Part shown: piece by piece, positions 1 to 64,000 of the stretch
Numbering within the stretch: position 1 is the first letter of the stretch
Layout of the letters: the number at the start of each line of letters is the position of its first letter
Source of the DNA: a virus
Taxonomy: Duplodnaviria > Caudoviricetes
Reading direction: 5' to 3' (one strand)
DNA: 64,000 nucleotides
IMG/VR virus record: IMGVR_UViG_3300030433_001804
Location: 1-64,000 of that record
Translations under genes and position numbers: made by a program
The notes under the pieces: model-generated
Told to the model about the DNA's origin: nothing
Database searches by the model: none
The model's input: only the letters and a program-made list of their open reading frames with translations

Positions 1-24
1 TAGTTAGGAAGGGGGAGTTTAATT

Positions 25-1677
25 ATGGCAAATACAGATATATTTTTAGGAAGCGGGGCAAGCATAACATTCATACCAGAAAATGATTTATTTTTAGGTG
101 TAGGATTGAAAGATGGTGGAGGAGCATTAGACGGTTCAGAACAAAGCGTCATACAAGTAAATGCAACCTTTGATTCTGACTTTGAATTAGTTACTAATTT
201 GTATAAAGGATGTCTTTTAGAAAGATACGATACAAATGATGTTTTACAATCCACTCACAGAATATCTTCTAATGATGCTAATTCCGTAACAATAACTCCT
301 TCTGCACCAGCCGCTTCTACTGACTATTTTGTAATCAAGTCATATGGCGCACCTGTTCCTGCTCCCGTTTCAACAGCAAAGAGATTACTTTCCGACCAAT
401 GGTTAGGTATTCTTGAAAGTGCTACTTTCCCAACAACCGAAGTTGAAACAAAGCAGATTAATTTATCTCTAGGTGGAAGTAGAAATAAAACCTATCAATA
501 TAAAGGCATTACCTCTTTTAGTGGAGGTAGCCTTAATTTTGTTGCTAATCATGGAGCATGGCTGTATTACTTTTTAGGTAAATGCACAACCTTGACTTGT
601 AGCACAGATGCCTTGACTACTGCATTATCTACTGATGCACATAGACAAACTTTGGCTCATGTTTCGGGCGACAATAATAGTTTCTTAATTCGTTCTATGG
701 ATGCCGGAACAAACGAAGTTGCCGCAGGTGATGATGCTGTTATTGCCGGTATTGTAGAAACAGGGCCAATATTTAGAAGAACAGTCGGTAATAAAATATG
801 TCCTCCTATTACTCCCTTCGAGGCTACTGATGCTCAATTAGATTTTTACCATAAATTAGACAGGCCAACAGGCTCTACTACATTAACAAAAGCAATTACA
901 TATACCTTTGCTGAACAAGATGGAGATTTATTACCTTCTTTTTCACTAGAGCAAAACCTATCTAAACTAACAGGAACTAATATTTACAGAACAAACAATT
1001 CAGCAGAAGCAGAAGATTTGAACTTTGTTAAAATCGCTAGAGGTTGTAGAGTCAATACTTTAACTATGACTGCTAATGAGAATGAAGAAGTTAAGATGAC
1101 TTTAGATTTATCAACAAGAAATGTTCATGACCTCGCCCAAGATGAAGTATATGATGCTAGAAGAGGCGTTACCGATGAAAAAGCATTCACTAACTATGAA
1201 ACTACTATCAACGCAGATGAAACAAGAGAACCGTTTTTCTTTTCTGATGGAACTTTTAAAGTATTAGGAAGCACATTCTTGAAGATTAATACATTGACTT
1301 TAACTATGAATAACAACTTACAAGATAGAAGATTTTTAGGCGTTGGTTCAAAAGATGTTCAAGAATCTATACCAGCAGAAAGAACATATGAAATTTCATT
1401 TACTGGCCATGTTACTGATGATGCTCTCTATACAGCCCTACTAAACGATTCAGAAAATACTACGCAGATTATTGAATTAGTCTTTACAAAAGCCAATGGA
1501 GAAAGCATTACTTTGAAGTTTAATGATTACTTTATTTCTGCAAACAATTTCCCAATACCCGATGATAAAGGGCCGATTGTTGTTGAGGCAACAGTAATGC
1601 CGAGAAGATTAGCCAACCAAACCGATGATTCAATGGATGGTTGTGTTGTAAAAACACATTGGGTTTTACAGGGGTGA
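25..1677 (+). CDS. Major tail tube protein
   Basis: First gene before chaperone and tape measure. C-terminal half has tail-tube-like strands (GCRVNTLTMT, FFFSDGTF, LTLTMNNNL, RTYEISFTG). Confidence 0.7.
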   Translation: MANTDIFLGSGASITFIPENDLFLGVGLKDGGGALDGSEQSVIQVNATFDSDFELVTNLYKGCLLERYDTNDVLQSTHRISSNDANSVTITPSAPAASTDYFVIKSYGAPVPAPVSTAKRLLSDQWLGILESATFPTTEVETKQINLSLGGSRNKTYQYKGITSFSGGSLNFVANHGAWLYYFLGKCTTLTCSTDALTTALSTDAHRQTLAHVSGDNNSFLIRSMDAGTNEVAAGDDAVIAGIVETGPIFRRTVGNKICPPITPFEATDAQLDFYHKLDRPTGSTTLTKAITYTFAEQDGDLLPSFSLEQNLSKLTGTNIYRTNNSAEAEDLNFVKIARGCRVNTLTMTANENEEVKMTLDLSTRNVHDLAQDEVYDARRGVTDEKAFTNYETTINADETREPFFFSDGTFKVLGSTFLKINTLTLTMNNNLQDRRFLGVGSKDVQESIPAERTYEISFTGHVTDDALYTALLNDSENTTQIIELVFTKANGESITLKFNDYFISANNFPIPDDKGPIVVEATVMPRRLANQTDDSMDGCVVKTHWVLQG

Positions 1678-1681
1678 TTAA

Positions 1682-1807
1682 ATGGTATCAAGGGCAGATT
1701 TGATTAAATTGACGCAAATAGAGAAGGCTAAAAAGCCAAAGCGTCAGCCAAAAAAGACAACTACGAAAGCCAAGGAGGAGAAGAAAGAAACTCCAAAGGC
1801 TGAGTAA
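1682..1807 (+). CDS. Small Lys-rich hypothetical protein (41 aa)
   Basis: Read from sequence: MVSRADLIKLTQIEKAKKPKRQPKK...; GGGGTGA SD-like motif upstream; below ORF-track cutoff. Confidence 0.5.
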   Translation: MVSRADLIKLTQIEKAKKPKRQPKKTTTKAKEEKKETPKAE

Positions 1808-1861
1808 GCATAAATTCCACCAACACCGTTTGTTTGTTTGTTGGTTTTAAAGGTGGATAAC

Positions 1862-2224
1862 ATGGAAAAGAAAATAGTAAGTGATAAGAGTGTGCTTTTT
1901 GCACTACAAGAACCTACGCTACATTATATTAAAGTAGCACCCGAAAGTGATGAATACCTAAAAGTGTGGGTAAAAGAACCTACATGGCTAGAAGTAGATA
2001 AGGCTATGAATACCTTAATGAAAATAGACGCCAAAAGCCAAGATGTTCAAATTGATATGAACGCTATGTTTAGGTATATGGTTGAGAACTTCATCGTAAA
2101 GACAGAACCCAACCTATCAGCAATTGATATTCTAAAATTAACTCCTTATGTTGGCAACCAACTCAAGGATATTCTTCCTAATCCTCTAGAGGACACACAG
2201 GAGGATGAACAAAAAAACGATTAA
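1862..2224 (+). CDS. Tail assembly chaperone (gpG-like)
   Basis: Between tail tube and tape measure. ATG at 1862 follows AGGTGG. Ends in slippery heptamer A AAA AAC (2212-2218). Confidence 0.75.
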   Translation: MEKKIVSDKSVLFALQEPTLHYIKVAPESDEYLKVWVKEPTWLEVDKAMNTLMKIDAKSQDVQIDMNAMFRYMVENFIVKTEPNLSAIDILKLTPYVGNQLKDILPNPLEDTQEDEQKND

Positions 2225-2448
2225 TTAGGGAGGCAATAAGAGGTGGGGAATGTTCCCCGCATCTTTCCTCTCAATTAGTTGTATATAGTTTAGCAACAGC
2301 ATTTTCAATTAGTCCGTTAGAAGTATATCAGATGCCATCTTCTTTGGTTACTGATATGCTTAGAATACATTTTGAAATGAAACGCTTGGAAGCAGAAGAA
2401 GTAGATAAACTTGATAAACAGTATCAGACTAAGATGAACAGAAGGTAA
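2212..2448 (+). other. Programmed -1 frameshift and gpGT-like extension
   Basis: The -1 frame after A AAA AAC is open (KRLIREAIRGGECSPHLSSQLVVYSLATAFSISPLEVYQMP...MNRR) to TAA 2446-2448, just before the tape measure ATG. Confidence 0.8.
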
Positions 2449-2452
2449 TAGC

Positions 2453-4441
2453 ATGAGTGAGGTCATTAAAAACTTAGATGCCACTCTAAGTCGTTTAGAA
2501 CAAACCATGCTTTCTATCTTAGGAGCATTAGATAAGAGGGCTTTTAGAAAAGCCAATAAACTGTTAGAAGAACAGTTAGAAAAAACTGAAAAATTAAACA
2601 AAGTAAAAGAGGAGCAATTGAAAATAGAAGAGAAACGAAAAAAGATTGCTGAGTTTTATGCTAAGAAAGATACTGAAGAAGTAAAAAAAGTAGAGGGATT
2701 AACTAGAAGAACCCAAATACTCAATAAAACTCTTACTAAATTAGCAGAAGAACAAGGTCTTGCCAAAAAAGAAAATGTAAAGTTTGGTCTAAGCCTTGAG
2801 AATATGAATAAGTATGTAGAACAAGGAGGAACTAAATTAGAATTTTTAGCATTATTCATGACTTCTGCATCAGAACAAATGCAAATTTTAGGCTTTGAAG
2901 CAAGTTCTGTTAGAAGAGTTATATACGGTTTTCTTCCTAGAGGTGCTTTTAGATTAGTTAATCAACTTGCTACAACCTTTAATGGGCTTGGTAGTGTTTT
3001 TAGAGGAGTTAGCGAAGATGGTGAAAAGACTTCGAGTGTATTAGGAAAATTAGTAAACATATCAAAGAAAACTCTCGGTTTTAAGTTTGTAGATAAGAAG
3101 AAAAAGAAAGAGGAAGATGGTTCCACTGATGATGCTTTTGGTGGACTATTCAGCATGTCTACTAAACAAACTAAACAGGCAATAAAAAATATGAAAAAAG
3201 CAGAAAAGATTTCTAGAAAAGAGAAATTAAAGTCTCAGAAATTAGAGGCTAAGAATGCTAAGTTTAGATTAAAACAACGAATAAAGGAAGAAAATGCGGC
3301 AAGAGACAAAGTAAACGAATACAGAACTGCCGCAGAAAGAGCGTTTGTTAAACAATCTGGTCAGTTCGGAGCCTTGGGAGATACTAGAACATTAGAAGAA
3401 TATAGACAACAACAAGAAGAATTTGTTGAAAGAATGCTTAGTGATGTAAGGGCGCAACCCGGAAGTGAATTAGCGGAACGGGAATCTGCTCTTAGAAAAG
3501 CAAGTAGTAGAGTAAAAGACCAAAAAAAGCAACATGAGCAAGCCGCTAAAGCATTAGAAGATACTCAAAAAAATAGTCCTTTTAGAAAAAGAGCGCAAAA
3601 AATACAGAAATTTACTACAAGTATGCTAGGAACAGTTCGGCAAGTATTGATGTCAGCAGGTAAATTTATGTTCATGGGATTATTTGTAATCATGGGAATA
3701 ATAGTTATCTTGAAAACAATTGGCCCTACTATATTCAAGGCAATAAAAGCGGCTATTGACTTTGCTAAACCAGCGTTTGATTTTATTTTTGAAGCATTTG
3801 GAACAATATGGGAAGGACTTACTGAAATATTTGATGGCATATTTGGTGATGGTGGGTTAGATAAAGCACTATCCGGAATAATAAAAGTAGCGTTTGGAAT
3901 ATTGAAGGTTATTGTTGGTATTTTATATGCTGTTGTTATGCTCTCCATTGGATTTATTGGTAATTTTATCGGTGGTCTTTGGTCTGCCTTTACAGGTTGG
4001 CTTGTAGCGTTCATGTCTAAGGGAAATAAAATAGCAAGGGCGGCAGTTCTAGCAGTAACGATAGCGGCAGGAATAATAGCGGCTATCATGGGTGCGCCTG
4101 TTTTAATTATAGCAGGAGTCATGGGTGTAGTATTTGCTGCGGCAAAATTCCTAATGAAGAAATTAGAGAAAATACCCGGTTTTTCAACGGGAGGGGTGTC
4201 CTCCGGAGGAATGGCTCTTGTTGGAGAAAAAGGCCCAGAATTTGTTTCTTTACCAGCAGGTTCTAGAATTCATAATAATAGAGAAAGTAAAAATATGGCA
4301 AGAAAAGGAACTGTTAATAATTATAACACATTTAACATTAATGTCAATCCTAAAGATTTGAGCGACCAAGAGATGAAAAAGGTAATTGATAGAATAAGTA
4401 AAGAGATGAGAGTGGGATTGGGTAGAAGAACATCACTATGA
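2453..4441 (+). CDS. Tape measure protein
   Basis: Long helical protein with amphipathic/hydrophobic repeats and C-terminal GGMALVGEKGPEFV motif typical of TMPs; canonical position. Confidence 0.85.
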   Translation: MSEVIKNLDATLSRLEQTMLSILGALDKRAFRKANKLLEEQLEKTEKLNKVKEEQLKIEEKRKKIAEFYAKKDTEEVKKVEGLTRRTQILNKTLTKLAEEQGLAKKENVKFGLSLENMNKYVEQGGTKLEFLALFMTSASEQMQILGFEASSVRRVIYGFLPRGAFRLVNQLATTFNGLGSVFRGVSEDGEKTSSVLGKLVNISKKTLGFKFVDKKKKKEEDGSTDDAFGGLFSMSTKQTKQAIKNMKKAEKISRKEKLKSQKLEAKNAKFRLKQRIKEENAARDKVNEYRTAAERAFVKQSGQFGALGDTRTLEEYRQQQEEFVERMLSDVRAQPGSELAERESALRKASSRVKDQKKQHEQAAKALEDTQKNSPFRKRAQKIQKFTTSMLGTVRQVLMSAGKFMFMGLFVIMGIIVILKTIGPTIFKAIKAAIDFAKPAFDFIFEAFGTIWEGLTEIFDGIFGDGGLDKALSGIIKVAFGILKVIVGILYAVVMLSIGFIGNFIGGLWSAFTGWLVAFMSKGNKIARAAVLAVTIAAGIIAAIMGAPVLIIAGVMGVVFAAAKFLMKKLEKIPGFSTGGVSSGGMALVGEKGPEFVSLPAGSRIHNNRESKNMARKGTVNNYNTFNINVNPKDLSDQEMKKVIDRISKEMRVGLGRRTSL

Positions 4442-4451
4442 GGTAATTGAA

Positions 4452-5093
4452 ATGTCTGAATATTATGTGTATCTAAAAACAAATGTCTATTCTGCTAACA
4501 ATTTAACGGGTAGTAACATCATTCCGTTGAGAGTAAATACGGTAAATATAGGGGTGCAAAAATCAAATCCGAGTTTTAATGTTCCATTTTCCGGTTTAGT
4601 TACAGGAGAGTCTGAAACAATAGCACTAGACTTAGGTATGGCTTCTAAAACAGTTCAATTGAGTGGTTTTATCAATGATACTACATTAAAAAGACAATTT
4701 AAGGATGACGATACTCCTAGAATTCTAGAGTTTACAGCACAAGAAACTGCACAATTAATTGCTAGTGGTGTAGATTCTACAGGTATTGCAGAATATCAAG
4801 CGTTTAGTGAACTGGTCATTTTAATACCTTCTAATGTAGATTCTAATTATGTAATGAGAAGTTCCGGTATTGGCTCTTTGGGTGAACTAATACCGTTTAA
4901 TTTTGCTTCTAGGGGTGGAGCAAATTCATTAGATAATACTCTAGTTCCTTTGCCCACTTCTACTTTCCCAGATTCACAAAGCCACAAAGGGATTTCTGGT
5001 TTTATTAGTTCTTTTGATTTTACTTTAGATGGAGAAACAACAGAAATTGCATTCAATATGACTTTTGAATTAGCCGCACCATTAATACCTTGA
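4452..5093 (+). CDS. Putative distal tail/baseplate protein
   Basis: Directly after TMP, beta-rich, 213 aa; positional inference. Confidence 0.45.
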   Translation: MSEYYVYLKTNVYSANNLTGSNIIPLRVNTVNIGVQKSNPSFNVPFSGLVTGESETIALDLGMASKTVQLSGFINDTTLKRQFKDDDTPRILEFTAQETAQLIASGVDSTGIAEYQAFSELVILIPSNVDSNYVMRSSGIGSLGELIPFNFASRGGANSLDNTLVPLPTSTFPDSQSHKGISGFISSFDFTLDGETTEIAFNMTFELAAPLIP

Positions 5094-5102
5094 GGGATAA
5101 TA

Positions 5103-6287
5103 ATGTATCAAGTTTACACAGGGAAACAAAGAAGTTTGATATTTCCTATTATGTGTAATGGATTTGCTACATTATCTTATTCTGATAATATTCCCGGAGA
5201 TGTTAAGTTAGGCGTTTGGGATATAGAGGGTTCTTTTACCTTTGAAACTATTATAACCCCATATGAAATAAACGGGTATCAAAGTGAATTAAATAACAGC
5301 CCTCCTTCTATGGAAAACTCACAGAAAATATATCCTAAGACTTTTGCTACAACTTCTGAATCAGAAGGAGAAACATATTTGCCAAAAGCAAGCAGAAAAA
5401 ATCATGAGATGATGATTTTTTACAATGATAATTTTCAAATAAGTTTGGTAAATAGTTCTACTATCTTAGAAAACAGTCCCGCAAAATATTTTATTAGAAC
5501 TAGGATAAAAGTCGCAGCAAATAATATACAAGTAGTAGATACTCCAATTGTTATTTCTGCATCTACTTCCCATCAATACTCTTTTACTACTACTAATTTG
5601 AACGGAGAAAATTTACCTACTGATTTTGCCGCACCGAGTATTGATGCAAACATTAGCGGATTCAACAGTTTAGGTCAAAAAGAGTTTGATTTACTTGCTG
5701 TAGCAAATAGCGTAAATACATCCTTTGGAGCAACAACCATAGGTGTTGTAGAAAATAGTGGGAGATGGTCGGGTCAGTTTCCTAGCACACAATTTTTCGT
5801 AGGTCAAGAAATATTTACAAGAAGTGGAACCACATATACATCCATAGGAACTATTGCATCTGTTGGTAGCGGTAGTTTTACTATAGCAGCAAATACAGGA
5901 CTGCCATCACCCTTCTTTGATTTATTTGTTAGGAGTAGATTAGAACCTACCTACATAAATAATTCATTTCATATTGCTTGCACATATAATGGAATAGAGC
6001 ATGTTCTTGAATTATATATTAATGGTCTAAATATCAAAAGACAGGAATTAACTGTTGCCGCTTCGTCTGATAGATTTTCTTTTTCCTCGACAGATTGTTT
6101 TATTGGTTCTAACGGAACTGGTTCTTATGGGGCTAATTCAGCGACAACAAATAAACAATTTATGGGAGAACTCCATGAATTAGCAATATCAAATACCTAT
6201 AAAAATAAAATAAACGGTTTAACTAATTTATTACCAAACCTAGATAGCACAATGCTTTATCTTAGATTTGAAGAGGTGGATGAGTAA
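5103..6287 (+). CDS. Tail protein with LamG/concanavalin A-like domain
   Basis: FTFETIITP ... FHIACTYNG ... LELYING ... FIGSNG ... QFMGELHELAIS pattern of LamG-like folds. Confidence 0.65.
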   Translation: MYQVYTGKQRSLIFPIMCNGFATLSYSDNIPGDVKLGVWDIEGSFTFETIITPYEINGYQSELNNSPPSMENSQKIYPKTFATTSESEGETYLPKASRKNHEMMIFYNDNFQISLVNSSTILENSPAKYFIRTRIKVAANNIQVVDTPIVISASTSHQYSFTTTNLNGENLPTDFAAPSIDANISGFNSLGQKEFDLLAVANSVNTSFGATTIGVVENSGRWSGQFPSTQFFVGQEIFTRSGTTYTSIGTIASVGSGSFTIAANTGLPSPFFDLFVRSRLEPTYINNSFHIACTYNGIEHVLELYINGLNIKRQELTVAASSDRFSFSSTDCFIGSNGTGSYGANSATTNKQFMGELHELAISNTYKNKINGLTNLLPNLDSTMLYLRFEEVDE

Positions 6288-9200
6288 TGGCTACTGCTAT
6301 AGGAATTCCAAATGTTGGAAGCAACAATCTTTCTGTTCTTCATCTTCAAGTTTCTAATAATGTTCCAACTAATCCCAAGATATTCAATAATACTGGGACT
6401 CTTGTTGGAGATAGAATCTTTACTATGGTATATCCAGAAGGAACTACAAATGAAAATGTAGAATATTTTGGAGGAGCAGTAGCGGTATATACTAATTTAG
6501 CAAATACAGAAGGATATAGAATAAGTTGTTATAAAGAACAAAACGCTACTGGAATTCTGGTTAATCCTACAGATTTTAACACTAGAGATTATTTTGTATT
6601 GGTTCATTCAGAAGACCACCTAAAACATCATTTTGCTAAAATTACTCAAATTACTAAAGATGATGTATTAGGAGATTCATTTGAGTTTGAGCCAAGACTA
6701 GGTGATGAAATAGCAAAGGGTTCTAGTTTTAGAATATTTAAAGGGCCGCCAAAGACATCATCTATTATTGCGTGTTCATTTGGACTAAAAAGAGAAGTTA
6801 TAACGCAAGATACATTATTTTTATCTAGACCTCAATTTTATTTCTTTAACGAAAAGTTAGATAAAAAGAACGAACTAGACCACGAAACAAAATACTTCTT
6901 GAGACAAAGTTACTCTCAAACCGCCACTATTACTTTTAATGTAGCAACATCTAGACGGGCATTTTTGACCACTGATTCCTTTGGGAAGGCTTTGATAGAC
7001 CAAAGCAAGTTTAGTATGAAAGTTACTTTAACAGATGTATTAAAAAATAATGATGAAGATTCCTCTACAAGTAACGAAGGCTTTACTTATACAGAAGATA
7101 GAGGAGACTATTCTCTATATTTAGCACATGCTAGAAGAGATACTGATGATAGAGCAAAAAATGGAAGTTCATACATCAAAGATAACAATGGGCCTTATCG
7201 CTATCTTTCATATGGATTTTCACCACAAAAAAATAATCTATTATACAATGTTGTCAATTCATCAACATCATCAGCAATAGGTGGAAGAAGCGGAGTGAGT
7301 GAAACTCTAATAGCCGATAGTCATAAAATTATATCTAAAAAGGTAAAATCTCATGTTAGAAAGGAAATCAGACATAGAGTTTTTACAGCAGAACTAGATG
7401 AAATGAAAGAACTTCCACTTACTATTACTTCTCATAGTGTTATAAGTAATAATTTTACATTAGTTATAACAGGAGCAGATGATTATTTCGTAGCAAATGA
7501 CCAAATAAAAATAAATGATAATTTTTACATAATTGAGGCTGTAAGTAATCTTGCGATTGTTTTGCGAAGCACAAATACTTCGGGTAGTAATTTATTCGTT
7601 AGACCATCCGGAGAAGGAATTTACTCTTCAGTTACTAGCCCTACATTTAGTTCTACTGATAAAATATACCGTAGGGCTTTTTCTTCTACTAAAGGTAATT
7701 TAATTACTGATTTTAAATTAGTAAATAATAGAGAGAAAAGAATAAAATTAAGATTTAATGGTAATGCTTTTCTTTTGTTAGATGCAGATATTACTGCTAT
7801 AGACCCAATTAAAAAATTAGCAACTGTTAGTTTTGATAAAGAAGGATATGATAGTAATGTCATAAAATATATTGATGGTTCTTATAGTATTGAAATCGTT
7901 AGGTTTATTGGAGAGATAGAGGAAATAGATAACTACAAAGAAAACGGTCAAACATTTATGTCTATAAGGGCAAGAGATGAATTTAATAAGTTATTATCAC
8001 CAATAGTAAACAAAAATTATACTTTGAGTGAAGATATAATTTATTCATCTAAATCTCCTTATAATCGTCTTTCCCCTATTTCTACAGGCTCTTTATCACT
8101 GACATGGACTTTTGGGGACACATCAATCAATTTGGGAGTGCCGGGGCCGAATATGACAGGAGGAGCAAGTAATTACATTGCTAATATGACAGGAAAAAGA
8201 CTTTTTAGCGGCACTACTATTGTTGGAACTATAAGTGGTTTTTCTCTTGATGGTAGTAATAATGTAATAGTAAACATAAGTTCTGCTGAATCATCGGGTA
8301 ATTCTGAAAACTTATATGTAGAACTAACTAAAAACTATATATTTAGTAAAGCACTTAGTAGTAATTATACTGCTAGTTTGAAACCAACATCGTTAGAAGG
8401 TCTTGCAGGTAAAGGAATAATATTCAATAGTGGATTCACTATTGCCGCTAATGGCTCAGAAGTTTCTTCACTACCAAATAGTTCGCAAAATACTAATCCA
8501 AAAGCAATCGGTTACGATATCTTTCACCCAAATTCAGTGGGAGAAGACCTTTCTTTCCAATCCCAACTAAAAGATGAACAAGAAAACACTCTCTCTAATT
8601 TTGACACAATAAATACCCTAATAGATTTTGAAGTATGTAATGTTAGTAAAAAAGAAAATGTTACATCTATACAACTAGCACCCTATATACCAATAACATT
8701 AGGAAGAAAAGAGCAAAACCATTCCGTGGGAACAAATAATACTTTTGTAGAAATAGGAGATATAGAACTAACTAGTAATAACGCCCATACTGATTTAAAA
8801 ACAACAGGTATTCTCGCTATTCCATATAATAATGTTATAATTACCAAAGCCGCATCTGCTTTTTCTTTAGAACCCGGAACGCCTCTTTTTACAGAAACTA
8901 ATTCTGGTGGAAAAATTTTCCAAGGATATCTAACTGCTACCCAAAATGAAAGTCTTTTTGACCCTACTGTTTTTCAAACAAATCCCCCATCAGTGGATAA
9001 GGAACACTTACTACTTTTCTTAGATAGAAAGGTTACGGGTCTTGTAGCAGGAGGAACAAATAAATTATTCACCATGACTAAAACACAACATTCTCTATTT
9101 TTTACTAATGGTTCACATCTTTGGGGAGGAAAGATACTATCACTAATTCATCCCATGTCGTCTGCTTCCGGGCTACATCTCTTAAATTACATAAAAGGCG

Positions 9201-12200
9201 CACAGGGCGGAAGTGCTTCTGTTAGAGATATTGCCAATAAATATGGTCAATATTTATACAAAATAAATTCTTTAGGAATCGGTTCTTTTAATTATGTATC
9301 AAGAATACTTCAATCAACAACATTTGGTGTTAGTAATGAAGAACAAACCAGAACTATCAATCAATACGATACTGTTTCGGAATTAAATTATGTGGCTAAT
9401 GCATATAAGATAAAACCTAATATTGCAGAAAAATCAGTTCATAATGTAGATTTAATCAATACTAATTCTCAAGATAAAGAAATAGACCTTGATTCTAGAG
9501 GATTTAACAGACCCTATGGAGAATATCTAACTGGAAGAAGCAAAATGCTCCCTTCTTCAGCAACCGATAAATCCGGAAATAGATATCCCAAAAATTTCTT
9601 ATTTAGGACACTTGCTCCAATTACTTATGCTTTTAGAAATGTAGATTATTCTTACGCTAGATTATTTTTATATGCTAATAGTGACATTAATCCTTATTCT
9701 TCCGTAAGAGCAGATAGTCTAATGAAGCAAAATAGAATATTAAAGGATTACAATATATTATTTATAGATAACAAGAGAGTAAGTGAAGGAACTAAATTAG
9801 AACAAACATATCTCAGTGATGGAAGCCAGTTGTTATTAGAAGACAAAAATTTTCAAAAATTAACAATCAATTCTGATTTAGATATATCTACTCTTAAGAG
9901 ATGTGGAATGATGAGACTTACAGAATTATGTTTTGATTCTCATTATACTATTTTTAATCCAGAAAAAGATGTTATTCCAGTAACTAGAGAATATGATGCA
10001 AATGGAGTAATGCATGGTTTTAGTGAGTTTACTCAACTTATGAACGGTTCAACCCCAATAACAATTGACCGGGTTAGTAGTGGCCTACCAAGTAACGCAC
10101 AGCCCAATAAAATACAATTCTCACTAAATGCTAATATTAGCAATAATGACTATATTTTTGATTCAAATTTTAATTTATTAGGAAAATATGTTGGGCTTAA
10201 CACAAACACACTGGTTATAACTTTAGAGCATCCTGTAGCATATACTAATGGTAAAGACTATCCTGCACATGGAACAGTATTATACAAAGCAACTCTAAAA
10301 ACTTCTAGAATGGAAGGATGGGGAGGAAAAGACATTCTTCAAGTAAATGAGCCATATCACTCTCAAAAATATTATGCTGTAAATAAAAGCAATTTAACAC
10401 CAAAAGGGGGTTCTGCTCCTTCTAACAGTAATAAGTTTGGCTTTGATGGAACAGGCGCAACAATAAATGCTGCTTGGTATGAAAAATTTGCGAATAGCGT
10501 AGATGGTCAAGGAATGATACCCGATATAAGCGATAGACATGCTATTTTTATGCTACCCACTCATTTTAATATAGGAACTAATCCTAACAATTGGTTTGGA
10601 ACTGTAAAATATTCTCCTACTCTTCCTATTGCTTCGCATGGGGAAGGGACTCATTTGAAACACACAGTAGGGGTTAATTTAGGAGGATGGGAAGTTGGTG
10701 GGGCTACTGAGGGGCTATCTTTAGCCAAAGGAGCAAATTCTCCTGCTATTTTAGAAAGCACTACTTTTGACACTAAGCACAATGGAAGTTTTAATGCTTC
10801 TTCGGGGCCAAAGGAATTCGATAATGTAAGTTTAATTTCGGTATATTGCAAGGGAACTACTGGATTGGGTCATAGTCCTGTAAGACCATTTGCTTCAATG
10901 ACCGATTCTGAAAGCCTATCGGGTGGCAATAGAAATAATATAGGTAGGCAAAATACAAACGGTGATGTTACAGGAGCGCACTTAGGATTTAAGCCTAGAC
11001 TGCATATTCCTAATGGAACAACTTCTTTTACAATACCTTCTGTGAATGGTAATTTATTTCAATATACATTAGACCCTACAAATGCTGGTGATTGGCTTAG
11101 ATATATTGACTTAACAGGATGTTATCTAGTTCATGAAGAGGCAACTAGAACAGATAATGGTAAATCAACCATCAGATATGCTGGTAGTGCTAATTATCCG
11201 GATATATTGAACAGCCATGTTGCTAATAGAACCATAAATAATTCTGTATCAAATTTAATATCTTATGTTGTTTCTCATAAAGTAGGAACTAATACGAAAG
11301 AGCATCATTTAATAGTAGACACTGAACTTACTGATATAGGAACAGGGCCGATTAGTGGCCAACGAGGAAACTATAGAATATTTCAACCTAATCAAGTATG
11401 CTTTCATGACTTCTCACCAACCGAAATAAAACTATATGAAATGAGTAGTAAATATACTAAGGTAGCAAATGAAAATAGATGTTATGACAGTATTCCCGAT
11501 TTTATAGGAACTGGTTCTATTTTTATCAATGATGGAGTAGAAGCAGGAAAATCAAACACTCCAAACAGCGAAGTGACTAGAATACCAAGTCTAGGAAAAA
11601 ATGAGGCTTTCCTATCCATGTATGTTTTAGTAGATACTGATAGGCAACATAGTGGTAATCAAGTTGTTTTAAGAAACCCAACACAGGCACTAGAAGTTTT
11701 GCCGGAAAATGAATACTTAATGAATATCAGTGACGGAGATACTAGATATCTTTCTAAGTTTAATATTACTAGTGGCCAATACGATAATGCAGAAGTTAAA
11801 TTTGAGACAATTAAAAAGCAAAAGGGAGTAGTTTCTATTTCTGAAACATTTACTATAGAATCCCGTGAGGAGTTAAATATAGAACCAAATAGGGCTTGTA
11901 TTGGTTCTCAAGTAACAATTACTAGAGAATCGGAAAACATAATTAATGATTTATTGGAGAATGAAGGTATTGAATTTGAATCTACAGACAGAACATATCC
12001 ATTATATTATTCTCCGGATTTTAAAGGAATAGATTTATTTTCAGCAATTAACAATATTCTAGAAAAGAAAGACCTTTCCATTAAAAGAGAAGATGAAAAA
12101 TTCAAGATATTCCCCGACAGCGATTCACAGATATTCACTAATATTGTTATCTCGGATAATATTTCAGAAGGTTCCGTCAAAATATTAGAATATGAAAAGA

Positions 12201-12829
12201 AGACAACAATATTTGAGTTTTATAATGAAATAATAGTTTATGGTTCCTCTCATAAATCTAATAGAAAGGACATAAAAAGCGTTAATGATGTTGGTAGAAA
12301 AACATTAGAGGTGTTTGAACCATTATTAACAACTCAAGAGCAGGTAGATAAAAGAGCCACGGAACTACTATTATTACATTCTAGACTAAATGAAAAAATA
12401 AAAGTAAAGGTAAACCATACAAATCTAACCCTAATTAATGCAGGAGATATAGTTTCTATGGAAATAAGCAAAGAAAATATACCTATGAATCAATATATTG
12501 TTTTAGAAGTTTTACATGAAATGCAGGGCTTCATTACTCTTACTTTAGGAAAATACTCTATTAATTTAGAGGACAGGCTCGCTGAACTATTAATTAGCAG
12601 TAAAAGAAATAGTTCTCAAATTAGAAATAAATCATTTAATGCCCAAGAAGAATCATTTAATTTTGTCGAAGATTTAGATGTTAAGATGTCTAAACTATTA
12701 GTAAGAACTAGGGAAAATACAGGGGCAACCAACACTCTAGGATTCCTTGGACTAACACTAAATACTAACACTACGCCATTTGGATTCGGGTCTATTGTAA
12801 TAACCGACTTGTTGGAGGAAGAATTTTGA
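6287..12829 (+). CDS. Large tail/baseplate hub-like structural protein (2180 aa)
   Basis: Very long S/T/N/G-rich ORF in tail module. RFIGEIEEID and the C-terminal NEIIVYG...GRKTLEV...AGDIVSM segments resemble tail hub proteins. Confidence 0.6.
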   Translation: MATAIGIPNVGSNNLSVLHLQVSNNVPTNPKIFNNTGTLVGDRIFTMVYPEGTTNENVEYFGGAVAVYTNLANTEGYRISCYKEQNATGILVNPTDFNTRDYFVLVHSEDHLKHHFAKITQITKDDVLGDSFEFEPRLGDEIAKGSSFRIFKGPPKTSSIIACSFGLKREVITQDTLFLSRPQFYFFNEKLDKKNELDHETKYFLRQSYSQTATITFNVATSRRAFLTTDSFGKALIDQSKFSMKVTLTDVLKNNDEDSSTSNEGFTYTEDRGDYSLYLAHARRDTDDRAKNGSSYIKDNNGPYRYLSYGFSPQKNNLLYNVVNSSTSSAIGGRSGVSETLIADSHKIISKKVKSHVRKEIRHRVFTAELDEMKELPLTITSHSVISNNFTLVITGADDYFVANDQIKINDNFYIIEAVSNLAIVLRSTNTSGSNLFVRPSGEGIYSSVTSPTFSSTDKIYRRAFSSTKGNLITDFKLVNNREKRIKLRFNGNAFLLLDADITAIDPIKKLATVSFDKEGYDSNVIKYIDGSYSIEIVRFIGEIEEIDNYKENGQTFMSIRARDEFNKLLSPIVNKNYTLSEDIIYSSKSPYNRLSPISTGSLSLTWTFGDTSINLGVPGPNMTGGASNYIANMTGKRLFSGTTIVGTISGFSLDGSNNVIVNISSAESSGNSENLYVELTKNYIFSKALSSNYTASLKPTSLEGLAGKGIIFNSGFTIAANGSEVSSLPNSSQNTNPKAIGYDIFHPNSVGEDLSFQSQLKDEQENTLSNFDTINTLIDFEVCNVSKKENVTSIQLAPYIPITLGRKEQNHSVGTNNTFVEIGDIELTSNNAHTDLKTTGILAIPYNNVIITKAASAFSLEPGTPLFTETNSGGKIFQGYLTATQNESLFDPTVFQTNPPSVDKEHLLLFLDRKVTGLVAGGTNKLFTMTKTQHSLFFTNGSHLWGGKILSLIHPMSSASGLHLLNYIKGAQGGSASVRDIANKYGQYLYKINSLGIGSFNYVSRILQSTTFGVSNEEQTRTINQYDTVSELNYVANAYKIKPNIAEKSVHNVDLINTNSQDKEIDLDSRGFNRPYGEYLTGRSKMLPSSATDKSGNRYPKNFLFRTLAPITYAFRNVDYSYARLFLYANSDINPYSSVRADSLMKQNRILKDYNILFIDNKRVSEGTKLEQTYLSDGSQLLLEDKNFQKLTINSDLDISTLKRCGMMRLTELCFDSHYTIFNPEKDVIPVTREYDANGVMHGFSEFTQLMNGSTPITIDRVSSGLPSNAQPNKIQFSLNANISNNDYIFDSNFNLLGKYVGLNTNTLVITLEHPVAYTNGKDYPAHGTVLYKATLKTSRMEGWGGKDILQVNEPYHSQKYYAVNKSNLTPKGGSAPSNSNKFGFDGTGATINAAWYEKFANSVDGQGMIPDISDRHAIFMLPTHFNIGTNPNNWFGTVKYSPTLPIASHGEGTHLKHTVGVNLGGWEVGGATEGLSLAKGANSPAILESTTFDTKHNGSFNASSGPKEFDNVSLISVYCKGTTGLGHSPVRPFASMTDSESLSGGNRNNIGRQNTNGDVTGAHLGFKPRLHIPNGTTSFTIPSVNGNLFQYTLDPTNAGDWLRYIDLTGCYLVHEEATRTDNGKSTIRYAGSANYPDILNSHVANRTINNSVSNLISYVVSHKVGTNTKEHHLIVDTELTDIGTGPISGQRGNYRIFQPNQVCFHDFSPTEIKLYEMSSKYTKVANENRCYDSIPDFIGTGSIFINDGVEAGKSNTPNSEVTRIPSLGKNEAFLSMYVLVDTDRQHSGNQVVLRNPTQALEVLPENEYLMNISDGDTRYLSKFNITSGQYDNAEVKFETIKKQKGVVSISETFTIESREELNIEPNRACIGSQVTITRESENIINDLLENEGIEFESTDRTYPLYYSPDFKGIDLFSAINNILEKKDLSIKREDEKFKIFPDSDSQIFTNIVISDNISEGSVKILEYEKKTTIFEFYNEIIVYGSSHKSNRKDIKSVNDVGRKTLEVFEPLLTTQEQVDKRATELLLLHSRLNEKIKVKVNHTNLTLINAGDIVSMEISKENIPMNQYIVLEVLHEMQGFITLTLGKYSINLEDRLAELLISSKRNSSQIRNKSFNAQEESFNFVEDLDVKMSKLLVRTRENTGATNTLGFLGLTLNTNTTPFGFGSIVITDLLEEEF

Positions 12830-13200
12830 TAACAGATAAAGCAAAAGAATTGATGTCAGACTATTTTGTAAAATTGATATCGGGTGGAACCACCCTAAGC
12901 AATGTAACTCTTTCTGCCGGAAGTGGAAAGATAGGAACAGGGGGAAATAATACTTCTCCTTTAGCAACCACACTAGATATAGATTTAGCATCTGCTACAG
13001 TCAGCGCAGTAGCAACTTCTAGCAATACCTTTGAAGTAAAATTGTCAGTAGCGGGAAGTAATATAACAGGTAAGGTTATTAGAGAGGCTGGAATATTTGA
13101 CTCCAATAACAACCTACTAGCAAGGGTAAATTTTAACGGAGTTGGCCCGTTTACAGCATCACAGACATTAGAGATATTTTTGATTATGGAGGTAGAATAG
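12826..13200 (+). CDS. Tail structural protein
   Basis: Coupled to neighbours; IREAGIFD..NLLAR motif as in tail fibre/collar N-terminal domains. Confidence 0.55.
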   Translation: MITDKAKELMSDYFVKLISGGTTLSNVTLSAGSGKIGTGGNNTSPLATTLDIDLASATVSAVATSSNTFEVKLSVAGSNITGKVIREAGIFDSNNNLLARVNFNGVGPFTASQTLEIFLIMEVE

Positions 13201-13201
13201 T

Positions 13202-15064
13202 ATGAATAACCCAAATAGATTTGCACAATTAACAACATTAAGTAGTCCTTTAGAAATAGAAGACAGCGTAGATTTTCCTCATACTGGTTTAATTAAAGCC
13301 TTAAGTTCTGCTAATACGGGCAAATATCCAATAAATGGGTTTAATATCACAAGCATAACTAACAACACCTTTATTGTAGCAAGTGGAAATATATTCAAAG
13401 ATAATGCTTTACAAGCAGTAGCAGGTAGAACATTTAACGGTGGAGGAGGAAATGGGCCAGTTATACCGGGAACTTACTCATTAGGATATCACTTATTAGT
13501 TGTTGATTCTAGTAATGTATTACAACATAGAAACCCTACTGCCGCTAACAAAGTAGCCACTTATCAAGATGGAGATACTATTATTGCTGTGATTGCTTTT
13601 GAAACAGGACAGAATCTAAAAATACAATACTTAACTAATTTTAAAACAAGTAACTCTCTAAGTATTGGATATGACAATTCGGGATATACCGAAGCCATGT
13701 CAGTAGAAGGAAACGCAACAAGAACTACTTTTCATAATAAAATAGCAGACGCAGATGTTAGATTTGTATTAGGTGATAATACGGCTGATGAGAGGTTTGA
13801 GATAGTAACTGATGATGATGCTGATGGAGACTTAACTGATACATTAACGGAAGTATTTTCTGTTGATGGAACAGGAGATACAAAGGTCAAATCACTGAGT
13901 CTAGGTAGTGCGGCTGAACTTACAATAACAGAATCTAGTGATGATATTACCATAAAAAATACAGTATCGGATAAAGATATAAAATTCAATGTCAATGAAG
14001 GGGGAACTCCTGTAGATGCCATGACGATAGATGGTAGCGATAATAGAGTAAAGGTCGGTAAGTTTGAAGTTTCCGGGACAAATCCTTCTCATGCTGTATT
14101 GGATATAACAAATACAAACGCAGGAGTGACTATTAAAAATACTAAACAAAACAATCCGATAAAGTTCCAAACTAATGTAGGTGGTAGTTCTGTTACGCAA
14201 ATGTCAATAGGTTCCCAAGGAGGAGCCGTAGAAGGGGTAGCAATTGGCCCAAATCCACCTACTGCACCACTTCATGTTCAAAAAGATTTTACAGGAGAAT
14301 TGGTTGTAATTGATTCATTTACCAACAGTGCAGACCATGGCCCTAATATGGTTTTAAGAAGAAGTGGTGGTAGTGGTGCTGGAGGTATTGGTGCTGATAA
14401 TGATGGATTGGGAACAATTGTATTTCAAGGTAGGGATGCGTCAAGTAGTTTTGGCCAAAATTCAGAATATGCATCAATTGAGGCTGATATAAAAAATGCT
14501 ACAAATAACGCCCATAATGGTAGTCTAAAACTAACTATTGCTAAGGCAAATAGCAAAGTATCAGCATTAGAAATGAACTCTAGTGAAATAGTTGTAAATG
14601 AAGATTCTGTAGATATTGACTTTAGAGTTGAATCAGATGGAAATGCAAATATGTTAGTTGTCAATTCTGGTCTAAATAGAGTAGGAATCGGAACTGCTTC
14701 GCCTACTGAAACACTAGATGTTGTTGGAAGTATAACGGCTTCAACTTCAATTGTATCCGGTGGTTTTTTTAGAAGCCCAAGGTTAGATACTATTCCTTCA
14801 AATAATACATCTCTAACTTTAACTGCGGCTACCCATGCAGGAAGATATTTAATTTATAGCGGTTCGGGTGGAACAATTACTTTACCCGCTACATCATCTG
14901 CCGGAGAACATTATACTATTCTAAATGCTACAACTGGTAACATTACGGTTGCACATGGAGGAAACGCTATAAATGGAGCAGGTAGCAATATTACCGTTGG
15001 AACCTTTAACGGTGTAACTTGTATTGCTATCGGCAGTAATAATTGGATTGCATTAGGAGTTTGA
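13202..15064 (+). CDS. Tail fibre / receptor-binding protein
   Basis: Gly/Ser/Thr-rich, RVGIGTASPTETLDVVG fibre repeat, C-terminal TITLPA...GEHYTILN...NNWIALG domain. Confidence 0.75.
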   Translation: MNNPNRFAQLTTLSSPLEIEDSVDFPHTGLIKALSSANTGKYPINGFNITSITNNTFIVASGNIFKDNALQAVAGRTFNGGGGNGPVIPGTYSLGYHLLVVDSSNVLQHRNPTAANKVATYQDGDTIIAVIAFETGQNLKIQYLTNFKTSNSLSIGYDNSGYTEAMSVEGNATRTTFHNKIADADVRFVLGDNTADERFEIVTDDDADGDLTDTLTEVFSVDGTGDTKVKSLSLGSAAELTITESSDDITIKNTVSDKDIKFNVNEGGTPVDAMTIDGSDNRVKVGKFEVSGTNPSHAVLDITNTNAGVTIKNTKQNNPIKFQTNVGGSSVTQMSIGSQGGAVEGVAIGPNPPTAPLHVQKDFTGELVVIDSFTNSADHGPNMVLRRSGGSGAGGIGADNDGLGTIVFQGRDASSSFGQNSEYASIEADIKNATNNAHNGSLKLTIAKANSKVSALEMNSSEIVVNEDSVDIDFRVESDGNANMLVVNSGLNRVGIGTASPTETLDVVGSITASTSIVSGGFFRSPRLDTIPSNNTSLTLTAATHAGRYLIYSGSGGTITLPATSSAGEHYTILNATTGNITVAHGGNAINGAGSNITVGTFNGVTCIAIGSNNWIALGV

Positions 15065-15891
15065 TTTCTTTGTATAATGCTATTGCGGGTTCTTGTGCCG
15101 AACAAGAGGCTAATGCTGGTGGCATTCCAGTTGGCCCTCAGCCAATTACATTAAATCAAGCATATTTTTCTGATAATGTTACTTCTGGTGCATCAGCAGG
15201 TATTGTTCCTGAAATATATTCAAATGTGCAATTTATTGATTTCGCTGGTGGGTTTACCCCTCCTTTTAACAGGGCTTTTGCTACTACTCCAATAGAATTA
15301 ACAACTTCACTAAGCACACCGACTATTTCTGCAATATCAACAACAGAAACAAAAAGTGCATATACAGTCAGTGCTACTGCACTCATTCAATTTTTGAATC
15401 TTTCAGCAACAGGACAACCAAGCCCATTCCCACCAAATCAGAATTTTCAGTTTGAAATATTTGTAAATGTAGGTTTATTTTTACAAACTCCTAACGGATT
15501 AAATACTCTTATTTCATATGAAATTGACTCTTTTAGCACTAATATAGCAGGAATACAAATATTTCCGGGTTTAGGCCATGTTTCTACTTCTAATTTTCCT
15601 CTACAAAATTCATTACAAATTTCAAGACAATATCCTGCAACTGGAACAAATAATAACTTTAATCCTGCATCTGTTAGTAGTAATTGGGGAATGCTCGGAA
15701 CAGGCATACTAAATGCGTCTTTTGTTCCCGGAGTTATTCTTGAACCACTAAACCTATTTGATATGAGGGCAAGAATGGGAGTTTCACCAGCCGCAGGTCA
15801 AGTATTAACTATAAGATATAAAGCAGTAATAACTAATAGTTCAAATAATCAAGAACAGGCATTTCATACATTAGAAATAACATTAACATGA
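15043..15891 (+). CDS. Putative virion/tail-associated protein
   Basis: Follows fibre gene (true start probably TTG 15061); beta-rich, low charge. Confidence 0.5.
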   Translation: MDCIRSLISLYNAIAGSCAEQEANAGGIPVGPQPITLNQAYFSDNVTSGASAGIVPEIYSNVQFIDFAGGFTPPFNRAFATTPIELTTSLSTPTISAISTTETKSAYTVSATALIQFLNLSATGQPSPFPPNQNFQFEIFVNVGLFLQTPNGLNTLISYEIDSFSTNIAGIQIFPGLGHVSTSNFPLQNSLQISRQYPATGTNNNFNPASVSSNWGMLGTGILNASFVPGVILEPLNLFDMRARMGVSPAAGQVLTIRYKAVITNSSNNQEQAFHTLEITLT

Positions 15892-15900
15892 GGTAATAAA

Positions 15901-16410
15901 ATGTTAGGAATAAATATACCCGAAGGCGAAATAGGCAATTGGAAAATAGAAATAGATAATGGAGAATGTTCATTAGTTAAACTAAGTATTGGTAATTCTA
16001 TTATGAAAGATTCTCAATGGGAATATAATACTCATAAATGGCTTTGGGATAATGCTAGTGGAGATATATTAGTAGCAGGTTTAGGTATAGGCTTTCTAAA
16101 CAAAGAATTGATTGATAATCATACTTTCAATTCAGTTACGATTATAGAAAACTCACAAGATGTAATAGATTTAGTTTGGCCTTATTGTGCAAAAGATAGT
16201 AGGTTTACTTTAATCAAAGAAGACATAGAAACTTGGAATATTCCCGCAGGTTCACATTGGGACATAGGCTGGTTTGATTCTTGGGTAGGAGATAATCCAC
16301 TATCGTATATGGGATATATTAACGCCATGAGACATAAATATGAATCTTATTGTGATAAAATAGGTTTTTGGAATGTTAATGATAGGATACATAATCGCAT
16401 TTTTTCTTAG
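15901..16410 (+). CDS. Class I SAM-dependent methyltransferase / spermidine synthase-like protein
   Basis: GDILVAGLGIGF (motif I), VTIIENSQDVIDLV, WDIGWFDSW. Confidence 0.7.
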   Translation: MLGINIPEGEIGNWKIEIDNGECSLVKLSIGNSIMKDSQWEYNTHKWLWDNASGDILVAGLGIGFLNKELIDNHTFNSVTIIENSQDVIDLVWPYCAKDSRFTLIKEDIETWNIPAGSHWDIGWFDSWVGDNPLSYMGYINAMRHKYESYCDKIGFWNVNDRIHNRIFS

Positions 16411-16546
16411 TTTTATTTTTGGTTATCTGATTATGTCATTAGGACTAAAAGATAATCAAACTACTGGGATTATATTGCTTAAAGATGAAAAGCCCTGAAT
16501 TTTGCCTATTGAAAAAAAATGTAACAAAAAAAAGACCAAAAAAAAA

Positions 16547-16581
16547 TGAGGGAGGCCGAAGCCCCCCTCAAATTGTTTTTT
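16547..16581. terminator. Hairpin at convergence of + and - gene blocks, probable bidirectional terminator
   Basis: TGAGGGAGGC-CGAA-GCCCCCCTCA with A-run on the left and T-run on the right. Confidence 0.65.
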
Positions 16582-16711
16582 CTGACCAAATTCCCTTACA
16601 AGCACGACACTCCCACAATTTTATCTGTTCGGGAGAACCTACATAGAAACCTAACAGTCTCTTAGCAACTGTAAGTTCCTTACAATAAGGACAAACTTGT
16701 TTCAATTTCAT
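16568..16711 (-). CDS. Small Zn-ribbon protein (47 aa)
   Basis: MKLKQVCPYC...WECRACKGIW read from sequence; coupled to upstream ORF. Confidence 0.65.
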   Translation of the reverse strand: MKLKQVCPYCKELTVAKRLLGFYVGSPEQIKLWECRACKGIWSEKTI

Positions 16712-16860
16712 CAATTGCCGCCTTTATCTTCATTCATCAGACGCTTCATATATTCTTCAACGCTTTCATCGGTGATGTTAGTTCCACCAAAAGCGGCAAA
16801 GAAAAGAAGCATCAAGATGGTAATGAAAATAAACAAGCCGAACCATTCCCAACCAGTCAT
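16711..16860 (-). CDS. Small membrane protein (49 aa)
   Basis: MTGWEWFGLFIFITILMLLFFAAFGG..., one TM helix; stop/start overlaps on both sides. Confidence 0.6.
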   Translation of the reverse strand: MTGWEWFGLFIFITILMLLFFAAFGGTNITDESVEEYMKRLMNEDKGGN

Positions 16861-17462
16861 TACCACTTCACCTCCAATTCTTTAAATTCTCCTTCTTCTA
16901 TAGAAAAAGCCTTGACAAATCCATTATCTTGACCATATTTCCAAAGGTCATATACTAACTGTGTGTCTTTCATACAGTATTCTACTACTTCATCATATTG
17001 ACCCATTTTCCACAACTTAGGAGCATCAGCACTATCCATTAATTTATAATCATTCATAGTGCATTTAACTAAGTTCTTCAGTTGGAATCTCTCTTTGAAT
17101 TCTTTTAGAAGAATCTTAGAAGTATCAATATATTGTTTTTCATTTATATATTTATTAATACAATAGATATCCATTGAGTCTCTTAGTATCGGTAGGTCAA
17201 AAGCGGCAATATTATGTCCTAATAATAGTCCTCCTTTTTCAAAATGCTCATCTAAATCATATTTTAATTCGCTAAGAGATTTAATTATATGACCCGATTT
17301 AGCAAAGGAATCAACAGGCTCATCTACATAAACTGTTCCTGTATTACCATCCCATGTAGCAACAGTAGATACTTGAAACATATGTGTATTAGAGAACCCG
17401 CCAATATCATAAGACATATTCTTGGTTTCTAAGTCAATTGCCAAGACTGACATTAACATCAT
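16860..17462 (-). CDS. RNase H-like DEDD 3'-5' exonuclease
   Basis: LAIDLET, GHNIAAFDLPIL, EYCMKD (Exo I-III). Confidence 0.8.
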   Translation of the reverse strand: MMLMSVLAIDLETKNMSYDIGGFSNTHMFQVSTVATWDGNTGTVYVDEPVDSFAKSGHIIKSLSELKYDLDEHFEKGGLLLGHNIAAFDLPILRDSMDIYCINKYINEKQYIDTSKILLKEFKERFQLKNLVKCTMNDYKLMDSADAPKLWKMGQYDEVVEYCMKDTQLVYDLWKYGQDNGFVKAFSIEEGEFKELEVKW

Positions 17463-17689
17463 TCCTTAGATGGACTAGCCCAAAGTTTTGCTACCTTAGC
17501 CTCTTCTTTATCCACCTTTGGCTCCTCAACATCTGTTCTCCTCTTTAGAAAACAAACGATTTGAGAACCTGCAACGATTAATTGAGAACAACATTCCCAA
17601 CCATCATTACCATAGGTGTTTAAGGTATCAATAATCACTTTCGGCCCTTTTGCTACTTCAAATACTAGGTATGTATTTTCCCACTTCAT
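17459..17689 (-). CDS. DUF4177-like small protein
   Basis: MKWE...LNTYGNDGWE...CFLKR pattern. Confidence 0.6.
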   Translation of the reverse strand: MKWENTYLVFEVAKGPKVIIDTLNTYGNDGWECCSQLIVAGSQIVCFLKRRTDVEEPKVDKEEAKVAKLWASPSKE

Positions 17690-19149
17690 TCTTCATCACT
17701 CCTGTTATATTTTACATATACACTTCTTCCAATTCGCATCTCATCAAATTTATGTCTAATTACTTCGTAGTGGCGGTATATTTGTGCTTGAGATTTCTTG
17801 GCTTTGTTTCTTACTTCCTTCAAAAATAAACTCTTATTGACATATCCCTCGTCATCTTTATTCATTTTATCATAAACATTAGCAAAGACCATTTCTAACG
17901 AATTTTCCGTTATGCTTTGCCTTCTCACTCTTAGGCTTCGTTCTAACCAGTCTACCAATGTCATATAACATTGTCGGACGATGGTAGCGGCCTGTCTAAC
18001 ATTGTGACCACCCACCTTGAAACGGTCTTCCTTTTTCTTAATCGAAGGAGCAGAAGCAACGCTACATAATACTGACATCTTAATTAGAATCTTCATTAAA
18101 CGGGTTGTAAAGTTAGAAGCAATAGCCGCAACATCGGGTCTTGTATTCTGTAGATATGCTCTCATATTCTCGTATTCTAATTGAAGAACATCATTAAAGT
18201 CCGGAGTAAATGTCATAGTTTTGATAGGGTCGCCACCTACTTCATCAAATCTTTCTTTTGTGATTTGGTATAATTTGATAAAAGCATTTACATATTGGTC
18301 AATTGGTGAGTTTACTTCCTCTATAGTCCCTGCTTTCGAGTTCTGTTCTGTTCTCATTTTGTGTTGTATAAACTCCGGAACTTCCCAGACATATAGAAGC
18401 ATCCTTTGTAGAACACCTTTTTCTGCCATAATAGAGTTAAGATTGCTTGGTGGATAAGTCATAGCCAAAACAGAACGCTCACAATAACATTCCATAACTT
18501 GATTATCATAAGAAGTTAGAGCCTTAGAAATAATCCAAGATTCACCAGATAAACTGTTCATTAGAGTATTTAGATATACAATTGAGTTTTCTTTATGCTG
18601 ACTTTGTTTGAAAATACCGGAGTATTCAAACTCATCCCAATGGGCTAATCCGCTTCCTTCTAGAAGACCCGGTTTTCTTTCCCAAGTAGTTTCCCCGTCA
18701 TCATCAGTATCCTTTGAGTAATTACCAATCAATACTGAATCAGTATAATCTGTTACACCAAAAGTATTGAAAGTCCTTGTCATCGGTATTCCATCTTTGT
18801 TAATAAAAGCAGGATGGGAGTTTAGTTCGTTGATTTTCTTAAATGTTTTATTGGCTACTGGCCCAACAAAATTCCAAAGTGTTGATTTTCCCGTTCCCGA
18901 AGTCTGAACCCAACAAAAATGAACCCTAGAATCTTCATGATTTCTACCATTCGGTATGATAATGAAGTCCTTTACTATCTGACCTAGTATAGTAAAGAAA
19001 CTGATTCCTGCGGGTATATCATTGTAATGAGATACTTCTACTGCTGATTTTTGAAAGTCTTTAACGACTCTCGGTAGTGCTTCTTTGAAAACCCCTGCGT
19101 TTGTTTCTAGGGATTCCATGTATTTTTCTTCGTCATAATTTTCATTCAT
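17686..19149 (-). CDS. MCM-like AAA+ replicative helicase
   Basis: Walker A SGTGKST, WERKPGLLEGSGLAHWDEF resembling the MCM Walker B region, probable C-terminal winged helix. Confidence 0.65.
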   Translation of the reverse strand: MNENYDEEKYMESLETNAGVFKEALPRVVKDFQKSAVEVSHYNDIPAGISFFTILGQIVKDFIIIPNGRNHEDSRVHFCWVQTSGTGKSTLWNFVGPVANKTFKKINELNSHPAFINKDGIPMTRTFNTFGVTDYTDSVLIGNYSKDTDDDGETTWERKPGLLEGSGLAHWDEFEYSGIFKQSQHKENSIVYLNTLMNSLSGESWIISKALTSYDNQVMECYCERSVLAMTYPPSNLNSIMAEKGVLQRMLLYVWEVPEFIQHKMRTEQNSKAGTIEEVNSPIDQYVNAFIKLYQITKERFDEVGGDPIKTMTFTPDFNDVLQLEYENMRAYLQNTRPDVAAIASNFTTRLMKILIKMSVLCSVASAPSIKKKEDRFKVGGHNVRQAATIVRQCYMTLVDWLERSLRVRRQSITENSLEMVFANVYDKMNKDDEGYVNKSLFLKEVRNKAKKSQAQIYRHYEVIRHKFDEMRIGRSVYVKYNRSDEE

Positions 19150-19862
19150 ATTTTCACCTTCTCTTCTGAGTTTAATGTGGAGATTATTCTTTTGGCTAAG
19201 GTTTCTCCAATTCCTTCAATGGCTTGTAATTCATATTCTGAACACTCGCCTATTTCCATAATAGAGCCATATTGTTTGATTAATTCTTTTGCTTTTTTAA
19301 TTGATACTCCTTTGATACTGCTTAATAGGTCTAATCTTAAATCGTCTGTTGTTAATCTTTTGAATACTTGGGGTGCTATTGTGTTTCTTTCTACTGGTTT
19401 CATTTTACTTACTGCTGTTATTATTAGTGCGGCTTCTTCTTCTGTTTGAACCCAAAAGGGCTTTATGTCTGTATCTAATACTATTCTCCCTATTGCTCCA
19501 AGAAATTTATTATTTAACATAATACTTCTAGTTCCTATTGGCATTTTACTGGGAGAATTTGAAATTATATTGTGGATTGCTTCATCGAGTTCACCATAAA
19601 TAATGACTACATTCGTTTGATAGTGCCTATCCATATTATCGAGTTGAGTCCACAATCTTTTAGTCATAACAGAACCTAAAAAATCTGTCGCTGACTTTGC
19701 CTCAAAGCAAACATCATCGTAGACATAATCACCAATCTCAATCCATCTTTTTTCGCATGGTATTCTGAGTGCTTTGGCTTTCTGCATAACTAACTTATAC
19801 AGTTTGGATTTTTCTCTAGAATCAATTATCAGCACTAGGAAACCTCCAACATTTACCAACAC
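19146..19862 (-). CDS. ERCC4/XPF-family nuclease with HhH motifs
   Basis: IIDSRE, IGDY, FEAKSATDF; C-terminal IKGVSIKKAK and IEGIGETLAKRI hairpins. Confidence 0.85.
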   Translation of the reverse strand: MLVNVGGFLVLIIDSREKSKLYKLVMQKAKALRIPCEKRWIEIGDYVYDDVCFEAKSATDFLGSVMTKRLWTQLDNMDRHYQTNVVIIYGELDEAIHNIISNSPSKMPIGTRSIMLNNKFLGAIGRIVLDTDIKPFWVQTEEEAALIITAVSKMKPVERNTIAPQVFKRLTTDDLRLDLLSSIKGVSIKKAKELIKQYGSIMEIGECSEYELQAIEGIGETLAKRIISTLNSEEKVKI

Positions 19863-20877
19863 AAAATCCTTCGCTAATTAACTTGTCACAGTGAGGAGCA
19901 TTGTAATTATTGAATACCGTAAACTTCGCATGTTTCTTTGTGGTATTTTTGTCCCAATCTAACCATGTCGAGTCTGAATCAGCAAACACTCTTTCTAATT
20001 CCTCGACAACTAAGTTTAGAGTCTTTTCCTTATCATCCAATGTCTGCAAGTCTTGATAGCCCGAAATCAAATCTCGATACCAAGACACTAGATAGGCTCT
20101 CGCTATATGGGAAGGATTCTCGACCATGACTGCATTATACAGGCATGGTAGCATAGGCAATTTACCAACACTAGAAGGCACAGAAACCTCACCTTTCATG
20201 GCCTCAATAGGGGGTGCTTTTGGAAAAATTACCTTCGTATTTCCGCACTTTTTGAAGGGTATCATTCTTTGCCGTTGCGCTAAAAGTAGTATATCGCTAA
20301 GTTCATTGTTTAAGTCTTCTTTGACTAACGGTATGCAAAAATAGGGATTTCCTTCTTTATCAGATGATGCCATATTAACAGTATTAGGAACTCTACGCAA
20401 TCTAGTGTGTTGCCCTACTCTATCATCAAGAGAATTATCTTTGCCAACTTTAGAAACCAAATATTCTTTTATCTCTTTGAAGAAGGTTTGAATGTTTCTC
20501 ATATCTTTGGTTTCTTCTCCAAAGATAAAAACATGAAATCCTCTTCCAGAAAAAAAGAAAGTGTGTTCATAATCTCTTTGATGAATTAAATCCATTACTA
20601 TTTTTAAATCACGCCAAGCCATATCTAAATTATCTTCATGTGCATCAAAGTCTAAAAAGATTCTATCTCTTATTACAGAAGAATCTATTTTTGCTTTTTC
20701 AGAAAACTCCCTAAAATCATAGACTGTTGTATATACATTAGTTCTATTATTTTGTGCGTGAACAAAATCAACATAGGCTTGTCTAGTTAGAACTATCTTT
20801 CTCGCCATCTGAGGAGCGTTCTTGATTTGACTTCCCGCCCAAACTTCTCTCGGATATCTCATTGTTATTACCTCCAA
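19822..20877 (-). CDS. Archaeo-eukaryotic primase; PriS catalytic domain fused to PriL-like C-terminal domain
   Basis: FLDFD, FSGRGFH, RLRRVPNT; C-terminal LPCL...SHIAR...YNAPHCDKL...FCVGKC Cys pattern. Likely start ATG 20862. Confidence 0.85.
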   Translation of the reverse strand: MEVITMRYPREVWAGSQIKNAPQMARKIVLTRQAYVDFVHAQNNRTNVYTTVYDFREFSEKAKIDSSVIRDRIFLDFDAHEDNLDMAWRDLKIVMDLIHQRDYEHTFFFSGRGFHVFIFGEETKDMRNIQTFFKEIKEYLVSKVGKDNSLDDRVGQHTRLRRVPNTVNMASSDKEGNPYFCIPLVKEDLNNELSDILLLAQRQRMIPFKKCGNTKVIFPKAPPIEAMKGEVSVPSSVGKLPMLPCLYNAVMVENPSHIARAYLVSWYRDLISGYQDLQTLDDKEKTLNLVVEELERVFADSDSTWLDWDKNTTKKHAKFTVFNNYNAPHCDKLISEGFCVGKCWRFPSADN

Positions 20878-21148
20878 AATTAACTGTGGCTGTGCTTAAC
20901 ATTTGCTTGATTACTTCTGCTACATCAGCCTGTATTTGTATTAGTCCAATATCTCTAAATATGTCCTCAAAGGGTCTACCTAGCATATTATCATTTATTC
21001 TTATTTCTCTTACCAAGTTAAATCTTTCAGTAAGTGAAAGTTCAATGTATATTTCTTTGGCTAATATGCCAATAGAATTTGCTAAATCACTAACTTCTGA
21101 AAAAGACCAATTCTTGGATAATACTTTTTGTTTAATTATATCTTTCAT
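20783..21148 (-). CDS. Hypothetical protein
   Basis: In the overlapping - strand gene chain. Confidence 0.5.
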   Translation of the reverse strand: MKDIIKQKVLSKNWSFSEVSDLANSIGILAKEIYIELSLTERFNLVREIRINDNMLGRPFEDIFRDIGLIQIQADVAEVIKQMLSTATVNFGGNNNEISERSLGGKSNQERSSDGEKDSSN

Positions 21149-21811
21149 GCCGTCACCTCCACACCATAATCTTCCAAAACATTAAGAAAATCTGTAACAT
21201 AATCATGACCATAGTAAACTGTCATTCCTTCAAGTAATTTTATCATGTCCTTGTATCTTTTTGTCTCCATTATAGAATCATACCCTACATGCAAGTCGTA
21301 TATCCAATCAGCCGCTTTCCTAGATATCCCTGTATAGCCAAATAGATAGGCGGCAAAGTTCTTTATTTCTCTACTCCAAACTATATCTTTTTCATCCATA
21401 TCTATTCCTCCTTTTTGCATAATCTGTTTGTTTATTCATATGAAAATATTCAGACTCTCCTTCTTGTAAGGCTTTATTTTTTTCCTGTGTGGATTTTAGT
21501 TTGTTTAATCTCTTTCTTAATTTCTTAATTGTTTTTTTCAGTTTGTGTTCTGAACCTTCTCCTTTTTCAAGTTTAGAACTAAAAATAGAGATTTCATTTT
21601 CTAATGCTATTATTTCTTTCATACATTTTCCTCCTGAAATCTTTTATATTTATAGATACCAAGTCTTGTAGGAATAACTACTTCGTTGTTGCATTTGTCA
21701 CAACATCTTCCCCTTTTTACAGGTTCAGCATTATGGCCACTATCCCAATACATTTTTCCATTATGGTATTTCTTTTCTATTTGCTTTTTACATATACTGC
21801 ATTTCATAATA

Positions 21812-22717
21812 TCACACCCATGTATCTGCACCTGCCGCATCACAAAGACCAAAATAACTACAATGAGAACAGGTTTTGTAGAACCACTTGGTAGGGAATT
21901 CTTTTTCTATGTATGCTGAAATAAGCCTAGCAATATTATCTCTTACTGATGTCATTGAGCGAGTCTTGATAGGCTCAACTTGAACATGGTTAGAAACAGG
22001 ATAATACCAACCCCAGTGACTTACTTCCATATCTCTTGTTAATCCATTTTTTTCAAGAACTTCATCACTAGCATTTTCAATCAGCAGTTGATAGAAAGCC
22101 ATTTCCTTTCTCATACCGCTTGCTTTGTAATCTTTCCATGCTCCCGTTTTATATTCAAAGGGAATAAGTTTACCATCCTCAATAAAAATACGGTCAATGA
22201 TTCCTTGAATGTGAATTACATAGTCTCTATCTAGTGGGAACTTTTTAGAATAATCCGCAGGTATTGTTATTTCTGCATCAAATAGCCCTTCGTTTACAAT
22301 CGGAAGATACTCACTAGTTTTTTCTTCAGACCTAGATTCGATGAATCTTTGAGCCTCAAAAGCGGCCACAGTTAAGGAGACATCATAGTAATCATCTACA
22401 GGCATTAGACTTGTAGCATATTCTAGAACTTCTGCGTTGTTCATTGATTCTGCTTTCTTAACATCAAAGTCATGAAAGAAGGCTTCTCTATGATTATGTA
22501 AAACAGTTCCCTTTCTCATGGCTTCGGTTTGGTCTTGCGGTCTTCTTTCAATATAATTAAATTCATATTTCTTAGGACACCAATCAAAAGAACCAAGTGA
22601 AGATTTAGTAATTTTCAGTATTGGTTTAGAAGGGTCATCATAGTTTTCCGGTTGCCATTGATAACTGTAGTCTTTCATTGAGTCAATTCTCGCTTTGTAT
22701 TTTTCATCTGTATTCAT
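21812..22717 (-). CDS. Cas4-like/RecB-family PD-(D/E)XK exonuclease
   Basis: WCPKKY, GIIDRI, EYKTG, YQL and C-terminal CSHCSYFGLC (split 4-Cys Fe-S motif). Confidence 0.85.
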   Translation of the reverse strand: MNTDEKYKARIDSMKDYSYQWQPENYDDPSKPILKITKSSLGSFDWCPKKYEFNYIERRPQDQTEAMRKGTVLHNHREAFFHDFDVKKAESMNNAEVLEYATSLMPVDDYYDVSLTVAAFEAQRFIESRSEEKTSEYLPIVNEGLFDAEITIPADYSKKFPLDRDYVIHIQGIIDRIFIEDGKLIPFEYKTGAWKDYKASGMRKEMAFYQLLIENASDEVLEKNGLTRDMEVSHWGWYYPVSNHVQVEPIKTRSMTSVRDNIARLISAYIEKEFPTKWFYKTCSHCSYFGLCDAAGADTWV

Positions 22718-22886
22718 TTATTATTCCCCCATCTAAGGTCATTGATTTCATGTTCTAAGAAATCAATTGTCGCAATAAGATGGTCTACAAATGAGTAGAC
22801 TCCTAAAGTTCCATCTTTATCATTAATCAACATTCTTTCATAGTGTTGCATCAATTCTTTTTTCTTTATTTCTAATTCTTCTTTAT

Positions 22887-23801
22887 TCAAAACCATTCCT
22901 CCAAACTTTTCTGTATTCTTCCTGTTCTTATTGCTGATAAATCCCAACCCATAGATTCGTAAACAGGCTTTGCTTTATCTATGACCTGTTGTGCGTAGTG
23001 TTCCCAATCCGGTGTAAAATCCTTAAAATCAGCAAAGATAGTTCCCGATATAAACTCAGCAGGTTTTACTTCTTTAGTTAAGGGATTTACATAAGTCATA
23101 TTTGAATTCTTGACTTTTAAGAATACATAACTATCATCAAAGTTAGTGTTGTTATTTTGCCAAGCGTTAATTACACCCGCTACACCCGAACCAATAGTAG
23201 CCTTTTTTCCTTCCACAGTAGTAAAGGAAGAGACGGGTTCACCACACTTATGAATCCCATTCTTACCCTCATTCTGACCGCAAACTGTAATTTTTGTCAA
23301 TTCTTTTAGATTATATTTTCTACTACAATCCGGGCATTTTACGGTAAATCTTTCCGGTCTTAGGCGAGTTCTCTTAACTAACTTCTTGAAATCGTAGTTA
23401 CCATTTTTTACGCTCACATATGTTCTGTGCAAATAGGCATTTATTTTCTCCATTGGTTCTTTGTTAGCCCACATTTTCAAGACTTTGGTTTGGACTTCTT
23501 TAGCCATTTTAGTTTCGCTAACCCTCTTGGCAATAAATCCAGTCATGATAAATTTAGGCTCATCTAACCATTCACCGTCTTCCCAAGTAATCATACCTGC
23601 ATTTCTATTTTTAACTGTCCCTACACCTAGAGCATCAAAATACTTCTCAAACTCTAATACTACAGGGTGTTCTTGTAAACCCAAGATATTAGGGAAGTGT
23701 TCTCTAACACTTGCTTCTATCTCTTTGATAGCCTCTTGTGCCTTTTCAACTGAATCTATTTGCACATAGATTGAATCTGTATGTCCGTAAACTACTTTCA
23801 T
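22887..23801 (-). CDS. polB: DNA polymerase B, C-terminal subunit (motif C, thumb, PIP box)
   Basis: Starts MKVVYGHTDSIYV (ATG 23801), LEFEK, ends QKSLEEWF (PIP box). Confidence 0.9.
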   Translation of the reverse strand: MKVVYGHTDSIYVQIDSVEKAQEAIKEIEASVREHFPNILGLQEHPVVLEFEKYFDALGVGTVKNRNAGMITWEDGEWLDEPKFIMTGFIAKRVSETKMAKEVQTKVLKMWANKEPMEKINAYLHRTYVSVKNGNYDFKKLVKRTRLRPERFTVKCPDCSRKYNLKELTKITVCGQNEGKNGIHKCGEPVSSFTTVEGKKATIGSGVAGVINAWQNNNTNFDDSYVFLKVKNSNMTYVNPLTKEVKPAEFISGTIFADFKDFTPDWEHYAQQVIDKAKPVYESMGWDLSAIRTGRIQKSLEEWF

Positions 23802-23802
23802 C

Positions 23803-23949
23803 TTAACCAATCCTTTGATGTGTAATAATTCCAATTCTTTTACCATTGACATATAATGAGACTACATCATTATGAACCATGATAGTAGTAACATCATCTA
23901 TATATCTTCTAGCCCAATTGACGAGTTCTTTTTCTGTTTTATTATTCAT
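23803..23949 (-). CDS. Small hypothetical protein (48 aa) between polB halves
   Basis: MNNKTEKELVNWARRYIDD... read from sequence; ATGA overlap with upstream ORF. Confidence 0.5.
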   Translation of the reverse strand: MNNKTEKELVNWARRYIDDVTTIMVHNDVVSLYVNGKRIGIITHQRIG

Positions 23950-24218
23950 TCAATCAGCCCCAATAGTTTTTCAACATATACTGCCGCATCCATTAATTCT
24001 TCTTGTAAGTGCTTAAGCCATTCTTGTATAGAAAGAACTTCTTCTTCCATAGTTACGCCATACTTCTTTTTTCCTACTTCAGACCTAGCCTTAATTTTTC
24101 TACATACTTCATCTTCTATTTTACTCATTTTCATCATCCTCATATTGCACATATTCTTGTTTTTCGTCATCCCAATATCTGCTTGAACGACCTGTCCTTG
24201 ATTCTTGAATCCAAACAA
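23946..24218 (-). CDS. Conserved small phage protein, possibly MazG-like helical fold
   Basis: GKKKYGVT...EWLKHLQEELMDAAVY; true start probably near 24128-24137. Confidence 0.5.
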   Translation of the reverse strand: MFGFKNQGQVVQADIGMTKNKNMCNMRMMKMSKIEDEVCRKIKARSEVGKKKYGVTMEEEVLSIQEWLKHLQEELMDAAVYVEKLLGLIE

Positions 24219-24387
24219 GGGGAAGAATCTTGTGAAAGAATCCCTTTTCCATTATGTGTTCTTCAATACCTCTTGGTGGGTATGTCGTTTTCCAATTATC
24301 AATGTTAAGGCATCCTTTACAATGTTTCCCTGTCATTTCTAAAGTAAAGGCTTTACCACATTCAACGCAATTTCTTTTTTCACTCAT
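24121..24387 (-). CDS. Small Zn-finger protein
   Basis: CVECG...HCKGC. Confidence 0.5.
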   Translation of the reverse strand: MSEKRNCVECGKAFTLEMTGKHCKGCLNIDNWKTTYPPRGIEEHIMEKGFFHKILPLVWIQESRTGRSSRYWDDEKQEYVQYEDDENE

Positions 24388-24495
24388 ATTACCACCGTCA
24401 CTATCGTTATTATTGTTATTATATTTACAATGTTTACCATCATTAATATCTTATTACTCCTTGAAATCATATCTAATAATTCTTCTAGCAGTTCA

Positions 24496-24735
24496 TTAGT
24501 TTTGTCCATCATCATAATAATCCTCTTCCATATCTTTTTCTGAGTAATCTTGATTAAGAAATGATAGGCTTAATTTACTCGAATCTTGATTGATTCCCTG
24601 TTCTATATTGATAATAGAAGCGTTACGCTTTAGGTTATTCATCATTTGGAATATCTCTTCTACTTCTTGTAAAGTAATATCCCATGTTTCTTCTGTATCG
24701 TAGTTTACTTTTACTGTTACATATTTTGTTTTCAT
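24496..24735 (-). CDS. Hypothetical protein
   Basis: ATGA overlap with stop of the polB N-terminal half. Confidence 0.55.
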   Translation of the reverse strand: MKTKYVTVKVNYDTEETWDITLQEVEEIFQMMNNLKRNASIINIEQGINQDSSKLSLSFLNQDYSEKDMEEDYYDDGQN

Positions 24736-26405
24736 ATTTCCAACTCCTTTGCTTTAAATGCGGCTAATCTAATTGCTTCTCTAGCACTAGCAGTAATACT
24801 AGCGGCTAGTTTTGGATTAGCCCAACTAAACCCTGTAAATCCAATGATGCCATAGAAAGATGAAGATAGCCTCTTTACTGCCATTTGATTATTATACCAT
24901 TTCATATACTCACCGTTTGGTTTTCCTCTAGCCTCTCTCATTTTGGCTTTGTATTCATCCCTTAGTTTTTTAAGTTCTAATACTGCTCTAGGCAGTAGTC
25001 CTAACTTGTCTGTTTTGAAGTAAATCATATCCTCACCTACAGGTTCGCTGAAATCTCTAGGAGTTAGGATATTAACTCCAAACTCAGTAGGCTCATCAGA
25101 AATAGTTTCCCAACTAATATTTCTAGCAATCATCATACTAGGATATAGACCTGCGAAATCAAAAGCGGCTACATTAAGATGTAATCCGTTTGTTCCTTCG
25201 CTAAGTGGGTCATATATCATAGCCCCTTGATACGCTTGTTTCTTTTCTTTCTTGTTTCCTGTTGGTGCTTTCCACCAAGCATTTCTCATGAAGTAAATAC
25301 TACCCATGTGAGAAGCAAAAAAGCAAGCATCAAATGGTGCTTTTAGTAGTCTTTGAAGTGCTAGAATAGCCTCACTACAATAGTTTGATTCATCAATTTC
25401 TACCATTAGTTTTACATCTAATAAAGCATATTCAAGATAAGTTTGTGTATCTTCTAACCATGCTCTACGATAAAACTCGTTTGGGTCGGGGAACTTTTCA
25501 GATACTAATTTGTTCTTACCTAATACTTCTTCCGATACATAATCTAAAGATAGCGAAGGTAATGTTCCTCTTTGTGAATCATTCCATTGACGCTCAAAAG
25601 CCATATCAAGATTCAAGGTTATTCTTCCACCAATCGGTTGTTCTATTTGTGAAAAACCTTTTTCATGATACATAAATTGATAGCCGTCTCTTTTGGTATT
25701 CTTTACTCCTTTAATAGAACCAATAGGCGACATAATCAATGGATTAAGCCCTACTGCACACGCTCTTTCAAGAAGTTTAGGAACATCAGCAAAATTTCCA
25801 AACCATGCAATCAACATATCGGGGTCTTTTACAACCATAGTTGTCATAAAGTTTTCAAGCATATCTTTTTCAGAAGTAAATATTCTCTTGATTTTTTTAG
25901 TTTCTTCATATGGTAAAACATATGTTTGTTCATTTTCTCGGTTAGGAAACCATACCCATTGATAATAATTCTTATCGTAATTATCATACGCTACAATAGT
26001 AGTAATCTTACCATCATGTTCTCCACCTTGTTGCCACTCCATATCCCAATACCATTTACGCATATCATATTCGGGCATATCGTGTAATTCATCTACACAG
26101 TATCTAAACTGATAAGGCACATCGGCCTCATATGTTTTAGAGAACATATCTTTGGCTTTTTTAATATCATAAGAAGTATCTACATATACTCTTTTTAGCG
26201 GAACTCCATCAATGTTTATCCAATCGCCTCTAACATAATCAAAATCTCTTTCGATATATTTACTAGGGCGATAAGTAGGTGGCTCTTTTTCAGACTCCTC
26301 TACATAGAAGTATGGCCTAAATTCTACTTGCTCAAACTTCCTTTCGTTGTTTTCTCTCCACGCTTTGTATATTGTTTTACCATCATCCATTCTGCTTATT
26401 ATCAT
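24732..26405 (-). CDS. polB: DNA polymerase B, N-terminal subunit (exonuclease, motifs A and B)
   Basis: FRPYFY, YEADV, WDMEW (ExoI), YALLD (ExoIII), YQGA, FDFAGLYPSMM (A), KRLSSSFYG (B). Confidence 0.92.
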   Translation of the reverse strand: MIISRMDDGKTIYKAWRENNERKFEQVEFRPYFYVEESEKEPPTYRPSKYIERDFDYVRGDWINIDGVPLKRVYVDTSYDIKKAKDMFSKTYEADVPYQFRYCVDELHDMPEYDMRKWYWDMEWQQGGEHDGKITTIVAYDNYDKNYYQWVWFPNRENEQTYVLPYEETKKIKRIFTSEKDMLENFMTTMVVKDPDMLIAWFGNFADVPKLLERACAVGLNPLIMSPIGSIKGVKNTKRDGYQFMYHEKGFSQIEQPIGGRITLNLDMAFERQWNDSQRGTLPSLSLDYVSEEVLGKNKLVSEKFPDPNEFYRRAWLEDTQTYLEYALLDVKLMVEIDESNYCSEAILALQRLLKAPFDACFFASHMGSIYFMRNAWWKAPTGNKKEKKQAYQGAMIYDPLSEGTNGLHLNVAAFDFAGLYPSMMIARNISWETISDEPTEFGVNILTPRDFSEPVGEDMIYFKTDKLGLLPRAVLELKKLRDEYKAKMREARGKPNGEYMKWYNNQMAVKRLSSSFYGIIGFTGFSWANPKLAASITASAREAIRLAAFKAKELEI

Positions 26406-26428
26406 TATTATTCCTCATTGTTATTCAC

Positions 26429-27193
26429 TTATCCGTTTACTGTTGGTGCTTTCAGTAAAAGCCTATCATTGGCTACTATTAGTATTGGAAACTCATCTTT
26501 TACATAGAAGTTCAATAATTGGTCATTATCAAAGAAAGCATATAATGGCCCACTAAACTCTACTGTTGCACTTTCACCGCTATTAAATACTGGCGTAACA
26601 TTCTCGCTATATTTACTAGAAGTGTTATTTCCACTAGAAAAGGTAGAAACTCCTTCATCATAGTTTAACTTGTAAACTCCTGTCTTTGCTAATTCACAAG
26701 ATTTGATTGTGTTTTTGAATTGGTCTACATTAAGAGTAAACGCTCCTTCAAATGGTTTCTTGTTAAAAGAAAACATTGTTTGTGGATTAGCCTCATATGT
26801 AACATGACTTAACAATGTTCTTACTCTACTAATCGCTTCAAAACCACTGTGTATTGCTACTTTAGGAATATTAGCATCTTTATTCTCTTGAGTAACACTG
26901 ACTACATCTCCTACATCTATCTTAATATCACCAGTAAATGATTTTAGAAACGGTGTTAATTCTTTAGCATCAGCAATAAAATTACCATCCTTTTCTCCGT
27001 CTACTTCAAGTGTAATACCCACAATAAAAGTAGCGTCACCGTTCCAAATACTTAGAGAATTATCTTTCAATTCAGCCCAAAATAAAGAACCTATACTAGA
27101 ATTAGAAAAACCATTTGTGGTCAAATGTTTCCCTTTGACCTGTATCTTATCTAGAGCATTCTGTAATTCTTTACTATCGGTTGTAAATATCAA
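26429..27193 (-). CDS. Sliding clamp (PCNA-like)
   Basis: 254 aa, two-domain pattern, adjacent to polB that carries a PIP box; C-terminal FPILI...LLLKAP. Confidence 0.65.
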   Translation of the reverse strand: MIFTTDSKELQNALDKIQVKGKHLTTNGFSNSSIGSLFWAELKDNSLSIWNGDATFIVGITLEVDGEKDGNFIADAKELTPFLKSFTGDIKIDVGDVVSVTQENKDANIPKVAIHSGFEAISRVRTLLSHVTYEANPQTMFSFNKKPFEGAFTLNVDQFKNTIKSCELAKTGVYKLNYDEGVSTFSSGNNTSSKYSENVTPVFNSGESATVEFSGPLYAFFDNDQLLNFYVKDEFPILIVANDRLLLKAPTVNG

Positions 27194-28002
27194 ATTAATC
27201 CCTCTCTAAGTTCCGGAACACCATTCCACTTGACTTTACCACTGCCAACTTCTAGAGTTTCCCATGATTTACCAACAAGAGAAGTGTTTGTTTTACTGCT
27301 TTCTAGTGTGCATTTGTAAACAACTTCTCCTTTCTTTAGAGTTCTTTTAGTGTTAATTACTTGGAAAAGATAGTCTCCCCAGTTGTGCCAATTGGGTTTA
27401 GTTCCTACAACTTCACCGCTTGCTCCATAATCAGCCTTAGCATGAGTTATGTATATTTGGTCACACTTTAGATTCTTACACATAGCCAATAAAGAATAAA
27501 ATGGTGCATTTCTTTTACCCCATTCAAACTTCATCTTTTGTGGCTTTCCGATTTTAGAACTACCTGTAACATGAAGTGTGCAACAATCTAGCCACTTATC
27601 TACTCCATCAAACACAAAGAGAACATCCTCTCCTTGCTCAATTTGTTCTTTAACTGTTAAAACAAAATCTTCTGAATTTGCTTCTGACTTTTGTATATCT
27701 AATTCACCATTAGCGTTTCTAACTTCGGGATTCCAAAGAGTAATCCTATCAGTCATTTCATGGTTTTGTCTCCATGTAGGTTCGCAACCATCATCCCAAT
27801 CTAAAACATAAATCTGCTTGTCTGGAAAATCTAAAGCAATACCGCTTTTTACAGTCTTAGGTTCTCCCCAAATACCACAAACTAGTTTGTTATTTCTAGC
27901 CAACCTAGCCTCAGTTTGTTGCTTTAACTTATCTCTAAACGCAGTAACTCTAGCATTGTTCTGCAATTCCTTATCTACTTTCATTCCGCTTGTTATTCCC
28001 AT
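27190..28002 (-). CDS. RecA-superfamily ATPase (RadA/Sak4-like)
   Basis: GEPKTVKS Walker A, VLDWDDG, FVFDGVD Walker B, YITHAK. Confidence 0.7.
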   Translation of the reverse strand: MGITSGMKVDKELQNNARVTAFRDKLKQQTEARLARNNKLVCGIWGEPKTVKSGIALDFPDKQIYVLDWDDGCEPTWRQNHEMTDRITLWNPEVRNANGELDIQKSEANSEDFVLTVKEQIEQGEDVLFVFDGVDKWLDCCTLHVTGSSKIGKPQKMKFEWGKRNAPFYSLLAMCKNLKCDQIYITHAKADYGASGEVVGTKPNWHNWGDYLFQVINTKRTLKKGEVVYKCTLESSKTNTSLVGKSWETLEVGSGKVKWNGVPELREGLI

Positions 28003-28006
28003 TGTT

Positions 28007-28267
28007 TCACCATTCCTCTATTATTTCATCTATATCTATTTCTACTTTCTTTCCTTTAATTTTAGACCATATCTCTAGTAAGTCTTTGAGAGATTCTTCA
28101 TCTTTACAAACATATCTTGCATCCTTACTACCGATGTGTAATTTAGCCCAATATGTTCCTGCTATCTTCTCATTTTCTTTCCAAGTGATAAAATCTACAT
28201 TATCTAAATCAATCATATAACTGTTTGATTTAATCAAATATCTATTAGCCTTTATATCTCCTAACAT
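28007..28267 (-). CDS. Hypothetical protein
   Basis: In gene chain with SD-like motif. Confidence 0.55.
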   Translation of the reverse strand: MLGDIKANRYLIKSNSYMIDLDNVDFITWKENEKIAGTYWAKLHIGSKDARYVCKDEESLKDLLEIWSKIKGKKVEIDIDEIIEEW

Positions 28268-28489
28268 CTAATTCCACTCTCCTATTTTCATTTCTTTCCG
28301 ATATGCTGCATGAAATAAATTAAAGTCATTAACACTCATTTCTTGTATTATCACACCGGCACTTGAATATATTTTTACTTCTCTCAGTGAGTTATCACTT
28401 GAGGTAGTCTTCTTCCAAGAGTAGTGCTGAATATTCTTATAAAGAATAATCGCTCTATCTGTTTCTATTGCATTTCCATATATTATCAT
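28268..28489 (-). CDS. Hypothetical protein
   Basis: AAGGAG SD upstream. Confidence 0.55.
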   Translation of the reverse strand: MIIYGNAIETDRAIILYKNIQHYSWKKTTSSDNSLREVKIYSSAGVIIQEMSVNDFNLFHAAYRKEMKIGEWN

Positions 28490-28681
28490 ATTATTTTCTC
28501 CTTGAATATGGGCTTCGCACCCATTTGAATGTCAATTTCCTCTACAAGTTCACATTTACACTCGCTTTAACTTTAGTTTCCGACATGAATTCTGTAATGT
28601 CGCCAACACATCATACCGCCATTAACTTAGGCTAATCACACCTAACGACATTTCTACGGGGAAACTAACAAGAGTTTCATT

Positions 28682-29905
28682 TCAAAACCAGTCGAAGTCT
28701 TCCTCCATTGGTGGTGAAACTTCTACTGCCGAACCAGTCTTAACGGTGCATAAAAGACCGCCTACATTGATAGTAGCGTCTTCTACTCCTTCATCAGTAG
28801 TTCTTTGACTGCTTCTTCCAACAACAATTACAGTAGAACCTATACCAAAGTCTAGATTAATATGTTCCGGAATCCAACAGGTTGTAATTCCATCCCCGCC
28901 ATTTTCATAGTCCATAGTTGAATCAATATCTGTAATATTGATAATTCTATTACCGTTTGAAGATGGGGTCATATTCATGTTAGTAACCATTCCATCTGTA
29001 ATGATGAACTTCTCTTTGTAAGGTAGAGCCTGTCTTTCGATGTGCGCTCTATCCAAATCAACTAGAGGAACTAACTTATCTGAGAATTGACTCATCAAAA
29101 TCTGCTCAATATCATAATTAGATGTATCACGATAGACTTCGCTTTCCGGGTCTAAATCAGTATTTAGAGTAAGACTGTTCAAAGTCAAATCCTTTGCTCC
29201 ATAAATATCTGTTCCGTTAGAACCTTCTACACATAAGAAGTGAACAAACTCAAATGTGTTAGGAGTAAAGTCTACTCCCGGTTGATTTTTGTAAGAAAAG
29301 AAATAAGTCTTCATTTCTCCATTACCTAGAGAACCATAGAATATTCCTGTTCTTCTCATTAGTTCTTTTGCCAAAGGCTTACCATAATTAGCATTCTTTC
29401 CACCATTCATGTAAGTAGCAGTATTATCTAGTGGAATGTATATTCTTCCATCTTCTAATGTTTCTGCTCCTTCCGGAAGTTCGGAGATAATCTTTTCTTC
29501 ATATTTGTCGTTGTGATATCTAGAAACAGCCCACTTTTCTGTTGCTGTTCTGTTAGCCACCGCTACAATTCCTTTCTCTAAAGCACTGTCAGAATCTCTT
29601 AGGAATTCTTCTTTTGCTTGATTTCTGTTCCAACTCAATGTATCTCTAGGTGCGTCTAGTGAGATAAAGAAACCAAATGCATTCTTGTAGTAGGAATCAT
29701 TATTGTTATTTCCTTCCTTATTTGCATTATTATTTCTTCTAACATTGGCAACATAGTTTCTCCATAGCCCTTTTGCTATTGGATTATCTACGCTAATTCC
29801 GTTCTCGGCACAAATCTCCTCGAACTTAGCCATAGCCTCTTCTACGCTCATATTGATATATTGTGCGCTGTTTTCTATTTCATTCTTCATATCTTCAGGT
29901 ATCAT
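28682..29905 (-). CDS. Putative ssDNA-binding protein (RPA-like, OB fold)
   Basis: C-terminal OB-like strands (ITDGMVTN...RIINITD...STVIVVGR), acidic-aromatic tail EEDFDWF; next to RFC and recombinase. Confidence 0.55.
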   Translation of the reverse strand: MIPEDMKNEIENSAQYINMSVEEAMAKFEEICAENGISVDNPIAKGLWRNYVANVRRNNNANKEGNNNNDSYYKNAFGFFISLDAPRDTLSWNRNQAKEEFLRDSDSALEKGIVAVANRTATEKWAVSRYHNDKYEEKIISELPEGAETLEDGRIYIPLDNTATYMNGGKNANYGKPLAKELMRRTGIFYGSLGNGEMKTYFFSYKNQPGVDFTPNTFEFVHFLCVEGSNGTDIYGAKDLTLNSLTLNTDLDPESEVYRDTSNYDIEQILMSQFSDKLVPLVDLDRAHIERQALPYKEKFIITDGMVTNMNMTPSSNGNRIINITDIDSTMDYENGGDGITTCWIPEHINLDFGIGSTVIVVGRSSQRTTDEGVEDATINVGGLLCTVKTGSAVEVSPPMEEDFDWF

Positions 29906-29933
29906 TTTTTTTCACTCTCCTTTTTCTTTTTTT

Positions 29934-30845
29934 TCACAATAATTGACCCACCATCCATGATAGTAACAGTTTGGGGGTCATTGTATTGGAACGCCATTCA
30001 CTTTCTCCTATTGTTCTTAAAAACTTAAATTTGACATTATTATCTAGCCCTTCTGCGCTGATAATAGCCTCATGTAATCCAATACAAACCTCTCTTACGG
30101 TTTGCCCTTCATACAATAAGTCGTGAATATCATTAAGCACATTGGTATCTTTATTTATTATTTGCATTATAATTTTCTTGTAATCCTCAAGAGCCACTTC
30201 CACTTGCTTCCGAAGGGTAGAGTCACTAGCCTTGGCCGCTTGAATTTCGGTGATTGCCCTACGAATATCACCGTTCATGGCATATATAAAGGGGTTCAAC
30301 TCCTCTCTTGAGAACCTAGTTATGTTTTCTTGTTCAAGAATACTCTCTATAACAGTAAGCATACTTTCATTAGAAACTGGTTTAAAATGATAATTTGCAC
30401 ATCTGCTTTGTAGTGCAAAAATGATTTTATTCCTATCGTTACAAGTAATAATAAATCTAATATTGCTGGCATATCTTTCCATAATTCTTTTCAATGCGTT
30501 TTGTGCATCATTAGTCATTCCATCCATTTCATCTAATAGACACATTCTAAATGGAACATCACCATAAGAACTGCTTTGTGCAAAGTTCTTGATTTTAGTT
30601 CTCACAGTTTCTAGTCTTCTATCATCACTAGCATTTATTTCTATAAAATTATTAGTAAATCCATCACCCAACATAGTCTTAGCAAGAACTAAACAAGCAC
30701 TTGTTTTACCATTACCGGGATTTCCGTAAATAAGAAGATTAGGCATATTGCCTTCTTCTTTCCACGAATGAGCATCCATTACAAAATGCTCTTGTCCTAT
30801 GATATCTCCTAATTTACTTGGTCTGTATTTTTCTGTCCATAACAT
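29934..30845 (-). CDS. rfcS: Replication factor C small subunit
   Basis: LWTEKYRP, GNPGNGKT, EINASDDR, LDEMDGMT, AQNALKR, ALQSRC. Confidence 0.95.
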   Translation of the reverse strand: MLWTEKYRPSKLGDIIGQEHFVMDAHSWKEEGNMPNLLIYGNPGNGKTSACLVLAKTMLGDGFTNNFIEINASDDRRLETVRTKIKNFAQSSSYGDVPFRMCLLDEMDGMTNDAQNALKRIMERYASNIRFIITCNDRNKIIFALQSRCANYHFKPVSNESMLTVIESILEQENITRFSREELNPFIYAMNGDIRRAITEIQAAKASDSTLRKQVEVALEDYKKIIMQIINKDTNVLNDIHDLLYEGQTVREVCIGLHEAIISAEGLDNNVKFKFLRTIGESEWRSNTMTPKLLLSWMVGQLL

Positions 30846-31679
30846 TACAATTCCTCCAATTTATTTTCTATATCAGTTACTAATTCTGACATAATACTGC
30901 TTAACCAACCATGTGGTTCTTGAATATCAACTGAACTTAATGCATGTAATAATTCATCAATAATCATTTCTGCATTAACCGCAAGCGAATGTAATTCTTC
31001 CAATTCTTCAGCCTGTTTTGCTTTTTCTTCTAATTCTTTACTTTTCATTTTTAATCACCTATTATTATGATTGAATTCTACTTGTCTTGAAATATATTCA
31101 AAACAGTTTCGGCAAAGTTTAACTTCACCTTTTTCGGGGTGTGGTAGCCCAAAGAAATCAATTAATCCAATTTTGCCACATAAGGCACATTTCATTGGGT
31201 CGTTAGTTTTTTTATGGATAATCTTTTTCTCTTTCATGACATTTAATTTAGTCCAATGTTTTTTCATTTTTATTCCTCCTCGAATTTAATTAGTTCTTGT
31301 TGTATTGGTTTAAACTCCGGCATTAATAGCCCTCCTAACCAATAAAGAAAACCTGCAAAAAATAAAAACACTACTATGTTAAACAATTAAATTCCTCCTA
31401 TGTGGTGTTTTTTTGGATTATGTTTTCTTCTAAACTGAATACTCTTATTACTTATTTTTCTTTTTTCGATGTATTCGTTATCTGTTAGCCATTTGAAAAA
31501 TGTTCTAAATTTATCTATTCCAAATATGCAGGATGAATTCTTTTTAATTTCTGCCATGGTTCTCCATTCTTCATCTATTAACAATAGAACAGATAGCCAC
31601 TGGCCGGGAATCACTTCTCCCGGATTAAATAGGATTTCTATAGATTCAAGATATCCCCACTTTAGCCTTTCTTTGGTAT

Positions 31680-31934
31680 TCATTCAACCATCTCCTTCCA
31701 TGTTTCCGGTAAGTCTAATCCTCGTTCAAGTGCTTTCATCATTTCAACATGACTAGCATTATTTCTAATCATTTCATCTAATGCTGTAAGAACAGCACCT
31801 TTCTTTTTACTCTCTTCACGCAACCGCTTGACTTCTGCAATCAAAGGAAACATTCTTGCTAATAGCGTATGCTCGTTTTCTTCATCGCCATAAAAGGCGT
31901 TAAACTCCAATTCTAATTCTTGTATGTCAATCAT
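31680..31934 (-). CDS. Hypothetical protein (LIAEVKRL family)
   Basis: Shares motif with 31931-32332 and 43414-43710. Confidence 0.5.
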   Translation of the reverse strand: MIDIQELELEFNAFYGDEENEHTLLARMFPLIAEVKRLREESKKKGAVLTALDEMIRNNASHVEMMKALERGLDLPETWKEMVE

Positions 31935-32332
31935 TCTTCATTCCTCCATTCCTCTATTGTTTTTATTTGTGGATTGTTAGTAGGCACATAATATTCAATG
32001 ACTTCAATTCTACCCACCCATCCATCTTTAAGTGTCGCTATGTATTCCTCACACTCTTTCAAAGAACCATGCTGTGTGTATTCTTCTTCCATATCTTCTT
32101 CATTCTGTGCGAATACTTGGAAGGTGGGAGCATACTTCTCTAAGTATTGTAGTCGCTTGACTACGGCTAGAAGTTTTGGTGCGTCATTCAGTAGTTCGAT
32201 AGTTGCCGTTATATTCTTTACATCAACTGTTTTACTATTTTTGAGCATCCATTCATTCCAAGCCCAAACCTGTGACTTTTCCTCTACTGCTTTGTCTATC
32301 AAGTGTCCTTCGTATTTGTCTGTATCAATCAT
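31931..32332 (-). CDS. Hypothetical protein (IDTDKYE family)
   Basis: MIDTDKYEGH...APKLLAVVKRL. Confidence 0.55.
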   Translation of the reverse strand: MIDTDKYEGHLIDKAVEEKSQVWAWNEWMLKNSKTVDVKNITATIELLNDAPKLLAVVKRLQYLEKYAPTFQVFAQNEEDMEEEYTQHGSLKECEEYIATLKDGWVGRIEVIEYYVPTNNPQIKTIEEWRNEE

Positions 32333-32550
32333 TCCTCTTCATCTCCTTTTAATTTGTAAAGAAAACATTTTTCTTCCGTAGAAAAACCAACTTTCTCTAT
32401 TTCTTTTGATTTACCTAATATCTGTCCTAATTGCCTAACGGTAAAACTATTCATTTTTGTTTCGTTATTTTTTAGTATTCTTGCTATTTCATATGTTGAA
32501 AGCGTTTTATCGCCTAATGCTTCTATTATTCTTTTTTTGATTCTTTTCAT
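32329..32550 (-). CDS. Winged-helix DNA-binding protein
   Basis: IIEALGDKTLSTYEIARIL...TVRQLGQIL followed by a beta hairpin. Confidence 0.55.
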   Translation of the reverse strand: MKRIKKRIIEALGDKTLSTYEIARILKNNETKMNSFTVRQLGQILGKSKEIEKVGFSTEEKCFLYKLKGDEEE

Positions 32551-33395
32551 ACATAGTCCTCCAACTTTTTGATTTGTATTTTACCAGAAGCGTTAGTCTT
32601 TTTTCGCTTCTTTCTCTTTTCACCTAAGCCGAGTATTCGGCATTCAGCGTTATTTAGTTTCTTTTGAAAAGATGAAACTAAGGTCTTGTCCATACAAAGT
32701 TGCCGTAACACTCTTGGATTCTTAACCCCTAAGCGTCTAGCCAATCTAGGTATTTGTGAATATTGTCTTCTTTGTGGCATGGTTAATCTACCATATGATT
32801 TACCACTATGAGCATAGGCTAACATCTCATAGAAATATCTTTGACTCCATCTTCGTTTTACTACACCATCAACAAAAATTAATTTATTGGGATGTATATT
32901 CTGTGCTAACCAAGATATTATCTGTGTGTCTGAAGGCTTATTGAATAGCAATAACTTAGCCATGAAGTCTCTATCCGATTCTCTAAGATATTCATTTACA
33001 AGGGAGTAAGTATCTCTTTCATATGATGATGGTTTTTCGCAATGGACTGCCATTTCTGATATTTCATTCCAAAGATGATTTACTGAACCTGCTCTTTTTA
33101 TTTGACACATAGTTTTGATTTCTTTGGGAACAGACTTTTCATTGATTGAAGTTAATACAACCTGCCCCTTGTATAATCTCAAGATAGTAAGTATGCCTTG
33201 CTTATCAGCATTATAATGCACATCTTCAATAATAATCCCATCTTCTATAGGATGAGAAAATATATCAAAGTCTACATCATCTGCATATACTATTTTAGGA
33301 TTCTTAACGAAGGTCTTGGCCTTAGTTGATTTTCCTGTTCCTGTTTTTCCTGTAAGTAATATTGCTCTATTTTTATTCATTGTTGTTAATCCCAT
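32547..33395 (-). CDS. AAA+ ATPase, RFC large subunit-like
   Basis: LLTGKTGTGKST, IIIEDV; basic tail ending in PIP-like IKKLEDYV. Confidence 0.6.
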   Translation of the reverse strand: MGLTTMNKNRAILLTGKTGTGKSTKAKTFVKNPKIVYADDVDFDIFSHPIEDGIIIEDVHYNADKQGILTILRLYKGQVVLTSINEKSVPKEIKTMCQIKRAGSVNHLWNEISEMAVHCEKPSSYERDTYSLVNEYLRESDRDFMAKLLLFNKPSDTQIISWLAQNIHPNKLIFVDGVVKRRWSQRYFYEMLAYAHSGKSYGRLTMPQRRQYSQIPRLARRLGVKNPRVLRQLCMDKTLVSSFQKKLNNAECRILGLGEKRKKRKKTNASGKIQIKKLEDYV

Positions 33396-33790
33396 TAGAT
33401 TACCCCTTTTATTTTCATTAGTATTTCCATTCCTTTCAGTTCTTTATGGATTCCATTTGACATAATGTGAACTGCTTGTCTAAAGTCTTTCCATTCTCCC
33501 TTTGCATCGGGAAGGTTAGGCACTAACTTAGTTACCTTATGAAGTTCTTTGATTCCTCCTATTCTTAGAATAGGTTTAGGTCTTGAATTATGTTCTCTTT
33601 GTTTATAATTAGATTTAATTTGATGTTGCTCAAGGCTTCTTTGGACTCCTAGTAGGAATTCTTCTGTGCCTCTTATGCTTAATCGGACTTTAGCATTATA
33701 TCCTAATTTCGCTTTAGATGACCGTTCAATGTGTAAGTCCATCTTAGCAATACCCAATAGTATTCCTATTAGCATATCTTTACTATACAT
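33395..33790 (-). CDS. LAGLIDADG-fold protein (free-standing, degenerate)
   Basis: LIGILLGIAKM helix, VRLSI..TEEFLLGVQ, LRIGGIKEL, KGEWKDF...GIH typical of single-motif LAGLIDADG proteins; catalytic acid not evident. Confidence 0.6.
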   Translation of the reverse strand: MYSKDMLIGILLGIAKMDLHIERSSKAKLGYNAKVRLSIRGTEEFLLGVQRSLEQHQIKSNYKQREHNSRPKPILRIGGIKELHKVTKLVPNLPDAKGEWKDFRQAVHIMSNGIHKELKGMEILMKIKGVI

Positions 33791-34136
33791 GCGATACGCT
33801 CCTATGACTAGAAATATATTCTGCTTTATATCTTAAATACTCTAAACCGTCACAAACGATGGTTTTGATTATTTCTTCTATTAGTATTTCATCGCCCGCA
33901 AAAACAAATGTGATTGAAGTTCCTCGATATATATTCCAAGCAACTGCTTGTTCTTCACTTACTTCATCAAAAAACACTGCCATTTTGGTATCATCAAAAT
34001 CCTCTAATTGGACTATCAATCCTTTGATAAGAAGGTCTACTTCATCATGAGAGAGTTTCCCATATGCCATAAAAGTAAAACTTGTCGCTACTCCATGTTG
34101 CTCAATCCATTTCTGAATATCAGCATCGTGGAACAT
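33783..34136 (-). CDS. Hypothetical protein
   Basis: In gene chain. Confidence 0.55.
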   Translation of the reverse strand: MFHDADIQKWIEQHGVATSFTFMAYGKLSHDEVDLLIKGLIVQLEDFDDTKMAVFFDEVSEEQAVAWNIYRGTSITFVFAGDEILIEEIIKTIVCDGLEYLRYKAEYISSHRSVSHV

Positions 34137-34140
34137 AATA

Positions 34141-34602
34141 TCACTTCATGTATTCCTCATTAGAAGGCCAATAGCCGTTAGGTGCTGTGTTAGTTTCTAG
34201 CCAAAAAATGTGGGCGGCACTAATGGTCTTTGTGTTCCGGTTTAAAGCGTTTTCTTCTGCATTCGCAAGGAGATTCAATAATGCGGTTTCTACCCATTCA
34301 GCGAGGAAATATCTTGCTGACCTTGAAACTCTTAAATCAATATTTTCTTTGATTAGTTTAGAAATATTAATTGTCGTCTTTGGTTTTACTTTTACTTCTT
34401 CTTTTTTAGGAGTAATTAAAATATCATTCTCAACATACGGACATTCCTCTACAGGAATTATTTTTGGCTTACCACCTGCACCATCATTAATTACATTTCT
34501 AAGAACAGCATTTCCGTTTTCTATTCTTACACAACGGTATGTTTGAGGTAGACCTCGCTTATCTTTTATAATAGTCATTTGACCTTGTTCTATCATTTCC
34601 AT
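34141..34602 (-). CDS. Histone-fold protein with N-terminal extra domain
   Basis: ISKLIKENIDLRVSRSARYFLAEWVETALLNLLANAEENALNRNTKTISAAHI aligns by eye with the HMf-type histone pattern (RIIK...RVSDDA..L...L......A...A...RKTI.AEDI). Confidence 0.7.
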   Translation of the reverse strand: MEMIEQGQMTIIKDKRGLPQTYRCVRIENGNAVLRNVINDGAGGKPKIIPVEECPYVENDILITPKKEEVKVKPKTTINISKLIKENIDLRVSRSARYFLAEWVETALLNLLANAEENALNRNTKTISAAHIFWLETNTAPNGYWPSNEEYMK

Positions 34603-34732
34603 TCCTCATATTTACCACATTCATAACAATACCACCATGATTTACCTTCATAATCAAATAGGGTCATAGTGACACCATCACAATATTCTTCACGAATATC
34701 GGGGTCAGGATGATTTGCTTTACACATACAAT

Positions 34733-36268
34733 TCATTCTAACACCTCTACATCTTCTAAAGTATTACAATCAGAAGCAAATTTATCATCTCTAATTCTAT
34801 TACATCTAGGAAATCTAAGACCTATATTATTATTAGAATCTCTAGTAACTAAATCTGCACTAACTTCTAAAACAGTTCTCGGTAAGAACGAATATGTTCC
34901 GTTATCTACATTAGAAATAATAGTTCTTAATTCTCTTGTTAATCTAAGTAAATCTTCATCACTAAATCCAGTTCCTACAGAACCAATAGAAATCCATTCT
35001 CCTTCATTTCTTACACCAATACCAAATGTAGCAAAAACATTTGACTTAGCACCCTCACCGTATTTAGCATTAAGAATAGCAACATCTAGTTCAATTCGTG
35101 GAGGTTTATATTTAGCCCAACCGATGCTTCTTTTACCTGCCTCATAGGGTAAGGTAGTATCTTTGACAATAATGCCCTCAAAGCCATCATTAATCGCTCT
35201 ATTATAGAATGCTAGAACATCACCACCTTCTTCCATTCTATGTGCTTGGTCGGGTAAGTCTTCAAAACAAAGCAATCTTTCATGGTAAGGTAAATCCATA
35301 ATGGTCTTACTTCCTATCTTAAGGCAATCAAATATAACCCACTTGACTTTAACCTTCTCTCTTGCTTCCGCATGGTCTTTAGAATGAACTCTTGTTCCCA
35401 TTAGTTTATGTTCAGCAGGTGAACCATCATCTTTAATTGGATATATTTCACCATCAAGAATACAATTTTGCACACCATAACTTCTAATTCTTTCAACAAC
35501 ATCTTGAAACTGGGGAGTAACTACCTTACCTTTACGATTAAAGATAATCACATTATCTCCTTCTTTATGTATCTGATAACGATTGCCGTCATACTTGTAA
35601 TCTACAATCTTATTTTCCGGCCACTTATTCATAGGCACATCTTTAGCCAACATAGGAGCAACAAATGTTCCGTGTGATAGAAGTGTAGGAGGATTTTCAC
35701 CCATTTCATAATATGTTGCAGTTCTTTCAATACTGTTCAAATTAAGATGTTTCTTAACTTCGCTAACTTTCTTATCATAGTATTTAGCCATAATCTTGAC
35801 TACTGTTCCTTTGTTAATTCCATTTCTAGGAGTTCTGAGTAAATAGCGAACAAACCATCTTCGCTCTAATGCTGACATATCCCTAATAGCAAAATGAAAA
35901 GTATCATAATTATTTGAAGTGATACTACCATAATCCATTTCTAATAGACGCTTAACATTAGCAATACTGAAAGGATTACCTTGTGTTTCTGCTGAAGAAT
36001 CTAGATAATATAATGCATCCCCTAAATCATTATGTGCATTGTAATTACCTTCTATCTCATCTTCAAAGATATCAAACGCCTTTGCTATCCACTTCTTTGC
36101 TTTTGCTAAGGCTATATTATTAGCAGTTAATTCATCCTTAGAAAGAATAGAAAGCACTAGAGGAACTTCATCAAAATTCTGTAAGTCTCTTGATATTCTT
36201 GTTATCTGTTGGGTTGGTATTAGACCGTCCGTTGATTCTAACATTCGGCTCATCATTTTCCATGTCAT
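34733..36268 (-). CDS. lig: ATP-dependent DNA ligase
   Basis: PMLA, YKYDGNR (motif I), ILDGEI, FDCL, EGIIVK, WAKYK, VGTGFSD, LRFPR. Confidence 0.95.
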   Translation of the reverse strand: MTWKMMSRMLESTDGLIPTQQITRISRDLQNFDEVPLVLSILSKDELTANNIALAKAKKWIAKAFDIFEDEIEGNYNAHNDLGDALYYLDSSAETQGNPFSIANVKRLLEMDYGSITSNNYDTFHFAIRDMSALERRWFVRYLLRTPRNGINKGTVVKIMAKYYDKKVSEVKKHLNLNSIERTATYYEMGENPPTLLSHGTFVAPMLAKDVPMNKWPENKIVDYKYDGNRYQIHKEGDNVIIFNRKGKVVTPQFQDVVERIRSYGVQNCILDGEIYPIKDDGSPAEHKLMGTRVHSKDHAEAREKVKVKWVIFDCLKIGSKTIMDLPYHERLLCFEDLPDQAHRMEEGGDVLAFYNRAINDGFEGIIVKDTTLPYEAGKRSIGWAKYKPPRIELDVAILNAKYGEGAKSNVFATFGIGVRNEGEWISIGSVGTGFSDEDLLRLTRELRTIISNVDNGTYSFLPRTVLEVSADLVTRDSNNNIGLRFPRCNRIRDDKFASDCNTLEDVEVLE

Positions 36269-36384
36269 CTATAATCATCTCCATATTGGTATTCAATTTA
36301 ATAACCAGTTCTTTTAGAAGGCGGGATATTTCACCTTCGTTTCTTTCTGAGTAAGTCCACATAGCATTTGCTAAGTAAATCCAT

Positions 36385-36744
36385 TCACTCTTCTTCATCT
36401 GTATTCCCCGCATCTACTACTTGTAAAAGTCTTAGAAAGTTAGTCATCATATGCTGAACCATTTCTGCTTCTTCCATATTTTTGTTTTCTAATAAACGGT
36501 GAAATAAATGTATTAGAGTTGCTTGGGTAATAGCAGGTGCTAATTTAGCCATTGAGCCATTAGTAAATATCTCCCAATAGCAAACAAAACTTGCTCTTGC
36601 TAGATAGTTACCTCTCGCTATGTCATTGTAGCCTTGAGAAAAATGGTCATATGCCAAAGGGTCTTTCTTCAGTTTTTTCTTTGTGGCTTTACCCCAATCA
36701 TCGAATTTCTTGTCGTTTGTTGTTATCAAATATAATCTATTCAT
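36385..36744 (-). CDS. Hypothetical protein
   Basis: In gene chain. Confidence 0.55.
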   Translation of the reverse strand: MNRLYLITTNDKKFDDWGKATKKKLKKDPLAYDHFSQGYNDIARGNYLARASFVCYWEIFTNGSMAKLAPAITQATLIHLFHRLLENKNMEEAEMVQHMMTNFLRLLQVVDAGNTDEEE

Positions 36745-37012
36745 TTTCCATACTCTCCTTTAATATTATTAAATGCTCCAAACTATTTTGAGCAATAGCA
36801 AAAGTTTTCTCTATATGCTCAACTTGGACTCTACAACCTTCTCCGCTATTGGGAGGCTTTTCCATGTAGGCTTCTATCAGCCTAGAAAAAGTATGTAGTA
36901 GAGAACTAGAACATTTAGCAAAACGCTCAGTAGAACCGTCTCCAAAAGAACGCTTTGGGTTTGGCTGTCTAAGTAGTTTATTTGCCTCTCTTATGCTTAT
37001 ACTATATTTCAT
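36737..37012 (-). CDS. Possible divergent histone-fold protein
   Basis: Short helix (ISIREANKLLR), loop RSFG, long helix, then RVQVEHIEKTF resembling the L2/alpha3 pattern. Confidence 0.4.
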   Translation of the reverse strand: MKYSISIREANKLLRQPNPKRSFGDGSTERFAKCSSSLLHTFSRLIEAYMEKPPNSGEGCRVQVEHIEKTFAIAQNSLEHLIILKESMENE

Positions 37013-37215
37013 TCTAATTCCCTCCTTAATATCTGTAATAGAAGTTTAGCCTCTTCTATGTTTAGTCTAATTCCTTTATTTGTGGGTTTATCATCTTTAA
37101 ACCAACGAATATCCAATACTTCTATATTCCAGTAAACGCCTCTTTTTACTAGGGCTTCTTGTCTTGAATCTCTTACAACTCTACCTACTACTGGCATTTC
37201 ACTCAATTCATCCAC
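37009..37215 (-). CDS. PC4/YdbC-like ssDNA-binding protein
   Basis: VLDIRWFKDDKPTNKGIRLNIEE matches the PC4 signature. Confidence 0.75.
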   Translation of the reverse strand: MDELSEMPVVGRVVRDSRQEALVKRGVYWNIEVLDIRWFKDDKPTNKGIRLNIEEAKLLLQILRRELE

Positions 37216-37601
37216 CCCTGTTTGAATTTATCTAGTTCATTTCTAGACTTGAAATATCTAGGTGTGTCTAATTCATCTAAGCGATTAACAACCCAACAAG
37301 CACCACCAAGAGAAGAAATCTGAACAACTTCATATTGTCCTCCATTTACTTCTAAAACTTCTAGAGTATTTACTTCGGGAACTAAACCATACTGTCTAGT
37401 TATTTCTCCGGCTATGTCGTGTATGTTATCAACTACATACTTGACAATATGAGAACGCTGAATTGGTATTTTTGGTGCAACATCTATCTTTAGATTACCA
37501 GTCATATTACAGACTATGCACTTATTTCCTTTACAGATAGGGCATTTTATTTGCGCTTTATGTGGCGCAGGTAATGTTACTGTTACGGCTTTTTTCTTCA
37601 T
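37203..37601 (-). CDS. Zn-finger protein
   Basis: CPICKGNKCIVCNMTG (DnaJ-like CxxCxG repeats). Confidence 0.55.
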   Translation of the reverse strand: MKKKAVTVTLPAPHKAQIKCPICKGNKCIVCNMTGNLKIDVAPKIPIQRSHIVKYVVDNIHDIAGEITRQYGLVPEVNTLEVLEVNGGQYEVVQISSLGGACWVVNRLDELDTPRYFKSRNELDKFKQGWMN

Positions 37602-37686
37602 TTCTTGTCACTCTCCAAACAATACTTACACTTACCAAATCTTCTAGCATAATATCCTTGCATTCTTCTCCAACAATTAGGACATT

Positions 37687-38010
37687 TCAACTGCATTCCT
37701 CCTTAAAATAGTGAAGTATAGAGTCATTTTTGGTTTTAACGGGTTTATTGGTTTTATTACTAATATATACTTTAGAATAATTTCTACTGAGATACCACTT
37801 CATTTGTTGAATAGTCGGCATGTCATCCCTGCGTGTTGCTTTGTATTTTTTTCCATTATTTTTGTTAATTTGATACTCTATCGTTTTTAAAACAAATAAA
37901 TCATCTAATATAGCCCGATAGGTTCTTGGTTTAGAACTTATTACTTTATCTATACTCTTTTTAGCCCATTCAGATATCGGTGCAGAATTAGGATTTCTAG
38001 CACTTACCAT
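37687..38010 (-). CDS. Hypothetical DNA-binding protein, paralog 1
   Basis: Shares ILDDLF, PT, YL..NY.KV, KPVK, HYF with next ORF. Confidence 0.6.
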   Translation of the reverse strand: MVSARNPNSAPISEWAKKSIDKVISSKPRTYRAILDDLFVLKTIEYQINKNNGKKYKATRRDDMPTIQQMKWYLSRNYSKVYISNKTNKPVKTKNDSILHYFKEECS

Positions 38011-38012
38011 AT

Positions 38013-38282
38013 TTATCCCTCCCTAAAATAATGCACTATACCATTTGACTTTACGGGCTTTCCAGTAGACATACTTAATTCTACTTTATCATAATTAGAA
38101 GTTAAGTATTTAATCAGTTCACCTCTTGTAGGTATTCGTTTAAATTGATTTCTATATTGATTTTTATCTAAATAAATAAACAAATCATCTAATATTGTAT
38201 TTATTGCTTTGGGTTCAGAAGTTATTATTTCTTCTAAATAGCGTTTAACAAAAACATTCATTCTCTTTCCCTTAAAGGGCAT
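38013..38282 (-). CDS. Hypothetical DNA-binding protein, paralog 2
   Basis: Tandem paralog of 37687-38010. Confidence 0.6.
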   Translation of the reverse strand: MPFKGKRMNVFVKRYLEEIITSEPKAINTILDDLFIYLDKNQYRNQFKRIPTRGELIKYLTSNYDKVELSMSTGKPVKSNGIVHYFREG

Positions 38283-38284
38283 AT

Positions 38285-39820
38285 TTATTCCTCCAATAAT
38301 ACTGCTACATCTGTAGTATAGAACAATTTTGCTATTGACATAGCAGTTAAGAAACTGTTCTTAGTTACCTTAACAGGGTCAAATATTCCTGCTACTTCCA
38401 AATCCATGTAATCACCAGTAAGGGCATTAAATCCTAAAGAACCCGCTAAATCATCATCATGCCAATTACCTTCATGATTACTATTAAGCAATAGTGTGTT
38501 ATATGGAGCGTAAAGGGAATGCGCTAAGAAATTGAAATCTGTTTCTACCTTATCACCTGCATGGGCTAATGAAGTCCCGCCACCCAAAATAATCCCTTCT
38601 GCTAATGCCGCTTTAGTAGCATTAAGAGCATCATCTAATCTCTCCTTCCTTTCTCTTAGTTCTAAGGAAGAAGAAGCACCGACCTTTATTGTTGCCACAC
38701 CACCCTTTAGTCTAGATATTCTAGATTTAATACGGGCTTTGTCGAAACCTTCCATGTCATCTAATTGACCCTTTAGAAGTTTTATTTGTTTTTCAGCATC
38801 ACCGATACCGCCAACTACAATTGTTTTTTCTTTAGTTACTGTAATGTTTTCACAACTACCAAAGTCACTTAATACAATATTAGTAGGGTCGTCTTTGCTC
38901 TCTTGAGTAAACAACTTACCATTTACTAATGATTGAATATCGGCCAATTCGTCTAGTTGTTTATCGCCAAAATTAGGTGCAAGTATGGCACAACATTCTA
39001 CCGTTTGATTCATTAGATTCATAACTAAATTATTTAGTGCTGAACCTGACATACCACCACAGAAAATAACCAGTGGCCTACTATTAGCGGAAGCCAATTC
39101 TAACATAGGAATTAAATCCTTAAAATTCTTAAAATGAATATTAGAAATAAAGATAAGAGGGTTATTGAATACAGTTCTCCCGTTAGCAGTATTGGCCATT
39201 AAATGACTAATATAGCCTTCAGTAAGTTCCATACCCTCTCTTATTACCAGTTCTGTATTATGTGATTTAGATTCTTCTACTGTAACAATACCGTCTCTAC
39301 CTACTTTAGCCAAAGCATCACTAATTAGTTTACCTAGAACTCTATCATTATTTGCCGCTATTGTAGCGACTTCAATAATATCAGCATCTTGTATTTCTTT
39401 AGCCATTGAATCTAATTGGTTTACCACTTGGTCTGTAAAATCATCAAGAAGACCCATGAATTCGTGAGTGGTTAAATCTAGGTTACTGTGATTATGTATT
39501 GCATTACAAAATGCTTGTGCTAAAATACAAGCAGTAGTAGTTCCATCACCGCTTCCTTCTTGTGCTTTATGTGCTAGGTTTTGAACCATCTGAATACCCA
39601 TCTGAACATAAGGGTCTTCGCTACTAATATGTCTTGTAATGGTTACTCCATCGTTAATAATAACAGGGGGATTACCTTGTAGTATAACCGTTTTGGCTTG
39701 TGGGCCAAGTGTAGGTTTTACTGTATTAGCAACTAAATTAATTCCTTCTAACAACTTTTCTTTTACTTCATTTCCATGTATTATCATTCTTCCACCAACC
39801 TTGTTTGTATTCCTCTCCAC
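38285..39820 (-). CDS. groEL: Group I chaperonin GroEL
   Basis: VKPTLGP, INDGVTI, GDGTTTA, VGRDGIVTVEES, APNFGD, GGVATIKVGA, DDALNATKAA, GIFDPVKV. Confidence 0.95.
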   Translation of the reverse strand: MERNTNKVGGRMIIHGNEVKEKLLEGINLVANTVKPTLGPQAKTVILQGNPPVIINDGVTITRHISSEDPYVQMGIQMVQNLAHKAQEGSGDGTTTACILAQAFCNAIHNHSNLDLTTHEFMGLLDDFTDQVVNQLDSMAKEIQDADIIEVATIAANNDRVLGKLISDALAKVGRDGIVTVEESKSHNTELVIREGMELTEGYISHLMANTANGRTVFNNPLIFISNIHFKNFKDLIPMLELASANSRPLVIFCGGMSGSALNNLVMNLMNQTVECCAILAPNFGDKQLDELADIQSLVNGKLFTQESKDDPTNIVLSDFGSCENITVTKEKTIVVGGIGDAEKQIKLLKGQLDDMEGFDKARIKSRISRLKGGVATIKVGASSSLELRERKERLDDALNATKAALAEGIILGGGTSLAHAGDKVETDFNFLAHSLYAPYNTLLLNSNHEGNWHDDDLAGSLGFNALTGDYMDLEVAGIFDPVKVTKNSFLTAMSIAKLFYTTDVAVLLEE

Positions 39821-39995
39821 AAATCATAGGCTTGTTTCTTTTCGGGAATTGTATTCAATAGTGTTTTTATCATCATTAACAAAAACTCTAGTTCACCGAC
39901 TAAAAGCCTATCATCTATTTCCTCTCTAAACAAATCTCCATTTTCCGTTACATCAATCATTCTTAACAAAATATCTTCGTATAATTCTATATCAT

Positions 39996-40211
39996 TCATT
40001 CAATCACCGCCATTACTTGTGCTATTGGCACAAACTTATATCCATCATATTCCTGTATCGTCTTCGCTTCACTAAAGATAACAGTCTTACCAATGAGTGA
40101 TTTGTCTATTTGACAATCAATCACTTTCCCAACATTATTCTCTTTAATCATAATTCTACTTGCTGAAGATACTTCTTGCTCTACTATTACATATTCTCCT
40201 ACTGCTTTCAT
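39996..40211 (-). CDS. groES: Co-chaperonin GroES-like
   Basis: MKAVGEYVIVE...VGKVI...GKTVIFS...VMAVIE, just upstream of groEL; short mobile loop. Confidence 0.75.
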   Translation of the reverse strand: MKAVGEYVIVEQEVSSASRIMIKENNVGKVIDCQIDKSLIGKTVIFSEAKTIQEYDGYKFVPIAQVMAVIE

Positions 40212-40341
40212 TCTTGTTCACCATACCATTCTTTTTTGTTTACTTCTTTTACTCCGTCATATTCATTACAAACAGGACAAGACCAATAACCTACATCATC
40301 GTCTGCTTCTCCCTCGCAATAAACACAAATCATAATTGTTG

Positions 40342-40689
40342 TCATTTTCTTTCCTCCACATTTACTGAATCGCTAAACTTATCTCCTTCACTTATTGTTA
40401 TATTTACATCTTTACCTGCTGAAATTTGTATGTTATTAGACCCGGAAACTGTTTGGCTATTATTTTCCATTCGTGATTTTAACCTATCATATTCTTTTTT
40501 GAGGGCTTCATACATTTTTTCATAATTCACACTTTCTTGCTTTATTGCTTCCTCTTTTTTCTTATTTTGAGCAATAAAACTTAGATGTAATTCTTTCAAT
40601 TCTTCTGCAAAAGATTTTTCTTTTGCAGGTTCTTTAGTTTCCATCTTGGGGATTAGTATTCTTCGTTTTTGTATCCTATTGTAAGTCAT
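40342..40689 (-). CDS. Coiled-coil hypothetical protein
   Basis: In gene chain. Confidence 0.5.
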   Translation of the reverse strand: MTYNRIQKRRILIPKMETKEPAKEKSFAEELKELHLSFIAQNKKKEEAIKQESVNYEKMYEALKKEYDRLKSRMENNSQTVSGSNNIQISAGKDVNITISEGDKFSDSVNVEERK

Positions 40690-40933
40690 TCTTCCTCATC
40701 CTCTATAGGTAACGCAATCCAGCCATTAGAACCAAAAGAAGTCCAAACATTTGTTTTGTAGAATTCTTTTAGTTGCTTATCTTTCTCAGTTGGCTTTCTC
40801 CAAATTACACCTTTGTTATTTTTTTTAGTATTATTGTCATTGGGATGTCTCTCCCTATGTTCTCTAATTTTATCTGTAAGAGTCTTAGCCTCAATGACCT
40901 CAACTACTTCTGCATATTTCTTTTCTCTTTTCC

Positions 40934-41566
40934 TCACTCTTCTTCCTCTCCTTTATTCCAATCCTGAATTCTTTCTAAGTTAAATTCTTTATAGATTTTC
41001 AACTGCTTAGGTTTATCTTGATGCCAATAGCCGAAATGACCTTCGCCACCTAATACATATGCTTCAGTCATTAGAGGCTTCCATTGACTTACTGTTTTAA
41101 TATCTACACCACTAAAATAAGCACTACCAAAAGGATGAGTGTGAATCCAGCATCTAATAGGTAATTTCATTCCTATTGGTGGTTGCATACCAAATTCAAC
41201 ATAACCCGGAGAACCAGTAGTAACATAACAATTGTTTTGACTATCAATTACTACCTGCACTTCTAAATTAGGAAGGATTTCTGTTGAAGAATGCCAAATC
41301 GCATCATGAAATTTAAAATTCTTATATGCTAATTCATCAACACAGCCCCTATCTTTCCAAGCAACATCAATAGATTCAAGAGTTAAAAGAGCCTCTTGAG
41401 TCCAAGTATTCAGAATATGTTGTTCTGCCTTTTCTCTAGCCTTCTCTAAAGCCTCAAATTCTTCTTCTGCTTTAGCCCACTCCAATTCTTCGATATATCT
41501 ATCATATCCATCATCGCCATTTCTTTTCTCTTCTTCTCTTATGAACCAATCACCGCTTCTACTCAT
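40934..41566 (-). CDS. JAB/MPN+ (JAMM) metalloprotease
   Basis: LEVQVVID (catalytic Glu) and WIHTHPFGSAYFSGVD = HxH-x7-S-x2-D. Confidence 0.9.
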   Translation of the reverse strand: MSRSGDWFIREEEKRNGDDGYDRYIEELEWAKAEEEFEALEKAREKAEQHILNTWTQEALLTLESIDVAWKDRGCVDELAYKNFKFHDAIWHSSTEILPNLEVQVVIDSQNNCYVTTGSPGYVEFGMQPPIGMKLPIRCWIHTHPFGSAYFSGVDIKTVSQWKPLMTEAYVLGGEGHFGYWHQDKPKQLKIYKEFNLERIQDWNKGEEEE

Positions 41567-42576
41567 TTCTTTTCACCTCTTAATTTCTTTAGCCTCTTTT
41601 CCATTCTTTCGATTCTTTTCTTCTGCCTTGCTTCTTTCTTTGCCATCTTTCGCTCTTTCCTTAGTTGTCTGCGGCTTGGTTTTGTTTCAGTAGGCTGTTG
41701 TTCCTTACGCCCTTTGACAACTTTAGTGGCTTCCATAACTAGGGCAATATTGTCGGGGTTATTGGAGTTTATTAAATGTTCCAACCTTCCCGCTATTGTC
41801 TCATATGAAAATCCATATCGGGCTGTTGCCTCGTCTATGGAAAGGTCATAGAAATTAATTAGCAAATCTAAGTCTTTAAATTTATTCCATTCTTCTTGCA
41901 TAGATTGAATGTTTTTCTTTACCGTTGGCTTCGCCTTTCTCTTAGATTTTGTATCCCAGTTTTGACTCATAGTTTCTTTTTCCTTGATATAATACCACTG
42001 ACGATTTAAGGCGTCCTTGCTTCTTTTCAATATGCTAGAAAGTTTTTCCGCATCTTTAGCACTCCCACAACTACTAATCAAGTTTATTTCCTTCTTAGTG
42101 TATTTCTTTGGTGCTTTTCTTTTTGGTTTCTTTGTTGGCTTTTCTATTTCTTGTAATAGTTTTCCTCTTGCTAATTCTTTTTGAATAGCAGGAGCATTAG
42201 CAAACAGTCTTTCATCTGCGGGAGCCTTATGATAAAATAAATAATTAATCTGCCTTAGATTAAGTTCAATACCAAATTGTTCGTAAAAGGCTAAACTAAT
42301 TCTAGCAAAAGGCATACCATTAAACTTACAAAGATGAACAAAATCTATTTGTTCCTGTGTGTATTTAGCCCGTGTGCCGTAACTTTTCACTTCGGGAATG
42401 ATAGTTTTCCTTTCTTCGAGTTTCTGTATCTTACTGTAAATAGAATGATATCTTCTATTCACACCATATCTCTTTTTCATCAACTTTGCTATCTTTTTGA
42501 TTGAATATCCTTTTCTCTTACTTCTTAATGCATATATTTCTTGTTCTTTCGTCCATTTTGCCATTTTAATCACCAA
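41563..42576 (-). CDS. Multi-repeat HTH/Myb-like DNA-binding protein
   Basis: Three repeats starting KWTKEQE, KYTQEQI, KYTKKEI, each followed by HTH-like helices; very basic. Confidence 0.6.
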   Translation of the reverse strand: MVIKMAKWTKEQEIYALRSKRKGYSIKKIAKLMKKRYGVNRRYHSIYSKIQKLEERKTIIPEVKSYGTRAKYTQEQIDFVHLCKFNGMPFARISLAFYEQFGIELNLRQINYLFYHKAPADERLFANAPAIQKELARGKLLQEIEKPTKKPKRKAPKKYTKKEINLISSCGSAKDAEKLSSILKRSKDALNRQWYYIKEKETMSQNWDTKSKRKAKPTVKKNIQSMQEEWNKFKDLDLLINFYDLSIDEATARYGFSYETIAGRLEHLINSNNPDNIALVMEATKVVKGRKEQQPTETKPSRRQLRKERKMAKKEARQKKRIERMEKRLKKLRGEKK

Positions 42577-42854
42577 TAATTATTGTTTTTCCATTTTGGC
42601 AGTTGTTCTAATTGAACTTTAGCGTCTGCCCACGCTGTAAGTAATTCGCTGTCACTGTAATCTGTTCCTAATTCTTCAAACAGGTTAAGAACAGTAACTA
42701 TAACAGAACGCTCATCTTCTGTTAAACTATCTAGCAAATCCATTTTCCTTAATGACTCTAAGACATCAGGAAATATTTGTCTAAGTTTAGCAACAAAAAG
42801 ATAGGAAGCGTTATCTAAATTAGTGTGAGTTAAATCATCCCATTTAGGTATCAT
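42570..42854 (-). CDS. Hypothetical protein
   Basis: ATGA overlap with ThiF gene. Confidence 0.55.
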   Translation of the reverse strand: MIPKWDDLTHTNLDNASYLFVAKLRQIFPDVLESLRKMDLLDSLTEDERSVIVTVLNLFEELGTDYSDSELLTAWADAKVQLEQLPKWKNNNYW

Positions 42855-43417
42855 ACATTCACCACCTTAAAATCACAAACCTCTTCATCGTTAAACCAAC
42901 GCTGAATCCATTGTGCGCCCATTCCTGCAATAGCAACTTGCATGAAATGAACTCCTTTATTTGAGCCATCCCATGAATCTCCTTGACAACTAAATGACCT
43001 TTCTTCACCTGCTAACAATGTATCATACATTTTAGGGTCAGCAGTATAAGATACCATAGCCGCATTACGACCCTGCGCTCTCAAATCTAACCATTTCAAA
43101 TCTTTACAATTATACATGGTTCGCCTTAGACCTATATTATCTACACAACAAATAACTAAATCATATCCTTTCATTTGTTTTTCACTAAGAACTGGATATT
43201 GTGATGCGTTAGAAACAGAACCATAATAGGTATCTTTCATAACTACTGCTTTGTTTAAACTAACATGACCACTACCAAAATTTTGGTATGGTAAATTCTT
43301 TGTTTCTACCTTATCGGGGTCTGCTACTGTTATATCATACAATTCTACTTTATCTAAAAGCGGTATCAAGAAACTCCCAATACCACCTGCTCCAATTACT
43401 AATATTTTTCTTTTCAT
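42851..43417 (-). CDS. E1-like ThiF/MoeB-family activating enzyme
   Basis: VIGAGGIGS, DPDKVETKNLPYQ, NKA, DLVICCVDN; candidate catalytic Cys in FSCQ. Confidence 0.92.
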   Translation of the reverse strand: MKRKILVIGAGGIGSFLIPLLDKVELYDITVADPDKVETKNLPYQNFGSGHVSLNKAVVMKDTYYGSVSNASQYPVLSEKQMKGYDLVICCVDNIGLRRTMYNCKDLKWLDLRAQGRNAAMVSYTADPKMYDTLLAGEERSFSCQGDSWDGSNKGVHFMQVAIAGMGAQWIQRWFNDEEVCDFKVVNV

Positions 43418-43710
43418 TTACATCCACTTCTCCATTCTTCATATTCTTTTACTGTCAATACTTTTTCCATAATAGATAGAAAAAATCCAGAAACTTCTTT
43501 TCTTTTTTGCTTTCTACCCACATCTCTAATGTAGTCTATAATACCATTCAACCGCTTGATTTCTGCAAGCAAGTAATCCTCAAACTCCCATTCAGCAGGT
43601 ATGAATCCTTCAACCCTTGCGTTTTGATATTCTTCGTATTTATCTGTGTCAATCTGTTTTTTATCCATTTTTATTCTCTCCTTCATATTAAATCTGCTAA
43701 TTCGTCCCAC
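43414..43710 (-). CDS. Hypothetical protein (IDTDKYE family)
   Basis: IDTDKYEE...LLAEIKRL. Confidence 0.5.
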   Translation of the reverse strand: MGRISRFNMKERIKMDKKQIDTDKYEEYQNARVEGFIPAEWEFEDYLLAEIKRLNGIIDYIRDVGRKQKRKEVSGFFLSIMEKVLTVKEYEEWRSGCK

Positions 43711-44195
43711 ATATCTTCTCCCGCAGTAAAGGATTTTCTTGAGAAAGTGGGGTTTCTCGTTCTTAGAGCAGTATATACTCCTATCGTAATTATAGGGTAT
43801 GAATCACCAACTTCAAGCCCTAGCATTTCAAGCATTATCGGGTGCATATCTTCTGTAATTATAGAATCATTAGAATGGTAAGAAATATCCGACATGGCAT
43901 ATGGCATTCCTTGAAACAGAATTACTTTATGTCTATACAACGGTTGTTCTTGCTCTATCTTTTCGGATTGCAATTCCCACTTGACCCACTGTAAAAACCC
44001 ATCATACGCACTATCTTCATCAACATCATTACCATGCATATCTCCAAAAAGGAATAAAACTTCATCTTCTGTGTATTTATGAGGAGGTAGTTCTGATAGA
44101 TACTTTACTTTTCTATCAACATCCATTCCCATTCTGTAATCATTTGGATTTCTAATATCATCTGTATCTTCCGGTGGTATGTCAATTCTTACCAT
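43683..44195 (-). CDS. Hypothetical protein in Ubl locus
   Basis: 170 aa acidic ORF with GAGGAGG SD. Confidence 0.6.
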   Translation of the reverse strand: MVRIDIPPEDTDDIRNPNDYRMGMDVDRKVKYLSELPPHKYTEDEVLFLFGDMHGNDVDEDSAYDGFLQWVKWELQSEKIEQEQPLYRHKVILFQGMPYAMSDISYHSNDSIITEDMHPIMLEMLGLEVGDSYPIITIGVYTALRTRNPTFSRKSFTAGEDMWDELADLI

Positions 44196-44620
44196 TTATT
44201 CTTCCTCCTCAAATTCGTCACTAAATAATTCTCTTTCTGAACAGTATAATCCATCTGTTTCCAAACTATCTAGCCAATCGTTTATTCCGCAACGATATGC
44301 TATCGGGTCTACACGGTATAATACCGTAGATGGCGACCACAACATACCACAAACATCTATATCTTCATAACAATCATCTAACATTTGATTGTATCTTTCT
44401 GTTATTTCTCTTCTGTATCCATTCATTTTATTCACCATATTCTGTTTTTCTTCTTTGTGCGCCACATACTTTACAATGAGAGAATGCAACGACAACTATT
44501 TCTTTACCTATTTCATCATCCCAAAAGGTATGATAATAGTCTAAGTCCTTATCAACCCAAATATGATTACATTTAATCATGTATTCATCTTCTTCATTTA
44601 TTTCATATTCCCATCCCATT

Positions 44621-45475
44621 TTACTCACCTAATTTGTTCAGTTCTTTTCCTTTAATTTCTTTCAAAGACTCTACACCTAATAGTGTAAGTAAGTTCTTAC
44701 ATTCTTTACCTATCTTAGTTCTATGGAATCCTGTTTGTTCAGATATGAACTTACAAGAATATCCTCTAACAAATATGGTAGAGGCTAATACACATATAGC
44801 CGCATAATAACATCTAGACTTATTGAAGTTACTATTTACGATTAGCGTCTCAAACTTCTGCATTACTTTATTACACTGATGTATGAACTGTGGTTCATCG
44901 GTTATCTTTCTAGCAGTTTGCTGAATAAGATAGGAACTATCATCTATAGAATAATGTATGGAGTTACGATAGAACTGATTTATTTTTCTAATTAGTTTTT
45001 TAGTTCTATTTAGTTTAACATCAAATTCTTTCGCAACATCTTTGAGAGGGTGTGGTGTTCTATTTTCTTTTAGAAGATAGTAAACAATAGCGGTTGCTCT
45101 TTCTTCTAAGGTAAAGTTCCTAAGTGTATGGCTATTGTATAATTCTAAATACACTTTTTGTATTCTTTCTGTAAGATTGATTGGTAGTCTTAGATTAGCC
45201 ATAACCATATTACAATGAGTAATGCCATTGATAACATTTCTCGGCAATACTGGATTGTGTCTATTATATTTAGAAGCACCTTTACCTGTTACCAAAGACC
45301 CTAATCTGCCTTTATCAGCACTGTGCTTTAGTGAATAGTTATCTCCTCTTTCTACTGGATTAACCGTTTCTTCAAACATACCTGTTATGATAACTAAACC
45401 ACATTCAGCACAACACTTCTCTCCTAGCCTCTCATCAAAGGTTATTTCTATCGAACCACATTCTTTACATTTCAT
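44621..45475 (-). CDS. tfb: Transcription initiation factor B (TFIIB/TFB-like)
   Basis: N-terminal Zn ribbon CKECGS...DERLGEKCCAECGLVI, then two cyclin-like repeats. Likely start ATG 45475. Confidence 0.85.
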   Translation of the reverse strand: MKCKECGSIEITFDERLGEKCCAECGLVIITGMFEETVNPVERGDNYSLKHSADKGRLGSLVTGKGASKYNRHNPVLPRNVINGITHCNMVMANLRLPINLTERIQKVYLELYNSHTLRNFTLEERATAIVYYLLKENRTPHPLKDVAKEFDVKLNRTKKLIRKINQFYRNSIHYSIDDSSYLIQQTARKITDEPQFIHQCNKVMQKFETLIVNSNFNKSRCYYAAICVLASTIFVRGYSCKFISEQTGFHRTKIGKECKNLLTLLGVESLKEIKGKELNKLGE

Positions 45476-46631
45476 TAAAATCAACTCTATATTCATTGGC
45501 ATCTGCGACAATATATCGCTTTATTGTATTCACTATTGTTATTGTAAAAGTATCATTGAGTAGGGCTAACGCTCTAGCAGCAAATTGGTCGCCTAATGGA
45601 GAACCTTTAGACATATTATCTATGCATATCGGGCCTTGCCATTTAGGATTATTTACTATCTTTATTTCTTCGCCCGTTGGTTCTCCTTCATCATTGAGAA
45701 CCTTTTCAAAAGAAACAACTGGTTGCCAAATATAAGTAGAAACCATTTGAATATCTGATTTATACCTATTATTTTCTAACATCCAATCAAATTCTTTTCC
45801 ATGAATATAGATACGATGTAAAGTATCTTCTTCATATTCTGCTTTGAGTCTCTTAGGATGTTGTGCTAGCAAGTCATTAACTAATTGTATTGCTCGCCTC
45901 TCAACTAAATCTTTCATTCTATTCTGTTTCAAAAACTCTATCATAACTTTGAGTTCAGAATCTAATGGTTCTCTATCCATTGTCATAGAATATAATTTTC
46001 TAGGAGAGATAAATTTCAGTTTACTTCTTTTTTTACCTTCTACGAGAAAGGAACATAACTTATCCATTGTCTTTAATGGCATTGTTCCCCAAACACCGTC
46101 TGCTATTTCTATAGCGACTTCATCTGTTCCTATCATTTGAACAGGTAGTCTAACATCATATTTAGTTTCATATTCGTGAAAAGTAAACGGTAGTCTATTT
46201 TCTAGAACATATTTAATATTTTCAGGAATCGCTAAAGTATTGTAAAGCCCTAATAATAACTTAGAAGCATCTTTTTCAAAGCAAGACTTGTATGTTACTC
46301 TTGCCAAAGCGTGACAAACAGTAGATAGACTTTCTGCTTTACCATTAATATAATATCTATTCTTTCTTTTTTCTATAGCAACAGGGCAACTACCTATCAT
46401 AATAACGGCATTGTAATCACCGTGTTTTGGCATAGAAAAATAACTACTTCCTCTTGATTTAGTAGAAAGAGACGCATTCCAAAAGGAAACTAATCCACCA
46501 TGTATAGGGTCTTTAGCACTTCTATCGTATGTAATAGAGGTTTCATCCCCGACAATTCTTGCTCTTTCGCTTTTTATTTCTGTAAAATAGTATTCGCTAC
46601 TGTCGTTTGGTTTCTTTATTTTTAATTTCAT
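45465..46631 (-). CDS. Hypothetical protein with possible E2/UBC-like C-terminal catalytic motif
   Basis: NNPKWQGPICIDNM resembles the E2 active site G-x-I-C-L-D; lies between Ubl and E1 genes. Confidence 0.4.
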   Translation of the reverse strand: MKLKIKKPNDSSEYYFTEIKSERARIVGDETSITYDRSAKDPIHGGLVSFWNASLSTKSRGSSYFSMPKHGDYNAVIMIGSCPVAIEKRKNRYYINGKAESLSTVCHALARVTYKSCFEKDASKLLLGLYNTLAIPENIKYVLENRLPFTFHEYETKYDVRLPVQMIGTDEVAIEIADGVWGTMPLKTMDKLCSFLVEGKKRSKLKFISPRKLYSMTMDREPLDSELKVMIEFLKQNRMKDLVERRAIQLVNDLLAQHPKRLKAEYEEDTLHRIYIHGKEFDWMLENNRYKSDIQMVSTYIWQPVVSFEKVLNDEGEPTGEEIKIVNNPKWQGPICIDNMSKGSPLGDQFAARALALLNDTFTITIVNTIKRYIVADANEYRVDFNEM

Positions 46632-46635
46632 TATC

Positions 46636-46797
46636 TCACATCATATACATATTGGTATTATCAACATTACATCTATCATGTATTTCATTTTTAATTTCTT
46701 CAGCAGTCAATAACTGACCGCCACAAACCCTACATCGGGTCGCTATACGCATGTTTTTTCTTGTGTTGATTTCATATTGGGGATTCTTTTCTTTCAT
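46636..46797 (-). CDS. Small Zn-finger protein (53 aa)
   Basis: ...RCRVCGGQLLTAEEIKNEIHDRC... (CxxC...HxxC) read from sequence. Confidence 0.6.
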   Translation of the reverse strand: MKEKNPQYEINTRKNMRIATRCRVCGGQLLTAEEIKNEIHDRCNVDNTNMYMM

Positions 46798-46824
46798 AGA
46801 AACACCATACTAAGGAATGAGGGT

Positions 46825-46866
46825 GGGGGGAAAAGCATTATGAGAGATGTGGTGGCTTTTCCCCCC
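46825..46866 (-). promoter_or_regulatory. Perfect 12-bp hairpin downstream of Ubl gene
   Basis: GGGGGGAAAAGC (46825-36) / GCTTTTCCCCCC (46855-66). Confidence 0.7.
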
Positions 46867-46890
46867 GTGAGGATTCTTAGGACTATCTAA

Positions 46891-47097
46891 TCAAAGACTT
46901 CCTCCAACAATAGCCGGAGTTAAATCTACAGATGTTACATCGTCCCAATTTATATTTGCTATCTCTTCTCTTGCCACCATTTCACTGTCAATAAATACCC
47001 AATGTGTTGGGTGAGTGTTGATTTGCTCAATGACTTCACTGCTTTCCATCACTACTTCTGTGTGTCCTGTTTCATTCAAAATTCTTAACTTAATCAT
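46891..47097 (-). CDS. Ubiquitin-like beta-grasp protein (ThiS/MoaD/SAMP-like) ending GG-SL
   Basis: 68 aa; MIKLRIL, WVFIDSEMV, SVDLTPAIVGG match beta-grasp strands and diglycine, followed by SL then stop. Confidence 0.8.
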   Translation of the reverse strand: MIKLRILNETGHTEVVMESSEVIEQINTHPTHWVFIDSEMVAREEIANINWDDVTSVDLTPAIVGGSL

Positions 47098-47131
47098 ATT
47101 ATCACTTTCCTATTTTTTCCTATTATCCTCT

Positions 47132-47150
47132 TGTATTTAAAGGGGTTCAT
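47132..47150 (-). promoter_or_regulatory. Archaeal TATA-type promoter of the Ubl operon
   Basis: Minus strand TGAACCCC-TTTAAATA; same design (TGAACCCT-TTTATATA) at 55443-55458. Confidence 0.55.
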
Positions 47151-47264
47151 TCCAGTCCCCCATTCGTTAGGTATTCGTCATTTCCTAAAAAGAAAATCAA
47201 CAAACTTCCAAAGACTGCGAATAACACAGCCCAAAAAATAAACTTACTTATTGCTTTCAACATA

Positions 47265-48533
47265 TCATCTCTCTCCTTTCAATTCTTTTATTTTCTTACT
47301 AGCAAATCTTTTGCTAGGTATTCTACCTTCGTAGCCTAAATCTCTTAGGTATTTTACTTGAGCATCCGAAGGCGGGTCTTGCTCAAATATTCTTCTTGCA
47401 GTTTGCAGTTGTCTAGTAGATAGTTCCCGTTGGGCGTCTAATTGATACTTGATTGATACCAAAAATTCCCTTTCCCATTCGTTACCCGCAAAGGTTTCAT
47501 CGAATACGGGCATACCATAGTATTCGCACATATCCTCAAATGTCTGACTCATAGAACTTAGCATTTCATCATCAGCGATTTTCTTTTCCGCTTCCATTTT
47601 AGCCACTCGTTCTAAATGTGCTTTTCTTTCTTTTTGTCGTCTTAAGTCGTCTTCGTGTTCCCAAACAGCATTAAATGGTTCATACAATAAAGTTCGTAAG
47701 TTTCTAAACTCAGAATTTTTTGTTCTTTCTTTTCTTCTCAGTTCTTCTCTTCTTCTTTCTTCTTCGATAAGTTGTTTAACCTTTAGAATCTTAGCCTTTC
47801 TTCTTTCCTTTTCTTTATTCATCTTCTCCAAAAGAGGTTCTGATTTGATAAAGTATATCGCTAAATCTTGCATAAGCCTATCATTAGGATATCCTCTAGT
47901 TGTCTGTTGATTCTTAGGATTGTCCGGATGATTCCATCTCCAAACAATTGAGGCCATTTTGTAATGTGGCGTTCCAAATTCTCCTTCCGACTTTTTTCTA
48001 AGTTGTTTAGGATAAACATATTCTCTAATATCTTTATCATAATGGTATTCTTTGTATTGACTTCTAGTATTATACCTAACATCAATCTCTTTGATTTTAT
48101 TAAACATCATTTCAAAAGATTCACCATTTTCTTTCCACCATGCTTCTGCTTTCATAGAACCTACACGAACATTAATCCATTCTTGGATTTGTTCTTCAGT
48201 AATAGTTTCTATAGATTGTCCCTTTTCTTCGGCAATCTGTCGCATAATTAAGTATGAATTGATATGGTCACTACCAACACATTCTCTAATACCATTTTCA
48301 GTATTAAGAATCTCAAAGTGATATGTAATTCTATGACCACATAGACAACTACCAACACCTTGTTGAGAGTTAGTTACCCATTCAGGTATTTCTCCATTAC
48401 CACGCCACCAAACGCTACCAGTTGCTAACCATTCTTCTTTAGCCTCATCGTAGTTATCAGCAACAGAAAGATTTACCATTCTTCTCATCAGCACTTTATC
48501 CCAACGGCCTTCGCCTAATTCTCTTCTAACCAT
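47265..48533 (-). CDS. Hypothetical protein with N-terminal Zn-binding motif and coiled coil
   Basis: CLCGHRI...ECVGSDHI. Confidence 0.6.
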   Translation of the reverse strand: MVRRELGEGRWDKVLMRRMVNLSVADNYDEAKEEWLATGSVWWRGNGEIPEWVTNSQQGVGSCLCGHRITYHFEILNTENGIRECVGSDHINSYLIMRQIAEEKGQSIETITEEQIQEWINVRVGSMKAEAWWKENGESFEMMFNKIKEIDVRYNTRSQYKEYHYDKDIREYVYPKQLRKKSEGEFGTPHYKMASIVWRWNHPDNPKNQQTTRGYPNDRLMQDLAIYFIKSEPLLEKMNKEKERRKAKILKVKQLIEEERRREELRRKERTKNSEFRNLRTLLYEPFNAVWEHEDDLRRQKERKAHLERVAKMEAEKKIADDEMLSSMSQTFEDMCEYYGMPVFDETFAGNEWEREFLVSIKYQLDAQRELSTRQLQTARRIFEQDPPSDAQVKYLRDLGYEGRIPSKRFASKKIKELKGER

Positions 48534-48933
48534 AAAGACTTTCCACTTCCTTCTCTAATTCTTGAATTCTTGTATGTAATATACTAATCTGTTTCTGTTG
48601 TTTTTCTCTTAGTTCTCTAAGTTTCTTTTCGTGTTCCCTTAGATATTTGTCTAATTTATCATTAAACATCTTTTCTAAATCTGTAGGCATCATGTGTTGT
48701 AACATTGTATTTACTTTCATTTCTACTTGATAAGCAAAATCATATCTCTCTAAAGCATCTAGTCTTTTTTCTATAGAAAGAATAACATTGTTCTGTTTGT
48801 TCTCACTTCTTCTAATAGCGATATCTTGCTTTTTATCCATCCAACAAGTCCTACACCTATTTTCATTAGTAGAAGTAGACATTGTATGAAATGGTTTCTT
48901 GCATTGCACACAGTTCTTTACAATACCACTCAT
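48526..48933 (-). CDS. Zn-finger/coiled-coil protein
   Basis: CVQC...CRTC. Confidence 0.55.
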   Translation of the reverse strand: MSGIVKNCVQCKKPFHTMSTSTNENRCRTCWMDKKQDIAIRRSENKQNNVILSIEKRLDALERYDFAYQVEMKVNTMLQHMMPTDLEKMFNDKLDKYLREHEKKLRELREKQQKQISILHTRIQELEKEVESLYG

Positions 48934-49193
48934 TATTCATCACCTAGATACATCATATCTTGTTGGTCTTGCTTCTCAAACGCCCTTTGTTCACTTAGGA
49001 AACTATTTAGAACCATATCCATCTTTTCTTGTAGATTTTCTATGATTCCTGCAATCAACCTTCTGTTTAGACTTATCCAAATCTTGTGATAAGTGTTCAA
49101 AACTACTTTTGGTTGGTCATCATCATTGTAAGAAATAATGATTGGGGGCATTGTGCTATCATCTACTATTCTAAATTCTACTTCTGTTTTCAT
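48933..49193 (-). CDS. Hypothetical protein
   Basis: In gene chain. Confidence 0.55.
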   Translation of the reverse strand: MKTEVEFRIVDDSTMPPIIISYNDDDQPKVVLNTYHKIWISLNRRLIAGIIENLQEKMDMVLNSFLSEQRAFEKQDQQDMMYLGDE

Positions 49194-49829
49194 ATTAATT
49201 CACTCCTATAATATCTAGGATGAAGGAAAATTCTTCCTTCTGTTTCGCCAAATTCATTGACTATATCACTCTCTAAACCTCTACTAAAATTGATAGCGTC
49301 TTGAGACAATATAAAGGGGTTCACTTCATCAAATAAACGCACACCCCTTTCTTTGAATTTTAGCACTAAATTCAGTATGGAAGTCGTAATAACATTACTA
49401 AATACTGGTTCTTTGGCTAAACCGCATTGTATTAGTAGTTTAATTGCTTCATTTTCATTAAGACCATCATGCTTAATCAAATGATTAAGTATTAATTGCT
49501 CTTTTAATTCTTCTTTACTTAACATAATTATCATTCTCTTTATTCTTGGGTAGTAGTATCCTCGCACTACCCTATATAGTATCCCCATCGGGGGTCAAGG
49601 TGTTTTTCTATAGAGTTAATTGGTATTTTTATCTCGTTCTTCAGCCAAACAGTCTAAACACTGTTCTGACTCCATTATTTCTAATTCATAATTAGGAACT
49701 AAATACCAGCCTTTACCATTACAGATTTGACATTTCATTCATCAATCAACTCCAATACGATTTCCATTTGCCCGTTAGAAAACTCTATTTTTACAAGAGG
49801 TATTGCTCTACCGTGTCTTGTTTGTAATA

Positions 49830-50474
49830 TCATTCTACCACCAACGGTAACATCTTCAAAGGTAGAGATAGGTTGTTTTGTTTGTTGATTCTATCAAACA
49901 TAGCATTCCATCTCATATTGATATGATTAACTGGCCACCAAATAGGTCTTTCTGTTTTCCATTCAGCAAAACGCCATTTACCTTCTAAGTAATAATGGCG
50001 GTAAGAGTCTATAACAAACTCCCAACAATGTTCTCCATATGTATTAGGTATTCTATATTCATCAGCCATAGCAATAAGAGGTGGAGTTGCTAACTTATAA
50101 TCAGCATCATACTCTATTGGTGTATGTAATATTCTCTCATAAGTTCCATGGACTTTACCATATCTAACAGTATATTCTTCACATAGAGCCAAGGCGTGTT
50201 GAAACAACCACATAGTATTATTATCAGTTTGTCTAGCCCAAATAGTGCTAGGATGATTAAGCATAGCAGGTTTCATCAAAATAGACTGTTCTTCCTCATG
50301 ATATTCTTTTAGTCTTCTAAGAGAAGGCTCGTAGCCATACCTATCTACAAAATCCATAAACAAGGCATTTGTGTGTAGCATTTGACAACTTTCAGTTGGC
50401 ATTTTAATCACATGCTTATCTATCATTTGTTGTGCTGATTCAGTAGGGCATTTTGATAATGCAAATATATTCAT
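49830..50474 (-). CDS. Pyrimidine-dimer DNA glycosylase-like (DenV-related) protein
   Basis: MNIFAL...DKHVIKMPTESCQML...NHPSTIWAR...EYTVRYGKVH...YRHYY. Confidence 0.75.
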   Translation of the reverse strand: MNIFALSKCPTESAQQMIDKHVIKMPTESCQMLHTNALFMDFVDRYGYEPSLRRLKEYHEEEQSILMKPAMLNHPSTIWARQTDNNTMWLFQHALALCEEYTVRYGKVHGTYERILHTPIEYDADYKLATPPLIAMADEYRIPNTYGEHCWEFVIDSYRHYYLEGKWRFAEWKTERPIWWPVNHINMRWNAMFDRINKQNNLSLPLKMLPLVVE

Positions 50475-51603
50475 TTAATTCCACTCCCTATTTTTTCTTG
50501 CGTTGCGTTCAACTTCATCTGCCTCGCTGATTAGCCAATTTAGAACGGTTAATTCTTTTTTCCAATCATCACCATGTTGTTCATTTTCTTCCAAGAAGTC
50601 CATTACTTTTCTAAGGCTATCTTTTATTTCATGGCTATTCATTCTTCCTCACCTGCTAATTCATCATAAAATTTCATGGCTTGAGTCCAATAGGTGCATG
50701 TTATAGTCAATTCACTTCTATTAACTTCCCATGTAGTTCTATCACCTCTAACTCTATTAGCCACTCTTTCTTTGTAAAACAACATCATAGATGCTGAATC
50801 TTCAAAGATATATTTTTCTTTCATGGCGATTGTTCCATCGTCATATATTGTATTTCCAAATTCTCTTTTTGTTTTATAATTTATTTTCATTCTTTCATTC
50901 TCCTTATTGATATTTGGTATGCATTATAGTGCGGCATACCCAATGTAACTAATTCCTTACATATTCTTTTTCTTGTCTGCTCATGTTCGTAATCTCGATT
51001 CAAAAACTCCGGCTTGTATTGTCGGTGGTTTTCCTTCGGGATTATATCTCTCATTAATTTCTTCATAACAACCATCACATATTCTAATTAATATTTTATT
51101 ATCTACTTCTTCTAGTTTCATAGTTTTAAACTCAATGAGCATATGAAACTTGGCTCCTAAGCCACATATTTCACACTTAGGAGTCTGTGTTTTTTCTTCT
51201 CTAACGAAGAATCTTTTAATCCAATTTATCATTTTTTTTCACCTCTTAAATTGCGGGAAACGGAAGGAAGCGCATGATAAACTCCCTTAGCCTAAGAACA
51301 CCAAGCCCCAAGAGGTATTTTGTCCGTTATTACTGCTAAACCCGTATTTCCATAAGGAATCTAATATTAAATTCTTTCATCCCTAAACTTTTGATAAGCC
51401 ATATCTTCTGCATCTGCTTTGATAGCCTCTAAGTCTCTCCAACCATATCTATCATAGGCTATGTCTTCACATATTTCTATTGCTAAATCATCATTTTCAC
51501 CTAATAGTTCTGCTAGTAAATCTAGCAGTTCTTCTTGCGAAAGGTGAAACTTTAACATATCAAATAGCGACTTAAATCCACAAAACTCTAACATCTCTTC
51601 CAT

Positions 51604-53034
51604 TTAATTCATCCCCGGTGTTGGCCCAACATATAGTAGGGTTTTCTTTGCTCTTGTAATTGCTACATAGCAAATATTGTTTTCTTCATGCCCTCCTTTC
51701 GGATGTGGCATTCTGTCAGTTGCTAGAATATACACATTATCTGCTTCAAGACCTTTAGCCTTATGAACGGTTGAAAGCATTATTTCTCCCTTATCATTAC
51801 CATCAAATACTCTTTTGATTTCTTCGATAATACCACCAACAGTTGTTGTTTTCTCAACAAAAATACTGATACAGTCTCTCTTGTCTTCAAGAGTTAGTGC
51901 TTGGTTTATTTTATTCTGTTCTAGTAACTTAGCGTGTTTAAACTCAAAGTCTTTCATGAATAAAGCCCAAAACTCTTGTGTTCCCATGTGCTTATTCTTA
52001 GTAATTTTTTCAACTGAAGTAATTAATCCCTTAGTCATATCACGGCCTAGAATATAGGCTGATTTACCTTGGCTAATCAAATCATAAAAAGCACCGATTA
52101 ATGGTGCATTATATCTACAAAGAACCATATCGTTTCTTTGTGGGTTGAATGGAGCATTAACTATCACAGTTCCATCTATTGCATCAGAAGGACATCTGAA
52201 ATCACTAACATATCTATTTGCTTCAGCGACAACTGATTTAGGACATCTCCATGTAATAGTTAGAGGATAGTGCTTTATGTCTCTTGAACTACCACTTAGT
52301 CTATCTTCAAACATAGAAATAGAATTACTATCTGCTCCTCTAAATCCGTAGATTGCTTGATTTTTGTCCCCGACAATAATACACCTACCGCCATTAACAC
52401 AGCGAGAGATTAATTCCCTTTGCATTTCATTGAAATCTTGCGCTTCATCTACAAACATTATATCGTAGTGTGGAAGTGGGTAATCACTTACTAAGGGTAG
52501 CCAAATCATATCATCAAAATCAATGTGGTGAGTTTGTGTTTTACACATAGTCAAAATAGCAGGAATTGATTGAACCGCTATCTCTTCTTCTCTAATAGAT
52601 TCAAATTGAATATTATATTCGTCTATTAATTGATTGATTGCTTTCTTATCATTACCTTCTAACATAGAGCCTTTGACTAGGCTTACTAGTTTCTTTAGCG
52701 GTGTAATGTGGTAATCTTCTCCTAACAAATCTTTGATGATGTTATTTAGTTTGTAATTGTTTACTTTTGTTTTAATACCCGCATTTCTAATAGCGGCAAA
52801 ACCAAATGCGTGAAATGTTTTTGCTTCTACATCTTCGGGTAGTCTTTCTTGTAATTCAGTAGCAATAGATTTGTTAAATGCTAGAAAGGCGGCTTTTTGA
52901 TTACCGATTCTTTTAGCACCCTCTACAATGGTAAAAGTCTTACCAGTTCCAGCACCAGCATTTACAAAAATGTGGGCTTCTGTGTTTTCTATTGCGTTCC
53001 AAATTTCTTCTTGTTCTTGTGTTCCTGTTATCAT
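51604..53034 (-). CDS. UvrD/Rep superfamily 1 helicase
   Basis: AGAGTGKT, LAFNK, VDEAQD, VGDKNQAIYGFRGA, TWRCP, STVHKAKGLE, YVAITRAK. Confidence 0.95.
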   Translation of the reverse strand: MITGTQEQEEIWNAIENTEAHIFVNAGAGTGKTFTIVEGAKRIGNQKAAFLAFNKSIATELQERLPEDVEAKTFHAFGFAAIRNAGIKTKVNNYKLNNIIKDLLGEDYHITPLKKLVSLVKGSMLEGNDKKAINQLIDEYNIQFESIREEEIAVQSIPAILTMCKTQTHHIDFDDMIWLPLVSDYPLPHYDIMFVDEAQDFNEMQRELISRCVNGGRCIIVGDKNQAIYGFRGADSNSISMFEDRLSGSSRDIKHYPLTITWRCPKSVVAEANRYVSDFRCPSDAIDGTVIVNAPFNPQRNDMVLCRYNAPLIGAFYDLISQGKSAYILGRDMTKGLITSVEKITKNKHMGTQEFWALFMKDFEFKHAKLLEQNKINQALTLEDKRDCISIFVEKTTTVGGIIEEIKRVFDGNDKGEIMLSTVHKAKGLEADNVYILATDRMPHPKGGHEENNICYVAITRAKKTLLYVGPTPGMN

Positions 53035-53630
53035 GTTTAAACCTCTTTTGTCTTTTAATGGACTAAGAAAACGCTTAGATTGCTAATTAAAGCAACGGTA
53101 ATGCGTGTAAAAAGGTGAGCATCCTGAAAGTTTTCGTGCTTTTTTAGAAAATTTTCCGAATTGTGAATATGAAAGGTGGGGGAGGAGTCAGCGATTGTTA
53201 GTCGCATCTCATTTGTGTAGCCCCTTGACTCGACTCCCCCATATTTGTCTCAACAAAATAATACCGCCTCATTTAATTGAAGGAGGCGAGGCGTGTATCA
53301 CTGTCAAGACAATAGGGAGGGTCGCCTACCCTATATAGGTCGCCCATGGGGGGTCAATCTTCGTTTCTATAGAAGCATAACCTCCTCATCTAACCCATAT
53401 GCCCCATGCTATCCAAAAGAGCAGTGTGGCCGAAACCGCACCCCAAAACAGCCTAAGACCCAGATTATTTATTGGGTTACATCGAGGTTTGATACAATAT
53501 ATGTTAGTGATGATACTTCCTTTGCTAGTGTAAGTTTCTACTAAACAGTTACTTCCTTGAGGAATATCGCAACCGCATTTTTGACAAACTTCGTCTTTGT
53601 CTGCCTTTCTATAGACTTCATCTAGCATTC

Positions 53631-54053
53631 TCATGATATCCCTCTTTTTCTGTATGCTTCTAGAAAGGCTTTTCCATCGGGTGTCTGTATAGTATCTACT
53701 GCATTAATGGTTCCGTCTAAGTCAGCATGAGTGACTGCTTTCGTAGCGTAGCCTTTTCTTCTTTCTTTTTCAACTATAAATAAGAAATCTAATTTTTTAT
53801 GTTTTTGCCAATTATCTACACATAAAAAACCGATGGTTTCAAAATCATCTGAATCATATTCTAATGACTCTTCATAACTATCCCACATTTCTTTTTTTAT
53901 CCAATAAAAACCTCCATGTGAAAAATAATGAGTAATGGGGTCATTCATAGAGGAGTGAAAGTCTTTCTTCCATTCATCATACATTTCCAAAAGCCTACAG
54001 ACTTCATAAGAGTCATGGGGTTCGCTTTCTTGAATGTATATTTCGACATACAT
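53631..54053 (-). CDS. GNAT-family acetyltransferase
   Basis: FLFIVEKERRKGYATKAV (acetyl-CoA motif A), TPDGKAFL. Confidence 0.7.
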   Translation of the reverse strand: MYVEIYIQESEPHDSYEVCRLLEMYDEWKKDFHSSMNDPITHYFSHGGFYWIKKEMWDSYEESLEYDSDDFETIGFLCVDNWQKHKKLDFLFIVEKERRKGYATKAVTHADLDGTINAVDTIQTPDGKAFLEAYRKRGIS

Positions 54054-54174
54054 AATATCACCTTAATGAAAAGAGGGAAGAACAGGAGAAGAGAAACAGA
54101 AAACTCCCTTACCATACTGGAATTGCAAGATATAGTTCTTATTACTTGGCAAACCTCTTTCATTTCTTTCTGAA

Positions 54175-54636
54175 TCAAACAGAAAGAAGTGAATCGTAAT
54201 TTCCGTCCCATTCTTGGTTCTTATACCATTTAGCCAAACGGTTTCTTGCTCGGACTCCTTCAGCCTTTGCATACTCTTCTGCATCAGCATAAAGTCCTCC
54301 ACCGCTTCTGTTTTGCTTTTTGGTAATAGCACCAATTATTGGGTCTTGATTAAAATAAGTTGTTGATGCTTCTTCTACTGTAGAAACTATCTTATCAATA
54401 ACTACTCTAACTGAAGCAGGTATTGATGATTTTTGTCCCTTCTTGAAAGGTGTTCCATCACGGCCTCTTAATAGTGCTTTAAGTGCGCCTCGACAGGCTT
54501 CTCTTTCATTGGGGTTTGTGTCACCAATACTTAAATTAAGCAAACAGACTTGCTTTAGTCCTTCATCTAAACCTTCATCAGCATCTAGATATTCTTCAAT
54601 TTCTATCTTTAAACTATTCCATGTTGTGTCATCCAT
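54175..54636 (-). CDS. Hypothetical protein, distant paralog of 57048 and 58838 genes
   Basis: MDDTTWN...LNLSIGD...PFKKGQKSS...WDG parallels WN...LSLGD...FPxARKGRESS...WDG. Start ATG 54636. Confidence 0.6.
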   Translation of the reverse strand: MDDTTWNSLKIEIEEYLDADEGLDEGLKQVCLLNLSIGDTNPNEREACRGALKALLRGRDGTPFKKGQKSSIPASVRVVIDKIVSTVEEASTTYFNQDPIIGAITKKQNRSGGGLYADAEEYAKAEGVRARNRLAKWYKNQEWDGNYDSLLSV

Positions 54637-55103
54637 TTTATTCATCTCCGTAGTTTTCAGTGTTGTCGTGTTCTCTATAGTGTTCCCATGCATCAGTCCA
54701 CTTCCATGGTTTTTCTATATATTCTAGCATTATATCTAAATTAGGTATGTGTCCCGAATCAACCATTGCTCTTGCTAATCCACTCATATTATAATGATGA
54801 GTGAACCACGGTTGTTTTTTATCAATCAAAAAATATTTTCCTTCTTGAAGTGCCTTAATTACAGGGTCATTACTTTCTTCCATATTTATTCCTCCTCGGT
54901 TTTTTCTTCATAATTTCTGAGCATTTCTATCAAAGATTTAGGTGGTTTTTTCCATGGCAAACTCATGTTTGCTAATCTATGCATTCTGCACATAGCCAAA
55001 TCGTATGCATCTTGTAAACTCATACCGTTTAGTGCATGATAGATAAAAACTTTATTTCTCTCGCTCCAATTAACAGGTGCTATATTCTTTCTGTCTTCCA
55101 TAT

Positions 55104-55421
55104 TTATTCCTCCTTAAACCAATAATCCTTAGTAATGAAACCTTCATCTACTTCAACCAAAACATCTCCTACTACTCTAGGAGCATTCCATTTTAGTTGC
55201 ATATTAGCCAAGTAATTATCTTCTAGACCGTGTAGAAGTCCCTCTTCATTCACAATCATTTCCTTTACATCGGGCATTAGATATATTTGAGGCATATATT
55301 CAATGCGGCCACCTACACTATCTTGCATTTCTGATAGTGATGGTTTTTTCTTGAATACCTTGCCTTCCATTTTCCACAGGCAGTTCTCTCCTACTTTAAT
55401 TTGCACCCAAATTTTTGCCAT
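55104..55421 (-). CDS. DUF3846-like protein
   Basis: PSLSEMQDSVGGRIE...MIVNEEGL...N...VVGDVL; TATA at 55443-55450 implies a leaderless ATG 55421. Confidence 0.7.
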   Translation of the reverse strand: MAKIWVQIKVGENCLWKMEGKVFKKKPSLSEMQDSVGGRIEYMPQIYLMPDVKEMIVNEEGLLHGLEDNYLANMQLKWNAPRVVGDVLVEVDEGFITKDYWFKEE

Positions 55422-55554
55422 AATTTTCACAATTCTTAGGACTATATAAAAGGGTTCACATAGAAGCACTAAGCCCCATTTTCACTCATAACTTTTATTA
55501 ATCTATTCGTCTAGTCATTGACATTATCGTGGATGGTTACAGGAATGTGCATTA

Positions 55555-55890
55555 ATAGTTCTCATAATAGTTCTCGTTTTCCGATGAGAAATAATTATGA
55601 CCTAGTTATGCCGACAACCCTACCTAAAATGACCTAGTTATACTGACTCTTCTCATTATTCTCATTTCTCATGACTCTTATCAATATATATTATTCTCCT
55701 CACATAGATAAGTAGGGTAATTTTGTATGACTTATATTTATGTAATACAAGAGAGAGAGAGAAAGAAGAAGAAGAGAAAGAGAAATGAGAATAATGAGAA
55801 GTATTGTAAAAATATCTTACTTATACCTATAACTAGGTCATTTTTTTAGAGATATTTCTCTTCTCACTTGCGAAACTCGATGAGAACTAT
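55555..55890. repeat. Nested inverted/direct repeats, candidate replication origin
   Basis: Perfect 22-bp IR 55649-55670/55780-55801; 17-bp IR 55626-55642/55828-55844; direct copy of ATGACCTAGTTAT at 55597; many TTCTCAT/ATGAGAA; AT-rich; at strand switch. Confidence 0.6.
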
Positions 55891-56097
55891 CGGACATTAT
55901 ACTATATTATATATCATATAACATATAGATATTCTATCAATATAGATATAAGTTCAATTGAGAAGCACCCAAGGTAATGTTTAGACAGGGAGGGTAGAAA
56001 ATCTTAGACTAAAAGTTGTCATATGTTTATAATGTAAATAGCAAATGCTTGCTTTCTTTTGACCTATCTTACCATATGGTTGCGCTTTGTTTTAACC

Positions 56098-56262
56098 ATG
56101 TGTCGGTAGTCGGGGATTTCTACCCCGTAAAAGAGTCGTCACTCTACCTCAAACTTAAGTGGCCTTAATGATGGAAAATACAGTATCTCAACCGCACCCA
56201 TTATATGGATTGTTTAATGCATTCACAACTTTCCATCAATAAGGACACCAGACCCGACAAGG
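56098..56262. ncRNA. Candidate structured RNA element (~165 nt)
   Basis: TGTCGG/CCGACA closing stem, CCTTAATGATGGAAA/TTTCCATCAATAAGG stem, CGGGG/CCCCG and AGAGT/ACTCT hairpins; no ORF. Confidence 0.45.
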
Positions 56263-56266
56263 TGAT

Positions 56267-56509
56267 TTAACCAAGTGCGTTAAATAAATCCTCCACTATG
56301 TCATTCAACATATCATGCATAAGTGTAAATTTGACAGCGTTATCAATACCTGCCATGATTGCCTCCATGGTGATAATACCTATCATAGCGTCAGGTTCAT
56401 CAGTGAAGATAGTCATATCTGTGAAAACTGCTGATTGTATAGAATTATCAACATAATTTTTCATGTTTGGGCTAATGCTTGCGACTCTTTGAACTGCTGC
56501 TTTTGACAT
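56267..56509 (-). CDS. Cassette gene, hypothetical (80 aa)
   Basis: Divergent from palindrome 56557; ACCATA element 33 nt before ATG. Confidence 0.65.
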   Translation of the reverse strand: MSKAAVQRVASISPNMKNYVDNSIQSAVFTDMTIFTDEPDAMIGIITMEAIMAGIDNAVKFTLMHDMLNDIVEDLFNALG

Positions 56510-56617
56510 GCTAAGACTATTTATTATCTTATTAGATATGGTGTAAACAAAGCAACACCATATGGTTGTAACGCTTTGTTAAAACAACCCTAAGTAATAG
56601 GTCATTTAATCTATAAC

Positions 56618-56917
56618 ATGAGAAAAATAACACAAGACGCAATAAGAGCCTTTGAAAATGGATATAATTTCAAGCGAGGTAATACCCGTGTAATAGTTGG
56701 CCCATACTACGGTGAATATTCGGTTCGTCTTTTACTACATGGGAACTTAATCGCTGAAAGAACCTCAAACGGTGTATATATTCAAGACGGTGGTTGGCAG
56801 TCTAACACCACAAAAGAACGCTTAAACGGTTTGAGTGGGGTTAATATCGTTCAAAGGAATTGGCAATGGTATTTGAACGGTGAGGCTTGGAACGGCCACA
56901 CAATCCGCATTAATTAG
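56618..56917 (+). CDS. Cassette gene, conserved phage-type hypothetical protein
   Basis: LHGNLIA...GWQSNTTKERLNGL...QRNWQWY; ACCCTA 31 nt upstream; GAAA and TTCG hairpins downstream. Confidence 0.75.
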   Translation: MRKITQDAIRAFENGYNFKRGNTRVIVGPYYGEYSVRLLLHGNLIAERTSNGVYIQDGGWQSNTTKERLNGLSGVNIVQRNWQWYLNGEAWNGHTIRIN

Positions 56918-57047
56918 GCGAAAGCCCCCTTCGGGGTATAACAAAGCGTTACCATATGGTTGCACTTTGTAAAAACCATACTAATATGACATGAAATCCT
57001 ATCTAGTGCTTCAACGGGAATAGGAGCAAAATAAGGAGGTAAAAAAT

Positions 57048-57575
57048 ATGAAACAAGCAAACTGGAATGTAAATACAAGTAAAGTAAGGGCTTGGGCTGA
57101 AAAGCAACCAAAGTCCGATAACCTGAGTGCGGTTTTATTGTCCCTATCATTAGGTGACAATGCCGCTACTGACGAATTAAGAAGCACATATTGGACAGCA
57201 ATCCGTTCAATTGGTTCTACTATGGATGGTTTTCCATCAGCCCGCAAAGGCCGAGAATCAACTCTAACCGAGGAACAACAGATTGCATTGGCGAATGTGG
57301 AGAGTGTGGTAGAAACTGCCTTTGCTTCAATCCCTACTGAATACCACGCAACACTACTGGCCGTAATAGTTCCTCACGGGCGAACTGGCGGAGTTTATTC
57401 ATCAATGGACGAAATGACTGCTTACTATGTCAATCAAGCACATAACTACATGGTCACTTCTATCAAAGAAGGCCGATTCGCTGGTAAGTTGAATAAGGCG
57501 GGTGTTCCTCAAATCACCCCTCGCCCTACAAAGGCTGAGAAAGACGCTCAAATGGAGGACTCAGAAGAGGTTTGA
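57048..57575 (+). CDS. Cassette gene, paralog A
   Basis: AAGGAGGT SD; LRSTYWTAIRSIGST, ARKGRES, PHGR shared with 58838-59335. Confidence 0.85.
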   Translation: MKQANWNVNTSKVRAWAEKQPKSDNLSAVLLSLSLGDNAATDELRSTYWTAIRSIGSTMDGFPSARKGRESTLTEEQQIALANVESVVETAFASIPTEYHATLLAVIVPHGRTGGVYSSMDEMTAYYVNQAHNYMVTSIKEGRFAGKLNKAGVPQITPRPTKAEKDAQMEDSEEV

Positions 57576-57710
57576 GCCTAAACTGCAACTATTCCCGTTG
57601 TAGCCCCATATTATTCCCTTCGGGGTTTAATTGGGGTTTAACAAAGCAATACCATATGGTTGTGATATCTTTGGTATCTAAAACCATATACAGAATTCAT
57701 TGATATTCTA

Positions 57711-58281
57711 TGTCGGAGGTCATGAGCCGACAGGGATTGACAGAATACCCTCTTGGTCGGGGGTAATGTGCAGGTATTCGTGTAGTGCGACATAACAGTT
57801 TATGATGGGGTAATCCTTGAGTTGAAACTGCTCTATGAAAGTTCGTAATCCTCAAAAGGGGTTTGGTCTAACTAACCAAATGAATATACTTGGCTTGATG
57901 GCTTCTAGAATAGGAGCGACCTAACCGAATGTAGGCGGTATCTACATCATCATTAGTGATACTCAATTCACTATCCCACCTTTTATTCCATATGGCGGAT
58001 TGGCCATAAACCATATAGAAACGAGCCGAAACACAGCGTGGTAAGACAGACGGGTAAACAATACAGTAAGCCATGGCGACCTGTAGGGAAATCAAGAGGA
58101 AGTGCAGTTAATCGGATATGTATGGAGTAGGCGAAGTTTCTATTATACTCATTTGGTGCTTAAGCGATAGATAAAAGCGATGATAGTTCACCATGAAAAA
58201 CGCTATACAGGCATATCAATAAAAATCAAATTACAATAAGGATTGTTCCCTGTTACTGTGTAGCCCTTTCATGGGGTTTTT
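57711..58281 (+). ncRNA. Candidate large structured ncRNA (~550-570 nt)
   Basis: Fills a full cassette slot with promoter-like element and terminator-like hairpin, but no + strand ORF of 60 aa; numerous stems. Confidence 0.6.
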
Positions 58282-58349
58282 CAAAGAACAACCATATGGT
58301 ATGGTGCTTTGCTAAACATACCCTACATAATGAATTTAATTTAATTATC

Positions 58350-58703
58350 ATGAACGCAGAAAATAAAGAGTTTAGAGTTGGATTATGTGCAGGACGACAC
58401 GATATCATTGATGGCGATATTGAGATTAAGGATTTTATATTTCCCAATCCTATTGAAAACCCTAATGACTTTGAGGCTCTAAGATTTCAAGCCAATGATA
58501 AGTTAGAGGATATATGGTTCGCAGGTGGTAAGATTTATCTTTATGTTACCGGGCTTGGTCAAGCCTTGACCGTGGTTTTATCCGAGGCCATGCACCTATT
58601 CGCTTTAACTGAGTATGATATGGAGTTTACCGTAATGCATTATGACAGGGAAACCGGGACATACAAAGGTCATAACTTCTTCGGGGGTGAAGAACCCATC
58701 TGA
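58350..58703 (+). CDS. Cassette gene, alpha/beta hypothetical protein
   Basis: Start ATG 58350, 30 nt after ACCCTA; GLCAGRH and LYVTGL..AL motifs; GCC-TTCG-GGC hairpin after stop. Confidence 0.75.
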   Translation: MNAENKEFRVGLCAGRHDIIDGDIEIKDFIFPNPIENPNDFEALRFQANDKLEDIWFAGGKIYLYVTGLGQALTVVLSEAMHLFALTEYDMEFTVMHYDRETGTYKGHNFFGGEEPI

Positions 58704-58837
58704 AGCCTTCGGGCGTTTAACCAAAGTAACACCATATGGTTGGGATTGCTTTGCATATACCGACCATATACGATTAGCCATTGTATCTATTGCTCAGGGG
58801 GATTGAGTGTTAAACTTTAGTTTAGGAGGTAACAAAA

Positions 58838-59335
58838 ATGAAAATAGAAAATTGGAATATAAACACAGCAAAGGTTCAACTATGGTTGGATAAAGAAGAC
58901 AGGGGAGAAAATGGTCAAGCCATTACTCTCTCTATGGCATTAGGAAATGCCTGTGATAACGATGATTTGAGGTCTACTTATTGGACTGCAATTAGAAGTA
59001 TCGGTAGCACATTTACAGATTTCCCGATGGCTCGAAAAGGCCGAGAATCGTCATTACCAGAAGATATACTCCTATCTGCGACTTCTGTAAGGAATGCGGT
59101 TATAACTGCCTTTGCGGGTATTACTGATGCAGATATTATTTTGAAGGTCATACTACCTCATGGTCGCTCCGGTGGCTCATATGAAACAATTGATGACCTA
59201 GCGGAATCATACGGACAAAAAGCCTTTGATGCTCTTGTTAAGGGATATAAGGAAAACCGTTGGGATGGTTCAATGGAGGGCAATGTCCCTCTAATGTCTC
59301 CACCACCTGTAAAAAACAAGGAGGCTAACGAATAG
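58838..59335 (+). CDS. Cassette gene, paralog B
   Basis: AGGAGGT SD; clear paralog of 57048-57575. Confidence 0.85.
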   Translation: MKIENWNINTAKVQLWLDKEDRGENGQAITLSMALGNACDNDDLRSTYWTAIRSIGSTFTDFPMARKGRESSLPEDILLSATSVRNAVITAFAGITDADIILKVILPHGRSGGSYETIDDLAESYGQKAFDALVKGYKENRWDGSMEGNVPLMSPPPVKNKEANE

Positions 59336-59447
59336 GTTTAACGCTTATTCCCCCTGTAGCCCCTGTGGTTACGGTTATGCAAAGCAAACCATATGGTTGT
59401 AGTTACTTTGGAACGACAACCCTAATACTATCAATTGAGAAATAGAT

Positions 59448-60158
59448 ATGTCAAGCGATATAACCTATGTAAGAACTATGAAGATTAACTACGGTAAAAA
59501 GATGGGCGACCTGCAATTTGCCAAATTTGCCAATGACCTGCAAAAGAAAGGTATTACTATACGCCCTCATTTTGGTAGCAAACCTACATATGGATTTAAT
59601 GAGAAAACTGAAACTAAGAAGACCTATCAAATCGTTATGGACGATAAGGTTGTATTTGAAACCAAATATATAACTGATAGAGATGCTGCTTATGATGCGT
59701 TTAGTCCTTTTCTGACTCTAGAAACTTGTGATGCTCAAATAGAAAAAACCTCTAAGGATTGGACTGAGGTAGAAGGTAGCGTAATTGAAATTGATTTTGA
59801 CCTTGAAGGGGAGCAATACAAATGGTATGACCATGAGATTAATTACCAAAACGGACAATCTATGACCATTAGGTTAGCCAACTCTAACACTGGTGTTATT
59901 CTTAAATTCACCACTACATGGAATCCTGACGGTATTCAGCGCAAAAAAACTATTGAAGAAGTTATGGTTAATCAAGTATTGAATGACATGGCTAAGATTC
60001 AAGGCACTATTGAGGGTCGTTTGAAACTAAAGAAGTATGGCTATGATGTTGAAAATGCGTCTATTGACTGTCATTTTGATGCTAAGACTGAAAGCCGTAG
60101 CGAATGCGCTCCTGACATCATTAACCGTGTTAAGGAGGCTAAGAAGGCTCATTCTTAA
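59448..60158 (+). CDS. Cassette gene, hypothetical (236 aa)
   Basis: ACCCTA 29 nt upstream of ATG; hairpin then palindrome downstream. Confidence 0.8.
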   Translation: MSSDITYVRTMKINYGKKMGDLQFAKFANDLQKKGITIRPHFGSKPTYGFNEKTETKKTYQIVMDDKVVFETKYITDRDAAYDAFSPFLTLETCDAQIEKTSKDWTEVEGSVIEIDFDLEGEQYKWYDHEINYQNGQSMTIRLANSNTGVILKFTTTWNPDGIQRKKTIEEVMVNQVLNDMAKIQGTIEGRLKLKKYGYDVENASIDCHFDAKTESRSECAPDIINRVKEAKKAHS

Positions 60159-60663
60159 GCCATAAACCCGTAAGTCCTAATTAGGCAGGGTATAGCAAAG
60201 CAATACCATATGGTTGTATAGCCTAAAAGATTACACAACCATATGGCTTTGTTTCAAAATTTTTATTTTACTGTTCGTTTAAATGAGTGGCTTTAAATCA
60301 ACAAAAGAGGCAGTTTTGCTTAATATATTAGCCTACTTTGCCCATACTATTATATCATGGACTGTTCTGCCTTTTACTAAGCAACTAATATGTTCGTGAG
60401 AATAACAACTTATGCTATTTAGCCCACTATACTAGAATAAGAAACAATGATTAAACAGTCTAAACAAATAAACAAACAATACTGCTAATATAATAAAACG
60501 ATTTAAACGAACAATGCTATAACGGGCCGCAACTATAAACTTTAAAGGAGAATAATTAAAGAAACAACTTTTTATCCTGTTTATATAAACCATATAACCT
60601 AAAAAAAAACGCAAGTGCCAAATAAATTCCGCCACATTTTTTGAGAAAAAAGGAGATGATACG

Positions 60664-60897
60664 ATGACATGGAAAGATATATTGAAGTTTAATAAAAAAT
60701 CCCTTGCGGATATAGCCGGAGAAATGGATAATATGATGGGTGGAAGAACTAAATTCCGTGAAGCCTATGAAAGTGGTAGATATGGTAATGAATCTCAATC
60801 TAAAGAAAAATTGCTTATGCTATTAGATGAATTAAAAGATGTTGATTCAAAGGCAAATAGCCTAATTAGCCATATCAAGGCTATGCCTTCTTTTTAA
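60664..60897 (+). CDS. MTWxDILK-family small protein
   Basis: Begins MTWKDILK. Confidence 0.75.
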   Translation: MTWKDILKFNKKSLADIAGEMDNMMGGRTKFREAYESGRYGNESQSKEKLLMLLDELKDVDSKANSLISHIKAMPSF

Positions 60898-60931
60898 AAA
60901 AAATCCGCCACAAATTTTTGGAGAAATTAAC

Positions 60932-61315
60932 ATGACATGGGAAGATATATTGAAACAAAGAATGACTAGAGAAGGAATAAGTGAAGAACATAGAGAAAGG
61001 CTAAGAGCAATGCCTTCTACTAAACAACCTATGTTTGATAAACGAGATAATCCTTATGATATGATAGATGATAAAGTTGATGAAATTATTGACTCTAACA
61101 AACTAGAGATGTTTCTGCAAATGTCACAGGCTCAATTTATGAGGTCTTATGATGTTAAACAATTTACTCCTGCTCAACCTCCTTATGAAAAAATAGAAAA
61201 AATGAAAGATGAACTTATGAGTTTGATAACTGAGTTGTTGGATGAATATAGAGAAGAAGCAGAAAGAAATCAAGGAGAAAATCCTTTACCTAAATATGAC
61301 CCTAAAGGCATTTAA
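60932..61315 (+). CDS. MTWxDILK-family small protein
   Basis: Begins MTWEDILK. Confidence 0.75.
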   Translation: MTWEDILKQRMTREGISEEHRERLRAMPSTKQPMFDKRDNPYDMIDDKVDEIIDSNKLEMFLQMSQAQFMRSYDVKQFTPAQPPYEKIEKMKDELMSLITELLDEYREEAERNQGENPLPKYDPKGI

Positions 61316-61349
61316 AAAAATCCGCCACAAATTTTTCGGAGAAATTAAC

Positions 61350-61601
61350 ATGACATGGAAAGATATTCTAAAAGCCCAAACTACTCTTTTACAGTTTAGT
61401 AGGCAAGCCGAAATGGATAGGAAAATTCCAGAAATAAGGGCTAAACTAGAAGGTATGCGTGGACGGGCTAAAACCACAGAAAGAGGAACTTCTGAAGATT
61501 TGGCAACCGTAAAATTAGAACAATTAGATAAGGTTAGAAATGTAGATGATTTTGAAAACTTTTATGATGATAACCTAAAATATTTTTTAGGGGAAAAATA
61601 G
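61350..61601 (+). CDS. MTWxDILK-family small protein
   Basis: True start ATG 61350 (MTWKDILK) after the repeat element. Confidence 0.75.
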   Translation: MTWKDILKAQTTLLQFSRQAEMDRKIPEIRAKLEGMRGRAKTTERGTSEDLATVKLEQLDKVRNVDDFENFYDDNLKYFLGEK

Positions 61602-62018
61602 ATGTGGAAAGATATACTCAAACTAGACATGGAAGAAGCCCGTAAATTGGGTGAAAGGTATGCTCCCGAAGATATGGAACAGGCTCGACAAGATAAGTTG
61701 AAAACTGTTCTAACTAAAGTAAGGCCAGCCATTGAGAAAATTTTAGAGATATATGTTGATGATATTGCTGATGAAGATGCAGATAGGCTAAGAATGTCAT
61801 TGGTTTCTATGATGAGAAATTTACCTATGGCTCCTAGAATGTCGAGAGATACTAATATGGAAGCAAGAAATAAGAATAAGGAAATGGTTGAAACTTATCT
61901 TGCTAGATTGGAAGACCTATATCAAGAGGATAAGTCTCCAAGAAAAACGACCAGTCTTATTGATAGGGCTAGAGAGATGAATAGAAAACACCCAAGAATG
62001 GGGAGTGGAAGAAAATGA
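61602..62018 (+). CDS. MTWxDILK-family small protein
   Basis: Begins MWKDILK. Confidence 0.75.
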   Translation: MWKDILKLDMEEARKLGERYAPEDMEQARQDKLKTVLTKVRPAIEKILEIYVDDIADEDADRLRMSLVSMMRNLPMAPRMSRDTNMEARNKNKEMVETYLARLEDLYQEDKSPRKTTSLIDRAREMNRKHPRMGSGRK

Positions 62019-63037
62019 TAAGAAAAATGGGCGAAGTTATGCGAGGGTCTGAATTAGACAAAGACGCTCAAGAAGAAATTAAGGGGTATGCAGAAGATTA
62101 TGCTGATAAACTAAAGATTCCTTCGTCACAAAGAAAGGAGTTTCTTAGTTTGATTTATGCAGGTATGATGAGTAGGTTTTATGTTAGAAATCTAAATGAA
62201 AAGGGGGATGTCAGCCCAAAGACCGGAAAAGAATTGTCTTTGATACATCCTTCAAGACGCTTAGGTTATGAAGAAGAGTCTGAAGCAGAAAACAGAAACA
62301 AGACTCAAGTTGAGAGTGCCGCAAGAAATAGAAGAAGGTTCCAAACTACCGTTGATGAGATGTCATCTGAAATCACAGAAGAAGTGGCTCAAGAGGAAAT
62401 AACCGAGTTGGCTGAAGAAGTAAAAGATTCTAATTTGAAACAGGCATTGGATAGAATGGTTCTTACTTTTAGCGATAGACTTTCTGATGATAAGTTATAT
62501 TCTGAAAGGAGAAAAATATTAGATAAAGATATTCAAGAACTTAGACAGGTAATTGAATCCGATGAGTCCTATACTCAAGAGGATATTATGGCATTTGGCC
62601 AACTTATGGCGAAACTGCAAGGAAAGCCATTCTTTTCCAAGATACATGAAGCGCAACTCAAAGATATTGCTGAAATGATGAGAAGTAAATATAGATTTGA
62701 TGATAGCAAAAATGCTTCATGGCAAGACTCGCTAAGAAAAAGCAGGGTAACTGAGGCTATCAAAAGATTTGAAGAAAAACATCTAAAAGATGAACCTATG
62801 GAATTAAGTAAAAACTATGTGGAGGAGATTGATATGAATTGGAAAGAAGTGCTAAAAGGAAGTTGCGGAACTGAAAAACTAGATGATGAAGAGTCTGAAG
62901 AAATGGAAAAGACTGAAGCAAAACCTGATTTTCTAGATTTAGATAAAGATGGTAACAAAAAAGAGCCAATGAAAGAAGCGGCTAAAGATGCTAAGAAAAA
63001 ACCTAAATCTAAGAATCCTTTTTCAAGAGATGATTAA
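62015..63037 (+). CDS. Charged helical protein with internal WxxxL(K/R) motifs and DxDxDG loop
   Basis: Internal SWQDSLRK and MNWKEVLK (ATG 62834 preceded by GGAGG); DLDKDG. Confidence 0.7.
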   Translation: MIRKMGEVMRGSELDKDAQEEIKGYAEDYADKLKIPSSQRKEFLSLIYAGMMSRFYVRNLNEKGDVSPKTGKELSLIHPSRRLGYEEESEAENRNKTQVESAARNRRRFQTTVDEMSSEITEEVAQEEITELAEEVKDSNLKQALDRMVLTFSDRLSDDKLYSERRKILDKDIQELRQVIESDESYTQEDIMAFGQLMAKLQGKPFFSKIHEAQLKDIAEMMRSKYRFDDSKNASWQDSLRKSRVTEAIKRFEEKHLKDEPMELSKNYVEEIDMNWKEVLKGSCGTEKLDDEESEEMEKTEAKPDFLDLDKDGNKKEPMKEAAKDAKKKPKSKNPFSRDD

Positions 63038-63039
63038 TC

Positions 63040-63195
63040 ATGACATGGAAAAAAATTCTAAAGAATGAAGAGGAAGAGGAACTTCCGGAGCATGTAAAGA
63101 GAGCAAGAGAAAGAGTTAGACAGGGATTGCCTTCTAAAGAACAACCGCTTATTCCTCAGTTTGATGACGAAAGGAGAATGAAGAGAGGTGAATAA
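63040..63195 (+). CDS. MTWxxILK-family small protein (51 aa)
   Basis: MTWKKILKNEEEEE... read from sequence. Confidence 0.7.
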   Translation: MTWKKILKNEEEEELPEHVKRARERVRQGLPSKEQPLIPQFDDERRMKRGE

Positions 63196-63196
63196 T

Positions 63197-63316
63197 ATGA
63201 CAAGGTGTAAACTATTAGATTCGTGGCTTGATACTCAGTCAAAAAAAATTGATAAAAAAGAAAAAGAAACAGGTAAAAATATAATATCTGATGTTCTAAA
63301 AGGCGATAAACAATGA
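63197..63316 (+). CDS. Small hypothetical protein (39 aa)
   Basis: GAGGTGA SD; stop overlaps next ATG. Confidence 0.5.
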   Translation: MTRCKLLDSWLDTQSKKIDKKEKETGKNIISDVLKGDKQ

Positions 63317-63468
63317 CTTGGAGGGATATTCTTAAGGTCGAAGATGACGAGAAGAAAATGGCAGGGGCAGTAACAACAACTTCTTCTCCTGCTCTATTCA
63401 ATGTCACATATGGATATCGTAGAAAAAAGAAAAAGAAAGAGGATGATGAAGATGGTAAAGGAAACTAA
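63313..63468 (+). CDS. MTWxDILK-family small protein (51 aa)
   Basis: MTWRDILKVEDDEKK... read from sequence. Confidence 0.7.
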   Translation: MTWRDILKVEDDEKKMAGAVTTTSSPALFNVTYGYRRKKKKKEDDEDGKGN

Positions 63469-64000
63469 GAAGAAGAAGCAAGCCAAATTCCAAGGAAATT
63501 CCTTTAATCAAAATCTAGATTCTATCAAGTTCGCTAAGGACTACCAAACTTGGAAAGATAATTGTCAAGGAATTAGTGGCGATACACTGATGGTAGAAAA
63601 TGTCCCATCACTATATGATTTTCTCTTTACTCATGTATTTGGAAATATTAGACCCGGTTCAGTTAATTCAGATAAAGAAGGTCAAGGTGCAAGAGAAGCA
63701 TTACAAGTTATTGAGGGAATATTAGACGGTGGGATAATTAGAGAGCAAGAAATTTTTGTTGTTGATGCTATGGCTGATTTATTAGAAGCACTACAAGACA
63801 CATCATTAGACCCAAAAGATATTCTTTTTACTGAATTTACTACGACAAGAGGTGGAAGAAGACGAAGAAAGGTAACAGTTAGAGGCCACTATCGAACCGA
63901 AAACTACGAAAAGAAAACTGGAAAAAAGGCTACTCCGGCTGAATGGAGAGCAGGTAATAATCCTCCACACCAAGCACTATTTTCCGAAACAGAAACACAG
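63452..64000 (+). CDS. Hypothetical protein, truncated by window end
   Basis: Frame from ATG 63452 (MVKETKKKKQ...) appears open to the window end. Confidence 0.55.
   Translation, partial: MVKETKKKKQAKFQGNSFNQNLDSIKFAKDYQTWKDNCQGISGDTLMVENVPSLYDFLFTHVFGNIRPGSVNSDKEGQGAREALQVIEGILDGGIIREQEIFVVDAMADLLEALQDTSLDPKDILFTEFTTTRGGRRRRKVTVRGHYRTENYEKKTGKKATPAEWRAGNNPPHQALFSETETQ

Follow-up and report, generated by a model that had tools for sequence, protein, structure and literature searches.

The closest known system to the gene set described here is the bacterial BilABCD system. In both its Type I and Type II forms it combines a ubiquitin-like protein (Ubl, BilA), an E2 (BilB), a JAB peptidase (BilC) and an E1 (BilD); BilC cuts off the residues that follow the conserved Gly in BilA, and conjugation needs the cysteines of both E1 and E2 (PMC10557695). 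Archaeal sampylation works without an E2, with UbaA conjugating in haloarchaea (PMC4895103, PMC2948915), and the sampylation of TBP2 links SAMP-type tagging to transcription factors (PMC4895103). A literature search found no paper describing a viral set of Ubl, E1, E2-like protein and JAB. The virus considered here is an ocean Magrovirus with an archaeal host and a complete genome of 96,385 bp; the window is the whole 64-kb stretch of its DNA that was analysed. We judge, with a probability of about 0.72, that a Bil-like pathway of ubiquitin-like protein conjugation is encoded by the virus itself. It has a Ubl, an E1 to activate it, a protease for trimming and, probably, a carrier enzyme, and so is likely to do its own protein tagging.

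The ORF listing puts the genes for the Ubl, a zinc protein, a 388-residue protein (p388), TFB, a ThiF-type E1 and a JAB peptidase on the minus strand (Table 1), and all six positions agree with the preliminary description. Their shared orientation carries little weight, because every gene between 17 and 55 kb of the window is oriented the same way. That description had placed the set in a single run behind one TATA-type promoter, which is not so: the Ubl gene has its own likely promoter and a terminator-like hairpin, and is a promoter-to-terminator unit rather than the head of an operon. The octamer TTTAAATA is rarer than expected in the 64-kb window (two occurrences against 14.8), and of the 11 close relatives with a Ubl gene, 10 have TTTA(A/T)ATA at -42 to -48; the TATA consensus upstream of the Ubl is likely to be its promoter. 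The hairpin after the gene, often followed by a T-run, recurs in relatives despite unrelated sequences.

Table 1. Features of the tagging locus and its surroundings (window coordinates)
Feature	Position	Strand	Basis or remark
TATA-box consensus TTTAAATA	47134-47141	-	sequence; 37 nt before Ubl ATG
Ubl precursor, 68 aa	46891-47097	-	ORF; C-terminus PAIVGG-SL
Ubl GG, residues 65-66	46900-46905	-	sequence
Ubl masking tail Ser-Leu	46894-46899	-	sequence
GC-rich hairpin, 12 bp, terminator-like	46825-46866	-	just 3' of Ubl stop; MFE -26.1 kcal/mol, z -2.61
Zinc-ribbon protein, 53 aa, CxxC...HxxC	46636-46797	-	ORF; 4 nt upstream of p388 gene
p388, 388 aa	45465-46631	-	ORF; motif GPICID
p388 UBC/E2-like C-terminal domain, residues 238-388	45468-45920	-	predicted fold
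p388 Cys336 codon	45624-45626	-	in G-x-I-C-I-D-N/Q
Viral TFB, TFIIB-like, 296 aa	44621-45511	-	Pfam and NCBIfam; overlaps p388 gene end
Four small ORFs (66, 99, 170, 98 aa), TFB-E1 insert	43414-44628	-	lineage-specific
E1-like ThiF adenylation domain, minimal, 188 aa	42851-43417	-	Pfam PF00899 52 bits (cut-off 28.1)
E1 Cys144 codon	42986-42988	-	in (S/N)FSCQ
Two variable ORFs (94, 337 aa), between E1 and JAB	41563-42854	-	patchy conservation
JAB/JAMM metallopeptidase, 210 aa	40934-41566	-	JAMM motif and profile matches
JAB HxHx7SxxD: H142-x-H144-x7-S152-x2-D155	41102-41143	-	catalytic motif (predicted), together with E102
Conserved 71-aa ORF upstream of GroEL	39996-40211	-	synteny
GroEL-type chaperonin	38285-39820	-	NCBIfam GroEL 421.8 bits

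The 68-residue protein had been proposed to be a beta-grasp protein, and its AF2 model (pLDDT 89.6; topology beta-beta-alpha-beta-beta-(short helix)-beta) and fold matches bear this out. The matches are to Ubls only, among them ubiquitin, NEDD8, MoaD, BilA, ISG15 and SAMP1; in the VIA search MoaD is the top match, and TtuB, ThiS and CysO come lower in the list. The family has 474 homologs and retains PAIVGG. Among the best 120 of these, GG is followed by zero to two variable residues in 115, with a two-residue variable tail in 103 and no tail in 11, which end on GG. As far as these sequences go, the signature of the predicted precursor is a conserved GG with a variable or missing tail. Lys and Arg are absent from the 23 residues preceding GG, so the diGly proteomics proposed earlier would be unsuited in that form, and since the Ubl is poor in Lys, single tags are likelier than chains.

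The E2 was the part of the preliminary description that it called weakest; the assignment has gained structural support, but sequence methods see no E2. The AF2 model of p388 has a pLDDT of 85.2, and its C-terminal domain matches Ube2S with a VIA Z of 5.8 over 115 residues. The UBC matches extend over the whole core, with 104-120 residues aligned at Z 4.9-5.8, all under the level that the tool calls safe; in a second-look fold search the UBC fold appears in 50 of the best 50 rows listed. Non-catalytic UBC-like domains, UEV and RWD, are among the fold matches listed. Cys336 is one of eight invariant columns among 62 homologs, which go down to 20% identity, and is placed as the Cys of E2s is, after the last strand and before the helix that follows. 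Pfam, PADLOC (Bil and Cap2 models included), NCBIfam and PDB profile searches give no E2 match to p388, and Pfam UQ_con (PF00179) has none in p388, in 130 homologs or in the six-frame genome. In the homolog alignment the HPN triad is absent before Cys336 and the region preceding G-x-I-C is variable. The N-terminal 237 residues are without a family match, and the whole family is virus-only. Judged by the modelled fold and the placement of its Cys, p388 is probably the carrier enzyme (E2) and belongs to this virus-only family.

The E1 has its adenylation motifs intact, as had been claimed (the GAGGIGS loop, DPDxVExKNLxYQ, NKA and CVDNxxxR), and the candidate catalytic residue, Cys144, is invariant in 37 of 37 sequences. 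Its PDB profile matches are a ThiF-type protein, UBA3, Cap2, MccB, UBA5, Uba4 and MoeB. The alignment with solved E1s covers only the first 100 residues, so Cys144 cannot be aligned to their catalytic Cys. The nearest defence models in PADLOC are those of the Cap2 E1 region (Cap2 'E1-E2' model, E 6e-9). The protein is unusually short, without the N-terminal helices, any E2-recruiting domain or a rhodanese domain. MoeB-type enzymes have an Arg in the motif NLxRQ, and the viral E1 carries Tyr at that position. The NCBIfam UbaA model (NF047750) gives it 23.6 bits, where the cut-off is 450; ThiF/MoeB models of NCBIfam match it, with all equivalog scores far under their cut-offs. In the JAB peptidase the full JAMM motif noted before is invariant in 63 homologs, and likewise in 39 of 39 loci. 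The family profile matches the deubiquitinases AMSH-LP, AMSH, Sst2 and Rpn11 (E 2e-4 to 0.2). The Pfam Prok-JAB score of 16.4 bits does not reach the cut-off (25), and it is the profile matches and the exact motif that place the protein in JAMM/MPN+. The N-terminal 85 residues are acidic and variable.

The gene order, Ubl ... E2-like, TFB, E1, JAB, is constant, and wherever a related viral contig has enough flank all four tagging genes are present (27 of 27), at p388 identities down to about 21-24%; ThiF and JAB occur together in 39 of 39 loci. The co-occurrence anticipated for relatives is thus found. It is weak proof of coupling among such kin, because Magrovirus genomes are syntenic overall; GroEL, ribonucleotide reductase and other genes co-occur as faithfully as the tagging set. 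The Ubl lies 0.26-5.8 kb from the enzymes, and a gene for class II ribonucleotide reductase can stand in the gap. Several lineages have a 4-nt overlap of E1 with JAB; in divergent lineages there are overlaps among p388, the TFB-like gene and E1. The zinc-ribbon gene, whose product has no family match in Pfam, PADLOC or NCBIfam, stands immediately before p388 in close relatives, whereas divergent lineages have it close to the Ubl. TFB had been named in the gene run and is upheld by NCBIfam TFIIB (E 6e-8), with 28.1 bits for the Pfam TFIIB Zn ribbon (cut-off 29); in every lineage with a gap examined, TFB or a shortened Zn-ribbon/HTH gene stands between E2-like protein and E1. The four small ORFs between TFB and E1 have no tblastn match in 18 related loci and no family matches, and are outside the conserved set. 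The 94- and 337-residue ORFs are missing from lineages with the 4-nt E1-JAB overlap, and the gap between ThiF and JAB ranges from -60 to 1746 nt across loci. Downstream of JAB, the 71-residue ORF, possibly GroES, and GroEL are found in all cases; in one locus (L007) ThiF, JAB, the 71-residue ORF and GroEL are contiguous.

The basis of the proposed pathway is computational: folds, motifs, invariant residues, co-occurrence and missing sulfur partners. The protein-tagging pathway of the preliminary description is supported by these, having survived all the refutation tests named there that are feasible in silico. Such tagging may, as was suggested there, modify host or viral proteins or counter host defence. 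The Ubl precursor would be expressed from its own strong promoter with its reactive Gly-Gly masked by Ser-Leu, a tail that the JAMM peptidase would take off. The exposed C-terminal Gly would be adenylated by the 188-residue E1 and then probably held as a thioester on Cys144, before the Ubl is handed to Cys336 in the UBC-like domain of p388, whose N-terminal region may serve in E1 docking or target choice. The Ubl would finally be attached to lysines of target proteins, and the same JAMM enzyme might reverse the tagging. JAB cleavage, the thioester, conjugation and the existence of targets are what we infer from the parts.

An E2-independent route of the SAMP kind, with E1 alone activating and conjugating the Ubl, JAB maturing and removing it, and p388 a UBC/RWD-like protein that does something else, perhaps as a non-catalytic binding module linked to the adjacent TFB, is unlikely. 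Sampylation needs no E2, p388 has neither a sequence-level E2 signal nor HPN, and UEV and RWD domains are among its fold matches. However, Cys336 is one of only eight invariant columns and sits at the E2 active-site position, p388 is the constant companion of E1 and JAB, and the E1 scores far below the UbaA cut-off. That the genes are simply syntenic core genes with separate jobs, such as an E1 adenylating another substrate, a JAB whose targets are host Ubl conjugates or a polyprotein, and a beta-grasp adaptor, is very improbable. The Ubl forms a separate transcription unit that can lie as much as 5.8 kb away from the enzymes, GroEL and ribonucleotide reductase are equally faithful neighbours, and crAss-like phages have a ThiF and JAB pair with no GG-ending Ubl nearby; yet here are four complementary parts of one known pathway, their catalytic residues all intact, with a masked GG that needs a peptidase and with overlaps that join E1 to JAB in some lineages and p388 to the TFB-like gene and E1 in divergent ones.

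Least probable of all is a sulfur carrier, in which E1 would make a Ubl thiocarboxylate for a host enzyme of tRNA thiolation, molybdopterin, thiamine or CysO-type cysteine synthesis, and JAB would only mature the carrier. MoaD heads the VIA list for the Ubl, with TtuB, ThiS and CysO lower, ThiF/MoeB models match the E1, and known sulfur neighbourhoods combining Ubl, E1 and JAB give a precedent (PMC1779556). Sulfur partners had been reported missing from the window; MoaE, ThiG, ATP_bind_3 (TtuA/NcsA), PALP (CysM) and rhodanese were not found in the complete 96,385-bp genome either, in a search that covered the viral genome only and that recovered its controls in 12-14 of 14 genomes. The E1 lacks a rhodanese domain, its equivalog scores are low, and a sulfur role leaves the conserved Cys-bearing UBC-like protein unexplained.

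The conjugation pathway preferred here resembles Bil in having the same four parts, the E2 being a probable one in the virus, and a conserved C-terminal Gly of the Ubl masked by extra residues, which JAB removes in Bil. In Bil, too, the E2 is without the usual sequence signature, and one of the best fold matches of the viral Ubl is the BilA chain 8tyz_B (Z 5.1). Bil belongs to a bacterial antiviral defence operon, whereas the viral set is in an archaeal virus and is not contiguous like bilA-B-C-D, since the Ubl is separate and TFB lies between E2-like protein and E1. The viral E1 has only 188 residues, the E2-like domain ends a 388-residue protein, and PADLOC models including BilD give no match to p388, JAB or the Ubl. 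Sampylation (SAMP1-3, UbaA, HvJAMM1) is likewise archaeal, with a GG-ending beta-grasp tag, a ThiF-type E1 and a JAMM peptidase, and SAMP1 is among the Ubl fold matches (Z 4.1). It has no E2, in contrast to the conserved Cys-bearing UBC-like protein of the virus, and the viral E1 does not qualify as a UbaA equivalog and is about 80 residues shorter.

The viral E1 finds some of its best matches in Cap2 models and structures of Type II CBASS, and that system also has a JAB partner (Cap3). However, Cap2 is an E2-E1 fusion that matches only through its E1 part, over the first 60-100 viral residues, while the virus has separate E1 and E2-like genes and a free Ubl in place of the CD-NTase C-terminus. 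The eukaryote-like E1/E2/RING/Rpn11 operons of Caldiarchaeum and Asgard archaea and canonical UBC E2s share with the probable viral carrier a UBC fold, predicted for p388, and a Cys in G-x-I-C-(L/I)-D, and Caldiarchaeum Ub is among the Ubl fold matches (Z 4.3); the virus differs in having no HPN triad, no Pfam UQ_con match and a single-domain E1, and a RING E3 was not found in it. Among GenBank phages, the viral E1 has relatives only in crAss-like phages, in the ThiF of a ThiF and JAB pair (crAss001 Gp76/Gp77), with 26-32% identity over 97% of its length. In these phages the gene adjoining ThiF carries a full JAMM motif, and both sets lie in a replication-type gene cluster, but the crAss ThiF has an extra 160-residue N-terminal region, and neither a GG-ending small protein nearby nor a p388 relative is present. 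The tail assembly proteins of lambda and T1 are also virus-encoded, a beta-grasp protein with a C-terminal Gly (TAPI) and a JAB peptidase (TAPK) (PMC1779556); these have neither E1 nor E2 and belong to tail modules, whereas the Magrovirus set lies among replication and expression genes and is a neighbour of GroEL.

The 96,385-bp virus record is a complete genome according to CheckV, and the window comprises its first 64 kb. The G+C content of the window is about 34%, and between 17 and 55 kb almost every gene is encoded on the minus strand. The virus can be recognised as a tailed, magrovirus-type virus of marine group II archaea (Poseidoniales) by several features: it encodes a GroEL-type chaperonin (NCBIfam, 421.8 bits) and a TFB homolog (Pfam, NCBIfam), and its small beta-grasp protein, Ubl, has a named relative in gp024 of Poseidoniales virus YSH_150918. 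All six ORFs named in the preliminary description are present where it placed them, and its reading of them as a virus-encoded ubiquitin-like conjugation system is supported with corrections, the part that fails being a single operon behind one promoter. Pfam recognizes the ThiF domain of the E1 clearly (52 bits, cut-off 28.1) and the JAB peptidase weakly (16.4, cut-off 25), and gives no match for the 68-aa Ubl, the 53-aa protein or the 388-aa E2-like protein, p388. Towards the end of the window and beyond it, nine ORFs of otherwise unrelated sequence share the N terminus MTW(K/E/R)xILK, exactly or with slight variation, and one more begins with MEWQEVLK; all ten are on the plus strand, and no link between them and the tagging genes was seen.

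Coordinates of the tagging genes and associated features (window positions unless a related locus, L, is named)
Feature	Location	Strand	Remark
Ubl	46891-47097	-	68 aa
p388	45465-46631	-	388 aa
E1 (ThiF)	42851-43417	-	188 aa
JAB (JAMM)	40934-41566	-	210 aa
TATA box TTTAAATA	47134-47141	-	one of two copies, 37 nt before Ubl ATG
12-bp GC hairpin	46825-46866	-	after Ubl stop codon, z -2.6
Class II ribonucleotide reductase	L012:3397-5265, L021:7471-9348, L037:5110-7017		between Ubl and p388
TFB/zinc-ribbon gene	44621-45511	-	between p388 and E1
TFB/zinc-ribbon gene	L020:11013-11663, L024:8434-9054, L031:8739-9362, L037:8544-9569		between p388 and E1
71-aa ORF	39996-40211		directly upstream of GroEL
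Pyrimidine-dimer DNA glycosylase domain protein	49830-50474		214 aa
ORFs with shared N terminus	60664-63468; genome 65223-70279	+	

The Ubl family has 474 homologs, and in the best 120 of these the PAIVGG motif is nearly invariant. In 103 of the 120 two further residues follow the GG and vary freely (NL, NY, SC, SL, QE and others), while in 11 the GG is the exact end; a conserved GG with a variable or absent tail is what a Ubl precursor that undergoes processing would show. The AlphaFold2 model, built from 55 sequences, has a pLDDT of 89.6 and the order beta-beta-alpha-beta-beta-short helix-beta; the pLDDT falls below 50 from the second Gly through the Ser-Leu tail (residues 66-68). Its Foldseek matches are almost all ubiquitin, NEDD8, SUMO, ISG15 and MoaD, with probabilities of 0.9-0.99 and E-values of about 1e-2, all E-values for the Ubl and p388 models being above 1e-3. 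A structure search independent of Foldseek gave MoaD (Z 5.3) and the Bil Ubl chain 8tyz_B (Z 5.1), with further matches to ISG15, Fubi, SAMP1, TtuB and BubA. The fold scores are modest, as expected at 68 residues, and the match list is uniform; together with the model it bears out the proposed beta-grasp fold. The family averages less than one Lys per sequence, and is without Lys or Arg after Arg43. Three invariant His residues (H12, H29 and H32, in GHT and HPTHW) stand out in an otherwise acidic, Lys-poor protein and may bind a metal or make up a surface for recognition.

The JAB peptidase carries the JAMM motif in all 39 related loci, and E102 and H142-x-H144-x7-S152-x2-D155 are invariant in 63 homologs. 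Its family profile matches AMSH-LP, AMSH, Sst2 and Rpn11 (E 2e-4 to 0.2). The E1 retains the GAGGIGS nucleotide loop, DPDxVExKNLxYQ, NKA and CVDNxxxR, which we take to be the MoeB-type adenylation motifs. Its profile matches the ThiF-type protein 9egc (E 1e-8), UBA3, Cap2, MccB, UBA5, Uba4 and MoeB in the PDB, the matches to solved structures being confined to its first 100 residues. In PADLOC it is nearest to the E1 part of the Cap2 models (E 6e-9), and it scores far under the cut-offs of the NCBIfam ThiF, MoeB and UbaA equivalogs. All 37 sequences compared have Cys144, within (S/N)FSCQ; it lies about 50 residues past the catalytic Asp, where by analogy it would correspond to the Cys position of ThiF, MoeB and UbaA. 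The protein is some 60 residues shorter than MoeB, and Tyr replaces the Arg of NLxRQ. If the set works, this 188-aa E1 may represent the least that Ubl activation requires.

The candidate assignment of p388 as the E2 draws on its predicted structure and on one residue, not on sequence similarity. No E2 signal was found by Pfam (p388 and 68+62 homologs), PADLOC, NCBIfam or a PDB profile search, and an exhaustive profile search of 1.84 billion protein representatives returned 189 clusters, all of the p388 family, with no bridge to E2s. The family is virus-only, since a scan of 185,579 species genomes gave a single match, a 1951-bp contig (CAXBMW010000043.1) binned in a Balneolaceae MAG that is probably a mis-binned magrovirus fragment. 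The ESM Atlas gave weak leads (best 0.82), among them one viral cluster at 0.78 with Prok-E2_D in 11% of its members, and nothing for the N-terminal part of p388; BFVD holds three uncharacterised homologs and no others. The AlphaFold2 model (pLDDT 85.2, pTM 0.53) has a C-terminal domain of residues 238-388, for which a wide structure search gave the FANCL ELF domain and Ube2S as best matches (both Z 5.8, Ube2S over 115 residues), followed by Ube2K, UBE2F, Ubc13, Ubc9, UFC1, the ASFV E2, BubCD, and RWD and UEV domains. In a second-look search all of the top 50 rows were UBC folds, spanning the whole E2 core over 104-120 residues (79 for the FANCL ELF domain). Their Z-scores of 4.9-5.8 lie under the level rated safe by the search tool, so that the case for a UBC fold is made by how uniform the match list is and by the chemistry. 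Eight columns, Cys336 among them, are invariant in 62 homologs down to 20% identity, and the conserved motif is G-x-I-C-I-D-(N/Q)...S-x-G-D-Q-x3-R...N-D, with Cys336 in G-x-I-C. This Cys is predicted to lie between the last strand (318-335) and the following helix (346-358), an E2-like placement; there is no HPN triad in p388. The modelled secondary structure of residues 1-237 looks like two more alpha-beta4-alpha modules.

The 39 viral contigs compared were gathered via E1 (18) and via divergent p388 subgroups (21); IMG/VR loci came from sub-alignments of p388, and none from single distant homologs or the most diverse alignment. Every one of the 39 carries E1 and JAB, and 27 carry all four genes; in the other 12 the contig ends before the missing gene would be reached. 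The order is invariant: Ubl, p388, a TFB-type gene, E1, JAB and, where the locus reaches, the chaperonin. Several lineages show a 4-nt overlap between E1 and JAB. In one related locus (L007:7938-10817) E1, JAB, a 71-aa ORF and GroEL follow one another directly, E1/JAB and JAB/71-aa ORF each overlapping by 4 nt, so tagging and folding genes may form a single run in that lineage. A conserved 71-aa ORF also precedes GroEL in the window and has no Cpn10 match in Pfam or NCBIfam; GroES is listed for these viruses in the ICTV Aoguangviridae profile, while none was expected by Philosof et al. 2017. A protein with a pyrimidine-dimer DNA glycosylase domain (Pfam Pyr_excise, 31.6 bits) is likewise conserved near the module in relatives.

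Contrary to what had been proposed, Ubl does not head a single operon. Its TATA box sequence, TTTAAATA, occurs twice in the window against 14.8 expected, an approximately 7-fold depletion, and a TATA box at -42 to -48 is kept upstream of Ubl in close relatives. A hairpin lies 3' of Ubl in most loci (L001-L038), often with a T-run next to it, and this feature persists even though the hairpin sequences are unrelated. Ubl and p388 lie between 256 nt and 5.8 kb apart, and in many lineages, though not in this window, the gap holds a ribonucleotide reductase (class II, B12-dependent, about 625 aa). Given its own TATA box, the terminal hairpin and the variable distance to p388, Ubl is a separate transcription unit, an arrangement that fits a substrate needed in bulk. 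A sigma-70 promoter and terminator scan was uninformative, the virus being archaeal.

The compared genomes are syntenic kin, and the ribonucleotide reductase and GroEL therefore co-occur equally faithfully, which limits what co-occurrence can show. That the parts are unrelated neighbours is disfavoured by the masked GG and the gene overlaps, and a stronger argument than co-occurrence is that these are four complementary parts of one known pathway, with the catalytic residues all kept. A sulfur-carrier system would use the same Ubl and E1 for another end, and host-encoded enzymes could serve as its partners; however, the complete viral genome lacks MoaE, ThiG, TtuA/NcsA-type, PLP CysM-type and rhodanese domains, with positive controls, which upholds the earlier argument against sulfur relay. 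Less probably, the system is SAMP-like and E2-free, with p388 non-catalytic; the invariant p388 Cys argues against this. For protein tagging by the four-gene set, we infer every chemical step and the target.

One candidate role comes from the middle gene. A TFB or a shortened zinc-ribbon/HTH gene lies between p388 and E1 in every lineage examined; in nearer lineages it is recognisable as TFB (TFIIB zinc ribbon, 26-33 bits), and in divergent ones a gene for a 200-aa zinc-ribbon/HTH protein overlaps both neighbours. To our knowledge, a basal transcription factor is part of no Ubl system. Because of this position, often overlapping both enzyme genes, the tagging set might be a tool of transcription takeover with p388 as its E2/E3, a role that we consider unlikely. 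Host TFB, TBP or RNA polymerase may then be tagged for proteasome removal while the viral TFB takes over, by analogy with Haloferax, where TBP2 is removed once sampylated. In that scenario p388 and its 237-aa N-terminal region would act as E2 and E3 in one protein, from a family confined to viruses.

More broadly, the takeover proposal can be extended to viruses of archaea and bacteria (magroviruses, crAss-like phages), which would carry minimal E1/JAB machinery of a distinct and ancient branch. Among GenBank phages tblastn found no match for p388, JAB or Ubl; E1 alone has relatives there, in crAss-like phages. In Bacteroides phage crAss001 (L019, 3259-5657) the ThiF protein Gp76 is 26% identical to the magrovirus E1 and has an extra N-terminal region of 160 aa; it abuts Gp77, annotated 'metalloprotease domain', which has a full JAMM motif (HSHNNMATFFSGTD). 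No GG-ending small ORF lies within 10 kb of this pair, which seems to have gone unremarked in annotation.

In surface ocean waters magroviruses rank among the most abundant virus groups. Complete Ubl-E1-E2-JAB pathways are known from eukaryotes, from a small number of archaea and from bacterial anti-phage systems. If the magrovirus set works as inferred, prokaryotic viruses can run their own ubiquitin-style tagging besides suffering it, a virus-only E2-like family is added, and four proteins of 68-388 aa offer a small expressible system to probe what a virus gains from tagging in an archaeal cell. No description of the set was found in the searchable literature, and the magrovirus papers searched and the ICTV profile make no mention of ThiF, JAB or ubiquitin. 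Within that literature the ThiF gene alone has been noticed, as a prevalent MoeB/ThiF 'AMG' of archaeal viruses loosely tied to ubiquitination (RaFAH paper, PMC8276007), and an Asgard virus preprint reports E1-like genes and nothing more of the set. Bacterial E1/E2/JAB/Ubl clusters and phage tail Ubl and JAB pairs were described by Iyer et al. 2006 (PMC1779556). In Bil systems the residues past the conserved Gly are cut off by JAB and conjugation is Cys-dependent (PMC10557695). What is new in the magrovirus system is the virus as carrier, the virus-only E2-like family and the minimal E1.

Follow-up and report, generated by a model that had tools for sequence, protein, structure and literature searches.

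The window analysed here is a stretch of 64,000 nucleotides (positions 1 to 64,000) of the IMG/VR virus record IMGVR_UViG_3300030433_001804, and at its centre of interest lies an open reading frame on the minus strand (45465–46631, stop codon 45465–45467) which codes for a 388-aa protein, referred to here as T388. The complete virus record is 96,385 bp long, the GC content of the window is ~34%, and the genome codes for a phage tail tube protein, a family-B DNA polymerase, an ATP-dependent DNA ligase, a Cpn60-type chaperonin and a TFIIB-like factor. As this gene content and the marine metagenomic viral contigs of about 90–100 kb that carry T388 homologues fit the magroviruses described earlier, which are abundant tailed viruses tied to marine Poseidoniales archaea (PMC5434244), we regard the virus as magrovirus-like. 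Magroviruses of Marine Group II/Poseidoniales archaea also have chaperonins in their replicative cluster, and the original paper expected the viral chaperonin to function without a co-chaperonin (PMC5434244). We note that a GroES-like gene of 71 aa (39996–40211, minus strand) adjoins the Cpn60 gene (38285–39820, minus strand) and is kept in 58 of 80 T388-anchored IMG/VR loci, in which neighbouring genes were identified by blastp, with Cpn60 itself found in 74. One further record, IMGVR_UViG_3300021958_000021 (184,733 bp), carries two different whole T388 modules ~91 kb apart, with T388 copies sharing 51% and 42% identity with the protein in the window (loci L007 and L070), and appears to be an assembly in which two magrovirus genomes have been fused.

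Upstream of T388, and separated from it by 4 nt, is a gene for a 53-aa CxxC...HxxC zinc-finger protein (46636–46797, minus strand) which is found directly upstream in 77/80 related loci; the protein has four Zn ligands only and no RING was seen in it. Further upstream there is a 12-bp perfect hairpin (G6A4GC/GCT4C6 with an 18-nt loop; 46825–46866, minus strand; dG -22.3 kcal/mol, z -4.9) that has no T-run after it, and which could separate the transcript of the gene on its upstream side from those of the enzymes. That upstream gene codes for a 68-aa ubiquitin-like protein (Ubl) candidate ending PAIVGG-SL (46891–47097, minus strand; 72/80 loci), so that T388 is indeed the first large gene after the Ubl, as had been claimed in a first-pass annotation of the window. 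Across the loci the Ubl is 67–87% identical and the PAIVGG end is invariant, after which come 0–2 variable residues, and this combination of an invariant GG and variable tails fits a modifier that would be processed to expose the GG and then conjugated. The nearest clusters to the Ubl in ESM-feature space (scores 0.83–0.89, to be taken as a lead only) are archaeal proteins of 140–170 aa from Thermoplasmatota, one of them partly annotated as ThiS, a hint that the virus may have acquired the Ubl from the lineage of its host.

Immediately downstream of T388 is a gene for a TFB/TFIIB-like protein (44621–45511, minus strand; Pfam Zn_Ribbon_TF 1.5e-6, NCBIfam TFIIB 6.4e-8) which is present in all 80 loci and always placed between T388 and the gene for a minimal ThiF/E1-like adenylating enzyme of 188 aa (42851–43417, minus strand; Pfam ThiF 6.9e-14; 77/80 loci). 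The latter retains the GxGxxG, D-x-D...N-L-x-Y-Q and C-x-D-N motifs as well as an invariant Cys144 in SFSCQG, and in PADLOC it is matched by the E1 portion of the Cap2 E1-E2 models. A candidate JAB/JAMM metalloprotease of 210 aa follows (40934–41566, minus strand; 76/80 loci), with a weak Pfam Prok-JAB match and an E...HxH...S..D motif that is kept in homologues. Glu-rich gene ends are common between 38000 and 51000, including those of the JAB protein (...GEEEE) and of the open reading frames at 40686–40937 (...DEEE), 44196–44495 (...EEEE) and 50639–50890 (...GEEE), and JAB homologues elsewhere also have EEE ends. Since the GGAGAGGAAGAAGAG codons at the end of the JAB gene (40934–40950, minus strand) overlap the start of the gene that follows, these tails look like Shine-Dalgarno-type sites within the upstream coding sequence and not like a protein signal.

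T388 has no family match in Pfam, PHROGs, NCBIfam or PADLOC, and this includes the ~250 residues before its C-terminal motif that had been described as unrecognisable in the first-pass annotation. That motif, said there to echo the ubiquitin-conjugating (UBC) core, is present as GPICIDNM at residues 333–340 (45612–45635, minus strand; candidate active-site Cys336 codon at 45624–45626) with ...RALALLND after it. A word-index search recovered 404 metagenomic homologues, mostly ~50% identical over their full length, which marks this as a genuine gene subject to strong selection, and an exhaustive search of cluster representatives extended this to 166 related clusters with identities down to ~21%. 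Invariance of the Cys had been set beforehand as one of the points on which an E2 reading should stand or fall. Of 92 diverse representatives, the most distant being only ~21% identical, 91 retain Cys336, and the exception (P0180) has an aberrant C-terminus. Among 55 close homologues W331, G333, P334, I335, C336, I337, D338, N339 and M340 are all invariant, and the wider family can be described by the motif G-[PS]-I-C-[IV]-D-[NQ]-x(3-6)-S-x-G-D-Q-x3-R-x5-N-D. Alignments of the homologues contain no conserved His at any position, and for this reason we disfavour a Cys-His protease.

The 92 homologues and the C-terminal domain gave nothing consistent in the HMM libraries, PDB sequence searches with a profile or with the single C-terminal domain returned chance-level matches only, a homologue search with an alignment of the C-terminal domain alone returned the same family with no annotated relatives, and tblastn of T388 against the phage GenBank collection found no match. 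BFVD holds three unnamed full-length relatives, and in the 185,579 species genomes of GTDB there is one homologue, on a 1.9-kb contig in a Balneolaceae MAG which is probably a mis-binned viral fragment; the family looks virus-restricted. An apparent stand-alone C-terminal form of 154 aa (P0299) was rejected as an assembly or gene-calling artefact, as it is preceded on its scaffold by an uncalled stretch of 866 nt.

The gene neighbourhood is retained over a wide range of sequence divergence. Absences of individual genes among the 80 loci are largely due to truncated contigs, and where loci were anchored on the E1 and had enough upstream sequence, T388 was found in 58/58. In a clade in which T388 is only ~22% identical (P0229 and P0240), the T388, TFB-like and ThiF genes, the last coding for 183 aa, overlap as one operon with JAB, Ubl and Cpn60 nearby. 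The TFB-like gene in this distant clade (L084:11418–11987; L081:1397–2017) is shortened to ~190–206 aa and overlaps both of its neighbours, and its connection with the Ubl module may be one of function and not of position alone. The zinc finger was not found directly upstream of T388 in the distant clade, and its place is taken there by a gene for an 86-aa protein, which in the window lies at 48933–49193 (minus strand) and is present in 68/80 loci. Taken together, the GG-ended Ubl, the ThiF-type E1 with its nucleotide-binding motifs and Cys, and the JAMM motif protein are the components expected of a Ubl-E1-E2-JAB operon and are co-located with T388. As all of the loci come from a single syntenic virus lineage, this co-occurrence is suggestive but weak and non-independent evidence of a functional link. 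A predicted complex of E1, Ubl and T388 scored 0.75, compared to 0.71 when the E1 was swapped for an unrelated protein, and we take this as evidence neither of binding nor against it.

We then considered the predicted structure of the protein. An AlphaFold2 model of T388 based on a 55-sequence alignment has a pLDDT of 86 and a pTM of 0.49, the low pTM being what would be expected of a multidomain protein. Residues 1–237 (45921–46631, minus strand) are modelled as two alpha+beta domains with a pLDDT of 92, and a fold search with these produced weak and mixed matches only with no clear fold. The first ~80 residues are variable across the family, and residues 137–238 include many near-invariant polar positions (N145, E175, W181 and Q236-N237-R238). 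The remainder of the protein, residues 238–388 (45468–45920, minus strand), is predicted to form a UBC-like (E2-like) domain in which a helix (239–257) is followed by strands 262–267, 270–277 and 282–287, a long hairpin (297–312/318–335) with a tip of variable length, and helices 346–358, 360–366 and 368–371. The model thus has the N-terminal helix, antiparallel sheet, crossover helix and C-terminal helices of the core UBC fold, and Cys336 is found in the loop that joins the last core strand (318–335) to the crossover helix (346–358, the alpha2 equivalent), as it is in E2s.

The earlier suggestion that the C-terminal domain be compared with UBC folds gave a favourable outcome in one respect and a poorer one in another. 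An open fold search with residues 238–388 returned UBC-superfamily domains exclusively, with no mix of folds, and these included UBE2O and FANCL with the topology aligned from end to end; Foldseek searches of both models against the PDB gave no match at E <= 0.001, with E2s appearing only at E ~0.2–0.4 and BRCC45 of BRISC at the second rank. We are nevertheless fairly confident that residues 238–388 adopt a UBC-like fold, and it should be noted that this fold is as close to RWD and UEV domains as to E2s.

Whether the domain can be placed among the E2s in particular depends on finer features. T388 and the 92 homologues have no match to Pfam UQ_con (PF00179) at E values up to 1, there is none anywhere in the whole virus genome, and T388 has no match to the Pfam Prok-E2_A–E and E2-CBASS models or the PADLOC Cap2 E1-E2 models. 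In ESM-feature space, the neighbours of the domain include two sets of clusters with partial annotation, as Prok-E2_D (0.78) and as E2-CBASS (0.76), both of which are under the reliability threshold and serve as a lead only. The HPN motif found ~10 residues upstream of the Cys in E2s is also absent, with no conserved His or Asn there in the T388 family, and the conserved set after Cys336 (S-x-G-D-Q, R353 and N359-D360) differs from that of classical E2s. The missing HPN is not disqualifying, because prokaryotic E2-like families without the classical His have been documented in Ubl/E1/JAB operons (PMC1779556) and the Bub E2s even use oxyesters (PMC11601596).

We also compared 37 aligned sequences of the C-terminal domain of T388 and its homologues (A6) with an alignment of 35 canonical giant-virus E2s (A7) that had been fetched from contigs by a back-translated HPN-x4-G-x-ICLDIL pattern. 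The two were found by hhalign to be collinear, with helix paired with helix, the conserved Trp of the sheet with W283, GPICIDNM with GxICLDIL, and Cys336 with the catalytic Cys, at a score of 21.9 (P 0.012) and a probability of only 3.6%. None of 200 column shuffles reached this score (mean 12.6, sd 2.6, max 20.9), and reversed or unrelated alignments scored 10.8–13.5. When the Cys motif was cut out the N-terminal part kept its register, but not above shuffles (17/150 reached it). The signal is essentially that of an active-site motif in the right place, and as A7 was itself chosen by the Cys motif, which favours a match, we consider it supportive but short of proof.

We propose that T388 is a multidomain protein whose ~150 C-terminal residues are a highly divergent UBC-like domain with Cys336 as the active site, and that it represents a new, virus-restricted E2-like family, a reading to which we give a probability of roughly 50%. 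The divergent E2 put forward in the first-pass annotation is therefore retained in part: the predicted fold, the invariant Cys and the Ubl/E1/JAB context speak for it, and the lack of any E2 HMM match, the lack of HPN and the low hhalign probability speak against it. Nor does the context require an E2, since the archaeal SAMP/UbaA systems conjugate with no known E2. In terms of the modelled structure T388 is best regarded as a new family of the UBC-like superfamily, isolated in sequence and found in an unusual setting, and the chances that it is a working E2-type carrier of Ubl seem to us evenly balanced. We infer a sequence of steps in which the JAB protease would remove the 0–2 residues beyond the GG of the Ubl, the minimal ThiF-type E1 would adenylate the exposed C-terminus and probably hold the Ubl on Cys144, the Ubl would be handed to Cys336 of T388 as a thioester, and T388 would attach it to lysines of target proteins from the virus or the host. 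The conserved N-terminal domains might provide a built-in substrate- or partner-binding module that replaces an E3, in which case T388 would possibly be an E2/E3 hybrid.

Several other explanations have to be weighed against this. The one that survives best, though we think it unlikely, is that the C-terminal domain is UBC/RWD-like and takes no part in thioester chemistry, so that T388 would be an adaptor or regulator in the manner of UEV, RWD or FANCL-type domains. It might then bind the Ubl, the E1 or the TFB-like factor, with Cys336 having a structural role or serving some other chemistry. Non-catalytic UBC-like domains such as RWD and UEV typically lack the active-site Cys, however, whereas Cys336 is near-invariant and the motif around it, G-x-I-C-[IV]-D, parallels that of the E2 active site.

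It is less probable again that T388 is unrelated to the Ubl and is instead a transcription or replication accessory co-expressed with the zinc finger and the TFB-like gene. This would require the UBC likeness to reflect no more than a common alpha+beta arrangement, and the linkage with E1, JAB and Ubl to be synteny inherited along with the replicative module of magroviruses, but the exclusive match of residues 238–388 to the UBC superfamily, the alignment of Cys336 with the catalytic Cys by hhalign and the overlap of the T388, TFB-like and ThiF genes in the distant clade all argue otherwise. Very improbable, in our view, is that the Ubl carries sulfur in the manner of ThiS/MoaD/SAMP and that T388 is a sulfur acceptor or sulfurtransferase acting through Cys336, and not a conjugating enzyme. 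The minimal ThiF/MoeB-type E1, the single invariant Cys of T388 and the ThiS-like archaeal proteins that form the nearest named ESM-feature clusters to the Ubl (score 0.83, a lead only) would suit such a pathway, but the open fold search returned nothing outside the UBC superfamily, and a JAB protease and variable residues after the GG suit processing and deconjugation. Finally, a capsid or other structural protein, which the ~50% identity between genomes had led us to consider, was rejected as there was no capsid-like fold match and the gene sits in a replicative and proteostasis module, and a TBP-like factor, considered for the TFB neighbour, was rejected as the open fold search gave no TBP match.

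If T388 is an E2-like protein, then magroviruses might encode their own full Ubl cascade, made up of a mini-Ubl, a 188-aa E1, a hitherto unrecognised E2 family that brings its own target-binding domains, and a JAB protease, and employ it for tagging proteins of the host or the virus, such as the transcription machinery; we offer this tentatively, as something rather less than an even chance. To our knowledge, Ubl conjugation outside the eukaryotes has so far been limited to a few archaeal systems and bacterial anti-phage operons. A magrovirus cascade would bring in both a new player and a new direction, that of the virus acting on its host, in one of the ocean's most abundant groups of archaeal viruses, and would mirror in reverse the Bil, CBASS and Bub systems by which hosts act against phage. 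It would also mean that there is an E2-like family invisible to sequence methods, which bears on the diversification of the E2 fold before the eukaryotes. Our literature searches found nothing linking magroviruses, Aoguangviridae or Poseidoniales viruses to ubiquitin, and as ubiquitin, ThiF, MoeB and JAB go unmentioned in the magrovirus genomics literature that was searched, the Ubl/E1/JAB module appears to be undescribed there.

Compared to the canonical E2s of eukaryotes and giant viruses (UQ_con, PF00179), T388 shares the predicted alpha1 / beta-sheet / Cys loop / alpha2–4 topology and the G-x-I-C-[LI]-D motif with the Cys at the same place. It differs in having no HMM-detectable similarity to them and no HPN, in the long, length-variable beta-hairpin just before the Cys, in the S-x-G-D-Q...R...N-D block which stands in place of the W-S-P-A-L region, and in the fusion of the UBC-like domain behind ~237 residues of unrecognised fold. 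A UBC-like domain within a larger protein is also seen in the E2/E3 hybrid and multi-UBC-like proteins UBE2O, FANCL and BRCC45, although these have no similarity to T388 outside of the UBC parts.

Amongst the archaea, Ubl cascades with an E2 are known from Caldiarchaeum and Asgard genomes (PMC3082918, PMC5654768), but there the E2s are recognisable as UQ_con and are accompanied by a RING E3, whereas T388 is unrecognisable by sequence and no RING was seen in the magrovirus cluster. The SAMP/UbaA/HvJAMM1 system (PMC4443979, PMC4895103) resembles the magrovirus cluster in its small beta-grasp modifier ending in GG, its ThiF-type E1, its JAMM protease and its archaeal setting, and differs in that SAMPylation has no known E2 while the magrovirus cluster has T388 as a candidate. 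In Haloferax the transcription factor TBP2 is a target of Ubl modification and undergoes proteasomal turnover (PMC4895103), and the viral TFB neighbour of T388 recalls this, although any link here is speculation.

Further parallels are provided by the prokaryotic Ubl/E1/E2/JAB operons that Iyer et al. 2006 (PMC1779556) predicted and that were later studied as Bil (10.1101/2023.09.26.559546), CBASS Cap2/Cap3 (PMC10097602) and Bub (PMC11601596), which share with the magrovirus cluster a Gly-ended Ubl, a ThiF-type E1, a JAB peptidase and an E2-like protein without the classical His. T388 matches none of their E2 models, however, and the magrovirus E1 is only 188 aa in length. Bil, CBASS and Bub are bacterial, and those that have been characterised act in anti-phage defence, whereas the magrovirus set is carried by an archaeal virus and has a viral TFB-like gene and a chaperonin pair embedded in the Ubl/E1/T388/JAB cluster.

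Follow-up and report, generated by a model that had tools for sequence, protein, structure and literature searches.

Genome comparisons indicate that, in related viruses, single-gene units have been acquired, lost, exchanged for others, moved and inverted at a short palindrome, ACCATATGGT, that separates the cassettes of an array. The array lies in a 64,000-nucleotide window, the whole stretch of DNA analysed. The complete genome is 96,385 bp and encodes a split PolB, Cpn60 and a TFIIB Zn-ribbon protein, matching the group B magrovirus gene set (PMC5434244); gene content thus places this tailed virus, whose hosts are Marine Group II archaea, among the group-B magroviruses. It is abundant in the ocean. 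As part of a reading to which we commit about half of our belief, the array region would be a hyperplastic accessory-gene block of an archaeal tailed virus. Replication genes run leftward and the array rightward from a putative replication origin (55553..55890), an AT-rich, non-coding stretch in which short direct repeats accompany perfect inverted repeats that are nested, with arms of 22 nt and 17 nt. The nested repeats coincide with a strand and skew switch at 55.55-56.0 kb. That the array lies beside an origin, as the preliminary description of this DNA proposed, is plausible; its term "early regulon" is an assumption.

Exact copies of ACCATATGGT start at 56071, 56557, 56951, 57651, 58291, 58731, 59388 and 60205, and a variant core, ACCATATGGC, starts at 60238. 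Core-to-core spacings are 486, 394, 700, 640, 440, 657, 817 and 33 bp. A scan of the whole genome found no further exact copy outside 56071-60247. Allowing up to one mismatch raises the count to 12, where shuffles predict 1.9 and 0 of 100 reach 12. To the left, a CAAAG arm lies 4 nt from seven sites and 3 nt from the one at 59388, and is missing at 56071; to the right, a CTTTG arm lies 4-8 nt from seven sites and, at the last pair, abuts the variant core. The sites show dyad symmetry and comprise four half-site-like elements; as single strands they fold weakly, and all are intergenic in this genome. An ORF start at 58296 was rejected, as its ATG merely sits inside a core; the likely start is 58350. 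These results bear out the preliminary description, which had reported eight exact cores plus one variant, CAAAG/CTTTG flanks at most sites including the single 3-nt spacing, intergenic placement throughout, and one unit per interval with one unit inverted. It had noticed no further copy of the motif in the window, and this holds in the genome-wide scan that it had suggested.

At the left edge, no promoter is evident on either side of site s1 (56071..56080). Read on the minus strand, the order there is terminator hairpin, CAAAG, 4 nt, core, which places s1 at the tail of unit 1 (56081..56556), the inverted cassette. The 80-aa gene of this unit (56267-56509) is transcribed leftwards from s2, and its hairpin lies at 56111-56127. 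Homologous cassettes occur in either orientation among relatives, and the inversion is an exact flip, arms included. At site s2 (56548..56578; core 56557-56566), which has both the CAAAG and the CTTTG arm, two units meet head to head, and each flank carries a BRE/TATA-like box. The remaining units are on the plus strand. Unit 2 (56567..56950) carries a leaderless 99-aa gene (56618-56917) matching Kyano_Gp96 (PF23790) and phrog_554. Beyond s3 (56951..56960), unit 3 (56961..57650) holds a 175-aa gene (57048-57575), copy a of a family that we call F0, with a Shine-Dalgarno leader and a 12-nt 5'UTR stretch complementary to the 3'UTR. Site s4 (57651..57660), an empty slot in this genome, precedes unit 4 (57661..58290), a non-coding cassette with one degenerate inner core near 57988; it has no credible ORF and no Rfam match, and its predicted transcript behaves as a conserved structured RNA.

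Site s5 (58291..58300) is followed by unit 5 (58301..58730), whose leaderless 117-aa gene (58350-58703) has no family match; this cassette is highly diverged in close strains and missing from one relative, L126. Between s6 (58731..58740) and s7 (59388..59397), unit 6 (58741..59387) carries F0 copy b, a 165-aa gene (58838-59335), in which the leader again contains a Shine-Dalgarno sequence and the 5' and 3' UTRs can again pair. A third, distant F0 paralogue of 172 aa (54175..54693, minus strand) lies outside the array, where it begins the leftward block and adjoins the helicase. Modelling confidently predicts a novel all-alpha fold for F0, without a significant structural match. Unit 7 (59398..60204) contains a leaderless 236-aa gene (59448-60158), also lacking a family match. 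The array is closed by a terminal double site (60195..60252) made up of s8 (60205-60214) and the variant core (60238-60247), an inverted repeat with an 18-bp stem (-12.8 kcal/mol, z -4.1) that is conserved across all relatives examined.

The cassettes share one layout: a BRE/TATA-like promoter comes first, then a single gene or ncRNA, and finally a GC hairpin accompanied by a short run of T. The earlier claim of self-contained units stands; because the host is an archaeon, we read the promoter-like elements that it named as BRE/TATA-like boxes and not as sigma-70 boxes. Four cassette genes are leaderless. Cassettes carry weaker CC(A/C)TA boxes 29-33 nt ahead of four ATGs, compared with canonical "CC + TATA" boxes 22-34 nt ahead of leaderless ATGs elsewhere in the genome.

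Relatives differ from one another in cassette content and order. L125, with 99% F0a identity, is colinear except for one extra 397-bp cassette bounded on both sides by identical 24-bp repeats with the core within. The s4 slot, empty here, holds three different cassettes in five strains. In L126 (85%-related), shared cassettes appear in a different order, one is missing and two are new, and alignment blocks end at cores. Of 42 HSP ends, 18 fall within 30 nt of a core, where 11% would be expected (p = 3e-7). Junctions are chimeras whose left arm tracks the upstream cassette and whose right arm tracks the downstream cassette. Per-cassette identity alternates along the array (97|76|72|97|88|66|96|82|96%), and silent-site divergence differs 3-7 fold between adjacent cassettes and switches at cores, with four-fold-site values of 0.10-0.11 for F0 genes versus 0.32-0.75 for their neighbours. 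At some recombined sites the identical tract is only ~10 bp, which gives ordinary homologous recombination little to work with. These rearrangements come from metagenome assemblies, in which repeat mis-joins are possible in principle; the same arrangements recur across independent samples. As judged from the alignments, they show the site acting as the crossover point at which relatives have inserted, deleted, transposed and inverted cassettes and replaced their alleles. A fixed order with no breakpoints at the motif had been named as evidence against recombination; instead, order varies and breakpoints fall within the motif, which supports cassette shuffling at the palindrome. This part of the preliminary interpretation survives, and its integron analogy does not.

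Dozens of related viral contigs have this palindrome in front of their counterpart of the gene block, and over hundreds of copies in these diverged genomes it hardly varies. At least four cores are present at 48 viral loci, with 338 sites in total, and crude ORFs contain just 70 of the 338, although the coding share of array sequence is 66%. For a positional survey we used 80 loci with a conserved 230-aa protein, 46 of which have ~8-10 kb of upstream sequence. Wherever upstream sequence sufficed (these 46 loci), cores lie 2-10 kb upstream of the 230-aa gene; three of the loci show only one or two cores, with the array farther out or a variant repeat. Downstream of this gene there are only 5 single cores. 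Sites picked by their outer arms only (n = 266) have a perfect 10-mer in 251 cases and a perfect inner 8-mer in 262. Outer arms are absent from about one-third of sites and their spacing ranges from 3 to 8 nt; the L229 lineage has a non-palindromic variant of the repeat. The gene pool comprises 309 cassettes and 117 protein families, with 84 singletons, and orientation is mixed in 33 of 39 arrays. Sites occur at tail-head, head-head and tail-tail junctions alike, about 12 tail-tail junctions carrying perfect sites, and a BRE/TATA-like box lies downstream of the site at ~70% of classified junctions.

We propose, with an even chance of being right, that the palindrome is a dyad protein-binding boundary and regulatory element that doubles as a short homology patch for cassette shuffling. 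An operator role is plausible as its primary selected function. A symmetric dimeric or tetrameric DNA-binding protein would occupy the site and may activate the weak TATA boxes 15-23 bp away, insulate neighbours from read-through, or both. Because regulatory function would keep the site identical, it would be the only identity patch common to unrelated cassettes and diverged co-infecting viruses, and general short-homology recombination or replication template switching would therefore resolve there. Owing to the palindromic core, any two sites are at once direct and inverted repeats of each other, which makes both excision/insertion and inversion possible. Some observations count against this proposal. 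The distance of 15-23 bp from TATA box to site is loose for a classical activator, and tail-tail junctions have perfect sites though a promoter is needless there. The near-absolute invariance of the 8-10-bp palindrome is stricter than in most operator sets and would fit a mechanism for which identity is essential, for example recognition by a nuclease or a crossover core.

The preliminary description saw no recombinase in the window, and this extends to the complete genome, which encodes no integrase, resolvase, Hjc, Rad51, Y1 transposase or HNH protein (PF00589, PF00239, PF01870, PF08423, PF01797 and PF01844 all absent). The binder it proposed (41563-42576) has no DNA-binding signature. Two further candidates, the F0 family and the 230-aa protein (genome 64534-65226), yielded no decisive sign of binding: F0 has the novel fold described above, and the 230-aa protein, tandem CCHH and helical, gave sub-threshold HTH hits only and, like F0, no significant structural match.

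The palindrome might instead be the core of a dedicated, dif-like recombination site, cut and rejoined by host XerA or an unrecognised viral enzyme, which we regard as possible though somewhat doubtful. The site would then have 11-bp arms (CAAAG + 4 nt + AC) around a 6-bp spacer, CATATG, whose symmetry would leave the reaction without direction, giving excision/insertion plus inversion, and the array would serve an archaeal virus as a platform akin to pdif modules or integrons. An 11-6-11 layout with cleavage at the spacer ends and a chromosomal XerA are established in archaea (PMC2958812, PMC8371274). This layout fits sites with 4-nt spacers, but missing arms in about one-third of sites and a spacing of 3-8 nt break the fixed 28-bp geometry, and the non-palindromic repeat of L229 is a further point against this reading. 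Every mapped crossover lies inside the core, inversions are exact, and the near-perfect inner 8-mer of independently picked sites, the promoterless tail-tail sites and the ~10-bp identity tracts all argue for such exchange; the lack of any tyrosine or serine recombinase, Y1 transposase, HNH or Hjc in the complete genome argues against it. Further, a search of 185,579 species representatives for the extended motif, with a pattern that demanded two extra bases, matched no Poseidoniales genome, arguing against mimicry of a host dif with such a sequence.

A transcription-factor site only, acting as activator and/or roadblock with no mechanistic part in recombination, seems unlikely. Breakpoints would then gather at sites because selection purges cassette-breaking rearrangements. 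Its position upstream of a BRE/TATA-like box at ~70% of classified junctions, the weakness of cassette TATA boxes beside canonical ones in the same genome, the dyad symmetry with four half-site-like elements and a virus-encoded TFB-like protein are as expected of an operator. Selection alone, however, permits breakpoints anywhere across the 60-130-bp spacers, whereas crossovers resolve to a ~10-24-bp tract at every junction examined, beyond mere intergenic placement; the L125 insertion is bounded by identical direct repeats of the site, and an exact inversion demands exchange inside symmetric sequence. We consider it very unlikely that a restriction-like or homing-type nuclease of the virus or its host recognises the 8-bp palindrome and makes double-strand breaks there, which would set off recombination-dependent repair and so swap cassettes. 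Invariance of this CATATG-containing palindrome is at the level of a restriction site, and the virus encodes a PD-(D/E)XK / Cas4-like nuclease (21812-22717), but that family is a common magrovirus replication/recombination exonuclease (PMC5434244) with no sign of sequence specificity. An HNH nuclease is absent from the complete genome, at least eight self-cleavage sites per genome would be costly, and site and promoter stand in a regular arrangement.

Among known systems, integrons (attC/IntI) resemble the array in their single-gene units, palindromic separators and very diverse gene pool. The analogy, one of three that the preliminary description drew, fails on defining features: magrovirus cassettes have their own promoters and terminators in both orientations, no integrase is encoded, and the sites are identical perfect palindromes with weak single-strand folding, whereas attC is variable and imperfect. 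The pdif modules of Acinetobacter plasmids likewise have their own promoters, either orientation and short inverted-repeat boundaries, and the 11-6-11 geometry of Xer/dif (archaeal XerA: PMC2958812, PMC8371274) fits the 4-nt-spacer sites only; the magrovirus differs in encoding no Xer, in its variable outer-arm spacing and in its fully symmetric site. The best of the three analogies is the promoter-early stem-loop (PeSL) of hyperplastic regions in T4-type phages (Arbiol et al. 2010, PMC2839356; Comeau et al. 2014, PMC4122927). In both, the virus is large, lytic and tailed, short composite terminator/promoter motifs recur between small, mostly orphan genes of a single plastic region, single-gene units are inserted, deleted and replaced between close relatives with endpoints inside the motif, and no dedicated recombinase is known. 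Sequence homology is absent, and the magrovirus promoter is BRE/TATA-like rather than sigma-70-like. The conserved element in PeSLs is the promoter and GC stem themselves; here it is a separate 10-bp perfect palindrome between terminator and promoter, the shared tract is much shorter (10-24 bp), and cassettes lie in both orientations.

The halovirus HGTV-1 is likewise an archaeal tailed virus with an array of small single-gene units near a genome end or origin and one intergenic module, a TATA-like box plus inverted repeat, ahead of each gene. According to the summary of Sencilo et al. (2013) in PMC3950731, a conserved TATA-box-plus-inverted-repeat motif stands before most ORFs of one arm, and a role in regulation and shuffling has already been proposed for it by analogy with PeSLs. 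In the HGTV-1 array that we inspected, the module spans ~90 bp, with a TATA box, a GC-rich hairpin (10-bp stem, 3-nt loop) and a second TATA-like box, and the units are all co-oriented. Its sequence and layout are unlike the magrovirus site, and comparative breakpoint evidence was seen here for the magrovirus array only. By this likeness, the palindrome-bounded array would be an archaeal-virus analogue of the T4-type PeSLs and the HGTV-1 motif, without sequence homology to either.

The full record is 96,385 bp long and complete by CheckV, with the window making up its bases 1-64000. The genes are laid out as in a tailed virus, with a rightward block (+ strand) running from 56 kb via the terminase, portal, protease, and major capsid protein genes round to 16.9 kb and a leftward replication block (- strand) occupying 16.9-55.5 kb. 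The family-B DNA polymerase is divided over two genes, and the genome also encodes a Cpn60-type chaperonin and a TFIIB zinc-ribbon protein. Group B magroviruses, which infect Marine Group II archaea, are marked by a split polymerase together with GroEL (PMC5434244); the split family-B polymerase and Cpn60-type chaperonin fit this hallmark, identifying the genome as that of a group B magrovirus. A bacterial-phage reading, in which the promoter boxes are sigma-70 -35/-10 elements, was dropped on the basis of the split polymerase, the TFIIB zinc ribbon, and the magrovirus literature, as were crAss-like or N4-like hairpin promoters, since no virion RNA polymerase signature was found and the virus is archaeal. 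A comparison with 50,697 phage records gave no DNA similarity, a tRNA scan found no tRNAs, and the window has no Rfam match at gathering thresholds. A ten-N run, an assembly gap, lies at about 89,300 of the genome (in the record piece L006), immediately ahead of the gene at 89327.

Both the gene strand and the GC skew change direction at 55553-55890. This AT-rich non-coding stretch has perfect inverted repeats, nested and with arms of 22 and 17 nt, short direct repeats, and a GA/AT-rich centre. By its sequence features the region resembles a replication origin, and the cassette array begins just beyond it, making the position "beside the origin" given in the preliminary description plausible. 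All eight exact ACCATATGGT cores of that description were recovered, at 56071, 56557, 56951, 57651, 58291, 58731, 59388, and 60205, together with the variant ACCATATGGC at 60238. Allowing at most one mismatch, the window holds 12 core matches against 1.9 expected, a count reached by none of 100 shuffles. A genome-wide scan found zero further exact cores in the 96,385-bp record, restricting the sites to 4.2 kb. The outer arms are also as first described: seven sites have CAAAG on their left at 4 nt (3 nt at 59388; absent at the first site), seven have CTTTG on their right at 4-8 nt, and each interval (394-817 bp) contains one gene or one non-coding unit.

The joints between cassettes have a regular anatomy, running from the gene through a GC hairpin with a short T run, CAAAG, 3-4 nt, the core, 4-8 nt, CTTTG, and 6-10 nt to a CC(A/C)TA box. 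The succession of GC hairpin with T run (a putative terminator), site, and BRE/TATA-like box (a putative promoter) is found at seven of the nine sites. In a logo pooled from 222 sites of relatives the dyad reaches 18 bp, and an outer element is present on a given side in about 65% of 334 unique sites, compared with 8% by chance, at a modal spacer of 4 nt (range, 3-8). These elements border head-head and tail-tail junctions alike, indicating that they are part of the site rather than of the promoter or terminator. As single strands, single sites fold weakly (-2.7 to -6.1 kcal/mol; z, -0.5 to -2.0). Among the sites folded, a strong hairpin is given only by the terminal core pair, an inverted repeat with an 18-bp stem at 60195-60252 (-12.8 kcal/mol; z, -4.1). 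This pair is kept in all relatives examined, even where the array lies farther off; in the window, about 400 bp of non-coding, AT-rich DNA come after it.

The promoter-like elements noticed earlier are indeed present at the units; what changes is their type, which we read as archaeal BRE/TATA-like and not sigma-70, because the genome is that of an archaeal virus. Elsewhere in the genome, canonical boxes consisting of CC plus TTTATATA or TTTAAATA lie shortly upstream of gene starts. Within the array, weaker CC(A/C)TA boxes start 29-33 nt ahead of four ATGs, at 56618, 58350, 59448, and 56509 (the last leftward from the second site), a spacing suggesting that these four genes are leaderless. Strong Shine-Dalgarno sequences lie in the leaders of the genes at 57048 and 58838. 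The distance from core to CC(A/C)TA box is 15 or 20-23 bp, and cores occur at tail-tail junctions too. The next small genes, which begin with a common MTW..ILK peptide, are preceded at 60625-60660 and 60898-60930 by another repeated element, TCCGCCACA with a T run and then a Shine-Dalgarno sequence behind it. This element would be a promoter/leader class distinct from that of the cassettes.

Shuffling of cassettes at the palindrome, one of the two options in the preliminary description, is borne out by comparison with relatives. The outcome named there as refuting it, a constant order without breakpoints at the motif, is contradicted on both points. In one relative (L125; 99% identity in the gene at 57048-57575), the locus is colinear with the window save for a single additional cassette of 397 bp at site 57651, with the same 24-bp core-containing tract at both junctions. 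This slot is filled in 5/5 strain-level relatives from independent samples, and among them three distinct cassettes occur, of which one is unrelated to the rest. In another relative (L126; 85% identity in the same gene), the cassettes of the window, numbered 1 to 7, appear in the sequence new, 1, 4, 6, new, 2, 3, 7; unit 5 is absent, and every start and end of the alignment blocks lies within about 20 nt of a core. Over five relatives, 18 of 42 block ends are no more than 30 nt from a core, where 11% would be expected (P = 3e-7). The junctions are chimeric, the left arm tracking the upstream cassette and the right arm the downstream cassette.

Divergence likewise changes from cassette to cassette. 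Identities of successive units are 76, 72, 97, 88, ~66, 96, and 82%, compared with 96-98% for the backbone, and four-fold sites have diverged by 0.10 and 0.11 in two genes of one cassette-borne family, F0, versus 0.32, 0.50, 0.75, and 0.34 in neighbours. Such jumps at silent sites are beyond the reach of protein selection, indicating that the histories of the cassettes differ. Unit 1, the inverted one, is flipped exactly, including its arms, and its homologue in another related locus (L127) has the same orientation as its neighbours; mixed orientation is found in 33 of 39 arrays. The pool of cassettes examined comprises 309 members (median, 529 bp) encoding 117 protein families, 84 of them singletons, and just one of the six cassette proteins of the window belongs to a Pfam or PHROG family. 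These comparisons show the site to be a conserved cassette boundary and crossover point, and they are direct comparative evidence for the movement of accessory genes, and of at least one structured RNA, as ready-made expression units at this site.

F0 contributes 73 copies to the cassettes examined and two or three paralogues to each magrovirus genome; those of the window are at 57048-57575, 58838-59335, and 54175-54693. AlphaFold gives the protein a confident all-alpha fold (pLDDT, 92.5), with no match in a PDB, Pfam, or Atlas search. In F0 cassettes, the 5' and 3' untranslated regions (UTRs) form a long perfect duplex whose sequence differs from cassette to cassette, as between 57000-57047 and 57576-57640 and between 58790-58837 and 59336-59380. 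Over 56 cassettes, pairing with the own partner reaches -35.8 kcal/mol versus -23.8 kcal/mol with mismatched partners (P = 2e-16), an effect not seen in cassettes other than F0. The duplex resembles archaeal processing or circularisation stems. The cassette without an open reading frame (ORF) at 57661-58290 aligns with ten homologous cassettes in related viruses over long invariant blocks, and RNAalifold on this family returns 61 pairs, 26 with compensatory changes. It is thus predicted to encode a conserved structured RNA, for which we found no Rfam match. The cassette gene at 56618-56917 belongs to the Pfam family Kyano_Gp96 (E = 2e-21), named after T4-like cyanophages, suggesting a gene common to bacterial and archaeal viruses of the same waters.

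A pattern scan of IMG/VR finds the site in multiple copies in many contigs of 85-97 kb. The 48 loci with at least four cores carry 338 sites in total, only 70 of which lie inside crude ORFs even though 66% of the array sequence is coding. A conserved 230-aa protein is encoded at 80 loci, and in all 46 with about 8-10 kb of upstream sequence there are cores 2-10 kb upstream of its gene; three of these have one or two cores only, with the array farther out or a variant of the repeat. Downstream of the gene, the 80 loci yield five single cores only, and upstream of it the core palindrome is the most frequent 8-bp palindrome. When sites are picked by their outer arms alone, 251 of 266 have the perfect 10-mer and 262 of 266 the perfect inner 8-mer, in genomes otherwise saturated at silent sites. 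The core is unchanged over 45%-99% identity of the 230-aa protein, leaving no co-variation to measure. One magrovirus lineage (L229:800-3600) has a non-palindromic 19-nt repeat (core AGCATATGGT, given strand) in place of the palindrome, joined to a canonical TATA box, and retains the normal terminal site. A search of 185,579 species representatives with the extended motif gave no Poseidoniales match, returning only chance single matches and one probably mis-binned viral contig. A 14.8-kb contig in an "Altibacter sp." MAG (L176; NZ_NZTP01000027.1) has four sites and the same cassettes as the viral locus L127, and is most likely a mis-binned magrovirus fragment.

The near-invariance of the site, its dyad, and its four half-site-like elements point to a symmetric protein that would be bound there. 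The binder proposed in the preliminary description, encoded at 41563-42576, has neither a family match nor a DNA-binding match. Another candidate is the 230-aa protein, whose gene lies just beyond the window at 64534-65226 of the genome (L005:4534-5226). Among genes near the arrays this one is the most conserved, with 791 homologues, and it is downstream of the array at every locus with enough upstream sequence. In the protein, long helices come after two CxxC...HxxxH helical repeats; its matches to HTH_20, SdpR, and Sta1 are all below threshold, its model (pLDDT, 66) has no significant PDB match, and tblastn on 50,697 phage records gave no match. As binders, both this protein and F0 are no more than leads.

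The site usually stands 15-23 bp upstream of a weak TATA box, which suggests activation, and its occurrence at tail-tail junctions also suggests insulation. A regulatory or boundary role of this kind would keep the site identical, with recombination as a by-product: unrelated cassettes and diverged genomes have no other identical patch in common, and the palindromic core makes any two copies both direct and inverted repeats of each other. Alternatively, the palindrome could serve as the crossover core of a cassette-exchange system that is dedicated and direction-less, similar to integrons or pdif modules; its driver would be host XerA or a viral protein not yet recognised, for example the 230-aa tandem zinc-helical protein. 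The crossovers do all fall inside the core, with some recombined sites having as little as 10 bp in common, the invariance is tighter than that of typical operators, and sites also occur where a promoter is unneeded.

A dif-like 28-bp arrangement of two 11-bp inverted arms around a 6-bp spacer fits sites with 4-nt spacing on both sides (PMC2958812, PMC8371274), but spacers range over 3-8 nt and about one-third of arms are without the outer element. The genome also lacks an enzyme from the families searched. The earlier observation that no recombinase was seen in the window extends to the complete genome, from which tyrosine and serine recombinases, Hjc, Rad51, Y1 transposase, and HNH are all absent; PF00589 is absent from all six frames, with positive controls. 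A PD-(D/E)XK nuclease is encoded. The missing enzyme, the variable and often absent outer arms, and the lack of a Poseidoniales match to the extended motif speak against dedicated exchange; we consider it less likely, though the main alternative, and favor the regulatory or boundary role. If dedicated exchange were true, abundant ocean magroviruses would trade ready-to-express genes and non-coding RNAs (ncRNAs) between diverged lineages.

Magroviruses are among the most abundant archaeal viruses of the surface ocean, and their hosts are uncultured. To our knowledge, nothing is known of their gene regulation or genome plasticity, and the magrovirus literature searched makes no mention of promoters, palindromes, or repeats. 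The array yields a concrete promoter grammar for these viruses and one nearly invariant DNA site with an inferred protein partner.

The integron analogy raised in the preliminary description does not hold. Integron cassettes are promoterless, lie in one orientation under a common promoter, and recombine at sites that form stable imperfect single-strand hairpins, whereas magrovirus units each have their own TATA-like box, are of mixed orientation in most arrays, and are joined at sites that fold weakly, in a genome without the IntI tyrosine recombinase (PF00589). The principle that regulatory motifs can be the joints of shuffled cassettes is already known. In the promoter-early stem-loops (PeSLs) of T4-type phages, a regulatory motif serves as a recombination joint (PMC2839356, PMC4122927), and the same logic has been suggested for a TATA-plus-inverted-repeat motif in the halovirus HGTV-1 (PMC3950731). 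On inspection, the HGTV-1 array has the design of the magrovirus array but a different sequence and layout. With PeSLs, the magrovirus array shares a repeated terminator stem-loop and promoter motif in the spacers of one plastic region, small, mostly orphan, non-core genes between the motifs, and insertions, deletions, or replacements among close relatives that end inside the motif. It differs in having TATA-like boxes rather than a sigma-70-like early promoter and in having no sequence homology to T4-type PeSLs. The archaeal TATA-like boxes, together with the lack of a DNA match to phage records, make the array an analogue of PeSLs and not a member by descent. New here are the archaeal host, a joint that is an invariant short palindrome apart from promoter and terminator, the use of both orientations, and the ncRNA cargo. 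The PeSL principle is thus carried from T4-type phages to archaeal viruses, in a sharper form in which the joint is a 10-bp palindrome.

Follow-up and report, generated by a model that had tools for sequence, protein, structure and literature searches.

To our knowledge, the few prokaryotic mRNAs described as closed by base pairing are all bacterial (hok, hbs and icaR), and in archaea the cooperation of 5' and 3' UTRs shown genetically has, as far as we know, no assigned structure. Contacts between the two ends are also found in the genomic RNAs of eukaryotic viruses, where the 3'CITE-5'UTR kissing loops of plant viruses and the cyclisation sequences of flaviviruses deliver initiation factors or replicase. 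Archaeal rRNAs and other RNAs are flanked by processing stems with bulge-helix-bulge motifs, which lead to circular intermediates.

[quoted passage not shown] In the hok mRNA of plasmid R1, the extreme 5' terminus is base-paired to the 3' end of the molecule, as covariation supports, and other local folds are available; until the 3' end is trimmed, this closed state masks the ribosome-binding site and prevents antisense binding (PMC9841398). In S. aureus icaR, the 3'UTR carries a C-rich, UCCCCUG-like motif that binds a G-rich stretch of the 5'UTR; this stretch is the Shine-Dalgarno site itself, and the pairing represses translation and triggers RNase III cleavage (PMC3868564).

The window analysed here, a stretch of 64,000 nucleotides of viral DNA, contains two paralogous genes (A and B) whose predicted mRNAs combine, like hbs, a small gene, a very strong Shine-Dalgarno site and a long-range UTR duplex of about 14 bp or more, and a shielding role like that of the hbs duplex is proposed for them by analogy. 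Unlike in hbs, the duplex would start at transcript base 1, takes in the entire 3'UTR including the stop codon and has a median of 23 pairs; it belongs to an archaeal virus, to which the bacterial RNases Y and J1 cannot simply be carried over, and compared with hbs the case rests on deep covariation between sequences. The likeness to hok lies in the pairing of the extreme 5' end with the 3' end, its support by covariation and the alternative local structures, but here the Shine-Dalgarno site lies outside the duplex, the product is no small membrane toxin, no antisense partner is evident and a hairpin shields the 3' arm. As in icaR, a C-rich 3'UTR motif pairs with a G-rich 5'UTR segment; the partner, however, is a dedicated 5'-terminal arm from which the true Shine-Dalgarno site is excluded. 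Hairpins at both ends with complementary, covarying loops that close the RNA recall the eukaryotic RNA viruses, whereas these are mRNAs of an archaeal DNA virus and the pairing grows into a full duplex. The archaeal processing stems share the long-range pairing around a functional RNA and the archaeal host, but the present helix has no bulge-helix-bulge and lies at the predicted primary 5' end, not inside a precursor. The clamp is best read as giving a nuclease-resistant closed mRNA, with an end pairing of the hbs/hok kind that would leave the ribosome-binding site unmasked. No earlier description was found in a literature search that was not exhaustive.

Virus and gene pair

Judging by gene content, the window is part of a 96-kb magrovirus, an ocean virus of Marine Group II archaea: a split PolB, an archaeal-type ATP DNA ligase and a chaperonin are encoded in the viral genome, a gene set that matches the description of magroviruses (PMC5434244). 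A reading as a bacterial phage with sigma-70 promoters and intrinsic terminators was rejected because these were not enriched (11 found vs 13.5 expected) and the gene content is archaeal-virus-like. BLAST searches of isolated phages with the region and with protein A gave no match, no family exceeded its gathering threshold in the Rfam gathering scan of the window, and no tRNA or tmRNA was detected by the corresponding scan. The idea of a retron was dropped, as no reverse transcriptase was found.

The A/B products are predicted to be soluble, all-helical proteins of 165-175 aa. Searches of Pfam, PHROGs, a PDB sequence profile, Foldseek, VIA-align and the ESM Atlas returned nothing informative, and the sole structural likeness was to a generic three-helix bundle (Z below 8). 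A small ORF in the 3'UTR starting from an ATGA overlap was discarded, its frame not being conserved across homologs.

Complementary arms and promoter elements

The positions of the features are given in Table 1.

Table 1. Location of the genes, pairing arms and associated elements (positions in the window)
Feature	Position	Strand	Description
Gene A promoter	56951..56989	+	palindrome ACCATATGGT, core of the repeated CAAAG..CTTTG element; then TATA-like box ACCATACTAATAT
5' arm, gene A mRNA	57008..57041	+	core 57008-57023 = GCTTCAACGGGAATAG; starts at predicted transcription start G57008
Shine-Dalgarno site, gene A	57033..57040	+	AAGGAGGT; outside the clamp duplex; unpaired probability 0.89 in the predicted ensemble
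Gene A	57048..57575	+	encodes 175-aa protein, predicted all-helical
3' arm, gene A mRNA	57575..57604	+	core 57589-57604 = CTATTCCCGTTGTAGC; stop codon to GC anchor
G+C hairpin	57603..57637	+	adjoins gene A 3' arm; -17.4 kcal/mol, z -3.5
Non-coding unit	57711..58284	+	ends in UGUAGCCC and a hairpin; first 272 nt resemble manA RNA
Gene B promoter	58731..58771	+	palindrome and TATA-like ACCATATAC, starting at 58763, 29 nt before G58792
5' arm, gene B mRNA	58792..58818	+	begins at predicted transcription start G58792
Shine-Dalgarno site, gene B	58824-58830	+	AGGAGGT; not part of the duplex
Gene B	58838..59335	+	encodes 165-aa paralog, 46% identical to A
3' arm, gene B mRNA	59333..59360	+	stop codon TAG to GC anchor; duplex from stop-codon nt 1

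The pairing reported for both genes in the initial annotation was reproduced. In gene A, 15 of the 16 positions were paired with a single U.U mismatch, and the helix of gene B (58792-58815 with 59336-59360) includes two G.U pairs and is interrupted by a U.U mismatch and a single bulged U. Among the 177 ORFs of the whole 96-kb genome, genes A and B ranked first and second in complementarity between the 5' and 3' flanks, scoring 19.2 and 16.0 where the median was 8.4 and the 95th percentile 12.2. The end pairing of both genes is confirmed and far above chance. The motif TGTAGCCC, said to follow both genes and the non-coding unit, was found after the genes at 57599 and 59355 and after the unit at 58259; the window holds five matches, against 0.66 expected.

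The palindromic promoter core ACCATATGGT occurs in eight copies, all within 56071-60214, where 0.03 would be expected. G57008 follows the TATA-like core of gene A at a distance of 27 nt, and among homologs the element ACC(C/A/T)TA begins 28-31 nt upstream of the first arm base (G1) in 64 of 89 genes, with a pyrimidine before G1 in all cases. In three neighbouring genes lacking a Shine-Dalgarno site, the same offset of 29-30 nt leads to the A of the ATG. The stems thus stand at a fixed distance from the promoter element, in line with the earlier suggestion that they begin at the 5' end of the transcript, and transcription is predicted, from sequence features, to begin at the G of GCUUC; the 3' ends used below are likewise predicted.

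Predicted structure of the long-range duplex

In the 44 predicted transcripts that were folded, the duplex had a median of 23 pairs and an energy of about -33 kcal/mol. Its 5' side began at nt 1 of the transcript in 44/44, and its 3' side at the first nucleotide of the stop codon in 33/44 and within nt 1-5 in all of them. A contiguous 5'UTR-3'UTR duplex of at least the hbs length (about 14 bp or more) is predicted in each. The 5' strand ended a median of 22 nt ahead of the AUG, just upstream of the strong Shine-Dalgarno site. As in hbs, this site is strong and accessible: it lies outside the duplex, and with a mean unpaired probability of 0.50 over the 44 transcripts it is not consistently paired. 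Folding of full transcripts, proposed in the initial annotation as a check, predicted the clamp with a probability of about 1.0 and placed it in the minimum-energy fold of all 44.

Taken alone, the arms of gene A are predicted to form local structures, a 5'-terminal hairpin (GCUUC..GGAGC) in the 5' arm and the hairpin CUGCAAC-UAUUCCC-GUUGUAG in the 3' arm, whose loops are complementary over 7 nt (GGGAAUA/UAUUCCC). The argument that G-U pairs work only on the sense strand holds for the local 5' hairpin and is weak for the long-range helix. In the latter, 20 G.U were counted against 10 A.C, and the duplex energies of sense and antisense strands were similar. The 5' hairpin was more stable on the sense strand in 45/47 sequences, with G.U making up 47 of its 318 pairs, and these sense-specific pairs point to a structure at the RNA level. 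Readings of the internal loops as K-turns or bulge-helix-bulge motifs were excluded by the loop geometry.

The hairpin adjoining the 3' arm of gene A is probably a 3'-end or terminator structure. A CCC..GGG hairpin was found at the same place in 42/50 homologs and upstream of the gene in 0/50. Of the hairpins claimed after each unit, that of gene A is strong and that of the non-coding unit moderate, but that of gene B is weak (-2.3 kcal/mol) and no better than in shuffled sequences. The U tracts past the hairpins are short (1-5 U), and because of this and the weak gene B hairpin the predicted 3' end is uncertain.

Conservation and covariation among homologs

Homologs without complementarity had been named in the initial annotation as evidence against the pairing; the survey came out in its favour. 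It covered 107 distinct homologs drawn from marine viromes and metagenomes, with protein identities of 37-99%; all but one of them (106/107) keep the 5'/3' helix, which is formed by 74 different arm pairs. The mean duplex energy of cognate arms was -25.1 kcal/mol, compared to -14.3 for non-cognate and -12.7 for shuffled arms.

In a formal covariation test with 44 aligned transcripts and 500 shuffles, 93.5% of the cells were paired vs 76.1% in the shuffles, and both sides had changed at 12 of the 14 pairs. Double-change cells numbered 108 vs 29 in the shuffles, a value reached by 0/500. When the partner was slid by 1-3 columns, the paired fraction dropped to 43-59%. The distal helix beside the stop codon covaries too, for example GCAUCA/UGAUGC vs GUAUC/GAUAC vs GAAUC/GAUUC. 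What had been noted for the two stems of the window, that they differ in sequence and both keep pairing, is seen as compensatory change across homologs.

Some positions are conserved in sequence. The G-C and C-G pairs at the helix base (positions 1-2) are invariant, a U.U occupies position 4 in 31/45 helices, and positions 8-11 of the 5' strand show a strong preference for G (30-37 of 44). This last preference hints at sequence-specific recognition or at a role like that of a Shine-Dalgarno or anti-Shine-Dalgarno sequence; the end-protection explanation given below leaves it uncovered.

Possible functions of the end pairing

Since the pairing has been kept by evolution, its role is probably to protect the message or to aid translation. 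The initial annotation had proposed panhandle RNAs and listed several functions without choosing one; the panhandle is supported by covariation, by the fixed promoter distance and by the sense-specific G.U pairs, and among the listed functions nuclease protection fits best. The explanation put forward here, to which we give an even chance, is that these are end-paired magrovirus mRNAs whose ends and UTRs would be protected from nucleases, giving a long-lived, translatable message.

In such a transcript, whose first base would be the G of GCUUC, the initial 21-34 nt, roughly 28 in genes A and B, would pair with the whole 3'UTR, the 3' strand reaching from the stop codon to the GC dinucleotide and abutting the G+C hairpin. 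The single-stranded remainder would be about 22 nt with the strong Shine-Dalgarno site, plus the coding sequence. As only this leader segment and the coding sequence would be unpaired, every base would be either in a helix or under ribosomes. The 5' triphosphate end would be buried beside the 3' hairpin, and both ends and both UTRs would be shielded from host exo- and endonucleases, resulting in a durable, translatable mRNA. The 5'-terminal hairpin probably forms first, during transcription. As soon as the 3'UTR has been synthesised, this hairpin would give way to the long-range duplex by an exchange that starts from the complementary loops.

Compensatory evolution has maintained a complete panhandle, predicted to reach from the first transcript base to the stop codon, across a whole family of abundant uncultivated archaeal viruses of the ocean, at protein identities as low as 37%. 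It offers a ready-made, sequence-defined model for studying the protection of archaeal mRNA from decay and for closure-promoted re-use of ribosomes. The A/B protein family apparently needs a special mode of expression in these viruses.

To protect the 5' end, the local 5' hairpin could suffice, so protection alone does not explain why the long-range pairing was kept. Ribosome recycling is a possible role of the clamp: by bringing the stop codon beside the ribosome-binding site, it would let terminating ribosomes re-initiate on the same mRNA. We regard this closed-loop translation as a minority possibility. It agrees with a duplex that mostly starts at the stop codon itself and whose other strand stops shortly before the AUG, and with the covariation of the distal helix; termination-reinitiation is documented in archaea and bacteria (PMC6728339), and haloarchaeal translational control needs the 5' and 3' UTRs jointly (PMC2636863). 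However, a ribosome that reaches the stop codon has to open about half of the 3' arm, and three neighbouring cassettes manage without UTRs. Closed-loop translation is compatible with stabilisation; it would correspond, by means of base pairing, to the closed loop of eukaryotes and to the plant-virus 3'CITE-5'UTR kissing loops.

Binding of the helix by a protein that autoregulates or packages the mRNA, whether the A/B protein itself or a host factor, is unlikely. Conservation beyond the needs of pairing (the invariant positions 1-2, the U.U at position 4 and a GGGG/CCCC core), the restriction of the clamp to the A/B gene family among the 177 ORFs and the invariant basic motifs ARRGRES and PHGRTGG of the A/B proteins would suit such a platform. 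But no RNA-binding fold or family is recognisable in the A/B protein, constraints on the initiator region and the hairpin could also account for the conserved helix base, and U4 is accounted for by its pairing in the local 5' hairpin.

A lock of the hok type, in which end pairing would silence the full-length mRNA until 3' trimming removes the 3' arm and the RNA refolds, appears very unlikely. The end pairing has phylogenetic support comparable to that of the hok tac/fbi elements (PMC9841398), and the alternative local hairpins could take over after 3' processing. In the closed form, however, the Shine-Dalgarno site is not consistently sequestered (mean unpaired 0.50, and 0.89 for gene A), the product is a soluble helical protein instead of a small membrane toxin, and the downstream hairpin shields the 3' arm.

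It is highly improbable that the helix is a signal for processing or circularisation, cut by a double-strand or bulge-helix-bulge endonuclease or sealed at its ends to yield an RNA that is processed or circular. In archaea, RNAs lying between processing stems become circular during rRNA and tRNA-intron processing by EndA and RtcB. The G1-C2 pairs with GC at a gap of 0 nt from the CCCC..GGGG hairpin give a nick-like coaxial geometry, and the virus has a second ligase-like ORF (835 aa). For the processing or circularisation listed in the initial annotation, the archaeal bulge-helix-bulge route finds no support: there is no 3-4-3 motif, as the helix shows only a 1x1 U.U mismatch (position 4) and, on either side of a 4-bp CUUG/CAAG helix, 1x1 or 2x2 loops that stay in register, and a search of the viral genome for RtcB, EndA and RNase III found none, so circularisation of the archaeal splicing type is not supported. 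The duplex is long enough for an RNase III stem (about 20 bp), and the viral genome has no RNase III. We see equally little prospect for a device in which G1-C2, coaxial with the base of the 3' hairpin, would after 3' trimming form a nick sealed by a host ligase or by the viral 835-aa ATP-dependent ligase-like protein; were it true, an archaeal virus would possess an mRNA that is circular, proof against exonucleases and translatable without end. The matches of this second ligase-like protein are to DNA ligases. The RNA_ligase Pfam match at genome position 83262-83801 was set aside as a DNA-ligase-type adenylation domain.

Least probable is that the arms act as inverted repeats in the DNA, be it as sites of recombination or inversion, as ends like those of a transposon or as cruciforms around a mobile gene cassette. 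This reading would suit inverted repeats around a small gene in a modular cassette array with repeated promoters and the long-range duplex energies alike on both strands, but not arms that diverge freely between orthologs and paralogs with compensatory changes instead of conserved recognition sequences, a conserved T/T asymmetry at position 4 that recombination between the arms would erase, a gene inverted relative to promoter and hairpin in 0/50 homologs with the hairpin kept downstream, a 5' hairpin relying on G.U pairs present solely in the sense RNA, or an arm start at a fixed distance from the promoter element.

The neighbouring non-coding unit

The non-coding unit between the two genes had been thought to share their design. 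This stands for TGTAGCCC and the moderate hairpin, but its 5'-3' pairing is invariant, for which reason covariation is absent, and one homolog lacks GUAGC. Closure by ACAGGGA/UCCCUGU, which appears in the minimum-energy fold, was set aside as neither side varies among 4 homologs, and the fold of the whole unit is no better than shuffles. The sole match in an Rfam E-value scan was to manA RNA (RF01745), over the full model length with 43.7 bits and E 7e-9, below the gathering threshold of 55.2 bits; three related viruses gave manA-like matches of 41.9-52.4 bits, all under the same threshold. The 29-30 nt offset from the promoter element also hits the first base of this manA-like RNA.

Pairing of the Transcript Ends in Genes A and B

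The plus-strand paralogs A and B (46% identical) had been described in the initial annotation as genes whose mRNA ends pair to clamp the coding sequence, and the arms were recovered where it had placed them, as listed in the table. When flank complementarity was scored for the 177 ORFs of the genome, gene A or B held each of the top two ranks (19.2 and 16.0), the median score being 8.4 and the 95th percentile 12.2. No flank complementarity was found for a third, distant paralog. For the full predicted transcript of gene A, minimum-energy and centroid folds alike contained the clamp.

Positions of the features discussed in the text
Feature	Position	Strand	Remarks
Gene A	57048-57575	plus	pre-stop GGAGG segment 57548-57575
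Gene A arms	57008-57023 with 57589-57604	plus	15 of 16 paired, one U.U mismatch
Gene B	58838-59335	plus	pre-stop GGAGG segment 59308-59335
Gene B arms	58792-58815 with 59336-59360	plus	two G.U pairs, one U.U mismatch, bulged U
Third paralog	54175-54693	minus	within operon
Cassette array	56071-60214	plus	small cassettes
Cassette, no Shine-Dalgarno site	ATG 56618	plus	promoter 56588
Cassette, no Shine-Dalgarno site	ATG 58350	plus	promoter 58321
Cassette, no Shine-Dalgarno site	ATG 59448	plus	promoter 59419
ncRNA	57711-58284		573 nt when counted from 57712, promoter-driven, stand-alone, starts at predicted transcription start
Short non-coding stretch	56098-56262		follows first ACCATATGGT copy (56071)
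Intergenic gap	53040-53480		440 nt, TGTAGCCCC at 53216
Run of small ORFs	60664-63468		
DNA ligase	34733-36268		511 aa
Second ligase-like ORF	genome 82500-85007		835 aa, beyond the window (viral locus L121:739-3246)

Conservation and Covariation in Related Viruses

A protein-alignment search of viral and metagenome contigs yielded 117 related loci, all marine, with 107 distinct A/B-type genes for which both flanks were available (protein identity 37-99%). An ungapped 5'/3' helix with a score of at least 10 was present in 106 of these 107 genes, formed by 74 different arm pairs, and the mean energy was -25.1 kcal/mol for cognate arms, -14.3 when arms from two genes were combined and -12.7 after the arms had been shuffled. 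In the alignment of 44 distinct whole transcripts, 93.5% of the cells of a 14-pair helix were paired (76.1% in shuffles), both sides had changed in 12 of the 14 pairs, and double changes were seen in 108 cells against 29 expected, a value reached by 0 of 500 shuffles. Sliding the partner by 1-3 columns lowered pairing to 43-59%. Compensatory changes between lineages were likewise seen in the distal helix, next to the stop codon. The homologs, in which a lack of complementarity had been named as evidence against the clamp, clearly favour pairing, and the remark that the two stems differ in sequence and still pair is borne out by compensatory change among the arm pairs.

Virus Identity and Anatomy of the Duplex

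The window covers the first 64 kb of an IMG/VR virus record, which has 96,385 bp in full and is rated complete by CheckV. Its family B DNA polymerase is split over two genes, and the window also encodes an ATP-dependent DNA ligase with an N-terminal domain of the archaeal/eukaryotic kind, a Cpn60/TCP1 chaperonin, a UvrD helicase, a Cas4-like nuclease and an AAA protein resembling a clamp loader. This set matches the one known from magroviruses, which are head-tailed and infect Marine Group II Euryarchaeota; a split polymerase is the mark of their group B (PMC5434244). Since these genes are of magrovirus type, no similar DNA or proteins were found in the isolated phages searched, and sigma-70 promoters and bacterial terminators were not enriched, archaeal rules have to be applied to the region: promoters are TATA-like, mRNAs often lack a leader, and a Shine-Dalgarno site is expected only on those that have one. 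The genome carries a second ATP-dependent ligase-like ORF, whose adenylation domain (residues 248-434) resembles DNA ligases and whose other ~400 residues are without family.

The helix consensus is 5'-G1 C2 U3 U4 C5 (A/G)(A/G) G G G G N A A A... on the 5' strand and ...U U U N C C C C (U/C)(U/C) G U A G C-3' on the 3' strand. The pairs G1-C and C2-G are invariant, U4 lies opposite U in 31 of 45 distinct helices, and positions 6-16 change freely with pairing retained, positions 8-11 strongly preferring G on the 5' strand. G1 is the predicted transcription start, because the base before it is always a pyrimidine and, in 64 of 89 genes, a TATA-like element begins 28-31 nt ahead of it (at 29 nt in 47), in agreement with the earlier view that the arm begins at the predicted transcript 5' end. 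In gene A the element offset is 33, yet a CTAATAT core lies at the usual 27 nt. Directly after the 3' GC, with a gap of 0, a CCC..GGG hairpin follows in 42 of 50 genes; it never occurs upstream.

With whole UTRs, the best duplex (median 23 pairs, -33 kcal/mol) ran from transcript nt 1 in 44/44 cases, and its other strand from the first nucleotide of the stop codon in 33/44 and from nt 1-5 in all. The Shine-Dalgarno site and spacer fell within the stretch left single-stranded (median 22 nt), and the site was not consistently paired (mean unpaired probability 0.50; gene A 0.89). In the two paralog lineages and all homologs, a GGAGG precedes the stop codon by 12-20 nt (alignment A3, columns ~612-640); it stems from codons for Gly-Gly or Glu-Asp in GGxEEE, a conserved acidic tail. 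Such a Shine-Dalgarno-like motif just before a clamped stop might play a part in ribosome pausing or re-initiation.

Strand Preference and Local Hairpins

Each arm also forms half of a local hairpin. In 45 of 47 distinct sequences, the sense-strand version of the 5'-terminal hairpin (e.g., GCUUC-loop-GGAGC) was the more stable one (-6.7 vs. -3.4 kcal/mol), because 47 of 318 pairs are G.U. The long helix alone gives weak strand evidence, with 20 G.U against 10 A.C and similar duplex energies on both strands, so that the proposed sense-strand specificity of the G-U pairs applies to the local hairpin and only weakly to the long helix. U4 forms a mismatch in the long helix but a pair with A or G in the 5' hairpin, which keeps the arms asymmetric. 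In gene A the loops of the two hairpins are complementary (GGGAAUA / UAUUCCC). The long-range duplex reached an equilibrium probability of ~1.0 in 44/44 transcripts, so that the local hairpins are most readily understood as co-transcriptional intermediates; the two would kiss during transcription and then exchange strands into the long-range duplex.

Proposed Function of the Closed mRNA

In the closed form, every transcript base would lie in a helix (5' arm, 3' arm or 3' hairpin) or in the ribosome-occupied stretch from the Shine-Dalgarno site to the stop codon. For the B. subtilis hbs mRNA, it was shown by experiment that RNases are excluded when the 5' and 3' UTRs pair over 14 bp and a strong Shine-Dalgarno site holds a parked ribosome (PMC5737220). 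The viral transcripts are predicted to be covered in a similar way, by end pairing and ribosomes, over their whole length. Because this cover follows the hbs logic, a nuclease-resistant, translatable closed mRNA is considered the most likely function, with about an even chance of being correct. RNA ends, stability and translation are inferred here from sequence, covariation and thermodynamic prediction. A limited literature search found no earlier description of the end-paired structure.

Terminating ribosomes might also be handed back to the start site, a less likely function that may coexist with protection; the stop codon lies at the helix mouth, some 22 nt of single strand from the AUG, termination-reinitiation occurs in archaea (PMC6728339), and haloarchaeal translational control requires cooperation of the 5' and 3' UTRs (PMC2636863). 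A protein partner of the helix is less likely still, with the conserved helix base and the preference for G on the 5' strand leaving room for one; the A/B protein is predicted to be all-helical (pLDDT 79), and no informative relatives were found by sequence or fold. A circular RNA formed by nick-sealing, with which the coaxial geometry is compatible, is improbable. A lock like that of hok (PMC9841398) is unlikely, since the viral clamp, unlike hok, leaves the ribosome-binding site free. Circularisation or processing by the archaeal splicing machinery, a form of an earlier suggestion, is not supported, as no bulge-helix-bulge motif was found in the helix and EndA, RtcB and RNase III were not found among the virus genes. 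A DNA recombination or inversion site is argued against, as the spacing to the promoter element is fixed, arm sequences vary freely, the T/T asymmetry persists and no inverted configuration was found.

Cassette Array and Neighbouring Non-Coding RNA

Each cassette of the array is preceded by the palindrome CAAAG-N-ACCATATGGT-N-CTTTG (8 copies vs. 0.03 expected) and then by a TATA-like ACC(C/A)TA. The palindromes, just upstream of each TATA-like box and kept in all related viruses, are probably binding sites of a putative dimeric transcription regulator acting over the whole array. Three cassettes are probably leaderless, because their ATG lies 29-31 nt past the ACC(C/A)TA start; this offset calibrates the transcription start across the whole array, and the Rfam match of the neighbouring ncRNA starts at the same offset. 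Compared with the other cassettes, genes A and B have 40-59-nt leaders and very strong Shine-Dalgarno sites.

The first 272 nt of the ncRNA matched the whole manA RNA model (RF01745) with 43.7 bits and three relatives (L004:4061-4334, L005:830-1103 and L006:2097-2365, in other viral loci) with 41.9-52.4 bits, all below the threshold of 55.2; these matches cover the full model with large insertions. Assembly into cages has recently been reported for manA RNAs (bioRxiv 10.64898/2026.07.01.735769), and a manA-like RNA of an archaeal virus would extend the range of the family. As for the suggestion that the ncRNA shares the design of genes A and B, the 3' module is indeed shared and consists of UGUAGCCC and a modest hairpin, but end pairing is unproven: the minimum-energy fold joins ACAGGGA and UCCCUGU, which lie near the 5' and 3' ends respectively, neither segment varies among four homologs, shuffled sequences fold as well as the whole unit, and GUAGC is absent in one homolog.

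The short non-coding stretch near the beginning of the array starts with TGTCGG, as in the manA-like RNA, and may be a small RNA. Another structured RNA may occupy the gap between two minus-strand genes, where a further TGTAGCCCC sits within a GGGGGAGGAGTC...GACTCGACTCCCCC stem. The small ORFs at the end of the window all start with MTW(K/E/R)DILK, which looks like a common N-terminal targeting or cleavage tag.
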